Of a DNA stretch of 64,000 nt, positions 1 through 64,000 are shown piece by piece (within the stretch, counting starts at the first letter, position 1; every line of letters begins with the position of its first letter). Origin of the DNA: Alphaproteobacteria bacterium (lineage in GTDB: Bacteria; Pseudomonadota; Alphaproteobacteria; Micropepsales; Micropepsaceae); assembly GCA_023259375.1 (NCBI GenBank), contig JAHFQC010000016.1, forward strand, positions 11,349 to 75,348. The letters run 5' to 3'. Below the pieces are notes generated by a model. It was not told where the DNA came from and made no database searches. It saw nothing but the letters and a program-made list of their open reading frames with translations. The translations under genes were made by a program, and so were the position numbers.

Positions 1-2
1 AC

Positions 3-227
3 ACCGCCAAGACCGCCGACACCCAACCCGACTTCCGCGTCTTCAGCCAGTCCGTTGAAATCGGCGCCGGCTGGGTGAAAACCGCGGAAAGCTCCGGCAA
101 GGATTACGTCAGTCTCAGTCTCGTCGATCCCGTCTTCGGAGGCCGCAAACTCTTCGCCAATCTCGGTCAGGCCGCTGGTCAGGACGATGAAAACGTCTTC
201 GCCGTCATTTGGAATCCGCCCGATTGA
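3..227 (+). CDS. DUF736 family protein, 5' end outside the window
   Basis: Manual translation (not in ORF track): ...TQPDFRVFSQSVEIGAGWVKTAESSGKDYVSLSLVDPVFGGRKLFANLGQAAGQDDENVFAVIWNPPD*; PDFRV/EIGAGW/DYVSL/LIW motifs. Confidence 0.85.
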   Translation, partial: TAKTADTQPDFRVFSQSVEIGAGWVKTAESSGKDYVSLSLVDPVFGGRKLFANLGQAAGQDDENVFAVIWNPPD

Positions 228-237
228 CACCAGGTCG

Positions 238-263
238 CCCAGCGCATCGCGAGGTGCGCTGGG
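238..263 (+). terminator. GC-rich hairpin after DUF736
   Basis: cccagcgcatc-gcga-ggtgcgctggg inverted repeat 10 nt after the stop; no U-tract, so terminator role is uncertain. Confidence 0.4.
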
Positions 264-396
264 TCTCATCCGTACGCGGAGGGGCGAAATCGCCAATTGC
301 CGTTTTCGCCCGTCCCGCGCCGTCAGATTTACGCACATGATTCTTTGGCTGGGGGCGCGATGACCTAGCCCGCGCTTCCCAATAATGGAGTGGCGT

Positions 397-653
397 ATGG
401 ACGACCTTAACGCCCGCACGGCGCAAGGGCGGTCAGGCAGCCCGTATCTCAACACCGCCCAAGAGCCTACTATTTAGGCCTTTCGCCCCGCACGTTGGAG
501 CGCATGCGCTGCCTCGGTTGCGGGCCGGCGTATCGCAAACACGCCCACCGCGTTCGCTACCTCATTGTCGATTTGGACTGCTGGTCTGCCGAGCGGCAAC
601 GCCGTTCGACCACAGAAAATCCTGGCGGATCGAATGATCGCCCGCATGCGTGA
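397..653 (+). pseudogene. Excisionase/AlpA-like HTH DNA-binding protein with a 1-bp frameshift near 463-465
   Basis: ggag RBS then ATG397 MDDLNARTAQGRSGSPYLNTAQ; after the shift AYYLGLSPRTLERMRCLGCGPAYRKHAHRVRYLIVDLDCWS... to TGA653, which overlaps the traF start region. Confidence 0.75.
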
Positions 654-1194
654 CGCTCTTTCATCGCCGGTGGTCTCACTGGGATTTGGGTGGCGGAGAT
701 TTGTCGCAGCATTGGCTACGACGGGCATTGTTGTCGCCCTGATTTGTGGCAAACCCGCCCGCCATTCACCGGTCCTGGTTTGGAACGCAAGCGCGTCGGC
801 CCCAATCGGACTTTATCTCCGCCAGGACGAAATCGCAGTTTCTCGCGGAGATCTTGTGTTAGTCGAGCCGCCGCGCGACTTGGCCAAATTCGCGGACGAG
901 CGGCGTTATCTTCCGCTCGGTGTGCCACTCATCAAAAGGGTGGTGGCAACGTCGGGAAGCACTATTTGCGGTCACGGCGACACCGTCAGCATCGACGGAA
1001 AAGCAGCTCTGAAACGGCTGCAACTGGACGGGAAGAACCGTCCGCTGCCATCATGGGAGGGCTGTCATCGTCTCGGCTCCGCAGAGGTATTTCTAGCCAT
1101 GGAGAACGTTCCGGGCTCGTTCGACGGGCGGTATTTCGGGCCACTTTTAGCCACGACAATCACAGGCCGATTGGTGCCATTATGGACACGCTGA
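634..1194 (+). CDS. traF: Conjugative transfer S26 family peptidase (TraF-like); start 634 or 646
   Basis: VWNASASAPIGLY, PLIKRVVA and SFDGRYFGP motifs; ICE context. Confidence 0.85.
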   Translation: MIARMRDALSSPVVSLGFGWRRFVAALATTGIVVALICGKPARHSPVLVWNASASAPIGLYLRQDEIAVSRGDLVLVEPPRDLAKFADERRYLPLGVPLIKRVVATSGSTICGHGDTVSIDGKAALKRLQLDGKNRPLPSWEGCHRLGSAEVFLAMENVPGSFDGRYFGPLLATTITGRLVPLWTR

Positions 1195-1946
1195 GCATTG
1201 TCACCGCCTGTGCGCTCCTGCTTCAGCCGGGACCTGAAGGGCTTCAGTGTGCCGCTCCTTCATCGCAAGGCTCCGTCCTCAATTCGCGCCAATCCTCGTC
1301 CCACGGTAGCAAATCCGGTGTCTCGAAATGGGCGGACGAGATCGCACAGGTTTCGGCGCAGTTTCGCATGCCTGAGGCCTGGATTGGCGCTGTCATGGGA
1401 GCGGAAAGCGGCGGCCACACGACACTGAGTGGGCTGCCAATCACCTCGACAGCGGGTGCCATGGGCCTCATGCAACTGATGCCGGGCACCTATGACGACC
1501 TGCGCCAGCGCTATGGCCTCGGCGTCGATCCCTACAATCCGCACGATAACATCATTGCCGGTGCCGCCTATTTGCATCGGATGTATGAGCGCTACGGCTG
1601 TCCTCATCTGTTCGGCGCCTATAATGCCGGACCGGGTCGCTTCGACGCCTATCTTAAAACCGGTAAACCCCTCCCATTCGAGACGCGTGCTTACGTCGAT
1701 AAGATTCTCCCCGGCGTTCGGCTAGATGGCAAATGTCAGGCCTCTAAACCAATCCCATCGGCCACTGTTTCGACGGTAAAGACGACCAAATCGGATGGCA
1801 AAAGCGCTCTGTTTTTTGTTCAGTCTGGTGCGCGCAGCGCATCAGAAAATGCAGAAATTACAGCGCCAACTCAGGCCGAAAACACGCGAGCAAAGGCGGT
1901 TTTGTTTGTGCCCTTGAGCCGCGATCTGCACAAGCCCGAAAATTGA
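1182..1946 (+). CDS. Lytic transglycosylase (SLT domain), conjugation associated
   Basis: AVMGAESGG (catalytic Glu), AMGLMQLMPGT and AYNAGPGR motifs; start MDTLSIV overlaps the traF end. Confidence 0.85.
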   Translation: MDTLSIVTACALLLQPGPEGLQCAAPSSQGSVLNSRQSSSHGSKSGVSKWADEIAQVSAQFRMPEAWIGAVMGAESGGHTTLSGLPITSTAGAMGLMQLMPGTYDDLRQRYGLGVDPYNPHDNIIAGAAYLHRMYERYGCPHLFGAYNAGPGRFDAYLKTGKPLPFETRAYVDKILPGVRLDGKCQASKPIPSATVSTVKTTKSDGKSALFFVQSGARSASENAEITAPTQAENTRAKAVLFVPLSRDLHKPEN

Positions 1947-2057
1947 AATTCGTAGAGAAGCGTAGAGATGGCGGTCGGTGGCGGGAGAGAGATGGTCGGC
2001 AAGATAAAAACGATGGCGGCATGTTGCGGCTATCTCCTTGTCTGCACATCTCAATCG

Positions 2058-2088
2058 TTGGCGGCATGCGCTTCACACCTGCCGCCAA
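2058..2088. repeat. 9-bp perfect inverted repeat upstream of the relaxase (candidate oriT element)
   Basis: ttggcggca-N13-tgccgccaa; related ggcggca/tgccgcca copies flank it. Confidence 0.4.
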
Positions 2089-2189
2089 GACACGCGAATG
2101 GCGCGGAAAACGACCCTTTTTGTGCCGCCAATGGCGAAGTGGCGCTGCGTGCCGTTTCCTGATGCGTGCGCAATCACGGCGAGGCTGAC

Positions 2190-2991
2190 ATGGCGAAGGA
2201 CGACGACTTCGAACCGCGGCTCGGACGCATCAGGTCCAACGCCCGCAAAGGATCGCTATCTGACCGGTGTGCTCCGGGGCGTCGCGTGCACAACGGGAAC
2301 GGCGAAGCGTAAGGGTGCGCAGTTCGACGGCAGCCGCATCGGGCGCGGCGGCGGGGCGGGACGCATCCTGAAGTCGCGCGATCGGTTCGGTGCGTTCCGA
2401 GGGCGACGCGTCGTGATCCAGGCTCGTGTCATCCGCCTCAAGGCCTCGGGGCTCAATGTGGCCCGAATGCACCTTCGCTATCTTCAACGGGATGGTGTCA
2501 CCCGGGAGGGGCTCGCGGGTGAACTTTATGATGCCAAGAACGACCGTGCCGAGGCGCGCGAATTCCTGGAGCGGGACGATAGTGACCGTCACCAGTTCCG
2601 CTTCGTTGTTTCGGCCGAAGACGGCGCCTTCTATGACAACCTGAAGCCGGTGACCCGCAGGCTTATGGAGCAGATGGAGAAAGACCTTGGTACGCGCCTC
2701 GACTGGGTGGCGGTCGATCACTGGAATACCGGTCACCCGCACACCCACGTCGTGGTGCGCGGCAAGGACGACCGAGGCGAGGACCTCGTCATCGCCCGGG
2801 AATACATCGCCCACGGAATGCGGGAGCGCGCTGCGGAGATCGTCTCGCTCGATTTCAGTCCACGGACCGACCAGGAGATCGAGAACCGCCTGCGCCAGGA
2901 GATCGACCAGGAACGTCTGACCAGCATCGACCGAGAGCTGTTGCGGGACCAGGACGAGCACGGGCTCGTGCGGGCGTATTCATGCCACTAG
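2190..2991 (+). pseudogene. VirD2-like relaxase, frameshifted near its N-terminus and C-terminally truncated
   Basis: ATG2190 MAKDDDFEPRLGRIRS frame stops early; the next frame carries RRVVIQAR, HLRYLQRDG, HQFRFVVSAED, WVAVDHWNTGHPHTHVVVRG (HUH) and DQERLTSIDR, then stops at 2991 with no C-terminal half. Confidence 0.85.
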
Positions 2992-3385
2992 TGATCGCAA
3001 ATGTGGATCAACGTCGTTTCAAATCTGTATACGGAAGTGTTGTTGACGCCATCCGTCTGGCAACGGATCAACGCTCTGGATAAATGTATCATGCATAAAC
3101 AATCGCGGTGAATCCGTATCATGACCCCATGCAAACGCAATTGGGATCTGGCACATATCGCCAATTGGCGTGACGCGCGCGAGGATAAAACGAAGTTGGG
3201 GACTTGATTTTGGTCGGCCATGCGGTGGGCGGCCAAGTGTGACGGTATAAGGGAAAGTACTGGTTTTGCAGAACGTCGCACCTGTTCGCTGGGTTCTGTG
3301 CCACCGTCGCGAGGAGTGCCCTGACGGAACCTGACATTGCCTTGCCGTGTTGCCGCGTGATTGTGCTTATGCCAGTGTTTTCCCC

Positions 3386-3748
3386 ATGATCATTCCGACT
3401 ATGAATGTGAGCGATATGCAGCGTGCGCTCGACTTCTACACCGGGGTGCTAGACTTTTCGGCTGCGTATGTGTGGTCTGACGGTGGAGCGCATGGGTACG
3501 CCGTTTTGCGGCGCGGTAATGACGAACTCCATTTGTCGGGTTTTGGGGGCAAGGCTTTCGAGCATGCCGCAATTGTCGTGGTACCGGAAGTGGATGATCT
3601 CTACCGGCTCTTCCTTGATAGAGGGCTCGATCCATCAGGCAAACCCGATTCGCCGGTGCATCAGGGGCCTGTCGATCAGACGTGGGACACAAGGGAGTTT
3701 TATGCCGACGATCCGGACGGCAATACGGTAATATTCCAGAAGCGTTGA
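3386..3748 (+). CDS. VOC/glyoxalase/bleomycin-resistance family protein
   Basis: IPTMNVSDMQRALDFYTGVLDF ... WDTREFYADDPDGN. Confidence 0.85.
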   Translation: MIIPTMNVSDMQRALDFYTGVLDFSAAYVWSDGGAHGYAVLRRGNDELHLSGFGGKAFEHAAIVVVPEVDDLYRLFLDRGLDPSGKPDSPVHQGPVDQTWDTREFYADDPDGNTVIFQKR

Positions 3749-3752
3749 ACCC

Positions 3753-5237
3753 ATGAAGGAACCGAGCGAGATCGACAATCTGTTTGCCTTCGACAATAGC
3801 TATGCGCGGCTGCCGGCGCGTTTTTTTGCCCGCCTTGCGCCCACGCCGGTTCGTGCGCCCAAGCTGGTTCAACTGAATGAGGCGCTGGCTTCCGATCTGG
3901 GACTGGACGCGCAACGGCTATCGAGCCCCGAAGGCGTAGCCATTTTGTCGGGCAACGCGGTACCAAGTGGAAGCGAACCGATTGCATTGGCTTATGCCGG
4001 TCACCAGTTCGGACAGTTCGTCCCGCAATTGGGTGACGGTCGTGCGATTTTGTTGGGCGAAGTCGTCGGTCGCGACGGCGTTCGTTACGACATCCAGCTG
4101 AAGGGATCGGGGCGGACTCCGTTTTCGCGGAGCGGCGATGGACGTGCTGCGCTGGGTCCGGTTCTGCGCGAGTACATCGTCAGCGAAACAATGGCGGCTC
4201 TCGGGATCCCGACGACACGGAGCCTCGCGGCCGTCACGACCGGGGAAAGTGTGATGCGCGAGACCGTGCTGCCTGGCGCGATTTTGACCCGCGTTGCCGC
4301 AAGCCATCTGCGCATCGGAACATTTCAGTATCTGGCGGCGTGGGGCGATCAGGATGGCGTTCGTCAAATCGCGGACTATGCCATCGCGCGGCATTATCCC
4401 GCTTGCGCCGCCGCACCGAACCCCTATCGGTCGTTGCTTGATATGGTCATTGAACGTCAGGCCAGCCTTGTGGCGCGCTGGTTGCTGGTCGGCTTCATCC
4501 ATGGCGTGATGAATACCGACAATACGTCGATTTCGGGCGAGACCATTGACTACGGCCCCTGTGCGTTTCTGGACACCTATGAGCCGGCCAAGGTTTTCAG
4601 TTCGATCGATGTTCGCGGCCGCTATGCCTATGGCAATCAGCCACGAATTGCGCACTGGAATCTGTCTCGGTTGGCGGAAACCATGTTGCCGCTCTTGGCC
4701 GGCAGCGAAGAGGACGCAGTCTCTATCGCGCAGGAGGCGCTCGCCGCCTTTGCGCCGAAATTCGAAGCGGCTTACATGGCTGGGCTGTGTCGAAAAATTG
4801 GCTTGCAGCAGGTGCGCTCGGGCGATGAGGATTTGGCGAAGGATTTGCTGGCGCGGATGGCCGCGAACCAGGCTGATTTCACGCTGACGTTCCGTCGGCT
4901 GTGTGACGAAGCCAGTGATCGCGAACCACAGCAATCCGCGCGCAGCTTGTTTAGCGATCCGGCATCGTTCGACGCGTGGAAGGCCCGGTGGCGGCAGCGG
5001 CTCGCGGGAGAGGAGGGCGATGCGCCCGCCTTGATGCGCACGGTCAATCCCGCGTTTGTCCCGCGCAATCACCGCGTCGAAGAAGCCCTAGCTGCCGCGA
5101 CAACTGGCGATTTTGCGCCGTTCCGGACGTTGCTGTCAGTGCTGGCCCATCCCTATGACGACCAGCCGGGTTTCGAACACTACGCCGATCCGCCGACACC
5201 GGATCAAGTGGTAGAGCAGACATTTTGCGGAACCTGA
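3753..5237 (+). CDS. selO: Protein adenylyltransferase SelO (YdiU/UPF0061)
   Basis: YAGHQFG..LGDGRA, IQLKGSGRTPFSRSGDGRA, GFIHGVMNTDN, IDYGPCAF, NPAFVPRNHRVE, C-terminal TFCGT. Confidence 0.95.
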   Translation: MKEPSEIDNLFAFDNSYARLPARFFARLAPTPVRAPKLVQLNEALASDLGLDAQRLSSPEGVAILSGNAVPSGSEPIALAYAGHQFGQFVPQLGDGRAILLGEVVGRDGVRYDIQLKGSGRTPFSRSGDGRAALGPVLREYIVSETMAALGIPTTRSLAAVTTGESVMRETVLPGAILTRVAASHLRIGTFQYLAAWGDQDGVRQIADYAIARHYPACAAAPNPYRSLLDMVIERQASLVARWLLVGFIHGVMNTDNTSISGETIDYGPCAFLDTYEPAKVFSSIDVRGRYAYGNQPRIAHWNLSRLAETMLPLLAGSEEDAVSIAQEALAAFAPKFEAAYMAGLCRKIGLQQVRSGDEDLAKDLLARMAANQADFTLTFRRLCDEASDREPQQSARSLFSDPASFDAWKARWRQRLAGEEGDAPALMRTVNPAFVPRNHRVEEALAAATTGDFAPFRTLLSVLAHPYDDQPGFEHYADPPTPDQVVEQTFCGT

Positions 5238-5662
5238 TTTGCCTAATGCCCTGGGAGACCGGCGCTACCGACCGGTACCTTGACCGCCCCACACTTCGCC
5301 GCATTCGGCGAGCCGGATTTGATCCCCATTCCCGTAAACTCATGGCGAAGGCACAATACTCGTAACGGGGCAGCCGCCCGCAGCTCCGATTTCCTGACGA
5401 ATGGGAACGATCGGGGCAGGGAGCCAGAGTCGCGCACAGCGCGCCAAGCCTTTGCCGGCCGCAAATTCAAGATCGTGCTGTAGCGAAAGTTTCGCCATGT
5501 TTGGACCCTGTGTGCTAGGGGGCGGCGGCGTTGTGGTGCAAACTCAGCTGGTGGCCACCAATTTCATTCTCGAATTTCAGCCGGAGCAGATCGGCAACGA
5601 TGCCGCGGCGTATATTTGAGATCGAGCGCCACTCATAGATGAGGGCCGTTGCTGAGCTGACG

Positions 5663-6595
5663 CTAAAGCTTGCGTGCTTGCGCCGGTTTACCTAGGGGGC
5701 ATTCCAGTGATGCGCGGTCCCATTTGGCTGCCTCTGCCGCGGCGGCATAAGTCGAGGACAGGAAATCGAGCAATTTTGCATCGGGATCGGCAGCAGTGCG
5801 GACTGTATCGTAAGCCAGGATATATTCACCCAATGCCGCATTGTAGAGGGAGCCTTGGGGCACTGGATGCTCACGAAAGCCAGACGGTTCTGGATATGCA
5901 TAAGAATAGAAAGCGGCTTGTGGGAACGCCTCGTTGCCAGGCCAGAACCCCGCACTGCTCACTTCGTGCGAATAGGCCTCGCGCGTGACGCTGTCGGGCA
6001 GCCCCGGTATGCCACCGGGATGGAAGGGCGCAAGCCTACCCGAAAAGCGCGTCACGGCGAGATCAAATCCGCCCCAGAAGAAATGAACCGGGCTTGCCTT
6101 GCCGATAAAGCCGCTACGAAAGAGCTTAAAGACGCGATCGATTTGGATGAGTGCACGCCAAAAGCGATGCGCGGCGCCGGCGTCATAACTCCTATGTGTG
6201 TGATCCCGTGAAAAGCGGATAGGGTTGGCTACTTCGTTCGGCAACTCGTTGATGGTTGGCTCGACACCGATCTTCTTCAGAAGATCCATGACATGGCGGT
6301 GGAAGACGGATACTGGCTGCGGCTCGAGTGGCGTTCTTCGCTCTTCGCCTCGACTGGTGCGCAAAATGAGCTGATGACAGATGAAATCGAACTCGATCTC
6401 GAGGATTTCATTACCTACGGGAATTGGCGAGGTGCTCAGTCCGCGAGCCGTTACGTAAAACGGGACTTGCCATCCATGATTCAGCCACGGTGTCAGCATG
6501 AGCCGGACCTTCCCAACGATCTGTGTCCAGAGTTGGAGCGTCGCGGCTGTTTCGCGCCAGGCGGTATAGGGCAGGTCGGGCCAGTCTGGGTTCAC
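5663..6595 (-). CDS. DUF5996 family protein
   Basis: WPDLPYTAWRETAATLQLWTQIVGKVRL, SPVHFFWGGFDLAVTRFSGR, EAYSHEVSSAGFWPG, FYSYAYPEP. Confidence 0.85.
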   Translation of the reverse strand: MNPDWPDLPYTAWRETAATLQLWTQIVGKVRLMLTPWLNHGWQVPFYVTARGLSTSPIPVGNEILEIEFDFICHQLILRTSRGEERRTPLEPQPVSVFHRHVMDLLKKIGVEPTINELPNEVANPIRFSRDHTHRSYDAGAAHRFWRALIQIDRVFKLFRSGFIGKASPVHFFWGGFDLAVTRFSGRLAPFHPGGIPGLPDSVTREAYSHEVSSAGFWPGNEAFPQAAFYSYAYPEPSGFREHPVPQGSLYNAALGEYILAYDTVRTAADPDAKLLDFLSSTYAAAAEAAKWDRASLECPLGKPAQARKL

Positions 6596-6680
6596 GCATT
6601 CTCTCCTATACAGGGCCTATGGCTGGACATTCATTTGTTGGCTTAAACAGCGGTTCCCGCAAGCGTGATGGATAACGGCC

Positions 6681-8102
6681 ATGACATGGGGCAGCTATAC
6701 CGCCGGTGATCTCTGCGCCACCCGGGCCGCTTCCGCGAAGGCACAACCAGCGCATGCGGCGCTGGTGCTGACCGCCTGCATCCTCGCTTCCACTCTCGCA
6801 TTCGTTGACGGCTCGGTCGTCAATGTCGGGCTGCCTGCCATCGGCCAGAGTCTGAAGGGTGATGCAGAAAGGCTCCAGTGGGTGATCAATGCCTATCTCC
6901 TGCCACTCAGCGCTCTGCTGCTGCTCGGCGGGGCGGCGGGCGATCGCTTTGGCCGACGGCGCGTGCTGATTTTTGGGATCGTGCTGTTTGGTATCAGTTC
7001 CGCCCTCTGTGCCGCCGCGCCGGATTTGTCCTGGCTTCTGACGGCGCGCAGCCTTCAAGGCACCGGCGCGGCCCTGCTCCTGCCGAGCAGCCTCGCGATT
7101 CTCGGCAACAGCTTCTCCGGCGAGGCACGAGGCCGCGCAGTCGGCACCTGGTCGGCCGCGAGCGCGATTGGGGGTGCCATCGGGCCCGTGCTGGGCGGCT
7201 GGCTGATCGATGTTTTCGGCTGGCGTGAGATATTCCTGCTCAACATTCCGCTGGCGATCGCCGCGGCCGGATTGGCACTTATCTATATCCGCGATCCTAT
7301 CATACGCGGGCAGACGCCGATCGATCTCACCGGTGCGCTCCTCGCGGCCGTGTCGCTCGGTTTCCTCACATGGGGCCTGACGGTGGGTGCCGGCCGTGAC
7401 CACTGGCCGAGAGAGGCCATCGCGATGCTCGGGGCGGGCGTCGTCCTGTTCGCTGCTTTTCTCTGGGTCGAATGGCGGCGTGGCGACAGCGCGATGATGC
7501 CGCTCGCGCTCTTCCGATCGTCGGATTTTGTCGGGCTCAGTATCCTTACTCTGCTGCTGTATGGCGCGTTGGGCGCGTTGTTCGTTCTTGTGCCGTACGT
7601 GTTGATTCAGGGAGCCGGTTTCTCGGGTACCGCGGCCGGGGCCGCACTGCTGCCACTTCCGCTCATCCTCGCCGCCAGCTCTCGCGCAATGGGCGGGCTC
7701 TCCGGCCGTATCGGTTCGCGCCTGCCGCTTACCTTCGGCCCGATCATCGTCGCCGCCGGTGTTCTGCTGTTTTTGCTGTTTGATTCCGGCTCCGGCTACT
7801 GGTGCGGGATGCTCCCCGCTATCCTCGCTGTCGCGCTTGGCATGGCCGGTGCGGTCGCGCCGCTCACCACGGCCGTGCTCGCTTCCGTAGATGCGCGTCA
7901 CACCGGCGCCGCTTCGGGTCTCAATAGCGCACTCGCACGGATCGGCGGCTTGATCGCGACGGCGCTGATCGGTAGGGTAATTGGTGCGACGGGTGGGGCG
8001 CTCTTCGCCGCGTTTCACACCGCGGTCATCGCTTGCGCCATCTCCGCGTTGACCGCCGGTATCGCTGCATTTTTTCTGGTGCGCGATCGCCCGCCATTGT
8101 GA
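6681..8102 (+). CDS. MFS transporter, DHA2-like drug/metabolite exporter
   Basis: AFVDGSVVNVGLP, WVINAYLL, GDRFGRRR motif A, GPVLGGWL; about 14 hydrophobic segments. Confidence 0.9.
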   Translation: MTWGSYTAGDLCATRAASAKAQPAHAALVLTACILASTLAFVDGSVVNVGLPAIGQSLKGDAERLQWVINAYLLPLSALLLLGGAAGDRFGRRRVLIFGIVLFGISSALCAAAPDLSWLLTARSLQGTGAALLLPSSLAILGNSFSGEARGRAVGTWSAASAIGGAIGPVLGGWLIDVFGWREIFLLNIPLAIAAAGLALIYIRDPIIRGQTPIDLTGALLAAVSLGFLTWGLTVGAGRDHWPREAIAMLGAGVVLFAAFLWVEWRRGDSAMMPLALFRSSDFVGLSILTLLLYGALGALFVLVPYVLIQGAGFSGTAAGAALLPLPLILAASSRAMGGLSGRIGSRLPLTFGPIIVAAGVLLFLLFDSGSGYWCGMLPAILAVALGMAGAVAPLTTAVLASVDARHTGAASGLNSALARIGGLIATALIGRVIGATGGALFAAFHTAVIACAISALTAGIAAFFLVRDRPPL

Positions 8103-8419
8103 CGCTCACCCAACTCTCAAGGCCACTGTTCAGAGATGGACACACGTGTCACCGACGCACGAAAATAACTTATGTGTGTCACAAACAAACTGATTTTAGC
8201 TTTGATGACGATAACCTTTCGGGTCTTCCGACGGCTTCTTTCTCAAAATCGAAGAATTCGAACCGCCGTCGCGAGATGCGCTTAAAAGGCGAATGGCGAA
8301 GTTCCAATTGGCACCCTTGTGCGCCAGTCGATAAATAGTAAGCGCGGGTCTGTGCCCAAAACGCCGTCCGCTGAGGTCAATGTGTCATCAGCGTGGCGCG
8401 CTCGATATGGTCTCGCTTT

Positions 8420-9766
8420 TCATCTCGTGATCGTTGGAAATCCATCGCCGTAGATGATTGCGACTGAAGTCGGGGCTGGATCTTCGTTCCGCGGGATATT
8501 TTCATTCGCTGGGGAACCGGGACTGGCCGGGGAGGGCGGTTTGGGGCGATTGGTGCCGCCCAGCATGGCCGCGATTTTGGCCGCTGTCCGATTGGCGACG
8601 TCGCACAGCGGGGCGGGCTGGAGGTGGGCGTAGCGTTCGGTCGTACTCGCTTGGCGGTGGCCGAGAACCTTGCCCACGAGATAGAGGCTGTCGCCACCAG
8701 AGACTGCAATCGACGCGAAGGCGTGGCGAAGATCATGTAAGCGGACGTCGTCGAGGTTGGCGAAGTGGCGGATGCGCTGCCAGGGCTTTTGAATGCCGAC
8801 GAAATGAGCCTCTTCGCGGTCCCCATGAAGGACGTAAGGGTTGTCCTGAAGGCTCGGGAGATCTTCGATTAGAGCGAGGGCGGGGCCGGAGAGCGGGAGG
8901 TTCTTGGGGCCGGTTTTGCTGTCGGGAAGGCGCACCAAACCGCGGTTCCAGTCGATATAGGACCATTTCAGCGTCAAAATCTCACTGAGCCGGGCACCGG
9001 TGAAGAGGAGGAGTCGATAGCAAGCGACCGCCCGCCAGTCCTCCGGCGCTTTGCGGCGGCGCTCGCGTGGTGGCAGGGCCTCCCATTCCGCATCCGAATA
9101 GCCGCGTTCGGCGTGGTCCAAAGCTTCGCCGAGCCGCGCCAACTCTTCGCTTGTTAAGAACCGTTCGCGCGAGTGCTCCTTGATGCGGTCGACGCCCCGG
9201 CAGGGATTGGTGTAATGGGCCCGAAGACCCCATTTTTCCGCAACCGTCATCATCGCCGAGAGCGTCCCCAAGCAACGGTTGCCTTTGACTTTGAACCCGC
9301 GCAGGTCGAGCTGGATTTTGGAGGCGTGTCCGCGGGTGATTTCGCTCATTTTGAGGGGGCCGATCACCGGCAGGATATGGAGGCGCAGGTTTCGGGCGTC
9401 TTCCTGGACCGCACGGGGCTTTTTGTGCAGTGGGGCGTAGTCCTCCAGGTACATCTTGGCGAATTCGGCAAAGGTTGGTTGGGTGCCAAAGGCGTCACGC
9501 TCAGCCGAGGGATCTCGTGGGTTCTCGTTACTCTCCGTCAGCCCCAAAAGCCGGCGGGCTTCGGAGCGGGCGGTCGCGGGTGTCCAGGGGGACCCGTGGC
9601 GGCCGATCGTGAAATATCGTTGCCGGCCATGAAACCGGTACTTCAGGATGTAGACCGTGTTCTGGCATTGGCGCCGGGCCCCAAAACCAGCCACATCGGT
9701 GTCCCAAATTGTCGCACCTGATTCGAGATTCGCGACACTCGTCAAAGTGATTTTCTGGCGCGCCAA
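8420..9766 (-). CDS. int: Tyrosine recombinase/integrase with N-terminal arm-binding domain (TTG start)
   Basis: WDTDVAGFGAR and TIGRHGSPWT arm domain; catalytic R (TGARLSE), K (DSKTG), HDLRH, LGH and Y (TERYAH) all present. Confidence 0.93.
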   Translation of the reverse strand: MARQKITLTSVANLESGATIWDTDVAGFGARRQCQNTVYILKYRFHGRQRYFTIGRHGSPWTPATARSEARRLLGLTESNENPRDPSAERDAFGTQPTFAEFAKMYLEDYAPLHKKPRAVQEDARNLRLHILPVIGPLKMSEITRGHASKIQLDLRGFKVKGNRCLGTLSAMMTVAEKWGLRAHYTNPCRGVDRIKEHSRERFLTSEELARLGEALDHAERGYSDAEWEALPPRERRRKAPEDWRAVACYRLLLFTGARLSEILTLKWSYIDWNRGLVRLPDSKTGPKNLPLSGPALALIEDLPSLQDNPYVLHGDREEAHFVGIQKPWQRIRHFANLDDVRLHDLRHAFASIAVSGGDSLYLVGKVLGHRQASTTERYAHLQPAPLCDVANRTAAKIAAMLGGTNRPKPPSPASPGSPANENIPRNEDPAPTSVAIIYGDGFPTITR

Positions 9767-9927
9767 GGCTATACTCCGTACACTGAGTAGATGTGATTTC
9801 AGCTACCAAACAGCAACCAGTTTAATGAGAATGCGTGGCGGCAGAAAAGTAGGCCTGTCGCATAAAATCCTTATTTAATAGGGGTTCTGACGGTGTGTGG
9901 CGGTATCTGTCGGTCCTATTGGAGCGG

Positions 9928-9972
9928 CTGGGGGACTGGGGGTCGAGAGTTCAAATCTCTCCGCTCCGACCA
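9928..9972 (+). repeat. att site: 3' half of tRNA-Pro(GGG) from anticodon loop to CCA
   Basis: ctggggg (anticodon loop) actgg gggtc gagag-ttcaaat-ctctc (T-arm) cgctccg acca; the upstream sequence lacks the D-arm and 5' acceptor strand. Confidence 0.85.
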
Positions 9973-10047
9973 TTTTTCCAAAGGCTTACAGACGATATCC
10001 CTTTCCAGACCTCGGAACTGGGTGGGAGTTCTGGGTGAGACTTTGCT

Positions 10048-10275
10048 TCAAGTTTTCCCGCCCCGGATCGCACCGAGCGCCGGCCGCTGGCTGGCCTTCT
10101 CGGCGGCGGCGCGTGTCACGTCATCGGCCACCTCGATGTATCCCTGTGTGGTCTCGAAATCGCTGTGATGCGCGAGAGCCTGGGCCGCGAGCGCCGCGCC
10201 ACTTGTGTGATGCACGCGGCACGGACCACCGCCAGTTCTTGCCGTGGGTCTCCTCGATCACCTTCATCGTCGGCG
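10048..10275 (-). pseudogene. C-terminal remnant of a second tyrosine integrase
   Basis: Manual translation: KNWRW / RAACITQVA / AAQALAHHSDFETTQGYIEV...GGKT*; box II motifs and catalytic Tyr at 10138-10140, with small deletions and frameshifts. Confidence 0.65.
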
Positions 10276-10375
10276 CTGCTTGCGGCGAGACTGGATCATC
10301 GGAGGATGAAGCCTCTGGGATGCTGGTTTAGTTCGGGGTACTTATTCCTCGTGAGCACTGTGGTGGCAGCCGATT

Positions 10376-11053
10376 ATGGGCGACATTCTCCTTATCGAAG
10401 ACGAGCCGGTCATGGCGGACTTCATTGTCCGCGGGCTCACCAATGAAGGGCATACCGTTGATCATGCCGCGACCGGCGACGCGGGGCTCGAACGGGCTCT
10501 GAAGCTCAATTACGGTCTTCTGATCGTCGATCGGATGCTGCCTGGCACTGATGGGTTGTCGCTGGTGAAGACCTTGCGCGAGCGCCAGGTGCGCGTGCCG
10601 GTGCTGTTTCTCAGCAATCTCGGTGAACTCGATGACAGAATTCTCGGGCTGAATGCGGGCGGCGACGATTATCTGCCCAAGCCGTTTGCCTTTGCCGAAT
10701 TACTGGCGCGCGCCAACGCGCTGCTGCGCCGGCCGGTGCAGACGGCCGAGCAAATCGTTTTGCAGCTCGGCGATTTGGAGATGCACCTGGTCAAACGCGA
10801 GGTCCGGCGGCAGGGGCGAGAGATCGACCTCAAGCCGCGCGAGTTCACGCTTCTGGAATACATGATGCGTAACGCCAACCAGGTCGTGACCCGAACGATG
10901 CTGCTGGAAGGCGTCTGGGGTTATCACTTCGATCCCAAGACCAACATCGTGGAAACCCATATCAGCCGTTTGCGCGCCAAGATCGGTGCCGATATGGTCG
11001 ATACCGTTCGCGGCTCCGGGTATATGATCCATGCGGCTCGCTCAAACGGTTAG
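10376..11053 (+). CDS. OmpR-family response regulator
   Basis: ILLIEDE, DRMLPG, DDYLPKPF, TNIVETHISRLRAKI, TVRGSGY. Confidence 0.95.
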   Translation: MGDILLIEDEPVMADFIVRGLTNEGHTVDHAATGDAGLERALKLNYGLLIVDRMLPGTDGLSLVKTLRERQVRVPVLFLSNLGELDDRILGLNAGGDDYLPKPFAFAELLARANALLRRPVQTAEQIVLQLGDLEMHLVKREVRRQGREIDLKPREFTLLEYMMRNANQVVTRTMLLEGVWGYHFDPKTNIVETHISRLRAKIGADMVDTVRGSGYMIHAARSNG

Positions 11054-12395
11054 GTCGGCGGCTTTCCGGCTGACGGCGGCTTATGTGCTGCTGTTCACCG
11101 TGTCCGTCGGCGTGCTTGCGGCGTTGACCTGGTTTCTAGTGGTGTCGCGGCTCGATCTCGAATTCCGCAACCATATTAGCGCCGACACCCACACGCTTTC
11201 CGCCGAATATACCGCCGGAGGACTCAAGCAGCTGCTGCATGCGATCAGCGAGCGCCAGCACAACCGTACCGCCGGCGGGCTTTACTATTCGGTGCTGGAT
11301 CCACAGGGGCGGACGCTGGCCGGAACGGCGGAGCGGCATTCTTGCCAAGCCGGATGGTTCGAGGTGGTGGGGCCGCCGGATGGCGACGAGCCTTCGGGCG
11401 AGATGGAACGCCTGGCCATTCTGGCGACGCCGCTGCAGCAAGGCTACTGCCTGATGGTCGGCGACGATTACGGCAAGGTGCGCGGAGTCGGAACGCTGGT
11501 ATTGCGCACGTTCGGCTGGGTGATCCTGGTCACGCTGACGCTGGCGGTCGCAGGCGGATTGCTGCTCAGTTCGCGCTTCCTCAAGCGCATCGAGGTCATC
11601 AACCGCACGGTGGAAGCCATCATTGAAGGCGATATCCGCCAGCGCATCCCGCGCCGGGCGGCACCGGACGATCTCGACCGGCTGGCCGCGACCCTCAACC
11701 GGATGCTTGATCGTACCAACGATCTGATGGAAAGCCTGCGCCACGTCACCAGCGATATCGCGCACGATCTGCGCACGCCGCTCGGCCGCTTGCGCAACCA
11801 GTTGGAGGACGCGAAAGCCCACGCCGGAACGCCCGAGGAATTCCGCGCTGCCGCGGAGAGCGCGATCGCGGAGGTCGACGGCCTGCTCGGGACTTTCAGC
11901 GCCATTCTCAGGATCGCCCAGATCGAAAGCGGGAGTCGCCGGGCGGGCTTCAAAACGTTTTCACTGAGCCGCGTGGTCGATGACGTCTGCGAGAGTTTCG
12001 CCGATGTTGCCGAGGACGCCGGCAAGACGCTGTCGGCCGATGTGGCGCCGAACATTGCCGTGAACGGCGACCAGGAGCTTCTGGTCCAGGCGCTGGTCAA
12101 TCTGATCGAGAACGCGATCGCCTACACGCCGCAAGGAAGCGCGATCACTGTCGGCTTGAAGCAGAGCGACGGCCGTATTGGCCTGACGGTCGCCGATAAC
12201 GGTCCGGGTGTTCCCGCGGAAGAGCTCGAACGCATCTTCCAGCGCTTCGTTCGCTTGGAGCCGAGTCGCAGCACGGCAGGCAACGGGCTGGGATTGAGTA
12301 TCGTAGCTGCCGTAGCGGAACTCCATGGCGGGGCAGTTCGCGCGCAGAATAACCATCCGGGGTTGCGGATGGAGCTGTCGCTTCCCGCCGTTTGA
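11031..12395 (+). CDS. HAMP-domain sensor histidine kinase
   Basis: Two TM segments, HAMP, IAHDLRTPL H-box, NLIENA, DNGPG, GLGLSIV. Confidence 0.95.
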   Translation: MRLAQTVRSAAFRLTAAYVLLFTVSVGVLAALTWFLVVSRLDLEFRNHISADTHTLSAEYTAGGLKQLLHAISERQHNRTAGGLYYSVLDPQGRTLAGTAERHSCQAGWFEVVGPPDGDEPSGEMERLAILATPLQQGYCLMVGDDYGKVRGVGTLVLRTFGWVILVTLTLAVAGGLLLSSRFLKRIEVINRTVEAIIEGDIRQRIPRRAAPDDLDRLAATLNRMLDRTNDLMESLRHVTSDIAHDLRTPLGRLRNQLEDAKAHAGTPEEFRAAAESAIAEVDGLLGTFSAILRIAQIESGSRRAGFKTFSLSRVVDDVCESFADVAEDAGKTLSADVAPNIAVNGDQELLVQALVNLIENAIAYTPQGSAITVGLKQSDGRIGLTVADNGPGVPAEELERIFQRFVRLEPSRSTAGNGLGLSIVAAVAELHGGAVRAQNNHPGLRMELSLPAV

Positions 12396-12531
12396 TACGG
12401 TTTGCGACCGACTTTTCGCGTTTCCCGCAAATACGACAAAAATGACGAACTCCCGCAATGTGAGGGTAGGTTCGCCACGCTAAAACCCATACGTCTTTAA
12501 CGCCTTTGCACATCACGGGAATTGACGGACC

Positions 12532-12990
12532 ATGGGCTTACGCGCCGTGCGATGGGCACTCTTGTGCCTTGCGGTAGGATTAATTGGATTACCGGCGCAT
12601 GCCGCCGACCTCGATCTCAGCGCTTACAAGGGAAAAGTCGTCTATCTCGACTTCTGGGCGTCGTGGTGCACGCCATGCCGCCAGTCGTTTCCCTGGCTGA
12701 GCCAAATCCAGGAGAGCAACGGCCAGCGCGGCCTCGTCGTCATCGCGGTCAATGTCGATCACGACAAGGACCTGGCGGATAAATTCCTCCAACGTTTTTT
12801 GCCCCGCTTCAAGATCGTCTACGACCTCAACGGCGAGATCGCCCACACCTATGGCCTCAAGGACATGCCGACCTCGTATGTGATCGGGCGCGACGGCAAG
12901 GTGCGCTTCACCCACGCCGGCTTCTATCCCAACCAGGAGGGCACATATGCGGCCCATATCGAGGAGGCCCTCAATGAACCGTCTCGTTGA
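12532..12990 (+). CDS. TlpA-family thioredoxin-like disulfide reductase, exported
   Basis: Signal peptide; YKGKVVYLDFWASWCTPC; MPTSYVIGRDG. Confidence 0.92.
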   Translation: MGLRAVRWALLCLAVGLIGLPAHAADLDLSAYKGKVVYLDFWASWCTPCRQSFPWLSQIQESNGQRGLVVIAVNVDHDKDLADKFLQRFLPRFKIVYDLNGEIAHTYGLKDMPTSYVIGRDGKVRFTHAGFYPNQEGTYAAHIEEALNEPSR

Positions 12991-13210
12991 TCTCGCGCGG
13001 CGCACCGCCGTGTGCGTGGCGATCGGTGTGGCCGTGAGCGGCTGTTCGACCTTTGGCCCCGAGCCGTGGGAAAAAGACCTGATGGCGAAGAAGCCGATGC
13101 AGGTCGATGCCTATGCGCTCGAAGCGGCCGCCGTCGATCACATCTATTTCAGCAAGGAAGCGTCCAGCGGTGGTCGCGGCTTCGCCGGCGGAGGTTGCGG
13201 ATGCAATTGA
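12974..13210 (+). CDS. DUF4266 lipoprotein
   Basis: Lipobox VSGC; PWEKDLMAK..M; HIYFSKEASSGG..GGGCGCN C-terminus. Confidence 0.88.
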   Translation: MNRLVDLARRTAVCVAIGVAVSGCSTFGPEPWEKDLMAKKPMQVDAYALEAAAVDHIYFSKEASSGGRGFAGGGCGCN

Positions 13211-14604
13211 AGCGGCGCGGCAAAGTCCGGAAAAAGCTCGGCGCTTTATCGGCGAGTTTGATTGCTGCCTCGGTCGCCGCTCAGGTCGAGCGGGCCGATG
13301 CGCAAAGCTCCGACATGTATTACAAGTACGACAAGCAAAATAACGACTTCGGCCCCGGCATCGCCTACAGCCAGTTGGATGCGGCGCTGCTGGTCTATGC
13401 GGAGCAGGGCGGGCGCATCACCGCTCTTGAACCGACGCTCAATCTCGCCGTGCATGGGCCGAAAGACCAGCTTCTAACGCTGGAACTCACCGCCGATGCG
13501 GTTTCCGGCGCCACGCCCAACGGTGCGGTCAAGGCCGACATTCTGCAAACCTTCGTGACGCCGACCAAATCGGCCGGATCGTCCTATTCGGTGACGAGCG
13601 CCTCCGGCGGCTCGACCATCATTCACGTTCCCGGACAGCCGGCCATTCGTCAGTACACGGTGGACGCGGGACAATTGCCGATGGATAAAGGGTTCGAAGA
13701 CCACCGCGGCGCCTTCAATCTGTCCTATTCGCAGCCGTGGGGCTGGTTCTCCCAGGTCGGCGCGGGCGTGGGCTATTCGATGGAAAGCGATTACAGCTCC
13801 ATCATCGCGAATGTTCATGCCGCCAAGACGTTCAACAGCAACAACACTACACTGAGCCTGTCGCTCAACACCGAATACGATACTTCATCGCCATTTGGCG
13901 GTGTGCCGACGCCGCTGACGGCAATGGACGGAACCTGGAAATCGCCGAATTCGAAAACGAAAACGCAACTCGGGTTCGTCGTCGGTTTGACCCAGGTGAT
14001 GACCCGCAATTGGCTGATGCAGCTCAACTACGCCTACGACAACCAGAGCGGCTATCAGAACGACCCCTACCGCATCCTGTCGGTGGTCGATCCGTCGAGC
14101 GGTGAGCCCAACCAGTACCTCTACGAGAACCGTCCCAACAAACGCGTCAGCCACAGCGTGTTCTGGGACAACAAGGTTGCCTTGGGGCCGACCATCTCCG
14201 ATTTGTCGCTGCGCTATTTCACCGATAGCTGGGGCATTACGTCAAAGACCGCGGAATTTTCCGAGCGCGTGGATCTCGGTTCGCGGCTCTATGTCGAGCC
14301 GAGCGTGCGCTGGTACCAGCAGAGTGCGGCCAACTTCTTCCACTATTATCTCGTCGGCAGCCAGCCGCTGCCGGACTACGCCTCGTCCGACATCCGCCTC
14401 GGCAAGTTCACGTCGATTACCTACGGCGGCAAGGTCGGCCTCGCGCTAACCGGGCGGACCGAGCTTTACGTGCGCGGCGGCTATTACGTCCAGACCGGTA
14501 ACGGCCATCCGGCCGATGCCATCGGCCAGCTCAAGAACCAGGATCTGTTCTCCGGAACCAAGGCTTTGTTCGGCTTCGTCGGCTATACCTGGGACTTCCA
14601 TTGA
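13201..14604 (+). CDS. DUF3570 family predicted outer-membrane beta-barrel, candidate ApbE substrate
   Basis: DAVSGAT motif, MESDYSS, GYQNDPYR, YASSDIRL, aromatic C-terminus YTWDFH; synteny with TlpA, DUF4266 and ApbE. Confidence 0.85.
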   Translation: MQLKRRGKVRKKLGALSASLIAASVAAQVERADAQSSDMYYKYDKQNNDFGPGIAYSQLDAALLVYAEQGGRITALEPTLNLAVHGPKDQLLTLELTADAVSGATPNGAVKADILQTFVTPTKSAGSSYSVTSASGGSTIIHVPGQPAIRQYTVDAGQLPMDKGFEDHRGAFNLSYSQPWGWFSQVGAGVGYSMESDYSSIIANVHAAKTFNSNNTTLSLSLNTEYDTSSPFGGVPTPLTAMDGTWKSPNSKTKTQLGFVVGLTQVMTRNWLMQLNYAYDNQSGYQNDPYRILSVVDPSSGEPNQYLYENRPNKRVSHSVFWDNKVALGPTISDLSLRYFTDSWGITSKTAEFSERVDLGSRLYVEPSVRWYQQSAANFFHYYLVGSQPLPDYASSDIRLGKFTSITYGGKVGLALTGRTELYVRGGYYVQTGNGHPADAIGQLKNQDLFSGTKALFGFVGYTWDFH

Positions 14605-14617
14605 CGTGAACGCACTC

Positions 14618-15517
14618 ATGCCGTCTGAGCATTTCAGCACCGGGTTGACGCAAAGCGGGCGCGATACGCTGTACGTCTTCCAGGCCATGGCGACGCCCTG
14701 TGAGGTCCGCCTCGAAACGCTGAATTTCACCTTGGCCGAGCATGTGGCGCGGGTGGTCGAGACGGAAACGCGGCGGATCGAGCAGAAGTTCAGCCGCTAT
14801 CGTGCCGATAGCGTCATCAGCCGGATCAATGCGGTGGCGGGCGCGCCGGTGGAAGTCGATGCCGAAACCGCCATGCTGCTCGATTTCGCCGATCAGTGTC
14901 ATCGGTTGTCGGATGGCTTGTTCGACATCACCTCCGGGGCGCTGCGGCGCGTCTGGCGGTTCGACGGCTCGGATAGCGTGCCGGATGCGGCTGAGGTCAA
15001 AGCCGTTCTGCCGCAGATCGGCTGGAACAAAGTGAAGTGGCAGGCGCCGCTTCTCACACTCACCGAAGGCATGGAGATCGATTTCGGCGGCTTGGCCAAG
15101 GAATACGCCGTCGATCGCGCCATCGCATTGGCGGGGCAGGTCACCAAGATCCCGACACTGATCAATTTCGGCGGCGACCTCTGCGTATCGGGACCGCGCG
15201 CCGACGGCTCGCGCTGGAAGGTCGCCATCGAATCCGTCGATCAGTCGGGCGGTATGGCGGCGATGCTGGAGCTGTCTCAGGGCGCGCTGGCGACCAGCGG
15301 CGATGCCCGCCGCTTTCTGCTCAAGGACGGCGTGCGCTACGGCCATATCCTCAATCCCAAAACCGGCTGGCCGATTGCGCAAGCGCCGCGTTCGGTCACT
15401 GTGGCGGCAGCGACTTGTGTCGAAGCCGGCATGACCGCGACCATGACTATTCTCCAAGGCAAGCACGCAGAGCGTTTCTTGAAGCGCGAAGGCGTCAAGG
15501 CCTGGTGCATCCGGTGA
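14618..15517 (+). CDS. apbE: FAD:protein FMN transferase ApbE
   Basis: AMATPCEV, FSRYRADS, FDITSG, IDFGGLAKEYAVD, NFGGD, LATSGD, YGHILNPKTGWP. Confidence 0.93.
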   Translation: MPSEHFSTGLTQSGRDTLYVFQAMATPCEVRLETLNFTLAEHVARVVETETRRIEQKFSRYRADSVISRINAVAGAPVEVDAETAMLLDFADQCHRLSDGLFDITSGALRRVWRFDGSDSVPDAAEVKAVLPQIGWNKVKWQAPLLTLTEGMEIDFGGLAKEYAVDRAIALAGQVTKIPTLINFGGDLCVSGPRADGSRWKVAIESVDQSGGMAAMLELSQGALATSGDARRFLLKDGVRYGHILNPKTGWPIAQAPRSVTVAAATCVEAGMTATMTILQGKHAERFLKREGVKAWCIR

Positions 15518-15518
15518 C

Positions 15519-17546
15519 ATGATGCTGGAACGAGCCCTGATCTTCGCATTCGCGGTATTCACCGCGCTCATCGTGGCTCCGGGCGCACAGGCCGGTTCAA
15601 GCGCAACGCTGGATCATGTCCGCCTCGATGCCACGCTCGAGGCGCCGCTTCAGCCGGGAAAGACGGTCTGGGTCGCGATCCATCAGCACATGGATTCCGG
15701 CTGGCACACCTATTGGCGCAATCCCGGTGAAGCCGGCGTCGCGACATCCATAGCCTGGACCCTGCCTCAAGGCGTCACGGCTGGAGACATCCGCTGGCCC
15801 ACGCCGGAGCGGTTCAGCGATGGCACGGTCACCAATTACGGCTACGCGAAAGACGCAACGCTGCTGGTGCCGCTGACCGCGTCGACAACCGCGAAGTCCG
15901 GTATCGCACATCTGAAGGTCAACCTCCTGGCCTGCGAGCATATGTGCATTCCCGAAGAGGCGACGCTCGACCTCGATCTCGGCAAGGCGTCCGGCACTGC
16001 GGCGATGTTCGAAGCGGCGCGGCGCGCAATGCCGCGACCGTTTGCTGGAACCGCCCGCTTTTCGCTCGATGCGCATTCCGTGCGCGTGGTGCTGGATTTA
16101 CCGCAAGCCCCTGCGGCCGATGCCGTCGCAGTATTTTCCGCTGAGCAGCGCTTGCTGGCAGACGGCGGTGTTGCCCGCGTGCGCGTGGACGGATCGCGCG
16201 TGACCTGGACCATGCCGGTTGAGGCCGGTGCGAAGGCGCCCGCCTCGTTCTCCGGTGTCGTTGCGGTGGCCGGGCAGGGCGCCTGGGCGTTCACGGCACA
16301 GCCGGGCGTGTTTGCCGCGTCGCCGACGAATGCTGCCCACGACAACGGTCTGTTGGCGGCACTGGCATTGGCTTTTCTCGGCGGCTTGATCTTGAATCTG
16401 ATGCCGTGCGTGCTGCCGGTCCTCTCCATGAAGGCGCTGGCCTTGGCCCGCACGGGTTCTGATAACGCTGCGGCCAAGCGGGAAGGGCTGTTCTATCTCG
16501 CGGGTGTGATGGCGACGTTCGCCACTATGGCGACAGTTCTGTTGACGCTGAAAGCCAGCGGCGCCGCGCTCGGCTGGGGCTTCCAATTGCAGTCGCCGGT
16601 CGTCGTTCTGGGGCTCGCCCTCTTGATGGCGACCATCGGCATGAATCTCTTCGGCGCCTTCGAATTGCCGTTGGGATTTGCCGGTGCGGGCGATCATCTG
16701 GCGCAAAGCGGCGGCGCCAAAGGAGCGTTCTTTACCGGCGCCCTGGCGGTGGTGGTTGCCAGCCCGTGCACGGCGCCGTTCATGGGCGCGGCGCTCGGCT
16801 TTGCCCTGACGCAACCGGTCCTCGCGGCGGCTTCAGTCTTTCTGGCGCTTGGCTTGGGATTTGCCGCTCCGTTCACCATCGTCAGTTTCTCGCCCGCATT
16901 GGTTCGCCTGCTGCCGAAACCCGGTAACTGGATGAACACCTTCAAGCAGGCCATGGCCTTCCCGATGTTCGCAACCGCGATCTGGTTGTTGTGGGTCTTG
17001 GCACGGCAGAGCGGGACCGATGCCGTCATCATTGGGTTGGCCGTGGGCCTCGGCATCGCGCTAGTCGTGTGGTTGTGCCGGATCACACGCGGCTTGTGGT
17101 CGTGGGTGGTTGGCATTGCCGGCGCGGTTGCCTTGACGATCAGTTCCGCCCTGGCACTCATCCCGCCGGCGCCATCAGCGCAGCCGATGTGGCAGCCGTG
17201 GTCGGAACAGGCGCTGGCTTCGGCGCGCCAGACGGGCCGCCCGGTGCTGGTCGATTTCTCCGCCGCGTGGTGCGTGACCTGTCTCGTCAACGAGCGCGTG
17301 GCGCTGAACGATGCGACGGTGATGAAGCGTCTGAAAGAGGCCCGCGTGGTGACCTTGAAAGGCGATTGGACCAATCCCGATCCGGCGATCACCGCGGCAC
17401 TGCACCAGTTTGGCCGCGACGGCGTCCCGCTTTACGCGCTCTACAGGCCGGGTGGAAAGACCGAAGTGCTGCCGCAGATCCTGACGCCGGAAATCGTTTT
17501 GGCCGCGCTGGAAAACGCCGGCGCGACAGCGGCTCAGTCTCGCTGA
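15519..17546 (+). CDS. dsbD: Protein-disulfide reductase DsbD family
   Basis: GWHTYWRNPG and ACEHMCIPE (alpha domain); LNLMPCVLPV and SPCTAPFM (TM domain); AAWCVTC (thioredoxin domain). Confidence 0.92.
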   Translation: MMLERALIFAFAVFTALIVAPGAQAGSSATLDHVRLDATLEAPLQPGKTVWVAIHQHMDSGWHTYWRNPGEAGVATSIAWTLPQGVTAGDIRWPTPERFSDGTVTNYGYAKDATLLVPLTASTTAKSGIAHLKVNLLACEHMCIPEEATLDLDLGKASGTAAMFEAARRAMPRPFAGTARFSLDAHSVRVVLDLPQAPAADAVAVFSAEQRLLADGGVARVRVDGSRVTWTMPVEAGAKAPASFSGVVAVAGQGAWAFTAQPGVFAASPTNAAHDNGLLAALALAFLGGLILNLMPCVLPVLSMKALALARTGSDNAAAKREGLFYLAGVMATFATMATVLLTLKASGAALGWGFQLQSPVVVLGLALLMATIGMNLFGAFELPLGFAGAGDHLAQSGGAKGAFFTGALAVVVASPCTAPFMGAALGFALTQPVLAAASVFLALGLGFAAPFTIVSFSPALVRLLPKPGNWMNTFKQAMAFPMFATAIWLLWVLARQSGTDAVIIGLAVGLGIALVVWLCRITRGLWSWVVGIAGAVALTISSALALIPPAPSAQPMWQPWSEQALASARQTGRPVLVDFSAAWCVTCLVNERVALNDATVMKRLKEARVVTLKGDWTNPDPAITAALHQFGRDGVPLYALYRPGGKTEVLPQILTPEIVLAALENAGATAAQSR

Positions 17547-17820
17547 AGAAAAACCAAACACTGCCATCCCAGCCATGTCTGCCTGAACGTCAACTCCGCA
17601 CGCGGAGAACGGGCACGCATGGTCTATTGCCACCTATGTATTTCTGAATTTGTCGATTTGTCGCATGAAAGTGTCCAATATCCACCAAATTGTGAAATGA
17701 ATATCAGAGCGAGCGGAGTATGAAGACGGGGATCCGGTGATCGTGTTGGACGGTTATCTAGTCAGACGGCGAAGCGCCGGTCGATTCCAAGTCCGTGAGA
17801 GTGCCGTTAAGAGGAATGTG

Positions 17821-19041
17821 ATGTCAGAGTGGTCCGATCATTATGCGACGCGTGTTTCCCACATGCAGGCGTCGGAAATTCGCGAATTGTTGAAGCTGCT
17901 GGATCAGCCCGACATTATTTCCTTCGCCGGCGGCATTCCCGACCCCGCACTGTTTCCGCAGCAGGAAATCGCTCAGGCCTATCAGCGCATTCTCAGTGAC
18001 CCGGAGCGGTCGGCCGTGGCGCTGCAATACTCGATCAGCGAAGGCTATCCGCCGCTGCGCGAGTGGCTGGCGGGTTATATGGGCCGGCTTGGCGTCACTT
18101 GCACGCCCGACAACATCCTGATCACCAACGGCTCGCAGCAGGGTCTCGATTTCGTCGGCAAGCTGTTCGTCTCGCCCGGTGACACCGTTCTGGTGGCGTG
18201 GCCGACCTATCTCGGCGCTTTGCAGGCGTTCTCCAGCTACGAGCCGCGGTTCGATGTGTTGCCTGGGCCCAACACCAATCGCACGCTGGAAAGCTATACC
18301 GCCGGCGGAAAGGCGAAACCGAAATTCGGCTATGTGATGCCGGAATTCCAGAACCCCACCGGCACCTGCGCCAGCCTTGCCGAGCGTGAACGCATGCTCG
18401 ATGTGGCGGCGGAACTCGATCTGCCGCTGGTCGAAGACAGTGCTTACGAGAAGCTGCGCTATGACGGCGAGCGTGTGCCGTCGCTGCTGGCATTGGCGGC
18501 CAAGCGCGCCGGCGGCATCGATCACTGCAAGGTGCTCTATTGCGGCACCTTCTCCAAGAGCATCGTTCCGGCGCTGCGCATCGGCTGGATCGTGGCGGCC
18601 AAGCCGGTCATTCAGAAGCTGGTCCTGATGAAGCAGGCCAGTGACCTGCACGTTTCCACCTTGAACCAGATGGTGATGTACGAGGTCGCTTCAGCGGTGA
18701 TCGAGGATCAGGCCGAGAAGATGCGGCCGGTTTATCGCGCGCGGCGGGATGCCATGGTGGCTGCGCTCGACCGTTATATGCCGGAGGGCGTCAGCTTCAC
18801 CCGGCCGGAAGGCGGCATGTTCGTGTGGGCGACATTGCCGGACGGCATCGATGGGGCCGCGCTTCTGAAGCGCTGCATCGAGGTGGGGCGGGTTGCTTTC
18901 GTTCCCGGTGCCGCGTTCTTCGCCGATCGCTCCTGCCGCAACACCATCCGCCTGAGCTTCTCCTTGAACGAGCCGGCCAAGGTGGAAGAGGGCATCAAAC
19001 GCCTCGCGTCGGTGCTCAAGCAGGTCATTGCGGAAAGGTAG
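17821..19041 (+). CDS. PLP-dependent aminotransferase class I/II (LysN/ARO8-like)
   Basis: SEIRELLK, ISFAGGIPD, ALQYSISEG, ITNGSQQ, FQNPTG, GTFSKSIVPALRIGW. Confidence 0.9.
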   Translation: MSEWSDHYATRVSHMQASEIRELLKLLDQPDIISFAGGIPDPALFPQQEIAQAYQRILSDPERSAVALQYSISEGYPPLREWLAGYMGRLGVTCTPDNILITNGSQQGLDFVGKLFVSPGDTVLVAWPTYLGALQAFSSYEPRFDVLPGPNTNRTLESYTAGGKAKPKFGYVMPEFQNPTGTCASLAERERMLDVAAELDLPLVEDSAYEKLRYDGERVPSLLALAAKRAGGIDHCKVLYCGTFSKSIVPALRIGWIVAAKPVIQKLVLMKQASDLHVSTLNQMVMYEVASAVIEDQAEKMRPVYRARRDAMVAALDRYMPEGVSFTRPEGGMFVWATLPDGIDGAALLKRCIEVGRVAFVPGAAFFADRSCRNTIRLSFSLNEPAKVEEGIKRLASVLKQVIAER

Positions 19042-19071
19042 CTGATTGCGCGAGATGCGCCGTCAGGCGCA

Positions 19072-19314
19072 TTACTCCGGGTCTTCGTCTTCCTCGGTCA
19101 GCGTCTCTGTCGCAGCGGCGCGATGCAGTTCCAGTTCCGCAAGGAATTGGACCAGCTCCAGCTCCTCGGCGGTGATGTTGTGCATGTGCATCTTGATGGC
19201 AAGATTGGCGGCGCCAACCAGACGCGCCGCCAGATCCAATCCGTGCGCATCGAGAGTTTCGATGACTTCGGCCAGCACCGTGGTGCATTTTTCAAGGTCA
19301 TTATCGGCAGGCAT
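19072..19314 (-). CDS. Small helical hypothetical protein (80 aa) with acidic tail
   Basis: Start overlaps the upstream stop by 14 nt; amphipathic helices LDLAARLVGAANLAIKMHMHNIT. Confidence 0.6.
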   Translation of the reverse strand: MPADNDLEKCTTVLAEVIETLDAHGLDLAARLVGAANLAIKMHMHNITAEELELVQFLAELELHRAAATETLTEEDEDPE

Positions 19315-19894
19315 TCGCGGCTCCCAGTTTTACCAATACGGAACCGTCGTTTGACTGCCAGTCTGCTGTCATGAGAATGGCCGCGTAGCGGCTCGCTGTT
19401 CCTACCACTACACGGTGGCTGTCGACCGGGTCGCCAAAAATCGACCGGCTTGATATCGCATCTTCGATGAGCCCCGCGCGATGTCCGAACGTGGCGGCAT
19501 CGATCACGGTTGCAAGGCAAACGCTTTCGCCCAGGAACCCCGCCAGGACAAAGCGGCCGCCGATATCCGTCATGGCTTCGGCGAACTCGGGACTGGAATA
19601 GCACGAGGCCGCGGATGGTTCGAACACCATGTCGTGGCGCTGCGGGCGGAAGCCGTCGATCCAGGATCGCGTGTCCTCGTTCGCGCAGTAGCTCTTGGAA
19701 TTCGCAAACGCGACAGGGAAGCCGCGCTTTCTGGCCTCCTGCAGGAGCATTCGGCAGTTGTTCAGGACCGTATGCGCCCGCGGCGTTGCGGCGGAATAGC
19801 TCTCGAGGTTTTCCCGGAACATCTCCGCGAACACGATCGGCGGAAAGGTGTTTTGCTTGTACGACGTCCGGAAGGGAATGATCGAACCGGTCAT
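19301..19894 (-). CDS. Isochorismatase/cysteine hydrolase family protein, divergent
   Basis: WIDGFRP...VFEPSAASCYS, LAGFLGESVCLATVIDA, DAISS; ATGA overlap with the GNAT gene. Confidence 0.75.
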   Translation of the reverse strand: MTGSIIPFRTSYKQNTFPPIVFAEMFRENLESYSAATPRAHTVLNNCRMLLQEARKRGFPVAFANSKSYCANEDTRSWIDGFRPQRHDMVFEPSAASCYSSPEFAEAMTDIGGRFVLAGFLGESVCLATVIDAATFGHRAGLIEDAISSRSIFGDPVDSHRVVVGTASRYAAILMTADWQSNDGSVLVKLGAANACR

Positions 19895-21132
19895 GGATGA
19901 ATATCGACCGACGGGCGCGTGACGGGGCGGCTGGCCGATTCCTCAAGAATGCCCGGTTCGTGCCAGCGGCCTTCCGGCCGGATCAGCACGTAGGGATCGT
20001 CGCCGATGTGAAGGGCCTGCGGAATGGGATCGAATTCACCCAGGACTTCGACGTAATCGAAGTCGGAGAATTTGAACTCCTTGCCGCCAGGAAATGGCTT
20101 GGCGCCGAACCGGCCCCAGAAATTCAACAGGCGCTTTTGCGCGTGGCCATAGATCTTGCGGTAGCCTTTGGTGCGGCACATCTCGATGGCCGCGCGGACG
20201 ATCTGGAACGACACGGTCGTGTGGCGGAATTCCTTACGCACCGCCAGGCGCTCGAGCTTGGCGAAATCGGCGAAATACCGGATGCGCAGGCAGGCCGCCG
20301 GCTCGTCGCCGACATACCCGAGGATGTGGGCCGCCGCGTGGTCGTTGCCGTCGAATTCTTCCTCGTAGGGGCACTCCTGCTCGCCGATGTAGACGGCGCT
20401 GCGAATACTGACGACGCGCAGCCAATCATCGGTCGTGCGGGCCACGGTGACCGAAATCGTCTTGCGGTCGTTGCCGGGCCGATAGGTATCGAAGGACGGT
20501 GCGTTGGACGGTTTCGCGCGCGGCCGCTCGTAGACATAGAGGTTCGGGGCATCGACGCCGTAGATGGTGGTCCCTTTTTTGAAGCCGAGCGTTTCCGCAA
20601 ATTGGGAGCCGCTCGCCGTCGCCGCCCGTCCGTACAGGGGCACGCCGTCGTAGGGAGGGGCCGACAGTTTCTCCAGCACAAGCACCATCGCCGGCGCGAG
20701 AGCGCGCGGTGCAAAGACTGCCCAGAAATAGACCGCGGCCGGCCGCTCGTCGGGATCGGCCAGTTGATCGGGTGCCGGGTTGGCGGCGTCGAACGTGCCG
20801 GCCGCGAGCGCAAGCAAGCCCCGGTTGTTGAGAAAGAGCAGGGCGATGAAGCCTTCGCCCTTCGGATCGGCCGGGTCGAATCTGGAACGCCGGGATATGG
20901 CCCACAGCGTATCGGGATGGCGTTTTGCTACGTCGCGCACGACGGCCGATTCTGCCAGGCGGCCGAGCGTCGGAGTTGCAAGCGCCAACAGATGGTCGAA
21001 ATCCGACGAGTCCGGACGAAAAATAACCACGTTGCGAGCCAGGCGCCGGTCGATTTGTGCATAAGGGCGACATTTCCGTGCCACCGCACGAGTATTTTCG
21101 GCACAAGCCTGTTCTCTATGATCGGTAGTCAT
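19891..21132 (-). CDS. Two-domain GNAT-family N-acyltransferase
   Basis: C-terminal GNAT: IRSAVYIGEQECPYEEEFDGND, AKLERLAVRKEFR, KIYGHAQ; the N-terminal half resembles a second acyltransferase-like fold. Confidence 0.8.
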   Translation of the reverse strand: MTTDHREQACAENTRAVARKCRPYAQIDRRLARNVVIFRPDSSDFDHLLALATPTLGRLAESAVVRDVAKRHPDTLWAISRRSRFDPADPKGEGFIALLFLNNRGLLALAAGTFDAANPAPDQLADPDERPAAVYFWAVFAPRALAPAMVLVLEKLSAPPYDGVPLYGRAATASGSQFAETLGFKKGTTIYGVDAPNLYVYERPRAKPSNAPSFDTYRPGNDRKTISVTVARTTDDWLRVVSIRSAVYIGEQECPYEEEFDGNDHAAAHILGYVGDEPAACLRIRYFADFAKLERLAVRKEFRHTTVSFQIVRAAIEMCRTKGYRKIYGHAQKRLLNFWGRFGAKPFPGGKEFKFSDFDYVEVLGEFDPIPQALHIGDDPYVLIRPEGRWHEPGILEESASRPVTRPSVDIHP

Positions 21133-21185
21133 TTTTCATCTCGGCCAAATCCGATATCATCGTTAGCGTAAACGGGGTGTTCGGT

Positions 21186-22244
21186 ATGCATAAACGTTCT
21201 GAACGCAGTGTTCAGTTAGGCGAACGCGTTCTTCAGCCGAAATCACAGACGCTCAAGGATTGGAATGGGGCCCACACATTCCTCGAACTCGTCCGTGGGG
21301 GGAGCTTTCGCGCGACCTCGGAGCGGCTCGGCATATCCGTGAATGCGGTTCGGTCCCGCGTCAGTGCGCTCGAGACCGCATTAGGGGTGACGCTCGTGAC
21401 CCGTCATGTCGACGGGATTCGGCTCACGCCCGAAGGCGCGCGCGTCTTCGAGCACGCGGCCCAGATGGAAGCGGCATCGTTCGATCTGTTGCAGGATTGC
21501 GGACGTTCCGAACGCGCGCTGACGGGCAAGGTCAAGCTGGCGATCACCGAAGGACTTGGGGCCTTGTGGGTGGGGTCGAAACTGATCGAGTTTCAGCGCG
21601 CCAATCCGAAGCTCATGATTCACATGCAGTGTGCGACGCATACGGCGGATGTGCTGCGGCTTGAGACCGATATCTCGGTTCAGCTGACACGGCCGACCGC
21701 GGCCGATTTGCGCGTGCAGAAGCTCGGCCGTCTGCATCTGGCATTCTTCGCCGCGAAATCCTACCTCGATGTCTACGGTGAGCCTCAGAGCGTGGCTGAT
21801 CTGCGCAAGCATCGGATCGTTATGCAGACCGAGGACGACCCGGCGGGACATGAACTCTATACCACTCTGTTCGCCGGCATTCCGCCGGAGCAGATCATCG
21901 CCATCCTCACCAATGTTAGCAGTGTGACCTATTGGTCCATTGCGCGGGGTGCCGGTATCGGGATGCTGCCGACCTATGTTTACGCGGTGGGAGCGCCGAT
22001 CGTGCCGGTCAATATTCCGATCCATCATCCCGTGGATATTTGGATGACGTACCACCCGGACGCTGCGCGAATTAAGCGGGTTCGCCGTCTCATCGATTGG
22101 TTGGCACGCGCGTTTTCGCCAAAGACGTTTCCGTGGTTTCGAGATGAATACATCGCGCCGGAACGTTTTCGCGGTGAGTATCACGGCAAGACACTGAGAA
22201 GCCCCTTCGAGGGCCTTGGGGAAGGAATACGGAAATCAGGATGA
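21186..22244 (+). CDS. LysR-family transcriptional regulator (start 21177 or 21186)
   Basis: DWNGAHTFLELVRGGSFRATSERLGIS, LVTRHVDGIRLTPEG, LTGKVKLAITEG. Confidence 0.9.
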   Translation: MHKRSERSVQLGERVLQPKSQTLKDWNGAHTFLELVRGGSFRATSERLGISVNAVRSRVSALETALGVTLVTRHVDGIRLTPEGARVFEHAAQMEAASFDLLQDCGRSERALTGKVKLAITEGLGALWVGSKLIEFQRANPKLMIHMQCATHTADVLRLETDISVQLTRPTAADLRVQKLGRLHLAFFAAKSYLDVYGEPQSVADLRKHRIVMQTEDDPAGHELYTTLFAGIPPEQIIAILTNVSSVTYWSIARGAGIGMLPTYVYAVGAPIVPVNIPIHHPVDIWMTYHPDAARIKRVRRLIDWLARAFSPKTFPWFRDEYIAPERFRGEYHGKTLRSPFEGLGEGIRKSG

Positions 22245-22696
22245 ATGCGCCTATGAGCAGAGTGAGAAAGCCGGTTCCGGTTGATGGTTTTGTTGCCCAG
22301 CGCCTGCGGGCACTTCGCAAGGCAAAGGGCTTGTCGCAGTCTCAGTTGGGCTCGGAACTCGGATTGACGTTCCAGCAGATTCAAAAATACGAGAAAGCGG
22401 TCAACCGGATTGGTGCCGGACGATTGTTCGAGGTGGCACGCATTCTCGGCGTGCCGATCAACGAGATGTATCCGGAGTCCGGTTCGGAGGCGGAAAACGG
22501 CGGCGAACTCGGGGACGGCGTGAAGCGGGTTTCCGAATTTGCCTTGAGCGCCGAAGGCTGGCGTCTGTGTAACGCGTTTTTGAGCATCAAGAACCGGCAG
22601 ACGCGCAAAACCTTGGTCGCGCTCGTCCTGGAACTGGCGGAGAAGGCGGCGTCCGAGGGCGAGCCGGAAGCTGAACCGGACGCCAAACCGGAATGA
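22241..22696 (+). CDS. XRE-family HTH regulator, PraR/PhrR-like
   Basis: GLSQSQLGSELGLTFQQIQKYEKAVNRIGAGRLFEVARILGVP; ATGA overlap with LysR. Confidence 0.88.
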   Translation: MNAPMSRVRKPVPVDGFVAQRLRALRKAKGLSQSQLGSELGLTFQQIQKYEKAVNRIGAGRLFEVARILGVPINEMYPESGSEAENGGELGDGVKRVSEFALSAEGWRLCNAFLSIKNRQTRKTLVALVLELAEKAASEGEPEAEPDAKPE

Positions 22697-22730
22697 GCTG
22701 TCAAACGCGAGCTCTGCCGAGGCGCAGCTT

Positions 22731-23330
22731 CTAATCCGGCTGGGCTTTCAGGGCTCGCGCCAACAGTTGCGTCAGCGTGGCGATGACTTGTTCCCGCGAG
22801 GCGCCCATGCGGTCGCCTTCGAGCAGGCACTGATACATGGCGCCGACGATGGCTTGACCGACGATTTCCGGATCGCAGGTGGCTGGAATGTCCTGCCGTA
22901 GCATCTCAGCCCAATCCATGCCCCAGCGGCGCGCTGCCGATGACGTGCGCGGGTCGTCGGCGTCGAACAGCGCTTCGTCCGCCATCACCGCGTTCAACAG
23001 CCGTGGGTTTTGGTCCGAAAAGGCATAGATGGCGGCCAAGCTCTGCGCGATCGTACTCTCGATCACGTTGGTGCGGACGATCCGAGCCTGCATAAAAGTA
23101 TGGAATTCAACGCGGGCATCATCGATGAACGCAAAGTAGCACTCGCGTTTATCTTTGTAGTGCAAATAGAATGTGCCGTGGCCGAGACCCGCAGTTCGCG
23201 TGATGTCTTGCGGTCTTGTATAGTGGTACCCGCGTTCGGTGAAAAGCTTGCGCGCAGCCGTTTTGATTTTCGCCAGACTGTCCGGGTGCCGCTGTGCAGC
23301 TGAAGCAATTGCAGGTGCGCAGGCATCCAT
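22731..23330 (-). CDS. TetR/AcrR-family regulator
   Basis: IKTAARKLFTERGYHYTRPQDITRTAGLGHGTFYLHYKDK. Confidence 0.88.
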   Translation of the reverse strand: MDACAPAIASAAQRHPDSLAKIKTAARKLFTERGYHYTRPQDITRTAGLGHGTFYLHYKDKRECYFAFIDDARVEFHTFMQARIVRTNVIESTIAQSLAAIYAFSDQNPRLLNAVMADEALFDADDPRTSSAARRWGMDWAEMLRQDIPATCDPEIVGQAIVGAMYQCLLEGDRMGASREQVIATLTQLLARALKAQPD

Positions 23331-23804
23331 AAAAACCCCTTCGCGGCGTCTGACACGCCTGTATGTTCGACAATGCCATGGGCGTTTTCCGGTTCCCATC
23401 CAAAATTGCGGAAAATGCGTTTTGCGGCTGCATATTTTGATCCGTTAGGGCAAGGGCGCGCGCCGCGAACGTTCGCGTTGGTGAGATGATCGTCAACCTG
23501 CGAAGACACGACCGGCACAGGTCAACGGGACAACTGTCTCCATGATTTCAGCCGGGCGAGGGGATCGCGGTGTTTGCCGACGTCCACGGCTCCCGAACAC
23601 GGAAAAGTGAAGCCGCCCCTGTTCGCCATGTGCGCCGCGTCGAGGGACGCCGCGACCATCTGTCCAACAAGGCAGAGATGAGCTTTGCTGCTGGATATTT
23701 GCGTTGATGCGCGGCGCGCAACTACCCGCTGCCGCCAGTTGAGGAATTGCCGGGGCCGGGCAAAGCCGCTAATCATTTATCAGACAAAAAAATTGGAGGG
23801 AAGG

Positions 23805-26414
23805 ATGCGCGCCATCACAAAAAAGGTTTTTCCGTCGGTATTCGTGCTCGCACTGTGCACGGCCGCGTTCGGTGAGACACAGACTCAGGCGCCGTATCTC
23901 AATCCCGATCTGTCGCCGCAAGCGCGTGCCGCCGATCTGGTGTCCCGCATGACACTGCAGGAGAAGGTCCTGCAGATGCAGAGTGGCTCGCCGGCGCTGC
24001 CGCGGCTCGGCATTCCGGCCTACAACTGGTGGGGCGAGGCGCTGCATGGCGTCGCCAACGGGCACGCCACCGCGTTCCCCCAGGCCATCGGTTTGGGCGC
24101 GACCTTCGACGCCGATCTGATCCATCGCGTCGCCGACGTCACTTCGACCGAAGCGCGGGCCAAGTTCCATGAAGCCCAGCGCGCCGGCATTCCGGCCCGG
24201 CCGGGTGTCATGCCGACCGATATCGCGCTGACCTTCTGGTCGCCGAACATCAACATTTTCCGCGATCCACGCTGGGGCCGCGGCCAAGAAACCTACGGCG
24301 AAGACCCGTTCCTGTCGGGCCAGTTGGGCGCGGCGTTCGTGCGCGGCATGCAGGGTGACGATCCTCGTTACCTCAAGACCGTGGCGACGCCGAAGCACTA
24401 TGCCGTCCATTCCGGTCCCGAAACGCTGCGTCACGGCTTCGATGCCAAGATCAGCGATTACGACCTGAATAACACCTATCTGCCCGCGTTCCGCACCGCC
24501 GTCACGGAAGGCAAAGCGGAATCGGTGATGTGCGTCTATAACTCCGTCGACGGCGTGCCGGGTTGCGCTTCGGCCGATCTGTTGCAGAAGCATCTGCGCG
24601 ACGCCTGGGGCTTCGGCGGCTATGTCGTCAGCGACTGCGGCGCGGTCGGCGACATCTATCAGAACCACAAATACACCAAGACGATGGGCGAGGCGGCGGT
24701 CAAGGCCGTCAAGGCGGGCACCGACCTGACTTGCGGCACCGAATACGAGACCCTGCCGGCCGAAGTGAAGGCCGGCACCATCAGCGAGGCCGAGATCAAT
24801 CGCGCCCTGGAACGGCTGTTCGTGGCCCGCATTCGCTTGGGCATGTTCGATCCGCCGGATCGCGTTCCCTATGCCGCCATTCCCGCCAGCGAGAACGATT
24901 CCGCCGCGCATCGGGTCCTGGCGCTGGAAGCGGAAAACAAGGCCATTGTCCTGTTGAAGAACACGGGCATTCTGCCGCTCAAACCGTCGGTCAAGAAGAT
25001 CGCGGTGATCGGTCCGTCGGCGGACGATCCCGGCTCGCTCTTAGGCAACTATAACGGCATCTCGACCCGTCAGGTCACGCCGCTGGAAGGCATCCAGCAG
25101 CAGTTCCCCGGCGCCCAGATCCGCTATTCGGTCGGCGCGGCCTATACGGACTCGACGCCGGTGCCGGTGTCCTCGGCGGCGCTGTCGTCGTCTGACGGCA
25201 CCAAGCCCGGCGTGAAGGTGGAATACTACGACAATCCCGATTTCGCCGGGGCGCCGAAACTGGTGCGTGACGAGTCGCGGATCGCGTTCAATGAACGTTC
25301 GAGCGATGCGGCCGCGCGGGCCGTCATCCACGGCGACAAGTATTCGATCCGCTGGACCGGCACGTTCACCCCGCCGGTGAGCGGCGAGTACATGCTGGCC
25401 GCCCGCACCCATATGTGGAACCGCGGCGGCAAGATCCACATGTTCATCGACGGCAAGGATGTTGGGACCAATGTCACGCAAGGTCCCAGCGCCATTCCGG
25501 GTGCGCAACCGATGGGCATGATGGCGTCGCGCAATGCCGATGCCAAATTGACCTTCGTCGGCGGGCACAAGTATTCGATCCGCGTCGAGCTGCAGCAGAA
25601 TGGCCCTGAAGGCACGACCGATCTTTACTGGATCGCGCCCAAGGAAGCGGCCCTTCACGAAGCTGCGGAAGTCGTCAAGCAGTCGGACGTCGCGGTGGTG
25701 TTCGTCGGCCTCAACTCGTCGCTGGAAGGCGAAGAGAATCCGTGGGTGAAAATCCCCGGCTTCCTCGGCGGCGACCGCACCACGACCGACCTGCCGGAAC
25801 CGCAGGAGAAGCTGATCGAAGCCGCGGTGGCCACCGGCAAGCCGGTCGTCGTGGTGATGACCAGCGGCAGCGCGCTCAGCGTTAATTATGCCGACAAGCA
25901 TGCCGCGGCGGTGCTGCAGGCGTGGTACGGCGGCGAAGAGACCGGCACGGCCGTCGCTGCGACCCTGGCGGGCACCAACAATCCGTCGGGGCGGCTGCCG
26001 GTGACGTTCTACAAGAGCATTGACCAGATTCCGGCCTTCACCGAATACGCCATGAAGGGCCGCACCTATCGCTATTTCTCGGGTGAGCCGCTGTACGCCT
26101 TCGGTTACGGTCTCAGCTACTCGAAGTTCGCCTATTCCGGACTGAAGGCGGTGCGGAACGGCGCGTCGGCCGACGTCAGCGCGACCGTGAAGAACGTTTC
26201 GGCCCGCGACGGCGATGAAGTGGTCCAGCTCTACACCTCGGGAACCGGCGAGGAAATCCGCTCCTTGAAGGGCTTCCAGCGCGTCCATCTCAAGGCGGGT
26301 GAAAGCCGTCAGGTGACGTTCACGCTGAAGGACGTGCCGCAAGGCAATGTCGGGGTCAGCGTCGGCGGCGGCCAGCCGGTCGGCACGGTCCCGCACGTGG
26401 ACGGTAAGCTGTAA
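23805..26414 (+). CDS. Secreted GH3 beta-glycosidase with PA14 and Fn3-like domains
   Basis: ggagg RBS; signal peptide; WWGEALHG, RDPRWGRGQETYGEDP, KHYAVH, YVVSDCG (nucleophile Asp), LEGEE, FGYGLSY. Confidence 0.93.
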   Translation: MRAITKKVFPSVFVLALCTAAFGETQTQAPYLNPDLSPQARAADLVSRMTLQEKVLQMQSGSPALPRLGIPAYNWWGEALHGVANGHATAFPQAIGLGATFDADLIHRVADVTSTEARAKFHEAQRAGIPARPGVMPTDIALTFWSPNINIFRDPRWGRGQETYGEDPFLSGQLGAAFVRGMQGDDPRYLKTVATPKHYAVHSGPETLRHGFDAKISDYDLNNTYLPAFRTAVTEGKAESVMCVYNSVDGVPGCASADLLQKHLRDAWGFGGYVVSDCGAVGDIYQNHKYTKTMGEAAVKAVKAGTDLTCGTEYETLPAEVKAGTISEAEINRALERLFVARIRLGMFDPPDRVPYAAIPASENDSAAHRVLALEAENKAIVLLKNTGILPLKPSVKKIAVIGPSADDPGSLLGNYNGISTRQVTPLEGIQQQFPGAQIRYSVGAAYTDSTPVPVSSAALSSSDGTKPGVKVEYYDNPDFAGAPKLVRDESRIAFNERSSDAAARAVIHGDKYSIRWTGTFTPPVSGEYMLAARTHMWNRGGKIHMFIDGKDVGTNVTQGPSAIPGAQPMGMMASRNADAKLTFVGGHKYSIRVELQQNGPEGTTDLYWIAPKEAALHEAAEVVKQSDVAVVFVGLNSSLEGEENPWVKIPGFLGGDRTTTDLPEPQEKLIEAAVATGKPVVVVMTSGSALSVNYADKHAAAVLQAWYGGEETGTAVAATLAGTNNPSGRLPVTFYKSIDQIPAFTEYAMKGRTYRYFSGEPLYAFGYGLSYSKFAYSGLKAVRNGASADVSATVKNVSARDGDEVVQLYTSGTGEEIRSLKGFQRVHLKAGESRQVTFTLKDVPQGNVGVSVGGGQPVGTVPHVDGKL

Positions 26415-26453
26415 TCGACGCCGGGTCCGGCGATCAGGGGAAAGGTGGAGATC

Positions 26454-26888
26454 ATGCTCAAGGGAATTTCACCGCTTCTATCGCCGGATCTTCTCAGTGC
26501 GCTTTACCGGATGGGGCATGGCGACGAGATCATCCTCGCCGACGCGCATTTTCCGGGTGAAACCTGCAACAAGAATGTCCTGCGTGCCGATGGGCTCAGG
26601 ATCGCCGATCTTCTCCATGCGATCCTGCCGTTGTTCGTGCTGGACCCCTATGTGCCCGATCCGGTGCTGATGATGGCACCGGTTCCGGGCGACGAACTCG
26701 ATGCTGCGCTGCTCGCCGCCTATCGCAAGGTCCTCGCGCAGCACGCGCCGGATGCGCCGGCGATCCAGTTCATCGACCGCTTTCCGTTTTACGAACGCGC
26801 GCGTTCGGCCTACGCGGTCGTGATGACCGGGGAGACGGCGAAGTACGGCAATATCATCCTCAAGAAGGGCGTTACCCCGTTGTCATAA
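26454..26888 (+). CDS. fucU: L-fucose mutarotase, RbsD/FucU family
   Basis: [32 protein letters not shown]; FYERAR; [16 protein letters not shown]. Confidence 0.92.
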
Positions 26889-26892
26889 CGCC

Positions 26893-27834
26893 ATGGCCAG
26901 AGCGTCCAGCAAAGATCCGACGAAAGGACCGAGCCGCCCACGTGCCCGGAAAGGGCCGAGCCCGTCCGAGGCCGCAGTGTTGGCGTCGCCGGAGTTTTTC
27001 TCGACGCAGGTTGGCCATGTGCGGCGGATGTATCTCGACCTCAAGCCGGCGCGGAACATCTCGCTGGCGGTCGTTTGCGCCGGTTTCGAGCATTGTTCGC
27101 CGGATTTCGAGATCACCCGCGAGAAGTTTCCGTACTACTGCATCGAATACGTTCTGCGCGGGCAGGGCAGTGTGAGCCTGGGCAACCAGACCTGCGAGCT
27201 CAAAAGCGGTGACGTCTTCGCCTACACGCCCCAGACGCCGCACGTCATCAAGGCCAATGCGCGCGACCCCTTCATCAAGTACTTCGTCGATTTCACCGGA
27301 TCGCGCGCGGCGCAGCTTCTCGGCGACAGCCGGCTCTCGTCCGGCGACATCATGCGGCTGTTTCCGCCCGACAGTCTGGTACCTTTGTTCGAGGAGCTGA
27401 TCCGGTCGGGCTTGGCGGCAGGAGCCAAAGCGGATGTGCTATGCGTCAAGCTCCTGGAATGCATCGCGCTGAAGATCGCGGCGGCGTCGACCCCCTCCGA
27501 GGCGGCGAAGTCGCGGACCTTTGCGGTCTATCAGCAATGCCGGGCGCATATCGAAGAGCACTGCCTGCGTCTCAAAACCCTCGATCAGATCGCCAAGGAA
27601 TGTCGGATCGACAAGGCCTACATGTGCCATCTGTTCCGCCGCTTCGATCACGAGAGCCCGTACCAGAGCCTGTTGCATTTCAAGATGAAGGCGGCCGCCG
27701 ACGAGCTGCAGAGGAGCGGTGCGCTGATCAAGGATGTTGCGGCGGCGGTCGGATTTTCCGACCCGCTTCACTTTTCCAGGCTGTTCCACAGGGTCCTCGG
27801 AATGTGGCCGTCCGACTTCCGGAACCTGCGCTGA
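26893..27834 (+). CDS. AraC-family regulator with cupin-type ligand domain
   Basis: YYCIEYVLRGQG cupin; C-terminal IKDVAAAVGFSDPLHFSRLFHRVLGMWPSDFR. Confidence 0.9.
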   Translation: MARASSKDPTKGPSRPRARKGPSPSEAAVLASPEFFSTQVGHVRRMYLDLKPARNISLAVVCAGFEHCSPDFEITREKFPYYCIEYVLRGQGSVSLGNQTCELKSGDVFAYTPQTPHVIKANARDPFIKYFVDFTGSRAAQLLGDSRLSSGDIMRLFPPDSLVPLFEELIRSGLAAGAKADVLCVKLLECIALKIAAASTPSEAAKSRTFAVYQQCRAHIEEHCLRLKTLDQIAKECRIDKAYMCHLFRRFDHESPYQSLLHFKMKAAADELQRSGALIKDVAAAVGFSDPLHFSRLFHRVLGMWPSDFRNLR

Positions 27835-27863
27835 GCCCATCCGGCCCAGTGGCTGGGAAAAGT

Positions 27864-27897
27864 CAATTTTATCCATGTGAATTCCAATTATCGCCAT
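27864..27897 (+). promoter_or_regulatory. Candidate AraC tandem half-sites upstream of the epimerase operon
   Basis: caattttatccat (27864) and caattatcgccat (27885): 10/13 identical, 21-bp period, in an AT-rich intergenic region. Confidence 0.5.
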
Positions 27898-27961
27898 TTA
27901 CGAATATTGTGAATGGGAGCCTATCATTCGACGGCTTCACTCAATTGGGACAAGCATATCC

Positions 27962-29023
27962 ATGTCGATGGTCAAGAACGGGCGCGTTGTCGAAGTCGAC
28001 GAACCGACAAAAGCAGACGATCTCATTGTCATCACCGGGGCTGGCGGTTTTATCGGCGGCAATCTGGTGCAGTACTTCACCCGCAAGGGGTTCAAGAACA
28101 TCCGTGCTGTCGACAAGAAGCCGCTCTATGAGTGGTATCTGCACACGCCCGGCGTCGAGAACCTTTGCCTGGATGTCAGCATCGAAGAGAACTGCCGCCG
28201 CGTCTGCGAAGGCGCCGTGGAAGTCTACAACCTCGCGGCCGACATGGGCGGCATGGGCTTCATCGAGCGCTTCCGCATCGAGTGCCTGCGCTCGATCCTG
28301 ATCAACACCCACATGGTCGAAGCGGCCTATCGTGCCGGTGTCCGGCGCTATTTCTATTCGTCGTCGGCGTGCGCCTACAACACGCTTTTGCAGCAGGACC
28401 CGAACGTTCGCGCTCTGAAGGAATCCGACGCCTATCCGGCCATGGCCGAACGCGGCTACGGCTGGGAAAAGTTGATGAGCGAGATGTTCTGCCAGGAATA
28501 CTGGGCCGAACGCGGCATGAAGACGTTCATCGCGCGTTTCCACAACGTCTACGGCCCCAACGGCACCTGGGATGGCGGCCGCGAAAAGGCGCCGGCGGCG
28601 CTGTCGCGCAAAGTCGTCGAAGCGCTCGACGGCGGCTCGGAAGACATCACGATCTGGGGCGACGGTTCGCAGACCCGCAGCTTCATGTACATCGACGATT
28701 GCGTCCAGGGCATCGACAAGATCACGCATTGCGATGAGCTCATCGCCACGCCGATCAATCTCGGCTCGAGCGAACTGGTTTCGATCAACGAACTGCTGAC
28801 CAAGGTCGAGAAGGCGGCGAAGCTGAAGAAGCCGCTCAACCGGCATTACGATCCCACCGCCCCGAAGGGCGTCGGCGGGCGCAATTCCGACAACACCTTC
28901 ATCAAACAGGTGTTGAAGTGGGAGCCGTCCACGACGCTCGATGAAGGCTTGGCCAAGACCTATGCTTGGATCAGCGAGCAGTATCACCGCCGCAAGTCCG
29001 GCAAGCGCGTTGGGATTGGCTGA
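27962..29023 (+). CDS. NAD-dependent epimerase, GDP-D-mannose 3,5-epimerase (GME)-like
   Basis: ITGAGGFIG, NLAADMGGMGFI, SSSACAY, YGWEK, RFHNVYGP, GGREKAPAA, WGDGSQTRSF; these match the plant GME signature. Confidence 0.85.
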   Translation: MSMVKNGRVVEVDEPTKADDLIVITGAGGFIGGNLVQYFTRKGFKNIRAVDKKPLYEWYLHTPGVENLCLDVSIEENCRRVCEGAVEVYNLAADMGGMGFIERFRIECLRSILINTHMVEAAYRAGVRRYFYSSSACAYNTLLQQDPNVRALKESDAYPAMAERGYGWEKLMSEMFCQEYWAERGMKTFIARFHNVYGPNGTWDGGREKAPAALSRKVVEALDGGSEDITIWGDGSQTRSFMYIDDCVQGIDKITHCDELIATPINLGSSELVSINELLTKVEKAAKLKKPLNRHYDPTAPKGVGGRNSDNTFIKQVLKWEPSTTLDEGLAKTYAWISEQYHRRKSGKRVGIG

Positions 29024-29028
29024 TCATC

Positions 29029-29829
29029 ATGGGCGGGGTGGGGCTGCGAGTCAGATCGCTGTTGGGAGCGATACCCAATCGCCTGCAATTGGCGGGCGGC
29101 TGGATCGATCAACCGTTCGTCTCGCAGCACAACCCCTCGCCACCCGGCTCGATGGTGGTCGTCCAGATCGAGCCGGATTTTCCGGTCATGGAACGCTCCG
29201 GCATCGCCGGTAGCACGCGGGCGATCGCGGCGCGGCTCTGGGATGGACGTATCCCGCCGCGCCCGCCGGCCGAACTGGTGCGCGAACTCTATGCTGCGGA
29301 AAACGAGAGCAAGGCCGAGCCGTCCGGCTCGCAGGACATGATCGGCCTTGTCTATCCCGGCGTGAGCCGGCTCGATTACGACATCTCCGTCGACGGCGGG
29401 CTGTTTCCTAGTCACATCGAATCCTGCTGCGATCCCGAGGTGGCCGCGTGGCTCTCCAGGGTTCTGCACATCATTCCGATGGCGCCGCGGCCGCTCGGCT
29501 ACAGCCCGCTGGGTGTCAAGAATCTGACGCCGGAATGGGTGTCGCTGCTCGGCCGCTGCGGCGCCGAGTGTTATGCCGCGATCGTTAAACGTGACCTGAT
29601 GGCGTTGGGCGCCTCGCTGAATTTGAACATGCGGTGTTGGGAGAGTTTGCTTCCGCATGTCTGCCGTCACCCGTTGATTGCACCCGGCCTTATGGATCTG
29701 TTGCAGGCCTATCAGGGCGACTATCCTGGGGCGATGTTTTCCGGCTGCGGTGGCGGCTATCTCATTGTGGTTTCCGAGGACCCGGTTCCGGGCGCCTTCC
29801 AGGTGACAGTGAGGGTCGCGAACGCATGA
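29029..29829 (+). CDS. GHMP-superfamily sugar kinase, fucokinase-like and divergent
   Basis: PNRLQLAGGWIDQP (cf. fucokinase PxRxDxAGGWxD), RSGIAGS, SGSQD, GAMFSGCGGGY. Confidence 0.65.
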   Translation: MGGVGLRVRSLLGAIPNRLQLAGGWIDQPFVSQHNPSPPGSMVVVQIEPDFPVMERSGIAGSTRAIAARLWDGRIPPRPPAELVRELYAAENESKAEPSGSQDMIGLVYPGVSRLDYDISVDGGLFPSHIESCCDPEVAAWLSRVLHIIPMAPRPLGYSPLGVKNLTPEWVSLLGRCGAECYAAIVKRDLMALGASLNLNMRCWESLLPHVCRHPLIAPGLMDLLQAYQGDYPGAMFSGCGGGYLIVVSEDPVPGAFQVTVRVANA

Positions 29830-30611
29830 GCAAGGCATTTGTCGAAGGCACCTTCGACGACATCAAATCCCTTGATCTTCGCTTCCTTGAAGAGGCGGCA
29901 AAATCCGGTCCGCTCACGGTGCTGCTGCGGTCCGACGAGGCGATCCTGGCCGAGACCGGCAAGGCGCCGCGTTTTCCGTTCGCCGAACGGCAGTATTTCC
30001 TGGCTGCGACGCGCTTCGTCGCCGATGTCGTGGAGTGTCCTTCCACGGGCGCGGCTCTGCTGGCGTGGAATGACGGCATCTGGGTTGAGCGCGAAGGCGG
30101 CAGTCGCCAGTCCTATTGCCGCGAGCACGGCATCGCGCATCGCCTGGTGACCGCGGCGGACCTGAGCGGCTTTCCCGAGCCTCAGCCGAAGCCGGTGCAA
30201 GGTCCCAAAGTGGTGGTGACCGGCTGTTACGACTGGTTCCATTCCGGCCATGTGCGGTTTTTCGAAGAGGCATCTGCTTTCGGCGCGCTGTATGTCGTGG
30301 TCGGGCACGACCGCAACATCCGCGCCCTCAAAGGCGAAGGCCATCCGCTGCTTCCGGAAGCCGAGCGGCGCTACGTCGTTGGCGCGATCAAGCACGTCAC
30401 CCAAGCGCTGATCTCTACTGGCGAGGGCTGGCTGGACGCGGATCCGCAGATCAAGCAGATTAAGCCGGACTATTACGTCGTCAACGAAGACGGCGACAAG
30501 GGCGGCAAGCGGGAATACTGCGAATCCAACGGTATTCAATACAAGGTACTGCGACGAGAACCGGCGCCGGGGTTGCCGAAGCGATCGAGCACGGATTTGC
30601 GCGGCTTCTAG
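29826..30611 (+). CDS. Tandem-domain HxGH nucleotidyltransferase (cytidylyltransferase/RfaE-like)
   Basis: Domain 2: VVVTGCYDWFHSGH, EAERRY, KRSSTDLR; domain 1 degenerate (GTFDDIKSLD). Confidence 0.8.
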   Translation: MSKAFVEGTFDDIKSLDLRFLEEAAKSGPLTVLLRSDEAILAETGKAPRFPFAERQYFLAATRFVADVVECPSTGAALLAWNDGIWVEREGGSRQSYCREHGIAHRLVTAADLSGFPEPQPKPVQGPKVVVTGCYDWFHSGHVRFFEEASAFGALYVVVGHDRNIRALKGEGHPLLPEAERRYVVGAIKHVTQALISTGEGWLDADPQIKQIKPDYYVVNEDGDKGGKREYCESNGIQYKVLRREPAPGLPKRSSTDLRGF

Positions 30612-30632
30612 CGCGGCAAACGGGGACGGGTC

Positions 30633-31718
30633 ATGCGTTATGGCGTTATTCTGGCGGGCGGTTCCGGAACAAGGCTATGGCCATGGAGCAGGGCCGGCCG
30701 TCCCAAGCAGTTGCTGCCGCTGATCGGCGGCCGTTCGCTGCTGGAACTCTCCTATGAACGTCTTCTGCCTCTGGTCGGCCCCGACCGTCTGTTCGTCTGC
30801 GCTGGTAATGGGTTTGCTGATCAGATTTGCGATGCATTGAAGCTCAATGAAAGCCAGTTCATCGGCGAACCCACCGGGCGCGATACCACGGCCGCCATCG
30901 GCTATTGCGCCGCGATGCTGCAGAAGAAGGATCCTGAGGCGGTGTTTGCGATCTGCACCGCGGACCATCTCATCGAGCCTCAGGACGCATTCCGCGCCAG
31001 CATGGCCGCCGGTTTCGAATTGGCCGAGCGCCGCCCCAACGCGCTTGTCACCTTTGGTGTCGTGCCTGATGCGCCGTCGACGGCCTACGGCTATCTCGAA
31101 TTGGGCGGCGACGCCGATAGCGCCAAAACCGTGGCCTGTTTCCGCGAGAAGCCGCCCATCGAGCAGGCCGAGCAATTCTTCGCCGCCGGTCCTTCGCGCT
31201 ATCTGTGGAACAGCGGCATGTTCGTTTGGCGCGCCGCGACGGTTCTGAAGTGCCTTGAGATGTTCCAGCCCGCGATCTACCGCGCCGTGATGGCGATCGC
31301 CGCAGCGGACGAGGGCGAGGCATTCCGGCAAACGCTGGCGGAAATCTATCCGACGATCACCAAGATCAGCGTCGATTACGCGATCATGGAGCCCGCCTCG
31401 CGCGATGCCCGCGTCGAGGTTCTGGCGCTGCCGCTGGACCTCAGCTGGCGCGATATCGGGTCGTGGAACGCCTTCGCCCAGATCTGCGACCACGACAAGG
31501 ACGGCAACGCCGTCGCGGCCGCGCGCACCGCCGCTCTCGATTGCCGCAACACCGTCATCGCCTCCGACAACCCCGACCACTTGGTTGCCGTTATCGGCTG
31601 TGACGACCTGATGGTGATCCACACCGCCGATGCGACGCTGGTTTGCCGCGCCGACAAGGCGGAGTCCGTCAAGAAGATCCAGGAGATTCTGAAAGCAAAG
31701 TACGCCTCGTATCTGTAG
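30633..31718 (+). CDS. manC: Mannose-1-phosphate guanylyltransferase (no PMI cupin domain)
   Basis: VILAGGSGTRLWPWSRAGRPKQ, EPTGRDTTAA, ADHLI, YGYLE, FREKP, WNSGMF, SVDYAIME, WRDIGSW. Confidence 0.9.
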   Translation: MRYGVILAGGSGTRLWPWSRAGRPKQLLPLIGGRSLLELSYERLLPLVGPDRLFVCAGNGFADQICDALKLNESQFIGEPTGRDTTAAIGYCAAMLQKKDPEAVFAICTADHLIEPQDAFRASMAAGFELAERRPNALVTFGVVPDAPSTAYGYLELGGDADSAKTVACFREKPPIEQAEQFFAAGPSRYLWNSGMFVWRAATVLKCLEMFQPAIYRAVMAIAAADEGEAFRQTLAEIYPTITKISVDYAIMEPASRDARVEVLALPLDLSWRDIGSWNAFAQICDHDKDGNAVAAARTAALDCRNTVIASDNPDHLVAVIGCDDLMVIHTADATLVCRADKAESVKKIQEILKAKYASYL

Positions 31719-31754
31719 TTATAAAAAACAAAAACGAGTTTAGGGGACGGGAAC

Positions 31755-32990
31755 ATGACTAGCGAACAGCGGCGCGAACGCGTCGCGCTTTTCCGCTTTG
31801 CCGACGGCCGCAAAATGCTGGGCATATTTGCGTTGGTGACGACGCTGTTTCTATTGTGGGGGTTCTGCAACGGTCTGATCGACGTGCTCAACAAGCACTT
31901 CCAGTCGACGCTGCACATCAACAAGTTCCAGTCCGGCTTCGTTCAGACCGCGAACTATATGGCCTACTTCCTGATGGCCATTCCGGCGGGGCTATTGGCC
32001 AAGCGGTTCGGCTATAAGGGCGGCATCCTGGTCGGCTTGACGCTGATCGTCGCCGGCGCCTTGTGGTTCGTGGCGGCGACCCAGGTCGCGACGTACTGGG
32101 CCTTCCTCGCCGGCCTGTTCATTCTGGCCGCGGGCATGACCTGCCTCGAGACTGTCGCCAATCCCTATACGACGGTGCTAGGCCCGGCCGAGACCGGCGC
32201 CGCGCGCATCAACATCGCCCAGACGTTCAACGGCGTCGGCTGGATTTTGGGACCGATCGTCGGCGGCCATTTCATCTTCGAAGGCGCCAAGAACGCCGAT
32301 GCCAATTCGGGCCTTTACGTGCCGTATCTCGGCATTGCGGTGGTGGTGGCGGTTCTGCTGGTCGTCTTCGCCTTCTCGCGTCTGCCCGATCTAGCGGCGC
32401 AGGACGATGTCGAACAGGAGGCTGGGCCCGGCAAAAGCCTGTGGCAGCGGCCGCGCTTCCTGTTGGGCGTAATTGCGCAGTTCCTCTACGTCGCGGCGCA
32501 GACGGGCATCTTCGCGTTCTTCATCAATTATGTGATCGAGAACCAGCACGTCACCGAAATCGTCGCCAAGGATTGGCTCGGCTTTTTCGGCTTCGGCCTG
32601 TTCATGGTCGGGCGCCTGTGCGGCAGCGCGGTGGTGAGCTTCGTCAAGGCACATCAGGCCTTGTCGCTTTATGCCGTGATCAATGTCGCGCTGTGCGGCG
32701 TGGCGATGCTGGGCGGCAATCTCGGGCTTGCGGCGGTGCTGGGATCGTTCTTCTTCATGTCGATCATGTTCCCGACCATCTTCGCGCTCGCCATCAAGGG
32801 TCTCGGCCCGCACACCAAGGTAGGCTCCTCGATCATCGTGATGTCGATCGTCGGTGGTGCGATCGCGCCGCCGGTCATGGGACATATCGCCGATGTTGCC
32901 TCGATGCGGGTCGGCTTTTTCGTTCCGCTGGTGTGCTTCGCCATCATCGCGGCTTACGGCGTGATCTGGCCGCGGCTCGAGCGGGAGTAA
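31755..32990 (+). CDS. fucP: Sugar:H+ symporter of the FucP/GluP family
   Basis: LFLLWGFCNGLIDVLNKHF, GYKGGIL, CLETVANPY, RINIAQTFNG, MSIMFPTIF, VMSIVGGAI. Confidence 0.88.
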   Translation: MTSEQRRERVALFRFADGRKMLGIFALVTTLFLLWGFCNGLIDVLNKHFQSTLHINKFQSGFVQTANYMAYFLMAIPAGLLAKRFGYKGGILVGLTLIVAGALWFVAATQVATYWAFLAGLFILAAGMTCLETVANPYTTVLGPAETGAARINIAQTFNGVGWILGPIVGGHFIFEGAKNADANSGLYVPYLGIAVVVAVLLVVFAFSRLPDLAAQDDVEQEAGPGKSLWQRPRFLLGVIAQFLYVAAQTGIFAFFINYVIENQHVTEIVAKDWLGFFGFGLFMVGRLCGSAVVSFVKAHQALSLYAVINVALCGVAMLGGNLGLAAVLGSFFFMSIMFPTIFALAIKGLGPHTKVGSSIIVMSIVGGAIAPPVMGHIADVASMRVGFFVPLVCFAIIAAYGVIWPRLERE

Positions 32991-32993
32991 ACC

Positions 32994-34382
32994 TCAGAGC
33001 TGTATCGCCGTCCGCACCCCGATGACGAACGCGTTCTTCATCGCCGGTGCGGACTGCGTCCGGTCGGCGTTGGGAGCGGCACTGAAGCCAGCCGGGTGGA
33101 TGATGTATTGGATGTCCGGCTGGATCGTCCACCACGGTGCGGCGACATAGCTGTACGACAGTTCGATCGCCGCCTCGTAATCCCGTACCGGGCGCGTCGC
33201 CGACGGCTTGGCACGGTTATAGTCGCGGTCGAAGCTGCGGGCGCGGTCGCTGATCCGGGCGTAGGCGAAGCCGAGGCCGAGAATGTCGCTGTCGTGGCCT
33301 TCGAACAGGCCGACATAGTTGAGCCCGGTGTCGAAGTAGAAGGAGACCGTATTGCGGTCTCCTGGCGCCGCACTGACGCGGAGAAAGCCGCCGAGACCCT
33401 GAGCCTCGTTTGCGCCTTCGCGCCACAGCCGCTTGTCGACGCTGGCGTAGACGCCGTAATCACCGCGCCGCAGATACGGAGCACCATTGGTCTCGGCGAT
33501 CGGATCGCCGTCCGCGTCATAGCGCAGGTCGGCAAACTTACCGGAATGATACCAGCCGGCCAGTTTGAACGTGGCGGGAAGATCGCCGGTGACCGTGTAG
33601 CCGATCTCGCTGATGACCAGCAGATCGTCGTTGGTGGCGAAGGTCAGGCCGTCGTCATTGCAGATTTGCGGATCGCCGTCGCAATGTCCCGCGGGATTGC
33701 CGTTGAACACGCCGGTCTGCCAGTAGAATTCCGTGTTCGGAGCCCATTTCACCCGCACGCCCGGGGTCGACAGCGGATAGCCCGGTCCACCCTGGGGCAT
33801 GTCGGCGGCGGCCAGGGCAGGCCAGCCGAAACTCCCGTTCATGAACACGGTAGCGTAGTCGCTGAGCATGAACTCATCGTCGGCGGCGATTTGGCCGAGG
33901 CGGACCGACAGCGTGTTGCTGAACAGGCTTTGCTCGAGATAGGCGTCGAACAGGCGGGCGGCGCGATGCGCCTCGATGCTGGATGGATCGAGCAGGTTGC
34001 CGCCCAGCGTATCGGACGTTAGCCCGCGGCCGTGGATTTGAAGCGCGTTGACGTGAATGGTGGCGCCCGGCCAGCCGGCCAGCTTTTCCAGGTCGAGATC
34101 GAGATCGAATTCGGCGCGGCCGGTGAACACGGTCCCGGTCTTGAGACCGCCCGAGGTATTGCCGAGCACTTCCGCCACTTCGGATGCGCTGAGGGTAATG
34201 CCGCGATCCGTAAGCTGGGTGCGCAACCCGCCCCAGCTTCCGGTCAAGGTATCGTGCCCCCAGATGCTGTCGCCAGCCGTGGCGTCCTGGCCATAGCCCG
34301 GCGCAGCGGCAGCGATGACGGCCGCCGCGAGCGGGAGAACGAGTCGCCAGAGCTTGGCGGCATCATTCGTTCTGGCCTTCAT
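32994..34382 (-). CDS. Carbohydrate-selective porin, OprB family
   Basis: Signal peptide; LTGSWGGLRTQL, RLGQIAADDEF, PGYPLSTPG, IQPDIQYIIHPAG; C-terminus VIGVRTAIQL. Confidence 0.9.
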   Translation of the reverse strand: MKARTNDAAKLWRLVLPLAAAVIAAAAPGYGQDATAGDSIWGHDTLTGSWGGLRTQLTDRGITLSASEVAEVLGNTSGGLKTGTVFTGRAEFDLDLDLEKLAGWPGATIHVNALQIHGRGLTSDTLGGNLLDPSSIEAHRAARLFDAYLEQSLFSNTLSVRLGQIAADDEFMLSDYATVFMNGSFGWPALAAADMPQGGPGYPLSTPGVRVKWAPNTEFYWQTGVFNGNPAGHCDGDPQICNDDGLTFATNDDLLVISEIGYTVTGDLPATFKLAGWYHSGKFADLRYDADGDPIAETNGAPYLRRGDYGVYASVDKRLWREGANEAQGLGGFLRVSAAPGDRNTVSFYFDTGLNYVGLFEGHDSDILGLGFAYARISDRARSFDRDYNRAKPSATRPVRDYEAAIELSYSYVAAPWWTIQPDIQYIIHPAGFSAAPNADRTQSAPAMKNAFVIGVRTAIQL

Positions 34383-34585
34383 TCCCAGGAAATCCCCTCA
34401 GGCTGGCCCCCCGTCGCCCCCGGGGATCTGTTGTTGTTAGTGAGAACCAATCGCAACTTACTTTGCACTATGAACCACGGGGAAAGTGCGGGCTCAAGGG
34501 GTGCGCGTCAAAACGTCTTCGGACTCTGGGAAAACAAAGTCCTGCAGGATCTACGAGTGAGCGAGGTCGGCGGCGGGAGGTTGAT

Positions 34586-35131
34586 CTACATCAGGGGGGT
34601 ATTCGGTCCGCTGATGAATTGCCCGACCGACGGATCGTAGCGAAGCACTTTGCGTCCCGCACCGGGCCGCTCCAGCACGACCGCAACGCCCGGCCTCCGG
34701 GGATCGGCGAGGATCGCGGTGATGGTCCCGTCCGGCAGGGCGATGTCCGAAATCTGATGGACCCGCAGCACCGGGAACGCGCGGCAATTGCGACAACCGG
34801 AAGCGATCTTCGCTGGCATGGCGGGCGCCATGTCGCCGTCCGCTTGGGCCGGAATGCGCAGGAGCATTTCCTGAGCCCCCCGCCGCGCGAGTACGTACAG
34901 GCCGTCCGCAGCGGGATGCACCGATACCAGCATCCGATCCGGACGCGGCCCGGCGATGACGTAGGCAGTGCTCGGCTTGCCGGTCGCAAAGCCGATGAGC
35001 GTTCGGCTCGTGGTGTTGCCCGACAACAGGAAGCTTTCTTTCCCGCGTGTGACAGCAAGGTCTTCGGCGGTGGCCGCACCAAACGAAAAAAGGCAAATCG
35101 CCAACGCCGTCAGCAGCGATCGGTATGGCAT
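34586..35131 (-). CDS. Hypothetical exported protein
   Basis: Signal-peptide-like N-terminus LLTALAICLFSFGAATA; internal CRNC; no family recognised. Confidence 0.55.
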   Translation of the reverse strand: MPYRSLLTALAICLFSFGAATAEDLAVTRGKESFLLSGNTTSRTLIGFATGKPSTAYVIAGPRPDRMLVSVHPAADGLYVLARRGAQEMLLRIPAQADGDMAPAMPAKIASGCRNCRAFPVLRVHQISDIALPDGTITAILADPRRPGVAVVLERPGAGRKVLRYDPSVGQFISGPNTPLM

Positions 35132-35259
35132 GAGGGTCCCCATTCTCTGAACCGATACAGTTCCGGAACTGCGCTTTCATCGAAGTCGGCCGCAGCACGC
35201 GGCGGCGAGCCGGAGATCGAACGAGCAAAACGGAGGCCGCGCCTCCGCAAGCGATCGCG

Positions 35260-35691
35260 CTATGCCGGTGGGGCCCGGCTTTGCCATGCATGCGAGGATG
35301 CAATGGCCACAGCGCTCGTGTTGAGGACAATCGGATCGAGCAATCGGAAGGCGACGGGCAGGTCTACCGGCGGAGCGACCGGAGGCAGGTAGCTGCCGCT
35401 CGCGAGGACGGCCTGGCACCACGGGCAATGCGTCGTATGGGTGTCGCCCGTCTTCTTCGTTTGGTGCAGCGCCGCGGACGGAACGGCTGAGGCGGCATGC
35501 CCGATGCCTGCCGTTTCCGACGTCGGAAAATGGACGTGAGTTTGGACGATGAATATCTGCAGCAGGAATGCGAGCAGCACCATCGGGGTGACGATCGCTC
35601 GTTCCCACGAACCCTTGCGAATATCCGTTACTCGCAACGTATGGTTGATGCTCGTCGGCATCGGCTGAAATGCTATCCCGTCATCGGCCAA
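35260..35691 (-). CDS. DUF2946-like protein (start uncertain)
   Basis: LLAFLLQIFIVQTHVH, HCPWCQ and C-terminal AWQSRAPPA. Confidence 0.75.
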   Translation of the reverse strand: MADDGIAFQPMPTSINHTLRVTDIRKGSWERAIVTPMVLLAFLLQIFIVQTHVHFPTSETAGIGHAASAVPSAALHQTKKTGDTHTTHCPWCQAVLASGSYLPPVAPPVDLPVAFRLLDPIVLNTSAVAIASSHAWQSRAPPA

Positions 35692-35778
35692 GCTGATTAT
35701 GGCATGGTCCGGCGGCTGCGTCGTGTTTCAATTCAGTATTGATTAACCACGCCGCCGCCGGCCCGCCCGCGCCGCACC

Positions 35779-37008
35779 CTATTTCACCGAACCCGCGCCT
35801 TCGGCGCTGGCGTTGGAGATGGGGGAGATCAGCGGCGCGCTCGGTGCGTCTTCCGGGCGGCAGTCCGGCATCGGCGGAGCACGTTCGGGGAAACGGGCCT
35901 TCAGCTTGAGGAACTGCTTCTCCCACAAATGCCAGCTCGCCAGGGTAACGGCCAGCATCAGGGCCAGCGCCACGGCCACGTTGATGGCGATCGCGAGCGG
36001 AGTCGCCGGTCCGCGCAGCGCGCGCGCGGTCTCGGAATGCAGCAGTATAATAAAGACGATCGGGTGCCAGACATACATGCCGTAGCTGTACTTGCCGAAC
36101 CAGCGCAGCAGGCCGGTATTCATGACGCTGTTCAGCGGCCGCCATTTGAGCGCCAGCACCAGGACGGAACCGTAGATCATCCACACGAGGGAATAGCCGA
36201 CGGTCGATATTCCCGGATCCAGACTGCTTTTGGTATGGCGGACCATCACCAGGGTACCAAAAGCCAGCAGGGCTGCACTGCCGATGGCAAAAGCAGGTTT
36301 GACCAGCGCATTGATGCCGCCGGGCCCGCGCGCAGCCAGCGCGATAAGTGCGCCCGCTGCCAATGCGTCCATCCGCATCGGCGTCGCGACATAGACGGCG
36401 GCAAAATTCGTCGCAGGAAATCCCTGGGCGGCGATGCGGCAGACGAGGGCAATCACCAGTGCGGTCGCCGCGACCGCCATGACGGTACGGCGCCGGAAGA
36501 AGAACACGATGGCCGGCCAGACGAAATAGAAGTGTTCTTCCACTGCCAGTGACCAGAAGTGTTCGAGGACGCCGAAGGAGTGGTCGCCTTTGAAGGCCAT
36601 GACGAAGTTGGTGAGATAGACGAACAGCCATCCCGGATTTTCCCGGCTTGCCAGGTTCAGCTGCTGGAGCAGGGGGAACAGGAGGACGAAGGCGGTTAGC
36701 ACCAAGTAATAGAGTGGGAATATGCGCAGCGCACGGCGGATATAGAAGTTCTTGAAATAGTTCGGACCGGGCTTGGCGTCATAGAGAATGCCGGTGATGA
36801 GAAAGCCGGACAGCACGAAAAACAGATCGACGCCGGTCCAGCCGTAATAGGCCGCCGACATGAACTTGTTGTAGATGCCGAATTCGAGCTGCATGCTGGC
36901 GCACATGTGATCGACGATGACCAGCAACACGGCGATGCCGCGCAGCCCGTCGAGCGCCGGCATGTGCGGACGTTCGCGTACCATGTACGCCGGTTCGGAC
37001 ATGCTCAT
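35779..37008 (-). CDS. Acyltransferase family 3 (OafA-like O-acyltransferase)
   Basis: LDGLRGIA, GVDLFFVLSGFLI, RRALRIFPLY, HFWSLAVEEHFY, YSYGMYVWH. Confidence 0.92.
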   Translation of the reverse strand: MSMSEPAYMVRERPHMPALDGLRGIAVLLVIVDHMCASMQLEFGIYNKFMSAAYYGWTGVDLFFVLSGFLITGILYDAKPGPNYFKNFYIRRALRIFPLYYLVLTAFVLLFPLLQQLNLASRENPGWLFVYLTNFVMAFKGDHSFGVLEHFWSLAVEEHFYFVWPAIVFFFRRRTVMAVAATALVIALVCRIAAQGFPATNFAAVYVATPMRMDALAAGALIALAARGPGGINALVKPAFAIGSAALLAFGTLVMVRHTKSSLDPGISTVGYSLVWMIYGSVLVLALKWRPLNSVMNTGLLRWFGKYSYGMYVWHPIVFIILLHSETARALRGPATPLAIAINVAVALALMLAVTLASWHLWEKQFLKLKARFPERAPPMPDCRPEDAPSAPLISPISNASAEGAGSVK

Positions 37009-37719
37009 GCGCCTGCACCGGCGAAAGTCGCGGAAGTTACGGCCTGCATTGGTGAACTGCCCCCATCGCACGAATAACAATGTGTAGGCGCTAACTATGG
37101 CCGATACCGCGGCGGCATGAGCAAGCGGGAGGGAGCGTTGGCTGCGATATTCTCCACAAACTTGCGCGGCGGACACATCGAATATGACGTCACTGCGCTC
37201 GTTTTTGGAGTGCCGCAGGGGCATTCCGCTCAGCAATGTGCAGGGCGGTACGTGTGCGATGCAGCCCGGCCGGCGGCGAAGGCGAGGCGCCTTGGTGGCC
37301 TATCGGGTACTGGCCGCGTGGCTTTCGGATGCACCCGCCGAGCAATTCTGCCAGCAGGCTCGTTGATATCAGAACGATAATCTTGTCAGCGGCGCACAAC
37401 TGGCGATGTCGTCGAGGTGTCGTCGATTTGTATCGGGACTGACATAATCGATCTGCGTGATGCCGTTTCGCGCCGGTGCACAATGCGAAGTGTACGGAAT
37501 ATGTGCGAGTGCGCTTATTTCCATCCGCACCCCCAACAAACGCATTCTGTGACAATCTGTCGTTCTCTCCTGGGTGGGTTGGCGCGCGAACGCTATCGCG
37601 CTGCTATACATCACTTAGCGAGTGATTGATCCGCCGCGTTTACCTTACCCATCGTCGAGAATTTTCGACGGCTTTTGTGCGGGGGAAATGCGGTGCGTTC
37701 CAAACCGACCACAGTCGGC

Positions 37720-38004
37720 GTGAGCAATCACGCTGACATTCAAACCATCGGTCAAATCCACGAAGACCTGACAAAGGCGTTCGCGAAGGGCGGCGACGTC
37801 CGTCTTGCGCTGGACGCCGTCGCCGATGCGGACCTCACGTTCGTGCAACTCGTCGAGGCCGCGCGACGGTTTGCGACGTCGCAGGGCAGGAGTTTTGCCG
37901 TGACGCCGGCGCCGGATTCGCTGCGGGATCTGCTTGAGCGCGGCGGCTTCGTTGCCAGGCCCGAGGATCGCTCCTTCTGGCTCGGCAACACGGGAGACAA
38001 TTGA
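37720..38004 (+). CDS. STAS-domain protein leading the che operon (start uncertain)
   Basis: LDAVADADLTFVQLVEAARR STAS_2-like motif; position before cheY. Confidence 0.75.
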   Translation: MSNHADIQTIGQIHEDLTKAFAKGGDVRLALDAVADADLTFVQLVEAARRFATSQGRSFAVTPAPDSLRDLLERGGFVARPEDRSFWLGNTGDN

Positions 38005-38369
38005 TGGCTGCGATACTGACGGTGGACGATTCCGCCTCGATACGACAGACCGTGAAGATCGCGCTGGCCAGCGGCGGTCACACGGTGTCCGAAGCGGTTG
38101 ACGGCATGGACGGGCTCGAGAAGGCCGGCCAATCCGGTTTCGACCTCATCATCACCGATTTCAACATGCCGCGCATGGATGGCCTCGCCATGGTGCGCGA
38201 GCTGCGCAAGCTGCCCCGCTATATGGGCGTTCCGGTTCTTCTGCTGACGACGGAAAGCGATGGCGGGCTGAAGCAGCAGGCCAAGGCCGCTGGTGCCACC
38301 GGGTGGATCACCAAGCCGTTTGCGGCCGACCAACTCATGAGAATCGTCGAAAAGGTCCTTGCACGATGA
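38004..38369 (+). CDS. cheY: Chemotaxis response regulator
   Basis: ILTVDDS, TDFNMPRMDG, LTTES, WITKPF. Confidence 0.93.
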   Translation: MAAILTVDDSASIRQTVKIALASGGHTVSEAVDGMDGLEKAGQSGFDLIITDFNMPRMDGLAMVRELRKLPRYMGVPVLLLTTESDGGLKQQAKAAGATGWITKPFAADQLMRIVEKVLAR

Positions 38370-40306
38370 GCGCCACCGATCCGTTACAGGTATTCCGCGT
38401 CGAGTCCCAGGAGCTGTTGGAACAGATCGAACAGGGTCTGCTCGACCTCGAAAACAATCCCGAAGACGGCGAAACGATCGCCCAGGTTTTCCGCGCGCTT
38501 CACACGCTGAAGGGCTCGGGAGCGATGTTCGGCTTCGAGGCGTTGGCCTCGTTCACCCACCATTGCGAAACCGCGTTCGATCGCGTCCGCAAGGGCAAGG
38601 CCATGGCGACGCCGAAGCTGATCGGTGCCGTTCTGGCCGCTTTGGATCATATGCGCGCGCTGGCCGAAAGTCCCGATGCCAAGTCGGGCAACGGCGAAGC
38701 GCTGCTGACCGGATTGCGCCAAGCGATGGAAGATGAAGGCGAGTGCACCCCAACCTCGCCGCCTTCCAAAACTTGGCGCATCAAATTCACGCTTCCCTCC
38801 GATTGCTTCGTCAACGGCACCCGTCCGCTGGCGTTGCTCGACGAGCTGCGCTCGCTGGGCGAGGCGGACGTGAAGGCGGTGACGGACAGCATCCCGGAAT
38901 TGCCGGCGCTGATCCCCACCGAGTGTCATCTGGCGTGGGATGTGCGGCTGGTGACGGCCCAGCCCCGGTCGGCGATCGAAGACGTGTTCATCTTCGTCAT
39001 CGACGAAATGACATTGAGCATCGAAGAAGAGGGCGCCGCGGCACCCGTAGCAGTCGCAGCGGAGGTTCATGTCGAAGGGCCGAAGGAGGCCAATCCCTCC
39101 GCCGAGAAGTTCGAAACCCGTCATACCATGGCCGGCGAAACCGTCCGCGTTCCAGCCAGCCGCCTCGACGAGTTGCTCGACCAGGTCGGCGAGCTGATGA
39201 TCGCGCAATCGCGCCTCAAGCAGGTTGCGGGCACGATGACGGATACGGGCCTGCGGTCGGTTGCGGAGGAAATCGAGCGTCTGGCCTCGGAACTGCGCGA
39301 CTCCATGATGTTCGTCCGCATGGTGCCGATCAGCCAGTTGTTCGGGCGTTTCCGCCGCCTCATCCACGATCTGGCGCGCGATACCGGCAAGCAGATCGAG
39401 TTCGTCACCGAAGGCGAGACCACCGAGCTCGACAAGACGGTGATCGAACGGCTTGCCGATCCGCTGATCCATCTCATCCGCAATTCCGCCGACCACGGGC
39501 TGGAGACGCCCGAGGAACGCAAGGCCGCCGGCAAGCCGGAAGCGGGCCGTGTGACCTTGTCGGCGCGTCAGGCCGGTGCCGAAGTCGTGATTTCCGTGAT
39601 CGACGACGGCCGCGGCATCGACAAGGACCGCGTGCGGGCCAAGGCCGAAGAGAACGGTCTAGTCGCCCCCGGCGCCGCGTTGAGCGACAACGAAATCAAT
39701 CAGCTCATTTTCCAGCCCGGTTTCTCCACCGCCGCCAAGGTCACCAACCTGTCGGGGCGCGGTGTCGGCATGGACGTGGTCAAGCGTACGATCGAAGGAT
39801 TGCGCGGTGCCATTGAGATGACCTCCAAACAAGGTACCGGTTCGTGCGTGAACCTGCGTATCCCGCTGACGCTGGCGATCATCGACGGGCTTTTGGTGCG
39901 GGTCGGCGGCGGGCGCTATGTGATCCCGCTGTCGTGCGTCGAAGAGTGCGTCGAACTGTCGACCGAGCAGGACGCGCGTTCGACCGGGCGCAATTTCCTC
40001 ACCTTGCGCGACGCGCTGGTTCCGTTCCTCCGGTTGCGCGAGATGTTCGCGACCGGCACGGATCCGGATCGCTATCAGAAGATCGTGGTGGTCTCGACCG
40101 GCGCCGAGCGCGTCGGCTTGGTGGTCGATCAGATCCTTGGACATCACCAGACGGTGATCAAGCCGTTGTCGGTATTCCACGCCGGCGTCGATACATTTTC
40201 CGGTGCGACCATTCTCGGAGACGGCTCGGTCGCGCTGATCCTCGACGTGATGCATCTGGTGGCCGTTGGACAGAAACAGGAGGAGCGGCTTCGCGCCGCG
40301 GTATAA
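38366..40306 (+). CDS. cheA: Chemotaxis histidine kinase
   Basis: FRALHTLKG (Hpt), LIRNSADHG, DDGRG, GFSTA, GRGVGMDVV, PLTLAI, C-terminal CheW domain. Confidence 0.96.
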   Translation: MSATDPLQVFRVESQELLEQIEQGLLDLENNPEDGETIAQVFRALHTLKGSGAMFGFEALASFTHHCETAFDRVRKGKAMATPKLIGAVLAALDHMRALAESPDAKSGNGEALLTGLRQAMEDEGECTPTSPPSKTWRIKFTLPSDCFVNGTRPLALLDELRSLGEADVKAVTDSIPELPALIPTECHLAWDVRLVTAQPRSAIEDVFIFVIDEMTLSIEEEGAAAPVAVAAEVHVEGPKEANPSAEKFETRHTMAGETVRVPASRLDELLDQVGELMIAQSRLKQVAGTMTDTGLRSVAEEIERLASELRDSMMFVRMVPISQLFGRFRRLIHDLARDTGKQIEFVTEGETTELDKTVIERLADPLIHLIRNSADHGLETPEERKAAGKPEAGRVTLSARQAGAEVVISVIDDGRGIDKDRVRAKAEENGLVAPGAALSDNEINQLIFQPGFSTAAKVTNLSGRGVGMDVVKRTIEGLRGAIEMTSKQGTGSCVNLRIPLTLAIIDGLLVRVGGGRYVIPLSCVEECVELSTEQDARSTGRNFLTLRDALVPFLRLREMFATGTDPDRYQKIVVVSTGAERVGLVVDQILGHHQTVIKPLSVFHAGVDTFSGATILGDGSVALILDVMHLVAVGQKQEERLRAAV

Positions 40307-40310
40307 AGCC

Positions 40311-40823
40311 ATGACCGGCGAACAGACAAACGGCTGGGACGATGCTGGCCATATGCAGGTTCTGACCTTCGACATGCACGGCGAGACCTTCGCCATCGAA
40401 GCAGGACTGGTGCGTGAAATCCTCGACCGCATTCCGGAGACCGTCGTTCCCGGCGCCACCGCGATGGTCGGCAGTCTGGTGAATTTCCGCGGACGCGTCA
40501 TTCCGCTGGCGGATCTGCACAAGGCGTTCGGGTTCGAACCCGAGGGTGTGACCGCGGACAGCCGCATCATCGTGATCGAGATCGATATCGACGGCGAGGC
40601 CACGCTGGTCGGCCTCAAAGCCGACAAGGTTCACGAGGTCACCATCCTCGAGAAGGCGGCGGCGGAGTCCGCACCGCGTGTCGGCATGCGCTGGCGGCAG
40701 GATTTCATCCGCTGCCTCGCCAAACGTGCCGGCGACTTCATCGTCGTTCCCGAACTCGAACGGATTTTCGCAACTGGGCGCAGCACCGACGCATCGTCGC
40801 TCGCGTCGTTCACCCAGCACTGA
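40311..40823 (+). CDS. cheW: CheW adaptor 1
   Basis: [37 protein letters not shown]. Confidence 0.92.
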
Positions 40824-40849
40824 ATACTGCAACCGAGGTTTCTGTTGTC

Positions 40850-43366
40850 ATGCGTTTCACGATTAGATTGAAGCTGGTGTCGGCTTTCGCTGTGATTGCC
40901 GTATTGTCCGTCGCCTTGGCGGCGGTTGCCGTTTCGGATGCGGCAACGCAGACGCTGCTGTGGACCATCACGGCGGCGACGCTGTGCGTTTGCGCCGGCT
41001 CGGCGTTCTGGCTGGCCAAAGCGGTGAGCGGCGGCTTCGGCAAGATCTCCGCTGCTGCGACGGCGCTCGCCGATGGCGACCTCAGCCAAACCATCGAGCA
41101 TGGCGCCAACGACGAGATCAAGGATGTTGCGGACGCGCTCAATGCCGCGACGGCCCATCTGCGCGATACGGCCGATGTCGCCACGCGCATCTCGATCGGC
41201 GATCTCAGCCGCGATCCCAAGGTGGTTTCGGATCATGATGCGCTCAACAAGGCGCTGACCCAGGTATTGGTCGCCGAGCGCAAAGTCGCGGCCGGTACGG
41301 AAAAGCTCGCAGTCGGCGATCTCACTTATGACCCCAAGATGCGCTCCGACGGTGACAAGCTGGCCGGCGCCTTGATCAAGATGATGGCGCGCCTCAGGGC
41401 GATCGGTGCCTTCGCCGAGAATCTCGCCAAGGGTGACCTGGCGCGCGATCCCAACATCCTTTCCGAGAACGACGTCATCGGCAAGGCGCTCGCCGACCTC
41501 ATCAGGAACGAACGCCGTGTCGCCGAAGTCATGGACCAGATGGCCCGGGGCGATCTGTCCTATGAGCCCAAGCCGCGGTCGGAGAACGACAAGCTCGTCA
41601 TTGCCATGAAGGAAATGGTTCTGGCGTTGCGCGACAGTGCCGCCGTGGCCCAAGCCATCGCTATCGGCGATCTCAGCAAAGATCCGACCATCCGCTCTGA
41701 CAAGGACGATTTCGGCAAGGCACTGACGGCGGTCGTCGTGGCCGAGCGCAAGGTTGCGGCGGGCATGGAGAAGATCGCCGTCGGCGATCTCAGCTACGAC
41801 CCCAAGATGCGGTCGGACGGCGACAAGCTGGCCGGCTCTTTGATCAAGATGATGGCGCGGCAGCGCCGGATCGAGGACATCGCCAAGAAACTCGCCGTCG
41901 GCGATCTCACGGCGGAAGCGCAGATCCTGTCCGATAAGGACGAAATCGGAAAGTCACTGAACCAGCTCGTCAACATGGAACGCCGCATCGCCGGCTTGAT
42001 GGACGACCTCGCCAAGGGCGATCTGACGTACGAACCCAAGCCGCGGTCGGAGAACGACAAGCTGGTCATCGCGATGAAGCAGATGGTCCTGTCGCTGCGC
42101 GACAGTGCGGCCGTGGCCCACGCCATCGCCCTCGGCGACCTGACCAAGGACCCGACCGTTCGTTCCGACAAGGACGAATTCGGCAAGGCGCTGGTCGCGG
42201 TCGTCACGGCCGAGCGCAAGGTCGCGGCCGGCATGGAGAAAATCTCTCTCGGCGACCTCAGCTACGATCCCAAGATGCGGTCCGACGGCGACAAGCTGGC
42301 GTCCTCGCTCATCCTCATGGTCAAGACCCTGCGCGAAATCGCCTCGCTGGCGGGCCAGATCGCCGACGGCGACCTCACGGTCAACGTCAAGCCTCAGTCG
42401 GATAAGGACGAAATCGGCAACGCGCTGCGGACAATGGTCGAGCGCCTGCGCGGTGTGGTGGGCGACGCGGTTGCGGCCGCCAACAACGTCTCGGCGGGCA
42501 GCCAGGAATTGTCGGCCACGGCGGAACAAATGAGCCAGGGCGCCACCGAACAGGCGTCGTCGGCCGAAGAAGCCTCCGCTTCGATGGAAGAGATGGCCTC
42601 CAACATCAAGCAGAACGCCGATAACGCCTCGCAGACCGAGAAGATCTCGAAACAGTCGGCCAAGGATGCCGAAGCCTCTGGCGAGGCCGTCAACAAGGCG
42701 GTCGCCGCGATGCAGACTATCGCCGAGAAGATCACCATCGTGCAGGAAATCGCCCGTCAGACCGACTTGCTCGCTCTGAACGCGGCGGTGGAAGCGGCCC
42801 GCGCCGGCGAACATGGCAAGGGCTTTGCGGTGGTCGCTTCGGAAGTGCGCAAGCTGGCCGAACGCAGCCAGACGGCGGCGACCGAAATCAGCGGCTTGTC
42901 GACAGAGACGGTGAAGGCCGCTCAGACGGCCGGTGAAATGCTGGTCAAGCTGGTGCCCGACATCCGTAAGACGGCCGAACTGGTGGCGGAAATCTCCGCG
43001 GCCTGCCGCGAACAGGACATCGGCGCCTCGCAGATCAACGAAGCCATCCAGCAGCTCGACAAGGTCACCCAGCAGAACTCGTCTTCGTCCGAGGAAATGT
43101 CGGCGACCAGTGAGGAGCTCGCTTCGCAGGCCGAAGAACTGCAGACTTCGATCGCCTATTTCCGCACCGACGATACCGCCGGCCAGCACGGCGGGGCGAC
43201 TGCGCGCAAGCGGCCGGTGGCACGGTCCGGCGCGAAAGGCATCGAGACCGGCAAGGTTGTGCGTCCTGCTCCTAACACGGTGGCGGAACAGCAGGCTCGT
43301 GCCAAGGGGTTCGCCCTCGACATGAACCAGCACGACGCGGACAGCGGTTTCAAGGAATACGCCTGA
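40850..43366 (+). CDS. Methyl-accepting chemotaxis protein 1: TM hairpin without periplasmic domain, 12 HAMP modules
   Basis: 12 GDL-anchored modules of about 39 aa; [40 protein letters not shown]; ends GFKEYA. Confidence 0.95.
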
Positions 43367-43511
43367 TCACGGTGCTCGATATGAAGACGCGGAACAGTGT
43401 CGTGAATACGGCTGAGTACATTCAAAACGACGTCAGAGGAGACTTCTTCAACTTACGTCTGGTCACGGCCTAGGGGGCATTCTGGCTCGGACGTTTTCCC
43501 GGGAGGGGGAT

Positions 43512-45554
43512 ATGCGGTTCACTATCAAAACGACTCTTGCATTGTCTTTTGGATTAATCGCGGTTCTGTCTGTGGCGCTGATGGCGACCGCATTCAGCGG
43601 GATGAACGGACTCCTTCCCGGCACACTCGCTGCAGTGATTGCCGTCACGGCCATTGCAGGAGGCCTCTGGGCGACGCGTTCGGTCGCCGGCGGCTTGAAA
43701 CAGGTGAGCGTCGCCGTGCGGGCGCTGGCGAAGGGCGATCTTGATTGTTCGATCGAGCGTCGCGGCGACGACGAAATCAAGGATGTCGCCGAGAGCCTTG
43801 CTGCCGTCGCCGCTAACCTCAAAACGACGACCAATATCGTCACCCGTATGTCGGTGGGCGATTTGAGCCGCGATCCGGCGCCGGCTTCGGAGAAAGACGC
43901 GCTGAACAAGGCGCTGCAGCTTGTTGTGGCCGCGGAGCGCCGCATTTCGGCCGGAACCGAAAAGGCCGCCGTCGGAGATCTGTCTTACACACCCAAGATG
44001 CGGTCGGAGAACGACAGGCTGGCGGGTTCGCTGATCGCGATGATGAATCGCTTCCGCGACATCGCCGCGCTCGCTGAGCGGATGGCTATCGGCGATCTGT
44101 CGAAGACGCCGGACGTGCTGTCGGACGCCGACGTCATCGGCAAGTCGCTCGCCGACCTCGTGATCACGGAACGGAAGATCGCCGAGGATATGATCCAGGT
44201 GGCAAAGGGTGACCTGTCGTTCGAGCCCAAGCCGCGCTCCGACGCCGACAAGCTCGCGATCTCGATCCGCGACATGGTCCATTCGCTGCGGGAGAGCGCG
44301 ATCGTGGCGCACGCCATCGCGGTCGGAGATCTCACCAAGGATCCGGTGGTCCATTCCGAGAAGGACGAACTCGGCAAGGCATTGACGGCGGTTGTCACGG
44401 CCGAGCGTCGCGTCGTTGGCGGCATGGAAAAGATCGCCATCGGCGATCTCAGCTACGACCCGCATATGCGTTCGGACGGTGACAAGCTCGTCGTCGCCCT
44501 GATCGCGATGGTGAAGACGCTGCGCGAAATCGCTGCCATGGCGGAGAAAATTGCGGAAGGCGACTTGACCGTCGATGTCCAGGCGCAGTCGGAAAAGGAC
44601 GAGATCGGCAACGCCCTGCGGGTGATGGTCGAGCGCCTGCGTGGTGTCGTCGGCGATGCCGCCGCGGCGTCCAACAACGTCTCGGCGGGCAGCCAGGAAT
44701 TGTCGGCCACGGCCGAGCAGATCAGCCAGGGCGCGACCGAACAGGCGTCATCGGCCGAAGAAGCGTCGGCTTCGATGGAGGAGATGGCCTCCAACATCAA
44801 GCAGAACGCCGACAACGCCTCGCAGACTGAGAAGATCTCCAAGCAATCGGCCAAGGATGCCGAAGCCTCGGGCGATGCGGTCAACAAGGCGGTCAACGCC
44901 ATGCAGACAATCGCCGAGAAGATCACTATCGTCCAGGAAATCGCCCGCCAGACCGACTTGCTGGCCCTGAACGCGGCGGTGGAAGCGGCACGCGCCGGCG
45001 AACACGGCAAGGGCTTTGCCGTCGTAGCGTCGGAAGTGCGCAAGCTGGCCGAACGCAGCCAGACGGCGGCGACCGAAATCAGTGGCCTGTCGAGCGAAAC
45101 CGTGCGCGCCGCGGCGTCGGCTGGCGAAATGCTGGCCAAGCTGGTGCCGGATATCCGGAAGACGGCCGAACTGGTGGCGGAAATCTCCGCGGCCTGCCGC
45201 GAGCAGGATATCGGTGCCTCGCAGATCAACGAAGCCATCCAGCAGCTCGATAAGGTTACCCAGCAGAACGCCTCGGCCTCCGAGGAAATGTCGGCGACAT
45301 CCGAGGAACTCGCCTCGCAGGCCGAAGAACTGCAGACGTCTATCGCTTACTTCCGCACCGATCTCGCGGGGGGCAATCAAACCCGCACGCCCGAGAATAA
45401 GCCCGTCAATTCCGCCGGACGGCCCGCCGTCAAGTCCGTGAGCAAAACCAAGCCGGCTCGCGGCTCCGTTGCGGAACAGCAGGCGCGGGCCAAGGGATTC
45501 GCACTCGATATGTCGGGCCAGTCGGACGCCGACGGCTTCAAGGAATACGCGTGA
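43512..45554 (+). CDS. Methyl-accepting chemotaxis protein 2: TM hairpin without periplasmic domain, 8 HAMP modules
   Basis: 8 GDL modules; signalling domain nearly identical to MCP1; ends GFKEYA. Confidence 0.95.
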
Positions 45555-45600
45555 GGCAACTGCCTCTGGTTCATCAATCTGACACCTCTGGAAGGGAAAA

Positions 45601-47409
45601 ATGCGCTTCACCATCAAACTGAAACTGGCTGCCACGTTCGGGCTCATCGCCACGATGCTTTTGGTCGCGGCCTTTGTCGCTGTGAACAGTCTCGGTTCGC
45701 TCAACGAGACTTTGAAGACCATGATCGCCGGGCCGGTGGAGCGCATGAACATCGTCTTGAACATCCACGATTCCTTCATGGACATCGCTCGGACCCAGAA
45801 GAACATGATCCTGGAGTCGGACGCGCAGGACATCCGTACCTACGATGAGAAATTGTCGAAGTTACGCGGCGAGGTTGATGAGTACATCAAGAATGGTGAA
45901 GCCATTGCCTCTACCGAGGGCAAGGTCAAATACGAACAGGTTCGGTCGGCTTGGGAAACCTTCAAGCCGCTCGATATGAAACTGCGCCAGTTGGCGATCG
46001 AGGGCAAGGACGCGGAGGCAACCGCCTTGTCGTTCGGCGAACTGCGCAAGGCCAACAACACCATCACGGGCTTGGCCGATGAAATGGTCGAACTGACACG
46101 AGCGCAGTTGAAACAGGCTGAAGCGGATGCGGATGCATCCTACCAGAATACGCGCAGCGTTCTGATCGGTGTCGTTATACTGGCTTTGGTGCTGGCCGTC
46201 GTTTCCGCCGCCTGGGTGATGATCTCGATCAACACCGGCCTTAAGAAGATCAATCTGATGGCCCAAGCGGTGGCAATCGGCGATCTCGATCAGCATATCG
46301 ACGTTAAGACCAACGACGAAATCAAGGACGTAGTCGACTCCGTCAACACGATGACGGCCAATCTGCGGAACACCGCGGGTATTGCCGACAAGATCGCCGC
46401 CGGCGATCTCACCGTTCAGCCCAAGGCGATGTCGGAGAAGGACAAGCTGGGCAGGGCGCTGGAGAGCATGGTCGAACGCCTGCGCAGCGTCGTGAGTGAT
46501 GCGATCGCGGCGGCCAACAACGTCTCGTCGGGTAGCCAGGAACTGTCGGCAACCTCGGAGCAGATGAGCCAGGGCGCCACGGAACAGGCGTCGTCGGCCG
46601 AAGAAGCCTCCGCTTCGATGGAAGAGATGGCCTCCAACATCAAGCAGAACGCCGATAACGCCTCGCAGACCGAGAAGATCTCGAAGCAGTCGGCCAAGGA
46701 TGCTGAGGCCTCCGGCGATGCCGTCAACAAGGCCGTCGCTGCGATGCAGACCATCGCCGAGAAGATCACCATCGTGCAGGAAATCGCTCGTCAGACCGAC
46801 TTGCTGGCCCTGAACGCGGCGGTGGAAGCGGCGCGGGCCGGCGAACACGGCAAGGGATTCGCGGTGGTCGCGTCGGAAGTGCGCAAGCTGGCCGAACGCA
46901 GCCAGACGGCGGCGACCGAGATCAGCGGGTTGTCGGGCGAGACCGTGCGCGCGGCGCAGTCGGCCGGCGAGATGTTGTCGAAGCTGGTGCCCGACATCCA
47001 CAAGACGGCCGAACTGGTGGCCGAAATTTCTGCGGCCTGCCGCGAACAGGACATCGGCGCCTCGCAGATCAACGAAGCCATCCAGCAGCTCGACAAGGTC
47101 ACCCAGCAAAACGCCTCGGCGTCCGAGGAAATGTCGGCGACGAGCGAGGAACTCGCCTCGCAGGCCGAGGAGTTGCAGGCCTCGATCGCCTACTTCCGCA
47201 CCGATAACACGGGCGGGCAGGTCCAAGCGGTCTCTAAGCACGTGTCCCTCGCGGGCACCAAGCCGGCTGTCAAAGCGGCGAAAGGGATGACCAGGACGGC
47301 CAATCGCGGCGCCAGTGCTGTCGCCGAACAGCAGGCGAGGGCAAAAGGCTTCGCGCTCGACTTGTCGAAGGTCCATCCCGACGACGACGGGTTCAAGGAG
47401 TACGCCTGA
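45601..47409 (+). CDS. Methyl-accepting chemotaxis protein 3: periplasmic four-helix-bundle-type sensor, 2 HAMP modules
   Basis: TM1, about 160-aa periplasmic region ([11 protein letters not shown]), TM2, 2 HAMP modules, signalling domain. Confidence 0.95.
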
Positions 47410-47410
47410 A

Positions 47411-47911
47411 ATGGAAGCTGTCGACAATCAATTCGTGACGTTGTGCCTCGGTGCGGAAGTCTTCGCGGTGCCGGTGTCGATGGTTCGCGAGATCCTCGAC
47501 TACCGCGACAGCTTCCGCATCCCGGATGGGCCTGACTATCTGCTTGGATTGATCGACGTACGCGGTCGCGGCACGCCGGTGATCGATCTCAGGTCCAAGC
47601 TCGGCATGGCGAAGGTGCCGCCGGACTCGGCGACGCGGATCATGGTCCTCGACGTTCCGCTGGCGGACCGCACGCTTGCCCTCGGGCTGGTTGCCGACCG
47701 CGTACTGGAAGTGGCGACTTTCACCGAGGACCAGATCGAAGGCGCGCCCGACGTGGGCGTCGCCTGGCGATCGGATTACATCGCGGGTGTCGTGCGCCGG
47801 GATGGTGGCTTCGTCGTTCTGTTCAATTTGTCGAAGCTGCTCACCGCCGACGTCGCATCGCTCAGCTCTTTCAACCATCAGGCGGGCGAGAAGAGTCGCC
47901 CGGCTGCCTGA
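47411..47911 (+). CDS. cheW: CheW adaptor 2
   Basis: QFVTLCLGAEVFAV, LIDVRGRGTPVIDLR, LGLVADRVLEV. Confidence 0.92.
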   Translation: MEAVDNQFVTLCLGAEVFAVPVSMVREILDYRDSFRIPDGPDYLLGLIDVRGRGTPVIDLRSKLGMAKVPPDSATRIMVLDVPLADRTLALGLVADRVLEVATFTEDQIEGAPDVGVAWRSDYIAGVVRRDGGFVVLFNLSKLLTADVASLSSFNHQAGEKSRPAA

Positions 47912-47929
47912 TCACATCACAGGTTTTTC

Positions 47930-49555
47930 ATGTCATCCCGAGTAACGCTTGTCCTCCCGCTGCTGGTCGCTTTCGCGTCCGCGGCTCAAGCCGCTTCACA
48001 AACCGACACGCAGGATCTGCAGCGTCAAATCCAGGCCATGCAGTCCCAGTTCGACAATCTCAAGAGGTCGTCGGACGACAAAGTCGACGAGATGCAGCGC
48101 AAGCTCGCTGCATTTCAGGATCAGTATGCGGCGGAGAAAAAGAAAGACACCGGCGCGCGCGTGTCGCTGGTCAACGGTTCACCGACCATCAGTTCGGCCG
48201 ACAATTCGTTCTCGATCGGCCTGACTGGACTGATGCAGGTCGACTATGGCTATTACATGCAGGGCAAGAACGCGACGACGTTGGGGCCGTCCTATGGACC
48301 GGACCTGTCCAGCGGCACCAACGTTCGCCGTTCCGCCATCGGCGTAAAGGGCAAGATGTTCGGCGACTGGTCGTACCTGTTGCTCTACAACTTCGGCAAC
48401 TCCGCGATCGAAACGCCCGGCAGCATTCTGTACTCATACATCCAGTATGACGGGTTCGGGCCGTTGACCATCCGGGCCGGCGCCATCGCACCGCCTTCGA
48501 GCATCGAGGACGGCACCAGCCCGGCGGATCTGATGTTCATCGAGCGCAATTCGTCGTCCAACCTGCAGCGCAACATTGCCGGTGCCGAGGGAAGGGCTGG
48601 TGTCACGGTCGCCTATGCCGGTGACCGGCTGTTTGCCGCGCTGTCCTATTCCGGCGGCAAGGTGCAGGATGCCGGCGTGTTCGACGAACAGATGGCGGTG
48701 GTCGGGCGCTTGTCCTATTTGGCCTATGCCGATCAGGAGCGTGACCAGCATCTCATCGTCGGCGGCAACTTCATTCATGTGTTCAAGCTGCCGGACATGG
48801 TCGCGGGTGGCCAAGCCACGCAGCAGACCACGCCTGGCGGAACGCCGCTGCATTGCTTCACGCTGGCGGATTTCCCGGAACTGACCGTCGACTCGACGGC
48901 CACCAAGCTCGTCAACACCGGTAGCCTGTCGGCCAATCATGTCACCAGCGCCGGCCTGGAAACCGCGGGCAACTGGAAGAACTTCTACGTCCAGTCGGCG
49001 TACTATCTCTATCAGATCGATCGTGCGCCCATCGCCTACAATGTCTACTCGGCGCCGTCGACCTACGCGGCGCAGACCGTCAGCCCCAGCAACAACGACT
49101 TTCACGGCTGGTATGTGCAGGCGAGCTGGGTCCTGACTGGCGAAAGCAAGCCGTTCATCAAATCGACCAGCGCGTTCGGCAATCCGAAGCCGTTCCATCC
49201 GCTTTCCGTCAAGGATGGCGGCTGGGGCGCGTGGGAACTGGCCGCGCGCTACTCGACGCTGAATCTCAACAGCCACGAGAACAGCGCCGACAACATCGTG
49301 ACCGGCTGGAGCGGCAACCAGAAGACCTACACCTTCTACAACACGGTACGCGGCGGCAATCAGCGGATCGCCACCGTCGGCCTCAACTGGTACCCGGTCA
49401 GCACCATCCGTCTGTTGTTCAACTATCTGTATGTCGAATCCGACCGCACCCAGGCTCCTGGGCCCATCGTCTCGACCTCTACGCCGGATCTTCCCGCCGT
49501 TGCTGTCGGCCAGAGCTACAGCGCTGCTGCGATCCGTCTCCAAGTAGCCTTCTAA
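47930..49555 (+). CDS. OprO/OprP-family anion-selective porin with N-terminal coiled coil
   Basis: Signal peptide; GTNVRRS, SIEDGTSPADLMFIER, WELAARYS, GLNWYP; ends RLQVAF. Confidence 0.85.
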   Translation: MSSRVTLVLPLLVAFASAAQAASQTDTQDLQRQIQAMQSQFDNLKRSSDDKVDEMQRKLAAFQDQYAAEKKKDTGARVSLVNGSPTISSADNSFSIGLTGLMQVDYGYYMQGKNATTLGPSYGPDLSSGTNVRRSAIGVKGKMFGDWSYLLLYNFGNSAIETPGSILYSYIQYDGFGPLTIRAGAIAPPSSIEDGTSPADLMFIERNSSSNLQRNIAGAEGRAGVTVAYAGDRLFAALSYSGGKVQDAGVFDEQMAVVGRLSYLAYADQERDQHLIVGGNFIHVFKLPDMVAGGQATQQTTPGGTPLHCFTLADFPELTVDSTATKLVNTGSLSANHVTSAGLETAGNWKNFYVQSAYYLYQIDRAPIAYNVYSAPSTYAAQTVSPSNNDFHGWYVQASWVLTGESKPFIKSTSAFGNPKPFHPLSVKDGGWGAWELAARYSTLNLNSHENSADNIVTGWSGNQKTYTFYNTVRGGNQRIATVGLNWYPVSTIRLLFNYLYVESDRTQAPGPIVSTSTPDLPAVAVGQSYSAAAIRLQVAF

Positions 49556-49635
49556 TCCCAGATCCCATTGCAGTGGTGTGACGCTGCAATGGGACCGAAC
49601 TCTATCAAAGCACTGTGTGCATACGAGGGTTTGTT

Positions 49636-51924
49636 ATGCGTTTCTCCGTCAAAATGAGGTTCGTGCTCTGCGTCGGCTTGATCGCCGCAACGCTGGGAGG
49701 CCTGTCCGCCGTAGCCGTTCAAAGTTTGTCGTCGCTGAACGACCGGTTGAGCCTGGTGATGGCCGGACCGGCCAAGCGCGTCGAGTTGAGCGGTGATCTG
49801 CTCTACAATCTGATGGAGATCAACCGCGTCTACAAGAACATGATCATCGAGACGGATGCGGAGAAGATCCAGGGCAGCAACACGGAAGTTCGCGCCTTCG
49901 CCAGCAATTTCGACGCGGCGATTGCGGAGGCCAAGAACCTCGCGACGGACAAGGACCGTGCCATTTACCAGGACTTGGAAGTGCAGGCCGAGTCGTTGCG
50001 CTCTTACGGCCCGAAGTTCCGCGAATATGTTGTGTCCGGGCAGAAGGACAAGGCATCCCAGCTCATTTTTGGACCGATGACGCCGGTATTCAAAGGCCTC
50101 ATCAAGGATGCACAGGAAGCCGTGGCTGTGGCCAAGCAGGACATGGCGGCCTCGAAAGCCCTCGCGCATGAGGAATACGTCGGAACCCGCAACGAGATGA
50201 TCATCGTGGCGATCGTTGCTCTGCTGGTAACCGCGGCGTTCGTGAGCTGGATCGTCTACAGCATCATGATGGGTCTGAAGAAAATCGGTACCGCGGCCAG
50301 CGCTATGGCGGTGGGCGACCTCGACCAGGAGATTTCGTACAAACTCAACGACGAGATCAGAGATCTTATCGAGTCCGTCGACGGATTGCGGACGCACCTC
50401 AGGAACATCACGGAGGTTTCGCACAGGATTTCGGTCGGCGATCTGTCAGAAGAGCCGAAGATTCTGTCGGAGCGGGATGTTCTCGGCAAAGCGCTGCGCG
50501 ATGTCGTCCACTCGGATCGCAAGATCGCGGCGGGCATGGAACTCGCAGCGGTCGGCGATCTTTCGTATGTCGCGGAGAAGCGCTCCGACAATGACATTCT
50601 GCTGATTTCGATCGATCGGATGATGGACCGTCAGCACAAGATGTCCAACTTCGTCGAGAAGATGTCGAAAGGCGATTTCTCGGTCGAACCGCGGGTTCTG
50701 TCCGACAAGGATATCATCGGCCGCAGCTGCCACGATCTGTGGAAGGTCGAGCAGCACATCTCCAACGTCATGGAGAACATGGCCAAGGGCGACTTGTCCT
50801 ACCTGCCCACGATGCGTTCGGAGGCCGATAAGCTGGCCGCGGCCGTCAAGAGTCTTACCCTGTCGCTGCGCGCCGTCGGCGAAATGGCGAACACGATCGC
50901 CAACGGCGATTTGACGGTCACCCCGAAGCCGCGCTCGGACGTTGACACCATGGTCCAGGCGCTGGAAAGCATGGTCGGCCGTTTGCGCGGCGTGGTGAGC
51001 GACGCGACGGCCGCCGCCAACAACGTCTCGTCGGGCAGCCAGGAGATGTCGGCCAATGTCGAGCAGCTAAGCCAGGGCGCGACGGAGCAGGCGGCTTCGA
51101 CCGAAGAGGCGTCGGCTTCGATGGAGGAGATGGCCTCCAACATCAAGCAGAACGCCGACAACGCTTCGCAGACCGAGAAAATCTCCAAGCAGTCGGCGAA
51201 AGATGCCGAATCTTCGGGCGATGCCGTCAACAAGGCGGTCAACGCCATGCAGACGATCGCCGAGAAGATCACTATCGTGCAGGAAATCGCCCGTCAGACC
51301 GACTTGCTCGCTCTGAACGCGGCGGTGGAAGCGGCGAGGGCCGGCGAACACGGCAAGGGCTTTGCGGTGGTCGCGTCGGAAGTGCGCAAGCTCGCCGAAC
51401 GCAGCCAGACGGCGGCAGCCGAGATCAGCGGACTTTCGGGCGAGACCGTCCGTGCCGCCCAGTCGGCGGGCGAGATGCTGGCAAAGCTGGTGCCGGACAT
51501 CCGCAAGACGGCCGAGCTGGTGGCGGAAATCTCCGCGGCCTGTCGCGAGCAGGATATCGGCGCCTCGCAGATCAACGAAGCGCTGCAGCAGCTCGACAAG
51601 GTCACCCAGCAGAACGCCTCCGCCTCCGAGGAAATGGCGGCAACGTCTGAAGAACTCGCCTCGCAGGCCGAAGAGCTGCAGGTCTCGATCGCCTACTTCC
51701 GCACCGAGGATACCGGCAATCAGGCCCAGGGCCGGCCGGTCCAGGCGCCTGCCAAGCGCCCGTCTGTCACCCCGGTCGTTGCCAAGGCGGCCGCCAAATC
51801 CGCGAAAGGAAAGGTCAATCGCGGCGCCAGTGCTGTCGCCGAACAGCAGGCGCGGGCAAAGGGCTTCGCACTCGACTTGTCGCACGGCCATCCCGATGAC
51901 GACGGGTTCAAGGAGTACGCCTGA
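49636..51924 (+). CDS. Methyl-accepting chemotaxis protein 4: periplasmic four-helix-bundle-type sensor, 6 HAMP modules
   Basis: TM1, periplasmic region ([12 protein letters not shown]), TM2, 6 GDL/GDF modules, signalling domain; ends GFKEYA. Confidence 0.95.
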
Positions 51925-51925
51925 C

Positions 51926-52411
51926 ATGCAAGCCGCCACGTGTGAAAATCAATTCGTGACGTTGTGCCTCGGCGCGGAAGTCTTCGCGGTGCCGGTGTCG
52001 ATGGTTCGCGAGATCCTCGACTACCGCGACAGCTTCCGCATCCCGGAAGGGCCCGACTATCTGCTCGGATTGATCGACGTGCGTGGTCGCGGCACGCCGG
52101 TGATCGATCTCAGATCCAAGCTCGGCATGGCGAAGGTGCCGCCGGACTCGGCAACGCGGATCATGGTCCTCGACGTGCCGCTGGCGGACCGCACGCTGGC
52201 CCTCGGGCTGGTCGCCGACCGCGTATTGGAAGTGGCGACTTTCACCGAGGACCAGATCGAAGGCGCGCCCGACGTGGGCGTCGCCTGGCGATCGGATTAC
52301 ATCGCGGGTGTCGTGCGCCGGGATGGTGGCTTCGTCGTTCTGTTCAATTTGTCGAAGCTGCTCACGGCGGACTTGGCGATGCTCGCATCGTCGGCTGTCC
52401 GGGCGGCATAG
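51926..52411 (+). CDS. cheW: CheW adaptor 3, near-identical to CheW2
   Basis: DNA 51947-52365 is nearly identical to 47426-47844. Confidence 0.92.
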   Translation: MQAATCENQFVTLCLGAEVFAVPVSMVREILDYRDSFRIPEGPDYLLGLIDVRGRGTPVIDLRSKLGMAKVPPDSATRIMVLDVPLADRTLALGLVADRVLEVATFTEDQIEGAPDVGVAWRSDYIAGVVRRDGGFVVLFNLSKLLTADLAMLASSAVRAA

Positions 52412-52421
52412 GGGTAACGTA

Positions 52422-53291
52422 ATGGGTGGAACGGCATTGGCAATGGCGTCTTCGGCACAGCCTTCGAGCGCAGGCTACAATCTCACTGAAAAGAACTTCC
52501 GCAGGCTCTGCACGTATGTCTACAGCGTCTGCGGGATCAAGCTCACTGAGAAGAAACGCAGCATGATCGACGGCCGCTTGCGGCGTCGCATGCGGGTCCT
52601 CGAAATCGCCGACATCAACGAGTATTGCGACTTCCTGCTCGGCGGCAGTGTGGCGGCGGAGATCGAAGTCCCGTATTTCATCGATGCCGTGACCACCAAC
52701 AAGACGGACTTCTTCCGCGAGCCCGCACATTACGTCTTCATGCAGGAACATATTATGCCCGGCTGGGCCGCCGAAGGCCGTCGCGGCGGCAAGATCTGGA
52801 GCGCGGCGTGCTCCACCGGCGCGGAGGCCTATACAACCGCCATGGTGGTCGACGATTTCTTCCGCGGCCGGTTCGATTATTCGATAACCGCGACCGACGT
52901 GTCGACCGATGTGCTGCAGAAGGGCAATTCCGGCCTGTTTCCTCGCTCCATGATCGATCCGATCCCAGAGGAATTCCGCAAGCGCTATGTCCTGGTGCCC
53001 AAAAATCCGGCGCGCAACGAATTCCTGATCGCTTCCGATCTACGCAAGAAGGTCTCGTTCCACCGGCTCAACCTGATGGACAGCCGCTATCCGTTCGACC
53101 GCGACTATGACCTGATCTTCCTCCGCAATGTGCTGATCTATTTCGACCGTCCGACCCAGGACAGCGTCCTCGCCAAGCTCTGCGATCACTTGCGGCCCGG
53201 CGGGCACCTGTTCCTCGGCCACTCCGAGTCATTGGCCGGTGCCAAGCTTCCGCTCCAGATGGTTGCCAACACGATTTTCCGCCGCAAATAG
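52422..53291 (+). CDS. cheR: Chemotaxis methyltransferase
   Basis: TTNKTDFFREPAH, IWSAACSTGAEAY, ATDVS, IFLRNVLIYFD, LFLGHSES. Confidence 0.95.
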   Translation: MGGTALAMASSAQPSSAGYNLTEKNFRRLCTYVYSVCGIKLTEKKRSMIDGRLRRRMRVLEIADINEYCDFLLGGSVAAEIEVPYFIDAVTTNKTDFFREPAHYVFMQEHIMPGWAAEGRRGGKIWSAACSTGAEAYTTAMVVDDFFRGRFDYSITATDVSTDVLQKGNSGLFPRSMIDPIPEEFRKRYVLVPKNPARNEFLIASDLRKKVSFHRLNLMDSRYPFDRDYDLIFLRNVLIYFDRPTQDSVLAKLCDHLRPGGHLFLGHSESLAGAKLPLQMVANTIFRRK

Positions 53292-53294
53292 CCC

Positions 53295-54401
53295 GTGCCG
53301 AAAGACATGATCAAAGTTCTCATCGTCGACGACTCCGCCACGGTGCGGCAGGCCCTCACATCCGTCCTGGAAAGCGATCCGGGCATCAAGGTCATCGCCG
53401 TTGCGTCCGATCCCTTCGTCGCCGCGCGCAAGATCGGCGAGCAGGTGCCCGATGTCATCATGCTCGATGTCGAGATGCCGCGGATGGACGGGATCACGTT
53501 TCTCAGGAAGCTGATGGCGCAGCATCCGATCCCGGTGGTGATGTGTTCGTCGCTGGTGGAGTCCGGCTCGCAGACCTTGCTGCAGGCCTTGGAGGCGGGG
53601 GCGGTCGACATCATTCTCAAGCCCAATGTCGGCGTGGCGGAGCATCTGGCGGAAGCCAAGATTCATATCTGCGATTCCGTGAAGGCCGCCGCCAGGGCGC
53701 GGCTCGGTGCGCTGCGCAGCCGGTCGAAATCGTCCGGCCACGAACCCGAGAAGAAGCTTTCCGCTGATGTCATGCTGCCGCCGCCGCGCAGCCGCGCCAT
53801 GGCCAAGACGACAGAAAGCGTGATTTGCATCGGTGCCTCGACCGGCGGGACGGAGTCGTTGCGGGTCGTTCTGGAGATGTTGCCGGCGGCGACGCCCGGT
53901 ATTGTCATCGTCCAGCATATGCCGGAAAAGTTCACGACGTCGTTTGCCAAGCGCTTGAACGATCTTTGCGAGATGGAAGTCAAAGAGGCGGAGGACGGCG
54001 ATGCGGTCCTGCGCGGCCGGGTTCTGATCGCACCGGGCAATTTCCACACGCTGCTGGTCCGCAGCGGCGCCCGCTATCATGTCGAGGTGCGCGAAGGGCC
54101 GCTGGTGTCGCGCCATCGTCCGTCGGTCGACGTCCTGTTCCGTTCGGCGGCGAATTCGGCTGGCGCCAACGCCGTCGGCGTGATCATGACCGGCATGGGT
54201 GACGACGGTGCGCGCGGGCTTCAGGAAATGAAGCAGGCCGGGGCGTTCACCATCGCGCAGGACGAGGCGACCTCGGTCGTCTTCGGTATGCCGAAAGAAG
54301 CCATCGCGCGCGGCTGTGTCGACCGCATCGTCGCCTTGCCGGAGATTGCGCGCGCCATTCTGCGCGCCGTGCCGGCCGAGCCGCAATCGGCGACCGCCTG
54401 A
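53295..54401 (+). CDS. cheB: Chemotaxis methylesterase with receiver domain
   Basis: [40 protein letters not shown]. Confidence 0.96.
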
Positions 54402-54407
54402 AACTAT

Positions 54408-56072
54408 CTAGAACAGGAAGGCATCGCCTCCGTCGGCCGTGTTGGCCAGGCGGGGGTCGGTGCAGGGAAGTTTACGTGCGGCCAGGAAGGCGCGGTGCAG
54501 ATAGCGTTCTTGCGCCATCGTGTAATACCGGGAAAGGCCCGTCAGGGTGCGCACGAGCGCTTCGGGATGGGCTTCGTCGGGAGCATAGGCTCCTTCGGCG
54601 AGTTCGGCGGACTCGATCGCGGCCAAGGTCAGGATCTCGCCGATTTCGAGGCGCAGACACAGGTGCGAGGCTTTGACTTTCAGCATGCCGACAACCGCTT
54701 CGCCGGCTTGCGCCACTTGGCCGAGATCGGATTCGGTGATGTCTCTGGCCTTGTGAACCCGTTCGGCCGCGTTGGCGAGCGCGGATGCCGCCGACGTTGC
54801 CTTGCTGTCAAGAATGCGATCCTTGTCCGCCATGATCGCGACGCTTCCGGTCAGCCGCATCAACTCGTCGAGAGCGGTCAAACCGATGTGCATCGTGTCT
54901 TCAAGCGAGCCGCAATTCATCCCGGTCTTTCCGGCGCCGTACTTTTCGACGTCGACTGCGACGGCGGTGCATAGGGAATTCCTGATTTGCTGGATGCGGT
55001 CGGCGTGTCCGCCCAGTTCGTGTGCGGTCGCGATCATCGCGCGTTCCGTTGCCAATGCGTTTTCATCGGCCGCTTCGATGGGCGCGACGAGACGGAGGAC
55101 TGCGTCCAGGCGCGTTGCCAGGGCGTTCAGAAAGCCGGCCTTTCCGCCGTGGCGGTCGAACGCGACTTCGTGCAGCTTCAGTATTTGTGCGGCGACCTCG
55201 GCGATCCCGGCCATCTGGTCTTCGACGTCGCCGCTTTGGCGGGCGAAATTCTCCTCGATCTCGGTGAGATGTTGGGCGATCAGGGCGTAGCAGGTAGCCT
55301 CGAAACGACGGCAGTCGGGCTGCCCCGCCGCATCGGCTTTGATCTGCGCGACGCAGGCTTCGATGTGCTCGATCCGCTGGCGGGTGATATCGCCGATTTG
55401 CAGCGAGGTCAGCAGATGATCGAGCCGGCGGTGAATACCGCTGACCACGGCGGAAAGCTTTTCGGCGGTTGCGACCACGGCTTTGTAATGGTCGCCGAGC
55501 AGGCGGGTGGTCGCCGCAAGTTCGTCGGGAACGGCGGGGATCAGCGCCGCAACCCGTCGATTGCGGAGTTTTCCCTGCACCGTCGCCAGGCCCAACTCGC
55601 GCTTGAGCAGGCGAAGTTCGGCTTCGAACGCGTGCAGTTCGGTGCAGCTCTGGATGGTCTGGGCATAGATCTTCGCGACCAGTTTCCCGACGCCGGCATC
55701 GGACTCACCATCTTGCGCGTATTCATCCATGAAGGCGAGCGACTTGCGCATGATCGCGATATGGCGCCCGAGTTTTTCGATCGAGCGGTTGAGCCGGTCC
55801 GCCGTCGCGGCCTGTCTGGCTTCCGTGGCGGGCAGACTGCATAGTTTTGCGGCGGCGAGGGTCAGTTCGGCGCGGGTGCTCACCATCGCCTCGGCATCAA
55901 AGGTCGCGGCGAGGCGGTCGAGCGATGAGGTCAGTCCGCGGATACCATCAAGCGATTGGGGAAGGATCTCGCATGCCGCGACGAACCGGCCGTCGATGAT
56001 CGCGCGAACGCGTTCCAGTTTCCCGTTGATGTCGCCGTGTGCGCAAGGATCGGGATTGTGGATTGGTTGCAT
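54408..56072 (-). CDS. Coiled-coil, MCP-like cytoplasmic chemotaxis-associated protein, degenerate (start uncertain)
   Basis: Long helical heptads; LQIGDITRQRIEH motif; C-terminal YTMAQERYLH; convergent with cheB. Confidence 0.65.
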   Translation of the reverse strand: MQPIHNPDPCAHGDINGKLERVRAIIDGRFVAACEILPQSLDGIRGLTSSLDRLAATFDAEAMVSTRAELTLAAAKLCSLPATEARQAATADRLNRSIEKLGRHIAIMRKSLAFMDEYAQDGESDAGVGKLVAKIYAQTIQSCTELHAFEAELRLLKRELGLATVQGKLRNRRVAALIPAVPDELAATTRLLGDHYKAVVATAEKLSAVVSGIHRRLDHLLTSLQIGDITRQRIEHIEACVAQIKADAAGQPDCRRFEATCYALIAQHLTEIEENFARQSGDVEDQMAGIAEVAAQILKLHEVAFDRHGGKAGFLNALATRLDAVLRLVAPIEAADENALATERAMIATAHELGGHADRIQQIRNSLCTAVAVDVEKYGAGKTGMNCGSLEDTMHIGLTALDELMRLTGSVAIMADKDRILDSKATSAASALANAAERVHKARDITESDLGQVAQAGEAVVGMLKVKASHLCLRLEIGEILTLAAIESAELAEGAYAPDEAHPEALVRTLTGLSRYYTMAQERYLHRAFLAARKLPCTDPRLANTADGGDAFLF

Positions 56073-56441
56073 CTCTTTACCCGTTTTCGCGTACGCTATT
56101 ACAAGTTGAGCAAAACGGAAGTAAAAATGCATTGGATCGGCAGGTATAAGCGGAAGATGGCAAACGCCGACTTCTGCATCGCTACCGTCGGTTTCTCCGG
56201 CACCTCCGCACGCAACCCGTTGCTGCGATCCCACGCTCCCTTGGATCCGGCGTGACGGCGTTCTCGTCATGTGCGCAGTGCGACGGATCCTTCAACTAGA
56301 GGTTCGTTTGTGCTATGACGTAAATGCGCGTGCGTTGGGCGCGCTTAGATCGTCTGGGTCTGGGTGACGCACCGTCGAGCGCTTGCGCTCGACGAAGGGT
56401 TTCGTGCGCTCTTGGCGACCCGGTTTTGCGAAGGGGGGAGC

Positions 56442-57476
56442 ATGAGCCCGCCGTATCACAAGCCCGGACTGACTCTGCAAGCGGGCGGCCCTGGCGATAC
56501 CGTCGCGGTCAAGGCGCTGCAGCACGATTTGCGCAAGCTCGGCTACCTGCGCGCCGGTATTGACGGAATCTACGGCGCGGGAACGACCGCTGCGGTCAAG
56601 GCGCTGCAGTATGATCTCCTGCACAATGACGGCGGCGGCACGGACGGCAGCGCACCAGTCTGCCTTACAACCTGTAACGTCAAATCGGGTGGTGGTGCCG
56701 CCGTTACCCAGGTCGACGGCGTATTCGATCAGGGCCTGGCCGAGGTGCTGGAGCATCTCGTCGGCGAGGCGAAGATCGGTCTTGTTCCCCGCGCGCCGGA
56801 TGTGAAGTCGGCCAATGCGTCGGCCATGGCGGCGCTTGCCGCGATGTCCAACACGATCGCGCCGCCGCCGTTCATCGCCGCCATGGTTGTGCAGGAATCG
56901 AACGGCTGCCATTTCCACGTTCCGGCTCCCAGCGACGAAGATACCTACGTCACGATCGGTCTCGACCGCAACGATCACGACCATCCGGAACGGATTACCT
57001 CCCGCGGCTATGGCCTCGGCCAGTTCACGTTTTTTCATCACCCGCTGAGCGCCGCCGACGTGGAAAGCCGCGTCGCCGATCCGGCCGGCAACGTCGCCAG
57101 CGCATTCGCCGAATTGCGCGACAAGTTCGATCATTACGTTGTTGGCAAGGGTGGCGCCGACGATCGCACCGTCGAGCATCCGGCGTTGCCGTTGCGCCTC
57201 TGCCGCTATCCGGCGTCGGACCCGCGCTACATGCGCGATTGCAGGACCTGCGCTAAGGCGGCCGGGCAGCGCGACATCACCCGCGGCACGCCGGTCTATG
57301 TCGGGGCTTCGCTCAGCTATCAGCCGACGCAATATTATCCGTCGGCGGACTATTCCGGCATTCCCGTGCGGGCCGACTTTCTGTGCGACTGGCCCTATGC
57401 GGCGCGCCGCTACAACGGCGGCGGCGTCAACTCCTATCATTATCAGGCACGGATCCTGCGCAATTTGTTGCGCTGA
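56442..57476 (+). CDS. Peptidoglycan-binding protein with lysozyme/SLT-like muralytic domain
   Basis: VKALQHDLRKLGY..IDGIYGAGTTAAVKALQ (PG_binding_1-like); AAMVVQES, GYGLGQFT and RRYNGGG resemble SLT motifs I-III; no signal peptide. Confidence 0.75.
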   Translation: MSPPYHKPGLTLQAGGPGDTVAVKALQHDLRKLGYLRAGIDGIYGAGTTAAVKALQYDLLHNDGGGTDGSAPVCLTTCNVKSGGGAAVTQVDGVFDQGLAEVLEHLVGEAKIGLVPRAPDVKSANASAMAALAAMSNTIAPPPFIAAMVVQESNGCHFHVPAPSDEDTYVTIGLDRNDHDHPERITSRGYGLGQFTFFHHPLSAADVESRVADPAGNVASAFAELRDKFDHYVVGKGGADDRTVEHPALPLRLCRYPASDPRYMRDCRTCAKAAGQRDITRGTPVYVGASLSYQPTQYYPSADYSGIPVRADFLCDWPYAARRYNGGGVNSYHYQARILRNLLR

Positions 57477-57495
57477 CCGGCCGGAAGGGGCTCCC

Positions 57496-58458
57496 ATGAG
57501 CTTTGGACCGATTGTCGACGTCGCCATCGGATTGATCCTCGTGTTTCTCCTGATGGGACTGATTGTGTCGGCGTTCCAGGAGATGCTGTCGACCTGGATG
57601 AAGAAGCGCGGCGCGCTGCTGCGCCAATCGATTGCCGACTTGTTGAGCGATGGCAACAGCAGCTCGGAACTGTTCCGGAAGGTCTATGGCCACGGGCTGG
57701 TCCAAGGTGCGGCGGCGAGCGAGATGCCGTCGTATGTGCCGTCGCGCAATTTCACCCTGGCGCTGATCGATACCATCACCGAAGGCAGCAATGCGCCGGT
57801 GTTTGGCGAGATCGAGCGCCGGATCGCCGGGCTGCCGGACGGCTGCTTCAAGCAGACCTTGCGCGTGTTCGTGCGGCATGCGGCCGGCGACCTCGATACC
57901 CTCAAGGCCGATCTGGCGCAGTGGTATGACGATGCCATGGACCGGCTGAGCGGCAAGTACAAGCGCTACAGCCAGCTCGTTGCCATCGTGTCCGGACTGG
58001 TGATCGCGGTGGCGCTCAATGTCGACTCCATCCGCATCGCCAATGCCTTGTGGCAGAGCGAAAGCTTGCGCCAGCAGACCGTCACGGCGGCCGAAGCGTT
58101 CCAGATGCCGGATACGCCGGTGGGCGACAAGGCCGAGCAGGCGTTGAAGAACAATGTCGACACGTTGTTCAAGCTCGATCTGCCGATCGGCTGGCTGACG
58201 CCCTACACGTTCCAGAAACAGCAGACCGCCAAAGGGCCGGATGGCACCGCGGTCGAGCAAGCCGCTACGGGCGTCTTCCATTACTTCAAAGGCGCAGGCT
58301 GGGGCGGGGTGCTGCTGGCAATTGTCGGCTGGCTGATCACCGGACTGGCAACCTCGCTCGGCGCGCCGTTCTGGTTCGATACGCTGCAACGTTTCCTGCA
58401 ATTCCGCGGCACCGGGAAAAAGCCGGCGAAAGCGTCTGAGGAAGGGGCGTCATCATGA
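57496..58458 (+). CDS. Uncharacterised integral membrane protein
   Basis: TM segments VDVAIGLILVFLLMGLIVSAFQE, LVAIVSGLVIAVALNVDS and GWLITGLATSLGAPFWFD; ATGA overlap with the patatin gene. Confidence 0.8.
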   Translation: MSFGPIVDVAIGLILVFLLMGLIVSAFQEMLSTWMKKRGALLRQSIADLLSDGNSSSELFRKVYGHGLVQGAAASEMPSYVPSRNFTLALIDTITEGSNAPVFGEIERRIAGLPDGCFKQTLRVFVRHAAGDLDTLKADLAQWYDDAMDRLSGKYKRYSQLVAIVSGLVIAVALNVDSIRIANALWQSESLRQQTVTAAEAFQMPDTPVGDKAEQALKNNVDTLFKLDLPIGWLTPYTFQKQQTAKGPDGTAVEQAATGVFHYFKGAGWGGVLLAIVGWLITGLATSLGAPFWFDTLQRFLQFRGTGKKPAKASEEGASS

Positions 58459-60377
58459 ACAAGCCCGATCCGCTGACCGTAAAGCAGTTGCGCCGCTGGT
58501 TCCCGTTGCGCCGCCGCGCGCTGAAGCAGGACAAGACCTACGAGTTCGCGCTCACCTTGGGCGGCACCGTGTCGGCCGGCGCCTATACGGCAGGTGTGCT
58601 CGATTTCCTGTTCGAAGCGCTCGATTTGTGGCAGCGCGCCAAGGACGACAACAAGGACTATGCGCCGCGCCACAATGTCGTGCTGTCGGCTATGGCCGGA
58701 GCCTCGGGCGGCGCGATCAACGGCGCCATCTCCTTGCGCACCTCGGGCTGGGTGTATCCGCACGGTCCGGTGAAGAACAACCCGTTCTACGATCTCTGGG
58801 TCGATGGCGTCGGCATTTCGAGCTTGATGTCGATCGCCGACGGTACCGACGATGGGTTGCGTTCGGTCTTTTACACCAAGGCGTTCGAGACGCTGGCGGA
58901 TACGCTGATCGCGTGGAAGGGCGCGTCCCTCGGCGACGATCCGGCTTCGCCGAAGCAGCGTTCCTATCTCGCCGATCCGCTCCGCCTGATCACCACGGTC
59001 GGCAATGTCACCGGCATTCCCTATGAAATCCGTTTTCGCGGCGCGACCAAGCTTGGTCACGAACTGGTGGCGCATGCCGATGTGGTGCGGTTCACGCTCA
59101 CCATACCGGGCGGCGTTCCCAATATCCCGCGAGCCCGCCCGGACGAACGGGCGCTATCGTTCTCGGAAGGCGATAGCTGGCAATACGTGAAAGCGGCGGC
59201 GCTGGCGACCAGTGCGTTCCCGATCGCGTTCCCGGCGCGGCAGGTGGACCAGACGTTCTACAGTTATGCCTATCACGTCGTGGCGGTACCCGGCGACGGC
59301 GTCGATCCGCCCGAACGGGCGCAGCTGTTGCCGTGCTGGGAGTTGATGAGCGCGGATTCCGATCCGCCTGCGGACGGTTACCGGACGGTCAATGTCGATG
59401 GCGGCACCTTCAACAACGAGCCGCTCGATCACGCCCGTGTGGCGCTGGCAGGTCTGGCGGGTCACAACATTCGCGACGGCAGCAAGGCTGATCGCGGCGT
59501 CGTGCTGGTCGATCCCTTCACCGATCTCGAAAGTCGCGACCTGTTCAACGCGCCCGGGCTGCTCAAGATGTTCGGTCCCATGCTATCGGCGTTGATCAAT
59601 CAGGGCCGCTACAAGCCCGAGGACATTGCGCTCGCCAAGAAATACGATTCCTACAGCCGCTTTCTGGTGGCGCCGAACCGTCCCATCAAGGATGGCCCGG
59701 ATATAAACGGCAAAGCCGCGCTGGCGACGGGCGGCATGGGCGGCTTCCTCGGCTTCTTCAACCGCGCGTTTCTCGACCACGATTTCCGTCTCGGCCGCCT
59801 CAATGCCTATGAGTTTCTGACCAGCGAATTCGTCCTGCCCGACACCAATCCGATCTTCACCGGTACCTGGACCGAAACGCAGGTGGCCGACTATGGCCAT
59901 GTCGAGACCAAGCCCAAGATGGTGGAGATTCCGGCTTCGGCTCCCGAACCGGAAGACGATCTGACCGAAGACGATGCCGAGGAGTGCCCCGACATCGCGT
60001 CGGCGCATGAAGCGGTACCGGACCCGGATGCGGACAAGCCCATCCGCTATCTGCCGATCATTCCGTTGATGCCGCCGTTGCGCGGCAACCCGCCGGAATT
60101 GGCCGCCTGGCCCAAGCTGAAGGCGATGCCGGATTTCAAGGATGTCATCACCTCGCGCCTCGACATCCTGTACCAGCAGTTGAAGCGGGAAGGTCAGAAA
60201 CAGGACAAGGACAAAGACGGCAATGTGATCAAGCCATGGTGGCCCGGCATGGTCGGCGATTTAGCGCTGGGGGTGGCATGGCGGACGGTATTGCGGCCGA
60301 TTTTCCGCGACCTGTTCATGAAGAACATCCGCAAGGGGCTTGTAGACCAGGGTCTGCTCGCCAAAGACGCGCCATAA
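58455..60377 (+). CDS. Patatin-like phospholipase
   Basis: LGGTVSAGAYTAG oxyanion loop, GASGG nucleophile, ATSAFP, VDGGTFNNEP. Confidence 0.88.
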   Translation: MNKPDPLTVKQLRRWFPLRRRALKQDKTYEFALTLGGTVSAGAYTAGVLDFLFEALDLWQRAKDDNKDYAPRHNVVLSAMAGASGGAINGAISLRTSGWVYPHGPVKNNPFYDLWVDGVGISSLMSIADGTDDGLRSVFYTKAFETLADTLIAWKGASLGDDPASPKQRSYLADPLRLITTVGNVTGIPYEIRFRGATKLGHELVAHADVVRFTLTIPGGVPNIPRARPDERALSFSEGDSWQYVKAAALATSAFPIAFPARQVDQTFYSYAYHVVAVPGDGVDPPERAQLLPCWELMSADSDPPADGYRTVNVDGGTFNNEPLDHARVALAGLAGHNIRDGSKADRGVVLVDPFTDLESRDLFNAPGLLKMFGPMLSALINQGRYKPEDIALAKKYDSYSRFLVAPNRPIKDGPDINGKAALATGGMGGFLGFFNRAFLDHDFRLGRLNAYEFLTSEFVLPDTNPIFTGTWTETQVADYGHVETKPKMVEIPASAPEPEDDLTEDDAEECPDIASAHEAVPDPDADKPIRYLPIIPLMPPLRGNPPELAAWPKLKAMPDFKDVITSRLDILYQQLKREGQKQDKDKDGNVIKPWWPGMVGDLALGVAWRTVLRPIFRDLFMKNIRKGLVDQGLLAKDAP

Positions 60378-60508
60378 GGCGTCACCGCGGCCTTACTGAA
60401 CGATCCGCGTGCGGCGCACGGCGGCTGTGCTTGCCGTTGCGCTTTACGGGCTTGTTTTCACGGCGTTAAGTTCCCATATCGCTCGTAGGCCATTATATAA
60501 TAGTCGAC

Positions 60509-61552
60509 ATGATCAAACCGCTTCGCGGCAAAGCCGCTTCCAAGAAGTCTTCCAAATCCTCAACGAAGACTGGCAAATTCACCAAAAAAGCCGGCAAGCC
60601 CCAACCGGGCGTTCACGCCGACAAGAAGGGCATTCCGCCGGTCGCCCAGGTCAAGCGGCGCGAGCCGCTGCCCGAGGAAATTCCGAAGCACCCGGAGGAG
60701 GATCCCGAGGCCCCCGCGCGGATCAGGGCGATCCTCGACAATCCGTCGTCGCGCCGGTCAGATCTCGATCTCGATTTCCTCGGTTCGCGGCCCGTTCGCG
60801 GTTTGCGCATCGGGCTCGATTACCTGAAGGCCGAGCTTTACCTGCAGAACAACGCCATCACCTCGACCATCGTGGTGTTCGGTTCGACCCGCATCTGCGA
60901 GCCCGCTGCCGCGCGCCGCACCATGACTACGTTGAAGGCCGCTCTGGCCGACGATCCCGGCGACAAGGATTTGGCGCGCCGTCTCGCCGTGGCCCAGCGC
61001 ATCATGGAGAAGAGCCGCTACTACGACGTGGCGCGCGCCTTCAGCCGGCTGGTCAGCGAAGAAGCGAAGAAGCCCGGCAAGCCGAAATGCACCGTCATCA
61101 CCGGTGGTGGTCCCGGCATCATGGAGGCGGCCAATCGCGGCGCCTACGATGTCGGTGCCAAGACCGTCGGCCTCAACATTTCGCTGCCGCACGAGCAGTT
61201 CCCGAACCCCTACATCACGCCGGGCCTGTGCTTCAATTTCCACTACTTCGCCATGCGCAAGATGCACTTCCTGCAGCGGGCCAAGGCGCTGGTGGCATTC
61301 CCCGGCGGCTTCGGTACCTTCGACGAGCTGTTCGAGGCGCTGACCCTGGTGCAGACGCGCAAGGTGAAGCCGATCCCCGTCGTGCTGGTCGGCGAGTCCT
61401 ATTGGAAGAACGCCGTCGACATGGACTTCCTGGTCAAGGAAGGCGTCATCGCGCCGGAAGACCTCGAACTGTTCTGGTATGCGGAATCGCCGCGCGAAAT
61501 CTGGGACGGCATCCTGCACTGGTACGATAAAAGCGGCTCACCGCTGAGATAA
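60509..61552 (+). CDS. LOG-family (TIGR00730-like) nucleotide phosphoribohydrolase with Lys-rich N-terminal tail
   Basis: VVFGSTR, TGGGPGIMEAANRGA, HEQFPNPY, FAMRKMHF, PGGFGTFDE. Confidence 0.92.
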   Translation: MIKPLRGKAASKKSSKSSTKTGKFTKKAGKPQPGVHADKKGIPPVAQVKRREPLPEEIPKHPEEDPEAPARIRAILDNPSSRRSDLDLDFLGSRPVRGLRIGLDYLKAELYLQNNAITSTIVVFGSTRICEPAAARRTMTTLKAALADDPGDKDLARRLAVAQRIMEKSRYYDVARAFSRLVSEEAKKPGKPKCTVITGGGPGIMEAANRGAYDVGAKTVGLNISLPHEQFPNPYITPGLCFNFHYFAMRKMHFLQRAKALVAFPGGFGTFDELFEALTLVQTRKVKPIPVVLVGESYWKNAVDMDFLVKEGVIAPEDLELFWYAESPREIWDGILHWYDKSGSPLR

Positions 61553-61568
61553 ACCTGAAGAGGAAACC

Positions 61569-62954
61569 ATGAAACTCTCGTTCAACGGCGCCGACCGCGG
61601 CGTTACTGGGTCCTGCCATATGGTCGAGGCGGGCGGATTGCGCATCCTGATCGATTGCGGGCTCTATCAGGGCGGCCGCGAACTCGATGAGGAAAACCAG
61701 GAGCCGTTCGGTTTCGATCCTGTCGCGATCGATCTGGTGCTGTTGACCCACGCCCATCTCGATCACTGCGGACGGCTGCCGCTGCTGGCCAAGCGCGGTT
61801 TCAGGGGCGAGATCATTTCGACTTCGGCGTCGGCAGAACTGGCGCGCCTCGTCATGGTCGACGCCGCCAACCTGCAGGCTGAAGACGCGCGTTTCCACGC
61901 CAAGAAGATGCACACGCACTTCCGCCGCGCCGATGTGAAGCCGCCGCTCTATTCGCTGATCGATGCCTTGAATGCGGCTTCGCATTTCGGCCGCGTCGCC
62001 CATTACGGCAGGCGCATCGAACTTTCGGAGACGTTGACGGCCACGTTCTTCGATGCCGGTCACATCCTCGGTTCGGCCAGTGTGCTGCTGGAAGAGAAAA
62101 ACGGCGCCAGCAAGCGCATCCTGTTCTCTGGCGACCTCGGCAATCCGCACGGTATCTTGCTGGCCGATCCGCCGCCGCCGCCGGAAGTCGACAACGTGGT
62201 GATGGAAACCACTTACGGCGACCGCAATCACAAGGACGTCGATCCGTCGGTCGGCGAATTCTACAAGGCGGTGATCGAGGCGTTCCAGCGCGGCGGCAAC
62301 GTCGTGATCCCGACTTTCGCGATCGAGCGCGCGCAGGAACTCTTGTTCGTCATCTGCAAGGGCATGGTCGAAAACCATCTGCCGCCGCAGACCCAGGTGT
62401 TCCTGGATTCGCCGATGGCGATTTCGGTCACGGAAATCATGGCGCGCAACCTGTCGGCGCTGAAGCCGGAAATCGCCGAAGCCATCCGCCGCGGCTACGA
62501 TCCGTTCGACTTCCAAGGCATCAACATGGTGCGCGAGCATAAGCAGTCGCAGCTCGTCAACGAGATCAAGCGCGGTGCCATCATCATGGCAGGCTCGGGC
62601 ATGTGCTCCGGCGGCCGTATCCGCCATCATCTGCTGCAGAACCTGCCGCGCGAGGAATCGAGCGTCGTGTTCGTCGGCTTCGCCGCCGGCGGCACGCTGG
62701 CCCGCCGCATCATCGATGGCGCCGATGTCGTCACGATTTTCGGCGAGCGCGTGCCGGTGAAGGCGAAGATCCATACCATCAACGGCTTCTCGGCGCATGC
62801 CGGACGCGACCAGCTCCTGGAATGGCATGCGGCCACCAAGGCGGCGCGCACGATCCTGGTGCACGGCGAAGAATCCTCAATGGCGAGCTTCGGCGATGCG
62901 CTGAAAGGCACCAGCGTAGACATGCCGCGTTTGCACGATACGATCGAATTGTAA
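61569..62954 (+). CDS. Metallo-beta-lactamase/beta-CASP RNA-processing-type hydrolase
   Basis: GVTGSCH, DCGLYQG, LTHAHLDHCGRLP, AGHILGSA, METTYGDR, AGSGMCSGGRI, GFSAHAG. Confidence 0.93.
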   Translation: MKLSFNGADRGVTGSCHMVEAGGLRILIDCGLYQGGRELDEENQEPFGFDPVAIDLVLLTHAHLDHCGRLPLLAKRGFRGEIISTSASAELARLVMVDAANLQAEDARFHAKKMHTHFRRADVKPPLYSLIDALNAASHFGRVAHYGRRIELSETLTATFFDAGHILGSASVLLEEKNGASKRILFSGDLGNPHGILLADPPPPPEVDNVVMETTYGDRNHKDVDPSVGEFYKAVIEAFQRGGNVVIPTFAIERAQELLFVICKGMVENHLPPQTQVFLDSPMAISVTEIMARNLSALKPEIAEAIRRGYDPFDFQGINMVREHKQSQLVNEIKRGAIIMAGSGMCSGGRIRHHLLQNLPREESSVVFVGFAAGGTLARRIIDGADVVTIFGERVPVKAKIHTINGFSAHAGRDQLLEWHAATKAARTILVHGEESSMASFGDALKGTSVDMPRLHDTIEL

Positions 62955-62988
62955 GACCCCGTCGCCGTACGACTGCACGAGTGTTCCG

Positions 62989-64000
62989 ATGACCTATCCC
63001 AAGCCGCAAAGCGCGGCCATGCTCGACGAACTGGCGAAGTACGTGATCGCCGAGCCGTTCCCGTTTGCGGCCGATCTCGAGAAGTGCCGCGGGATAAAGC
63101 TCGTCACGGTCGACGGCGACGAAATTACCGATTGGGGCGGCATCTACGGCTCCAAGCTGATCGGCTATAATCATCCCCGGATGATGACCGATGAATACGC
63201 GCGCGAAGTGCTGATCGCGGCCAACACCAAGATCGCCAATCCCGACATTTTGACCAAGCAGTGTCTCGATTATTACCGGCTGGTGCATCATCTCAGGCCG
63301 AAATGCATGCGGCGGGACAGGGTGGAAGTCTACGCCGTGAACTCGGGCGCGGAAGCGGTCGAGAACATGATGAAGTACTTCATCAACCTGTTCCATCATC
63401 GCCAGAAGGCCGCCGGCCGTCCGATGAGCGCGCCGCGCTTCATCTATTTCGATCAGGCGTTCCACGGCCGCACAGTTTTTGCGCTCAACGTCACCACACT
63501 GAAGAATGATCCCATTGCGACGCGCGATTTCCAGGGCATCATCGCGGGCAATCTGCAGGTCCAGTTCCCGGCGCTGCACACCCGCCTGACGCCGGAAGAG
63601 AATGACGAGAAGGTCACCTCGTCGCTGGAAACGCTGGAAGCGCTGTTGTCGACCTATCACGACGAGATCGCGGGCGTGATCTTGGAGCCGCTGCAAGGGG
63701 CGGGCGGTCATCGCCTGGCGCCGCCGCGTTTCTATAGCGGGCTTTCCGAACTGTGCCACAAATACGATGTGCCGTGGGGCCTCGATGAAGTGCAGACCGC
63801 GGGCGGCCAGACCGGCGAGATTTTCTGCATCGACAATTTCGATATCCCCTATCCGCCGCAGGCCGTCGCCAGCGCCAAGAAGTTCGGCAACGGCGTCGTC
63901 TTCATGCGCCAGTCGATGGAAGATGTTGGCGTGCTCGACTCCACCTGGGGCGGTTCGCTCACCGACATGGTGCGCTTCGTCCACGAATGGCAGATCGTCG
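62989..64000 (+). CDS. Class III aminotransferase, L-lysine 6-transaminase-like; runs off the window end
   Basis: Manual translation (not in ORF track): MTYPKPQS..., IGYNHP, NSGAEAVENMMK, AFHGR, EPLQGAGG, DEVQTAGG, AKK, DSTWGGSLTDMVR. Confidence 0.85.
   Translation, partial: MTYPKPQSAAMLDELAKYVIAEPFPFAADLEKCRGIKLVTVDGDEITDWGGIYGSKLIGYNHPRMMTDEYAREVLIAANTKIANPDILTKQCLDYYRLVHHLRPKCMRRDRVEVYAVNSGAEAVENMMKYFINLFHHRQKAAGRPMSAPRFIYFDQAFHGRTVFALNVTTLKNDPIATRDFQGIIAGNLQVQFPALHTRLTPEENDEKVTSSLETLEALLSTYHDEIAGVILEPLQGAGGHRLAPPRFYSGLSELCHKYDVPWGLDEVQTAGGQTGEIFCIDNFDIPYPPQAVASAKKFGNGVVFMRQSMEDVGVLDSTWGGSLTDMVRFVHEWQIV

Follow-up and report, generated by a model that had tools for sequence, protein, structure and literature searches.

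Gene content of the locus

Within the window (the whole stretch of 64,000 nucleotides that was analysed) lie five genes that Pfam identified with scores far over the curated cut-offs, all on the + strand, encoding a TlpA-like protein, DUF4266, DUF3570, ApbE and DsbD. Directly upstream we found the adjacent regulator and kinase that an earlier note on this DNA had named, an OmpR-type regulator and a HAMP/HisKA/HATPase kinase, both of which fall outside the interval that the note itself described. The features are as follows:

10376..11053, + strand: OmpR/PhoB-type response regulator, 225 aa (Pfam Response_reg and Trans_reg_C)
11031..12395, + strand: sensor histidine kinase, 454 aa (2 TM segments, periplasmic domain, HAMP, HisKA, HATPase by Pfam)
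12434..12460, + strand: 27-nt element CGACAAAAATGACGAACTCCCGCAATG, 72 nt before the ATG of tlpA, a candidate promoter or binding site of the regulator
12532..12990, + strand: TlpA/ResA-like periplasmic thiol:disulfide oxidoreductase, 152 aa (Pfam Redoxin, AhpC-TSA, Thioredoxin_8)
12974..13210 (alternative ORF start 12947), + strand: DUF4266 lipoprotein, 78 aa (Pfam PF14086, 68.8 bits)
13201..14604 (ORF 13012-14604; real start ATG 13201), + strand: DUF3570, 467 aa (Pfam PF12094, 333.9 bits)
13495..13515, + strand: DUF3570 flavinylation site 1, DAVSGAT (D99-T105), predicted FMN acceptor T105 (13513-13515)
13588..13605, + strand: DUF3570 flavinylation site 2, SVTSAS (to S135), predicted acceptor S135 (13603-13605)
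14618..15517 (ORF 14516-15517), + strand: ApbE-family FAD:protein FMN transferase, 299 aa (Pfam PF02424, 236.3 bits)
15519..17546, + strand: ScsB-type DsbD, 675 aa (Pfam DsbD_N, DsbD_TM, Thioredoxin_7)

The earlier note had assigned the TlpA-DUF4266-DUF3570-ApbE-DsbD set to a reported class of ApbE-associated clusters, and both the Pfam matches for all five genes and the published description bear this out. Meheust, Huang, Rivera-Lugo, Banfield and Light (2021, eLife 10:e66878; PMC8238504) described "DsbD systems", or DUF3570 flavinylation-associated clusters, composed of ApbE, DUF3570, a thioredoxin-like protein and DUF4266 (CXC), with or without DsbD. The present locus shares with these systems the same genes, a two-site DUF3570, a C-terminal CXC in DUF4266 and the same proposed hybrid thiol/flavin route; it differs at site 2, which reads TSAS here as opposed to a strict [S/T]GA[S/T]. 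The cluster is a complete, regulator-linked copy of a system known since 2021 and is not new as a type. Nor is the electron route that the earlier note had proposed, as the path from DsbD via the thioredoxin-like protein and DUF4266 to the flavin is a hypothesis already in print (PMC8238504). The text of that paper nowhere uses "beta-barrel", uses "outer membrane" for TonB receptors only, and mentions neither the cognate ApbE's missing export signal nor a dedicated two-component system (PMC8238504). Across 80 related loci from Alpha- and Gammaproteobacteria, Elusimicrobiota and Eisenbacteria, the order TlpA-DUF4266-DUF3570-ApbE is nearly universal.

The predicted DUF3570 barrel and its candidate flavinylation sites

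Read from ATG 13201, which overlaps the DUF4266 stop, DUF3570 begins with a Sec-type signal peptide. Its AF2 model (pLDDT 89, pTM 0.85) has 16 long strands whose faces are hydrophobic and polar in alternation, with turns of 2-5 residues on the side of the termini and loops of 20-63 residues opposite. Foldseek searches with this model matched outer-membrane barrels only, and the best structural matches by VIA-align were the 16-stranded outer-membrane barrels of PgaA (4Y25, Z 20.6), PelB (9H80, Z 20.4) and BcsC (6TZK, Z 18.7), over 258-301 aligned residues. The likeness is one of fold, not function: sequence identity is 5-14%, DUF3570 is without TPR domains and no polysaccharide genes lie nearby. 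Model and fold searches together support the earlier suggestion of an outer-membrane barrel, and DUF3570 is strongly predicted to be a secreted, 16-stranded one.

Both motifs were found exactly at the positions first reported. Site 1, DAVSGAT, fits the ApbE FMN-attachment motif and is not a chance occurrence: when 131 diverse DUF3570 representatives are aligned, 114 of them have D..[ST][GS]A[ST] at this column, and D99 and G103 are invariant. Site 2, SVTSAS, is followed by a nearly invariant G136, and the subfamily consensus here is TxTSASG. Among 81 DUF3570 copies, 66 bear site 1 and 52 of these have T[STG]ASG or TxPSG at site 2, with TSASG as the most frequent form (19 loci). Model confidence is lowest in the site 2 stretch (pLDDT 62-67). 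In Chlorobium luteolum, the cognate ApbE attaches flavin to DUF3570 at two [S/T]GA[S/T] sites, and co-expression, in-gel fluorescence and Ser/Thr mutants have already been reported for this homologue (PMC8238504). The present genome (96.5% complete) holds one ApbE and one DUF3570, and we found no FMN_bind or DUF2271 domains in it; we count as support that DUF3570 would be the genome's sole ApbE substrate.

In the model, T105 and S135 both lie on the 63-residue second outer loop (L2), on the side opposite the termini. This is also where conservation concentrates: 35 of 46 conserved mature positions are in outer loops or strand tips (height at least 0.79), a further 7 lie between 0.50 and 0.73, and of the 3 that lie no higher than 0.36, one is at the periplasmic end. 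The model strongly predicts that both sites sit amid the family's conserved, charged, lumen-facing residues, while we infer the placement of L2, lumen or surface, from topology rules and conservation alone. The concept of redox cofactors held inside an outer-membrane barrel, as a path for electrons through the membrane, recalls the MtrCAB porin-cytochrome conduit of Shewanella (PDB 6R2Q), whose match to our model is a generic fold match only (Z 14.8, rmsd 8.2). However, MtrB is a 26-strand sheath round a separate decahaem protein, whereas DUF3570 has 16 strands, its own thiol-fed loop would carry two covalent FMNs, and trans-membrane electron transfer is putative.

ApbE lacks an export signal

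ApbE, whose closest solved relatives are TM1553 and other FMN transferases, likely starts at ATG 14618 or GTG 14606, and the stop-to-stop extension upstream is polar throughout. We looked for export signals by eye and with a crude hydropathy window; whichever start is chosen, the N-terminus of the window's ApbE showed no signal peptide, lipobox, hydrophobic stretch or twin-arginine motif. Likewise, a hydrophobic N-terminus is missing from all 81 ApbE copies scored (80 from related loci plus the window's own, across four phyla), although 79-95% of the TlpA, DUF4266 and DsbD copies from the same loci have one. ApbE being without an export signal, the flavin is therefore probably attached before export. 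FAD, ApbE's donor substrate, is cytoplasmic, which argues in the same direction. The earlier description of the system as one of extracytosolic flavinylation may not apply to the attachment step as such, given an ApbE with neither signal peptide nor lipobox. In the published work, removal of the signal peptide did not prevent DUF3570 from being flavinylated in the cytoplasm of E. coli, even though the protein was recovered in the insoluble pellet (PMC8238504).

The alternative, which we regard as unlikely though the strongest of those considered, is that ApbE crosses the inner membrane, directed by a signal that escaped recognition or carried along by another protein, and flavinylates the unfolded DUF3570 chain in the periplasm before BAM insertion. 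Every characterised system with an exported-domain target does have an exported or lipidated ApbE (background in PMC8238504), and both sites, lying in the loop region of a chain kept unfolded by chaperones, would be within reach of a periplasmic enzyme; the export features missing from all these ApbE copies speak against it.

Putative thiol partners of the predicted barrel

The TlpA-like protein has a signal peptide (...PAHA|AD) and a WCTPC active site, and its matches to NCBIfam ResA, DsbE and TlpA are below the cut-offs. It is encoded directly upstream of DUF4266 in 76 of the 80 related loci. DUF4266, whose ATG at 12974 follows a GAGGAGG by 5 nt, has a VSGC lipobox (Cys24) with Ser at +2 and a Gly-rich tail ending GGGCGCN; the CGCN ending previously noted is thus present, as GGCGCN followed by a stop. 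All 73 homologues examined end in GCGCN, the invariant residues in 54 sequences are C24, W32, H56 and G72-N78, and tail residues 69-78 are modelled with pLDDT <50 (AF2). The strong prediction for DUF4266 is a small lipoprotein whose C-terminal Cys-Gly-Cys tail is both invariant and flexible. Such a tail is also found in the yeast FAD thiol oxidase Erv2p, where it shuttles disulfides to the flavin site, and the redox potential of a CGC disulfide is near -170 mV. In both cases the tail would trade disulfides with a redox centre linked to a flavin. The FAD-dependent Erv2p, however, is soluble, uses O2 to oxidise thiols and bears its tail within the same polypeptide, whereas the DUF4266 tail sits on a separate lipoprotein and the electron flow we propose goes from thiol to flavin.

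DsbD has a signal peptide, a DsbD_N domain with CEHMC, a DsbD_TM domain with two Cys and a C-terminal thioredoxin domain with WCVTC; TlpA and this ScsB-type DsbD are strongly predicted to carry all their redox cysteines. The DsbD N-domain matches the 257-residue 6c29_A at 9.7e-14, with its Cx3C aligned to CSNVC; this structure we take to be the Proteus mirabilis ScsB-alpha N-terminal domain. In Caulobacter, ScsB feeds TlpA, ScsC and PprX. Our locus shares with ScsB pathways a DsbD-family transporter with a DsbD_N-type N-domain and Cx3C that would feed a TlpA-like periplasmic oxidoreductase, yet the known clients are disulfide isomerases and a peroxiredoxin, as opposed to a CGC-tailed lipoprotein and a flavinylated barrel. 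A second DsbD_TM protein is encoded elsewhere in the genome. Electron input is not uniform among the 80 related loci, because DsbD is present in 21 and the others have cytochrome b561 or nothing.

A possible role in metal reduction or in envelope defence

Rather than in uptake or respiration, the cluster could act in envelope defence, as an Scs-like reductive stress pathway running from ScsB to TlpA and onwards, a reading to which we give about one chance in four. On this reading, the flavin barrel would work at the outer membrane, detoxifying an oxidant, a quinone or Cu(II), and a two-component system that senses metals or oxidants would induce the module. The N-domain's match was deposited as "Putative metal resistance protein", and the regulator and kinase come closest to the heavy-metal families CopRS/CztRS, but their scores for the regulator TIGR01387 (the best NCBIfam match, 207.6 bits, cut-off 279) and the sensor kinase TIGR01386 (197.9 bits, cut-off 292) are both below cut-off. 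The kinase's periplasmic domain conserves a GPPDGDE motif and a pair of co-varying Cys, which might serve as a sensor of the redox state of thiols. Moreover, the cluster has a patchy distribution in the genus, with 9 positive genomes out of 36 searched, and adjoins an integrase (Pfam) in the window, as is often so for accessory stress modules, and AcrB-type efflux genes are near it in a few loci. Against defence, the genes that recur next to the cluster in the 80 related loci belong to iron uptake (a TonB-dependent receptor in 15, FecR in 10, an ECF sigma factor in 9) and not to detoxification, and we saw no copper-binding motifs in the DUF3570 barrel or DUF4266. TonB-dependent receptor, FecR and ECF sigma genes are absent from this window. 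The earlier note's proposal that a metal or thiol is reduced at the surface, or taken up reductively, is doubtful, as nothing in the window speaks for it directly.

The two-component system and the element upstream of tlpA

The window is 86% identical in DNA to Rhizomicrobium electricum over exactly 10375-17497, from the regulator start almost to the dsbD end, with no homology in the flanks of that block. In the genus, kinase orthologues (50-62% identity) flank the operon, being present in 8 of 10 DUF3570-positive genomes vs 3 of 27 where DUF3570 was not found. The element CGACAAAAATGACGAACTCCCGCAATG at 12434-12460 is unique in the window, with 0 matches in 100 shuffles even when 3 mismatches were allowed. 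Across 1.38 Mb of loci it occurs exclusively in those of the Rhizomicrobium clade that have the two-component system in collinear arrangement, once in each and with constant position and orientation; it may serve as a binding site.

The two-component link first suggested stands for the Rhizomicrobium clade, on the strength of the R. electricum block, the kinase orthologues and the upstream element; elsewhere, the adjacent systems are non-orthologous or missing. That the pair is a mere neighbour regulating something else, its adjacency reflecting shared inheritance in one clade, is improbable. In favour of this view, the orthologous pair is confined to this clade, gammaproteobacterial loci have unrelated kinases (20-28% identity) or none, no cluster was found beside the kinase orthologue of three genus genomes, and one genus genome carries the cluster but lacks the orthologue. 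Against it, the linkage of the pair to the operon survives three arrangements (collinear, divergent and downstream), the block shared with R. electricum begins at the regulator start codon, the element is conserved only where the pair is present, and other lineages have recruited unrelated two-component systems (an OmpR-type regulator within 10 kb in 27 of the 80 loci, usually adjacent). These comparisons support the regulator and kinase as probable members of the module. On balance, we favor the reading that regulator, kinase, tlpA, DUF4266, DUF3570, apbE and scsB/dsbD form a seven-gene, 7.1-kb module of the published DsbD-type thiol/flavin envelope redox system.

Proposed electron route

In the scheme we propose, ApbE would attach FMN to T105 and S135 of unfolded DUF3570 before barrel assembly, most likely in the cytoplasm and before Sec export, with putative Sec passage of the FMN-modified chain. 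Reducing power would pass from cytoplasmic thioredoxin through ScsB/DsbD across the inner membrane to periplasmic TlpA, and from there to the CGC tail of outer-membrane-anchored DUF4266. This tail would enter the barrel from the periplasmic side and reduce the FMNs by dithiol-flavin chemistry. The flavins would in turn reduce a substrate, either within the lumen of the barrel or on the cell surface, our leading guess being a metal, for example Fe(III) or Cu(II). Upon an envelope signal, the OmpR-type two-component system would turn the operon on, probably via the 27-nt element upstream of tlpA.

A complete, regulator-linked member of a published flavinylation system

An ORF listing and Pfam searches revealed five tightly packed operon genes on the + strand, preceded by a two-component pair, which together make up the following module:

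10376-11053, +, OmpR-type regulator, upstream of the operon
11031-12395, +, HAMP/HisKA/HATPase sensor kinase, upstream of the operon
12532-12990, +, TlpA-like Redoxin protein (Pfam and ORF listing)
likely start ATG 12974, +, DUF4266 (PF14086; 68.8 bits, Pfam), the ATG lying 5 nt past GAGGAGG and overlapping the end of tlpA
start ATG 13201, +, DUF3570 (PF12094; 333.9 bits, Pfam), the start overlapping the DUF4266 stop
start ATG 14618 or GTG 14606, +, ApbE (PF02424; 236.3 bits against a cut-off of 25.6), directly past the DUF3570 stop
15519-17546, +, DsbD with DsbD_N, DsbD_TM and Thioredoxin_7 (Pfam; DsbD_TM 74.1 bits), beginning 1 nt past the apbE stop

The earlier note had assigned these genes to a reported class of ApbE-associated clusters, and we found all the components of that class: ApbE, DUF3570, DUF4266 with a C-terminal CXC, a thioredoxin-like protein and DsbD (PF02683). 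Reading the DNA also placed the motifs that it named where it had claimed them, i.e., DAVSGAT (site 1, 13495-13515) and SVTSAS (site 2, 13588-13605) in DUF3570, with DUF4266 ending in GGCGCN-stop. The TlpA-like protein carries WCTPC, a CxxC site on account of which we rejected a peroxiredoxin reading. Scans of 9700-17900 found no consensus sigma-70 promoter and no intrinsic terminators above chance.

Meheust et al. (2021; PMC8238504), who counted more than 500 DUF3570 clusters, describe 'DsbD systems' and, in addition to those with DsbD, 316 clusters that lack it. Using co-expression in E. coli, they showed that the DUF3570 of Chlorobium luteolum is flavinylated by its cognate ApbE, the flavin signal being lost only when both [S/T]GA[S/T] serines were mutated. 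The hybrid thiol/flavin electron route of the earlier note is a hypothesis published in that paper, and the flavinylation test it proposed has been performed on the C. luteolum homologue; thus neither the route nor the test is new, and the window cluster adds a new and complete copy, linked to a regulator, to an already published system. Few papers in the literature searched mention DUF3570 or DUF4266, the text of PMC8238504 does not call DUF3570 a barrel, and we found no paper since 2021 linking flavinylation, the outer membrane, ApbE and a barrel. Beyond PMC8238504, we predict a 16-strand barrel with both flavins on one loop (L2), an invariant GCGCN lipoprotein tail, a leaderless ApbE, and a dedicated sensor pair accompanied by a conserved element upstream of tlpA.

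Two conserved flavin sites in DUF3570

Searching 1.84 billion representatives with DUF3570 yielded 1524 matches at E <= 0.001, from which 131 full-length, diverse proteins were aligned; 80 related loci were retrieved with a 20-sequence alignment. The window protein contains two [S/T]GA[S/T]-like motifs, SGAT (102-105) and TSAS (132-135), the latter with Ser for Gly. At site 1, a D..[ST][GS]A[ST] motif occupies one shared column in 114 of the 131 aligned proteins, within a family consensus of D-x-L-T-G-A-S-P-N-G-A, and D99, G103 and G108 are invariant. At site 2, the family at large conserves T-x-P-S-G, and its proteobacterial branch T-[S/T/G]-A-S-G. The window's form, TSASG, is the most frequent (19 loci), and TGASG, a canonical [S/T]GA[S/T], occurs in 8 loci. 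From these patterns, T105 and S135 are the predicted FMN acceptors.

The genome carrying the window (155 contigs, 96.5% complete), whose nearest named relative is Rhizomicrobium electricum (90% identity in DUF3570), encodes one ApbE and one DUF3570, and we found neither an FMN_bind domain nor DUF2271 in this assembly. DUF3570 is therefore its only recognisable ApbE substrate. Among the related loci, L037 (from the MAG REEB62) bears a tandem duplicate of TlpA-DUF4266-DUF3570, with one ApbE and one DsbD behind it and another, divergent ApbE upstream.

DUF3570, a probable outer-membrane barrel with both sites on one outer loop

The DUF3570 leader (MQLKRRGKVRKKLGALSASLIAASVAAQVERADA, cut before Q) was judged by inspection to be a signal peptide. 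Modelling the protein with AlphaFold2 on the 131-sequence alignment gave a confident fold (mean pLDDT 89, pTM 0.85) with 16 long strands, most of them with one hydrophobic and one polar face. When this model was searched with Foldseek, all of the best 50 of at least 500 matches were outer-membrane barrels, and the Foldseek-independent VIA-align likewise placed 16-stranded barrels at the top, led by PgaA (Z 20.6, rmsd 3.8, 259 aligned residues) and followed by PelB (Z 20.4), BcsC (Z 18.7) and CdiB/FhaC (Z 17-18). On the termini side the strands are joined by turns of 2-5 residues, and on the opposite side by long connections of 63, 22, 29, 28 and 20, suggesting the usual outer-membrane arrangement, in which the termini lie in the periplasm. 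As to a C-terminal beta-signal, which would end in an aromatic residue, the protein closes with ...GYTWDFH (family consensus GYxFxx) and has its aromatic residue next to last and not last. Taken together, the 16-strand model and the barrel-only fold matches bear out the outer-membrane barrel that had been proposed from the sequence, and DUF3570 is most likely such a protein. A Tat route for it was rejected: the KRRGKVRKK of the leader is off the twin-arginine consensus, and barrels are not exportable in folded form.

In the model, sites 1 and 2 both fall on the 63-residue loop L2, between strands 3 and 4, with the stretch around site 2 being the least confident part (pLDDT 62-67). Conservation clusters on the same side: among the 46 positions of the mature protein that are invariant or nearly so, 35 belong to outer loops or to the tips of strands (height at least 0.79), 7 lie at 0.50-0.73 and 3 at 0.36 or below, one of the latter at the periplasmic end. 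Several conserved residues also follow an i, i+2 lumen-facing pattern (Y66/E68, D167/R169, S193/E195/D197 and R370/Y372/Q374). We infer that the loops may fold inward and form a conserved, charged flavin pocket in the outer half of the barrel.

ApbE lacks a leader in every locus compared

The window ApbE has a polar N-terminus in any reading, with neither a signal peptide nor a lipobox, and its N-terminal extension (read stop-to-stop, before F-x-A-M-A-T-P-C-E) is polar here and in nine relatives from the genus and class. Across the 80 loci, which span four phyla, we detected no in-frame hydrophobic leader on ApbE. By a crude measure, the highest hydropathy of any 12-residue window, the 81 ApbE copies scored had a median of 0.47 and none (0%) reached 2.0, against 79% of TlpA, 95% of DUF4266 and 82% of DsbD copies; the Ala/Ser-rich DUF3570 leaders had a median of 1.80. 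The same lack of a hydrophobic segment led us to reject a Tat route for ApbE.

These enzymes also form an ApbE subfamily. In all of them (loci L024-L103, and 14680-14700 of the window) A-M-A-[S/T]-P-C-E replaces the M-G-T of other ApbEs, and in most copies the Cys occupies the Thr position in an alignment with TM1553. For the NCBIfam equivalog of E. coli/Salmonella-type ApbE (NF007774), the window protein scores 97.3 bits where the cut-off is 498; it belongs to the ApbE family by Pfam and is not that equivalog.

Where, then, would FMN be attached? [quoted passage not shown] Because of this result, and because both sites would sit on the far side of the folded barrel, the most economical reading has FMN being added to unfolded DUF3570 before assembly, and probably before Sec export. 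The rival reading places attachment in the periplasm instead, and is to be weighed against the polar N-termini of ApbE throughout the loci; we favor attachment before assembly.

A lipoprotein with an invariant tail and a ScsB-type DsbD

DUF4266 has a VSGC lipobox with an invariant Cys24 and Ser at +2, and by the +2 rule it would be anchored in the outer membrane, facing the periplasm. From such a position, its Gly-rich CGC tail could readily reach into the barrel. The GCGCN terminus is present in all 73 homologues from the related loci (73/73), and in 54 sequences C24, W32, M42, H56, F59, S60, E62 and G72-N78 are invariant. AlphaFold2 gave a weak model (pLDDT 68, two short helices) with the tail below pLDDT 50, which fits a tail that is flexible, or ordered only on a partner. 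No natural DUF4266-DUF3570 fusions were found among eight unusually long homologues.

Inspection of DsbD identified six cysteines: a CEHMC pair, two in the membrane domain (PCVLP and SPCTAP) and a WCVTC pair. The stretch 32-160 matches chain 6c29_A (257 residues; 'Putative metal resistance protein'; E 9.7e-14), which we take to be the N-domain of Proteus mirabilis ScsB. Since this match brings the Cx3C pairs into register (CEHMC with CSNVC), the window DsbD is, by sequence, ScsB-type. Elsewhere the genome encodes another DsbD_TM protein (contig C78, 37758-38393, locus L109; open frame of 717 aa), which is presumably its housekeeping DsbD or ScsB, so that the window DsbD would be an extra, dedicated copy. 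DsbD is present in 21 of the 80 related loci. In ten others, mostly from Steroidobacteraceae, it is missing; there apbE is followed by a cytochrome b561, and a PAP2 protein lies upstream.

A two-component pair travels with the operon

That the regulator is linked to the operon, as the earlier note had supposed, is borne out by the adjacency of the pair in several layouts, a shared block and a conserved element. Outside this genome, we found DUF3570 in 9 of the 36 other genus genomes searched. In six of the eight loci with enough context, orthologues of both regulator and kinase (50-69% identity) sit next to the operon, in collinear, divergent and downstream layouts. A genus search with the kinase separated orthologues (47-62% identity) from a near-universal paralogue (~38%). 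Eight of the ten DUF3570-positive genomes, including the one studied here, encode an orthologue, and one more carries a fragment where its contig ends; orthologues were also found in 3 of the 27 genomes in which DUF3570 was not, in one case at the end of a 4.2-kb contig, and there was no cluster near two of these three.

A blastn comparison with R. electricum DSM 21034 returned one block of 86% identity, at 10375-17497 of the window, running from the regulator start to nearly the dsbD stop, with no homology in the flanking 7 kb on each side. This single block without homologous flanks suggests that the seven genes move as one unit. The region at 8420-10375 holds a tyrosine integrase (Phage_integrase and Arm-DNA-bind_3) 600 bp left of the module, and as the R. 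electricum homology starts at the regulator start codon (10375), the module's left edge abuts the integration region. No tRNA gene was detected in the window.

Where a collinear pair is present, a 27-nt element (12434-12460 in the window) is kept ahead of tlpA, at a distance of ~70-100 nt. The window holds this single copy, where chance would give none, and outside such sites the 1.38 Mb of loci contain no other; we read it as a putative promoter or operator footprint.

The kinase has a periplasmic domain with a conserved GPPDGDE-x-GEME and cysteines at ~105 and ~140, both present in eight orthologues and replaced in the three most distant (F/L/A and W), which suggests a structural or possibly redox-sensing disulfide. 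The pair is nearest to the heavy-metal CopRS/CusRS/CztRS families and falls below their cut-offs (regulator, TIGR01387, 207.6 against 279.2 bits; kinase, TIGR01386, 197.9 against 292.55).

Outside the clade, non-orthologous OmpR-type pairs adjoin the operon, and 27 of the 80 loci have a regulator no more than 10 kb away, usually adjacent. An alternative layout recurs in eight loci without DsbD from Steroidobacteraceae and related Gammaproteobacteria (L066, L068, L070, L072, L073, L075, L077 and L096), with a kinase, two Pfam-less proteins (258 and 170 aa), a regulator and a PAP2 phosphatase upstream of the core; cytochrome b561 follows downstream in five of them (L068, L070, L072, L077 and L096).

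Neighboring genes in related loci lean toward iron

There is no direct clue to the substrate within the window. Several additional genes recur among the 80 loci: a TonB-dependent receptor in 15, FecR in 10 and an ECF sigma factor in 9, besides cytochrome b561, PAP2 and an occasional AcrB. ECF sigma, FecR and TonB-dependent receptor, together an iron-uptake signalling unit, lie beside the core in nine loci from Caulobacterales, Sphingomonadales and related groups (L039, L040, L044-L047, L058, L062 and L064; FecR and the receptor only in L046). Meheust et al., who left the function open, reported VIT1 iron transporters in 25 clusters (PMC8238504). These neighbors, in line with the VIT1 link, lean toward iron as a possible substrate of the DUF3570 system.

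A bolder proposal, which we regard as rather unlikely, is that the system forms a cytochrome-free 'porin-flavin' conduit across the outer membrane. Two FMNs, added in the cytoplasm by the leaderless ApbE, would pass through Sec and BAM on the lumen-filling DUF3570 loop and be recharged from the periplasmic side by the Cys-Gly-Cys tail of DUF4266; in Rhizomicrobium the conduit would deliver electrons to extracellular Fe(III) or to electrodes, governed by its own sensor pair. R. electricum is an anode-respiring bacterium.

The DUF3570 system is widespread, and this copy is useful for its 86% DNA identity to the culturable, electrochemically active R. electricum DSM 21034 and for its own sensor and regulator, which could bring the inducing signal, and thence the function, within reach of ordinary genetics and transcriptomics. 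Should the barrel, flavinylation before export and thiol-to-flavin transfer all prove right, DUF3570 would be the first covalent flavoprotein assembled by BAM, and diderms would have, besides haem conduits and soluble shuttles, a third route for bringing redox power to or beyond the outer membrane.

Follow-up and report, generated by a model that had tools for sequence, protein, structure and literature searches.

L-Galactose is found in pectin RG-II, in some xyloglucans, in red-algal galactans and in microbial glycans. Bacteroides vulgatus uses it through an oxidative pathway composed of an L-galactose dehydrogenase, a lactonase and an L-galactonate dehydrogenase. To our knowledge, GDP-mannose 3,5-epimerases (GM35E, or GME; EC 5.1.3.18), which interconvert the GDP-linked forms of mannose (GDP-Man) and L-galactose (GDP-L-Gal), have been viewed only as biosynthetic enzymes, serving ascorbate and cell-wall formation in plants and the formation of LPS or antibiotics in bacteria.

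The family and its presence in bacteria are known already: the enzyme of Methylacidiphilum fumariolicum SolV was characterised in 2019, with proposed roles in LPS and antibiotic synthesis (PMC6678494), and the roles published for bacterial GM35Es are all biosynthetic (PMC6678494, PMC8787198). The reaction is reversible, with its equilibrium towards GDP-Man (PMC8787198). Fucokinase/GFPP enzymes accept L-galactose, and FKP has been reported to make GDP-L-Gal from L-galactose (PMC8787198). In the open-access literature that we searched, we found no GDP-linked or Leloir-like bacterial L-galactose route, no L-galactose kinase and no bacterial GDP-L-Gal pyrophosphorylase. Here we describe a bacterial locus encoding a GM35E-type protein together with genes for sugar uptake and activation, and propose, with a probability of roughly 0.55, that this epimerase feeds scavenged L-galactose into mannose metabolism through a Leloir-like salvage or catabolic route.

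Gene content of the locus

The window, i.e. the whole stretch of 64,000 nucleotides that was analysed, comes from a groundwater metagenome bin. It contains the following features around the epimerase gene:

23685..26414, + strand: GH3 glycosidase with a PA14 insert (Glyco_hydro_3, Glyco_hydro_3_C, PA14), upstream
26445..26888, + strand: L-fucose mutarotase FucU (P0006), 147 aa; NF011949 192 bits against a cut-off of 141; RbsD_FucU 2.6e-41
26893..27834, + strand: AraC-family regulator (P0007), 313 aa; HTH_18 and AraC_binding (sugar-binding cupin)
27835..27961, no strand: AT-rich intergenic region 5' of the epimerase gene, with two similar 13-mers 21 bp apart (27864-27897)
27962..29023, + strand: GDP-mannose 3,5-epimerase-family SDR (P0001), 353 aa, stop-free ORF
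29029..29829, + strand: putative GHMP-fold anomeric sugar kinase, fucokinase/heptokinase-like by fold search (P0002), 266 aa
29826..30611, + strand: cytidylyltransferase-fold nucleotidyltransferase (P0003), 261 aa; HldE domain II 1.4e-17, CTP_transf_like
30633..31718, + strand: ManC without a PMI domain (P0004), 361 aa; TIGR01479 264 bits over the guanylyltransferase part; 2x5s 1.3e-51
31755..32990, + strand: FucP-type L-fucose:H+ symporter (P0005), 411 aa; TIGR00885 298.9 bits against a cut-off of 280.4
32994..34382, - strand: carbohydrate-selective OprB porin (OprB 1.7e-90), convergent

From FucU to FucP, the genes form a single row on the plus strand (26445 to 32990) with short gaps, in which a mutarotase, an SDR epimerase, a GHMP-fold kinase, a nucleotidyltransferase and ManC are encoded together. 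The kinase gene starts 6 nt past the epimerase stop, and the start of the transferase gene overlaps the end of the kinase gene (ATGA). A promoter and terminator scan of 23400-34600 returned no more sites than were found in shuffled sequence, and the operon boundaries are thus set by gene spacing only. The AT-rich region ahead of the epimerase gene, with its pair of 13-mers, is a possible operator or promoter. The OprB porin gene is adjacent to the row but is not a recurrent neighbour in other loci, and neither is the GH3/PA14 glycosidase gene; for both the membership in the operon is uncertain.

An earlier note on this DNA, made from the letters only, had placed the epimerase gene behind an AraC regulator and beside a permease. 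An AraC-family gene does lie directly upstream on the same strand. The permease, of the FucP-type MFS kind, belongs to the same row and strand but is located three genes (2.7 kb) downstream; the immediate 3' neighbour of the epimerase gene encodes the GHMP-type kinase, not the permease.

Catalytic residues and family of the epimerase

The ORF at 27962-29023 translates without a stop, and all of the motifs named for it could be located in the protein: NLAADMGGMGFI (residues 90-101, nt 28229-28264), SSAC (134-137, nt 28361-28372), YGWEK (166-170, nt 28457-28471) and GGREKAPAA (205-213, nt 28574-28600). An N-terminal dinucleotide-binding motif of the extended-SDR Rossmann type (GxxGxxG/A), GAGGFIGG, occupies residues 26-33, and GGRNSDN lies near the C-terminus (residues 305-311). 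P0001 carries a Pfam Epimerase (NAD-dependent epimerase/dehydratase) domain (2e-35), and its top five matches among PDB sequences are all GDP-mannose 3,5-epimerases (phmmer). The Arabidopsis enzyme 2c59 aligns collinearly over residues 22-346 (E 2.7e-79, 270 bits), a similarity which, judged by this score, is far beyond chance, and the next PDB family is GDP-L-fucose synthase (82 bits, 4e-22).

GM35Es are recognised by an S...YxxxK triad for C4 oxidation and reduction (S143, Y174 and K178 in Arabidopsis), by a Cys/Lys acid-base pair (C145, K217; GDP-fucose synthase, or GMER, has His for the Lys), by an Arg that acidifies the Cys (R306; Lys in GMER), and by the diphosphate-site residues R243 and N203 (PMC8787198). 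We read the corresponding columns from an alignment of 183 sequences. The triad is S135, Y166 and K170 in P0001 and is kept in 81 of 81 members of its clade; the acid-base pair is C137 and K209; and R307, R239 and N195 correspond to Arabidopsis R306, R243 and N203, respectively. All eight residues are likewise present in the 81 clade members and in the poplar GME representative. In three Fcl proteins of the same alignment, the K209 column is occupied by His and the R307 column by Lys, and the GalE and UDP-glucuronate-epimerase-like proteins of the same genome do not have Cys137 and show Thr and Met at the K209 column. The last position of the glycine motif is G or A in the P0001 clade, as in plant GM35Es (PMC6678494).

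By every residue criterion examined, P0001 is a genuine GDP-mannose 3,5-epimerase-type enzyme; its membership in the family and its full catalytic residue set are direct observations. The GME catalytic signature that the earlier note had recognised is thus confirmed in all its parts (acid-base pair, Arg, triad and Asn/Arg site), with Arabidopsis GME as best PDB match. What did not hold is the description of this signature as that of plants, as the motifs are common to the whole GME family, and P0001 is only 43% identical to poplar GME, the representative of the plant cluster (BLASTP), and sits in a bacterial clade of its own. Conservation with plant GME is good in the half of P0001 that binds the nucleotide sugar.

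No NCBIfam equivalog cut-off was reached by P0001. Assignment to GDP-L-fucose synthase was considered and rejected (NF047922, 102.6 bits against a cut-off of 500; Lys/Arg instead of His/Lys), as was assignment to GalE (TIGR01179, 61 bits against 262), which is devoid of Cys137 and Lys209.

A separate bacterial subfamily

Five proteins served as outgroup: three Fcl, and the GalE and UDP-glucuronate-epimerase-like proteins of the genome itself. The GME-like sequences split from them with a support of 90 in a FastTree phylogeny of 183 rows and with an SH-aLRT of 92 in an IQ-TREE phylogeny (LG+C20, 61 rows), where GalE and the UDP-glucuronate-epimerase-like protein branch with the outgroup. Residues and trees hence agree in placing P0001 inside the GME-like family, and neither in a UDP-sugar epimerase clade nor with Fcl, a phylogenetic comparison that had been called for when the gene was first noticed.

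Within the family, the clade of P0001 (support 99) is apart from the clade of the poplar and Trichomonas GMEs (100) and from a third clade (99) in the IQ-TREE phylogeny. P0001 therefore falls outside the subclade of any assayed GM35E placed in the tree, the plant clade being separate; the trees were computed without the Methylacidiphilum sequence. In a library clustered at 50% identity, 822 clusters matched P0001 with E < 1e-30. The window clade corresponds to a single one of these, whose representative is 82% identical to P0001, and the next full-length relatives beyond it have at most 55% identity. P0001 is thus assigned, from trees and clustering, to a separate, tight and widespread bacterial GM35E subfamily. 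Given the 43% identity to plant GME and the position outside the plant clade, its substrate range could differ from that of the plant enzymes.

The genome, which is 96.5% complete, encodes a second GME paralogue with the full set of catalytic residues on another contig (C31, 2506-3540, minus strand). This protein is 43% identical to P0001 and 49% identical to poplar GME (BLASTP), and thus more plant-like, and it falls in the third GME clade (support 99) instead of the window clade (IQ-TREE). Its neighbours encode a NusG-like antiterminator, a Bac_transf priming transferase, a GFO/IDH/MocA oxidoreductase and a GT87 protein, a setting which by its gene content is one of polysaccharide synthesis, i.e. 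biosynthetic. With a separate GME in a polysaccharide locus, the biosynthetic need would be met outside of the window operon.

The compact kinase and the nucleotidyltransferase

P0002 gave no Pfam or NCBIfam match in profile searches, and its match among PDB sequences was weak (FKP, E 0.17). An AF2 model built from an alignment of 34 orthologues reached a pLDDT of 91.8, and the top Foldseek matches of this model were the WcbL heptokinase, the fucokinase domain of FKP (9iip, which carries bound beta-L-fucose-1-phosphate), an HddA-like kinase and galactokinases. On the strength of this fold search, by which alone it was identified, P0002 is predicted to be a compact fucokinase-like GHMP anomeric sugar kinase. 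P0003 is two-lobed: its C-terminal lobe is cytidylyltransferase-like and the only one to carry an HxGH motif, and the other lobe is degenerate. It matches ethanolamine-phosphate cytidylyltransferase (3elb, 9e-14), and its nearest families use ATP or CTP.

Conservation of the cassette

Scanning one genome per species, we found relatives of the epimerase in at least 597 genomes. The loci of the best 80 of these relatives (69-88% identity to P0001) are distributed over Verrucomicrobiota, Acidobacteriota, Chloroflexota, Planctomycetota, Spirochaetota, Latescibacterota, Lentisphaerota and Rhodothermota. The cultured Rhizomicrobium electricum DSM 21034 encodes an epimerase with 88% identity within the full operon. 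The kinase gene directly follows the epimerase gene in 57 of the 80 best loci, and in 50 of these 57 the transferase gene comes next, so that the core triad is found in 50/80. These cassette loci come from Verrucomicrobiota, Acidobacteriota, Chloroflexota, Planctomycetota, Spirochaetota, Latescibacterota and Rhodothermota, in addition to Rhizomicrobium. ManC is next to the cassette in 14 of the 80 loci, and orthologues of the AraC regulator (42-53% identity) adjoin the epimerase gene in 17 other loci, where they are divergently oriented. The gene order and its conservation are, as the family membership, observed directly.

Clustering of the flanking ORFs revealed LacI regulators (17 loci), GH29 alpha-L-fucosidases (13), AraC regulators (11) and ManC (11) as recurrent neighbours, along with FucU, parts of sugar ABC transporters and FucP; L-fucose isomerase (FucI) adjoins the cassette in three Anaerolineae loci. 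These counts are lower bounds, as ORFs of the related loci were called crudely as the longest ones, with some antisense artefacts (clusters 4 and 8). When half of the ORFs lying no more than 3 kb from the cassette were sampled (109 ORFs), a Pfam tally returned LacI/periplasmic-binding domains, AraC, NTP_transferase, GH29, FucU and type-I PMI, and no glycosyltransferase family was seen twice or more in this sample.

In 18 of 75 assessable loci the kinase gene is missing, and the most frequent families in the corresponding tally are GT2 (5), FGGY kinases, methyltransferases and WecG. The kinase was found elsewhere in 7 of 10 genomes with such a locus, and in two cases its neighbour there is another member of the epimerase clade. 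A separate biosynthetic subclade of kinase-less members was considered and rejected, since these loci are interspersed on the tree, with at least 12 changes of context state. Their scattering through the clade suggests that the same enzyme type serves both settings, and the same epimerase would thus be used biosynthetically in some genomes.

Proposed route and alternatives

In the route that we propose, FucP would bring in free L-galactose, with the OprB porin possibly serving as outer-membrane entry, and FucU would set the anomer of the sugar. The compact kinase P0002 would then form beta-L-Gal-1-P, and P0003 would activate it to GDP-L-Gal. As third enzyme, the epimerase would convert GDP-L-Gal into GDP-Man, i.e. 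in the thermodynamically favoured direction, by a transient NAD-dependent oxidation at C4 (Tyr166/Lys170/Ser135), an exchange of the C5 and C3 protons through Cys137 and Lys209, and finally the reduction of C4. ManC, running in reverse with PPi, would release Man-1-P and GTP from GDP-Man, and a phosphomannomutase and a PMI encoded elsewhere in the genome would lead Man-1-P on to fructose-6-P. The overall sequence (L-galactose -> L-Gal-1-P -> GDP-L-Gal -> GDP-Man -> Man-1-P) would be sugar-inducible and would consume one ATP net, the two pyrophosphorylases recycling GTP and PPi between them. Three PGM/PMM-type mutases and four GH29 homologues are encoded in the genome. A type-II PMI fragment is found where one contig ends, and an N-terminal stretch resembling ManC lies apart from it on a different contig; the two may be parts of a single bifunctional ManC/PMI that was divided in the assembly. 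ManC and PMI are equally compatible with the synthesis of GDP-L-Gal and with the reverse direction.

Which sugar is the substrate, which nucleotide the transferase takes, in which direction the flux runs and what induces the operon are all inferences; four arguments speak for the route as a whole. The conserved partners of the epimerase are those of uptake, hydrolysis, mutarotation and sugar-responsive regulation, and not of glycan assembly; GDP-Man is the favoured side of the GM35E equilibrium, and L-galactose is accepted by enzymes of the fucokinase type; inducing de novo and salvage enzymes for the same product together would make little sense; and a second GME is kept for the polysaccharide locus. 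The context conserved across phyla (regulators, fucosidases, mutarotase, transporters, kinase and nucleotidyltransferase) thus speaks for the catabolic rather than biosynthetic use that the earlier note had suggested from the AraC regulator and the permease. The sugar to which FucP, FucU and GH29 most readily point is L-fucose rather than L-galactose. We favour L-galactose, as GDP-L-Gal alone would give a product that is known to enter central metabolism, and as FucI adjoins the cassette in some loci.

Alternatively, the same enzymes might provide glycan synthesis with GDP-L-Gal and perhaps also with GDP-L-fucose: Man-1-P would be converted de novo to GDP-L-Gal by ManC and the epimerase, free L-galactose or L-fucose would enter the same pool by salvage through the kinase and the transferase in the manner of the Bacteroides FKP, and glycosyltransferases encoded elsewhere would use the product. 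ManC followed by GME is indeed the known biosynthetic order, and the published roles of bacterial GM35Es are of this kind (PMC6678494, PMC8787198); the GT2, WecG or methyltransferase genes of the kinase-less loci lie near about one quarter of the assessable clade members; and salvage would be the only route to GDP-L-fucose in this genome, in which, at 96.5% completeness, neither Gmd nor Fcl was found above cut-off. Yet the cassette loci have no recurrent glycosyltransferase in the half-sample tallied, while LacI/AraC, GH29, FucU, transporters and FucI recur, a joint induction of de novo and salvage enzymes is hard to rationalise, and a polysaccharide locus already contains its own GME. We therefore consider that glycan supply by the window operon is possible but rather unlikely. 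The opposite extreme, that P0001 is simply a misread UDP-sugar 4-epimerase or GDP-L-fucose synthase, may seem suggested by public records, which call its homologues only "NAD-dependent epimerase/dehydratase family protein", and by Fcl being the top NCBIfam match by name; residues, profile scores and the split from the outgroups in the trees (SH-aLRT 92) leave it practically no chance.

Two further alternatives change the sugar or its carrier. FucP and FucU exceed the curated cut-offs of L-fucose equivalogs, the commonest hydrolase neighbour is a GH29 fucosidase, and the kinase fold resembles that of fucokinase, all of which would fit a 6-deoxy sugar as true substrate, with L-fucose converted to GDP-L-fucose and then to GDP-6-deoxy-D-mannose (GDP-D-rhamnose) or another 6-deoxyhexose. 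No route into central metabolism is known to us that starts from GDP-D-rhamnose or D-rhamnose-1-P, and such a conversion would thus bring no catabolic gain; in addition, FucI beside the cassette in three loci indicates that L-fucose has its own pathway there (no FucI was found in the genome of the window, at 96.5% completeness), and all of the GM35E active-site residues examined are unchanged, which together make a 6-deoxy substrate improbable. It also appears to us quite doubtful that the epimerase acts on another nucleotide sugar, be it an L-hexose that the HldE-II/CCT-like transferase has linked to ADP or CDP, GDP-L-gulose or GDP-D-altrose. The known members of the transferase fold do use ATP or CTP, and the subfamily is distinct from the assayed GM35Es, but the presence of a GDP-mannose pyrophosphorylase (ManC) in the window operon and in 13 other loci, and the conservation of the nucleotide-sugar-binding half with plant GME, argue against this alternative.

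Significance of the proposed L-galactose salvage

In the open-access literature searched, we found no description of this subfamily, of its fixed pairing with the kinase and the transferase, or of a catabolic role for it, and a catabolic role of a GM35E would be new. In our estimation the chances are even that GDP-linked, Leloir-like L-galactose catabolism exists in bacteria, with a dedicated GM35E subfamily running "backwards" in hundreds of species of polysaccharide degraders from soil, peat, sediment and groundwater, in at least eight phyla. If the subfamily does run in reverse, environmental bacteria would have a new central route for using L-galactose, and a function would be provided for three widespread genes, those of the epimerase, the compact kinase and the two-lobed nucleotidyltransferase. 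The enzymes would also constitute a ready set for biocatalysis, either making or consuming GDP-L-sugars. The route can be tested directly, as the same operon is present in a cultured relative, R. electricum DSM 21034.

Comparison with known systems

P0001 shares with the Arabidopsis GME (2c59, 2c54, 2c5a, 2c5e) the extended-SDR fold family and identical catalytic and substrate-site residues. It differs from the Arabidopsis and Methylacidiphilum enzymes in its context, which is one of sugar uptake and activation, whereas theirs is ascorbate, LPS or antibiotic synthesis. The same is true with respect to the C31 paralogue, which has the same catalytic residues but lies in a glycan-synthesis locus and is closer to the poplar enzyme.

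The pairing of a fucokinase-type GHMP kinase with a nucleotidyltransferase that would activate a free L-sugar is reminiscent of FKP of Bacteroides. Unlike in FKP, the two activities of the window operon are carried by two small separate proteins and are accompanied by an epimerase and ManC, and the transferase has a cytidylyltransferase fold (HxGH) in place of the GFPP fold.

The proposed route most resembles the Leloir pathway (GalM, GalK, GalT, GalE), as it would likewise combine a mutarotase, a GHMP anomeric kinase, nucleotide activation and an SDR epimerase, and release a common hexose-1-phosphate at a net cost of one ATP; the likeness is one of functional analogy, not of homology. The proposed route would be GDP-linked where the Leloir pathway is UDP-linked, would proceed by a double 3,5-epimerisation from an L- to a D-sugar instead of a single 4-epimerisation, and would replace the uridylyl exchange of GalT by two pyrophosphorylases. 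With the oxidative pathway of Bacteroides vulgatus it would have only the nutrient in common, the chemistry there being unrelated and free of nucleotide sugars.

Distribution and conservation of the cassette

In the tree of the epimerase clade, the Rhizomicrobium sequences (Alphaproteobacteria), including the one from the operon of R. electricum DSM 21034 (L001), are nested among those of Verrucomicrobiota, and identity within the clade amounts to 70-88% across phyla; at the same loci the kinase retains 41-72% and the transferase 42-61%. Taken together, this nesting and the high identity across phyla suggest that the cassette spread horizontally and that its epimerase is under very strong constraint.

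Three related loci (L002, L003 and L008) come from metagenome bins titled 'uncultured Bifidobacteriaceae', and their epimerases group with Verrucomicrobiota sequences; these titles look like placeholder or erroneous taxonomy. The kinase homologue is broken into two or three reading frames in two genomes (L106/L107 on contig C29 of G024, and L110-L112 on contig C4 of G030), through either assembly frameshift errors or decay of the copies.

Region upstream of the epimerase

The following features precede the epimerase in the window:

23685-26414, same strand as FucU and directly upstream of it: GH3 glycosidase whose C-terminal domain is interrupted by a PA14 insert
27864-27897: two similar 13-mers, caattttatccat and caattatcgccat, 21 bp apart

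The glycosidase is not a recurrent neighbor of the cassette at the other loci. Both 13-mers sit in the AT-rich gap 5' of the epimerase gene, and the pair may form an AraC-type operator.

Related genes elsewhere in the genome

Outside the operon, the genome of the same organism (G000) also carries:

C31:2506-3540, minus strand: second GME-like gene (locus L087), with the complete set of catalytic residues
C82:3202-3774: ManC-like N-terminal part
C125:3-200, at the contig edge: type-II PMI domain

The second GME-like protein shares 49% identity with poplar GME and 43% with the window protein. Its gene is found next to those for a NusG-like antiterminator, a Bac_transf priming transferase, a GFO/IDH/MocA oxidoreductase and a GT87 glycosyltransferase, and it therefore probably serves as the biosynthetic GDP-mannose 3,5-epimerase of a polysaccharide locus. 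The ManC-like part and the PMI domain are probably the two pieces of a single bifunctional ManC/PMI gene split by the assembly, in which case the ManC of the operon would be an additional paralogue lacking PMI.

Relation to the L-fucose pathway

Across the whole of G000, neither GDP-mannose 4,6-dehydratase nor GDP-L-fucose synthase was detected above its curated cut-off, and the search for a homologue of L-fucose isomerase likewise gave none, yet the genome encodes four homologues of GH29 fucosidases (two on C96, one each on C76 and C3). At three Anaerolineae loci (L033, L053 and L054), an L-fucose isomerase (FucI) with all three domains adjoins the row of epimerase, kinase, transferase and FucU genes, so that a classical L-fucose pathway and the cassette are united there in a single locus.
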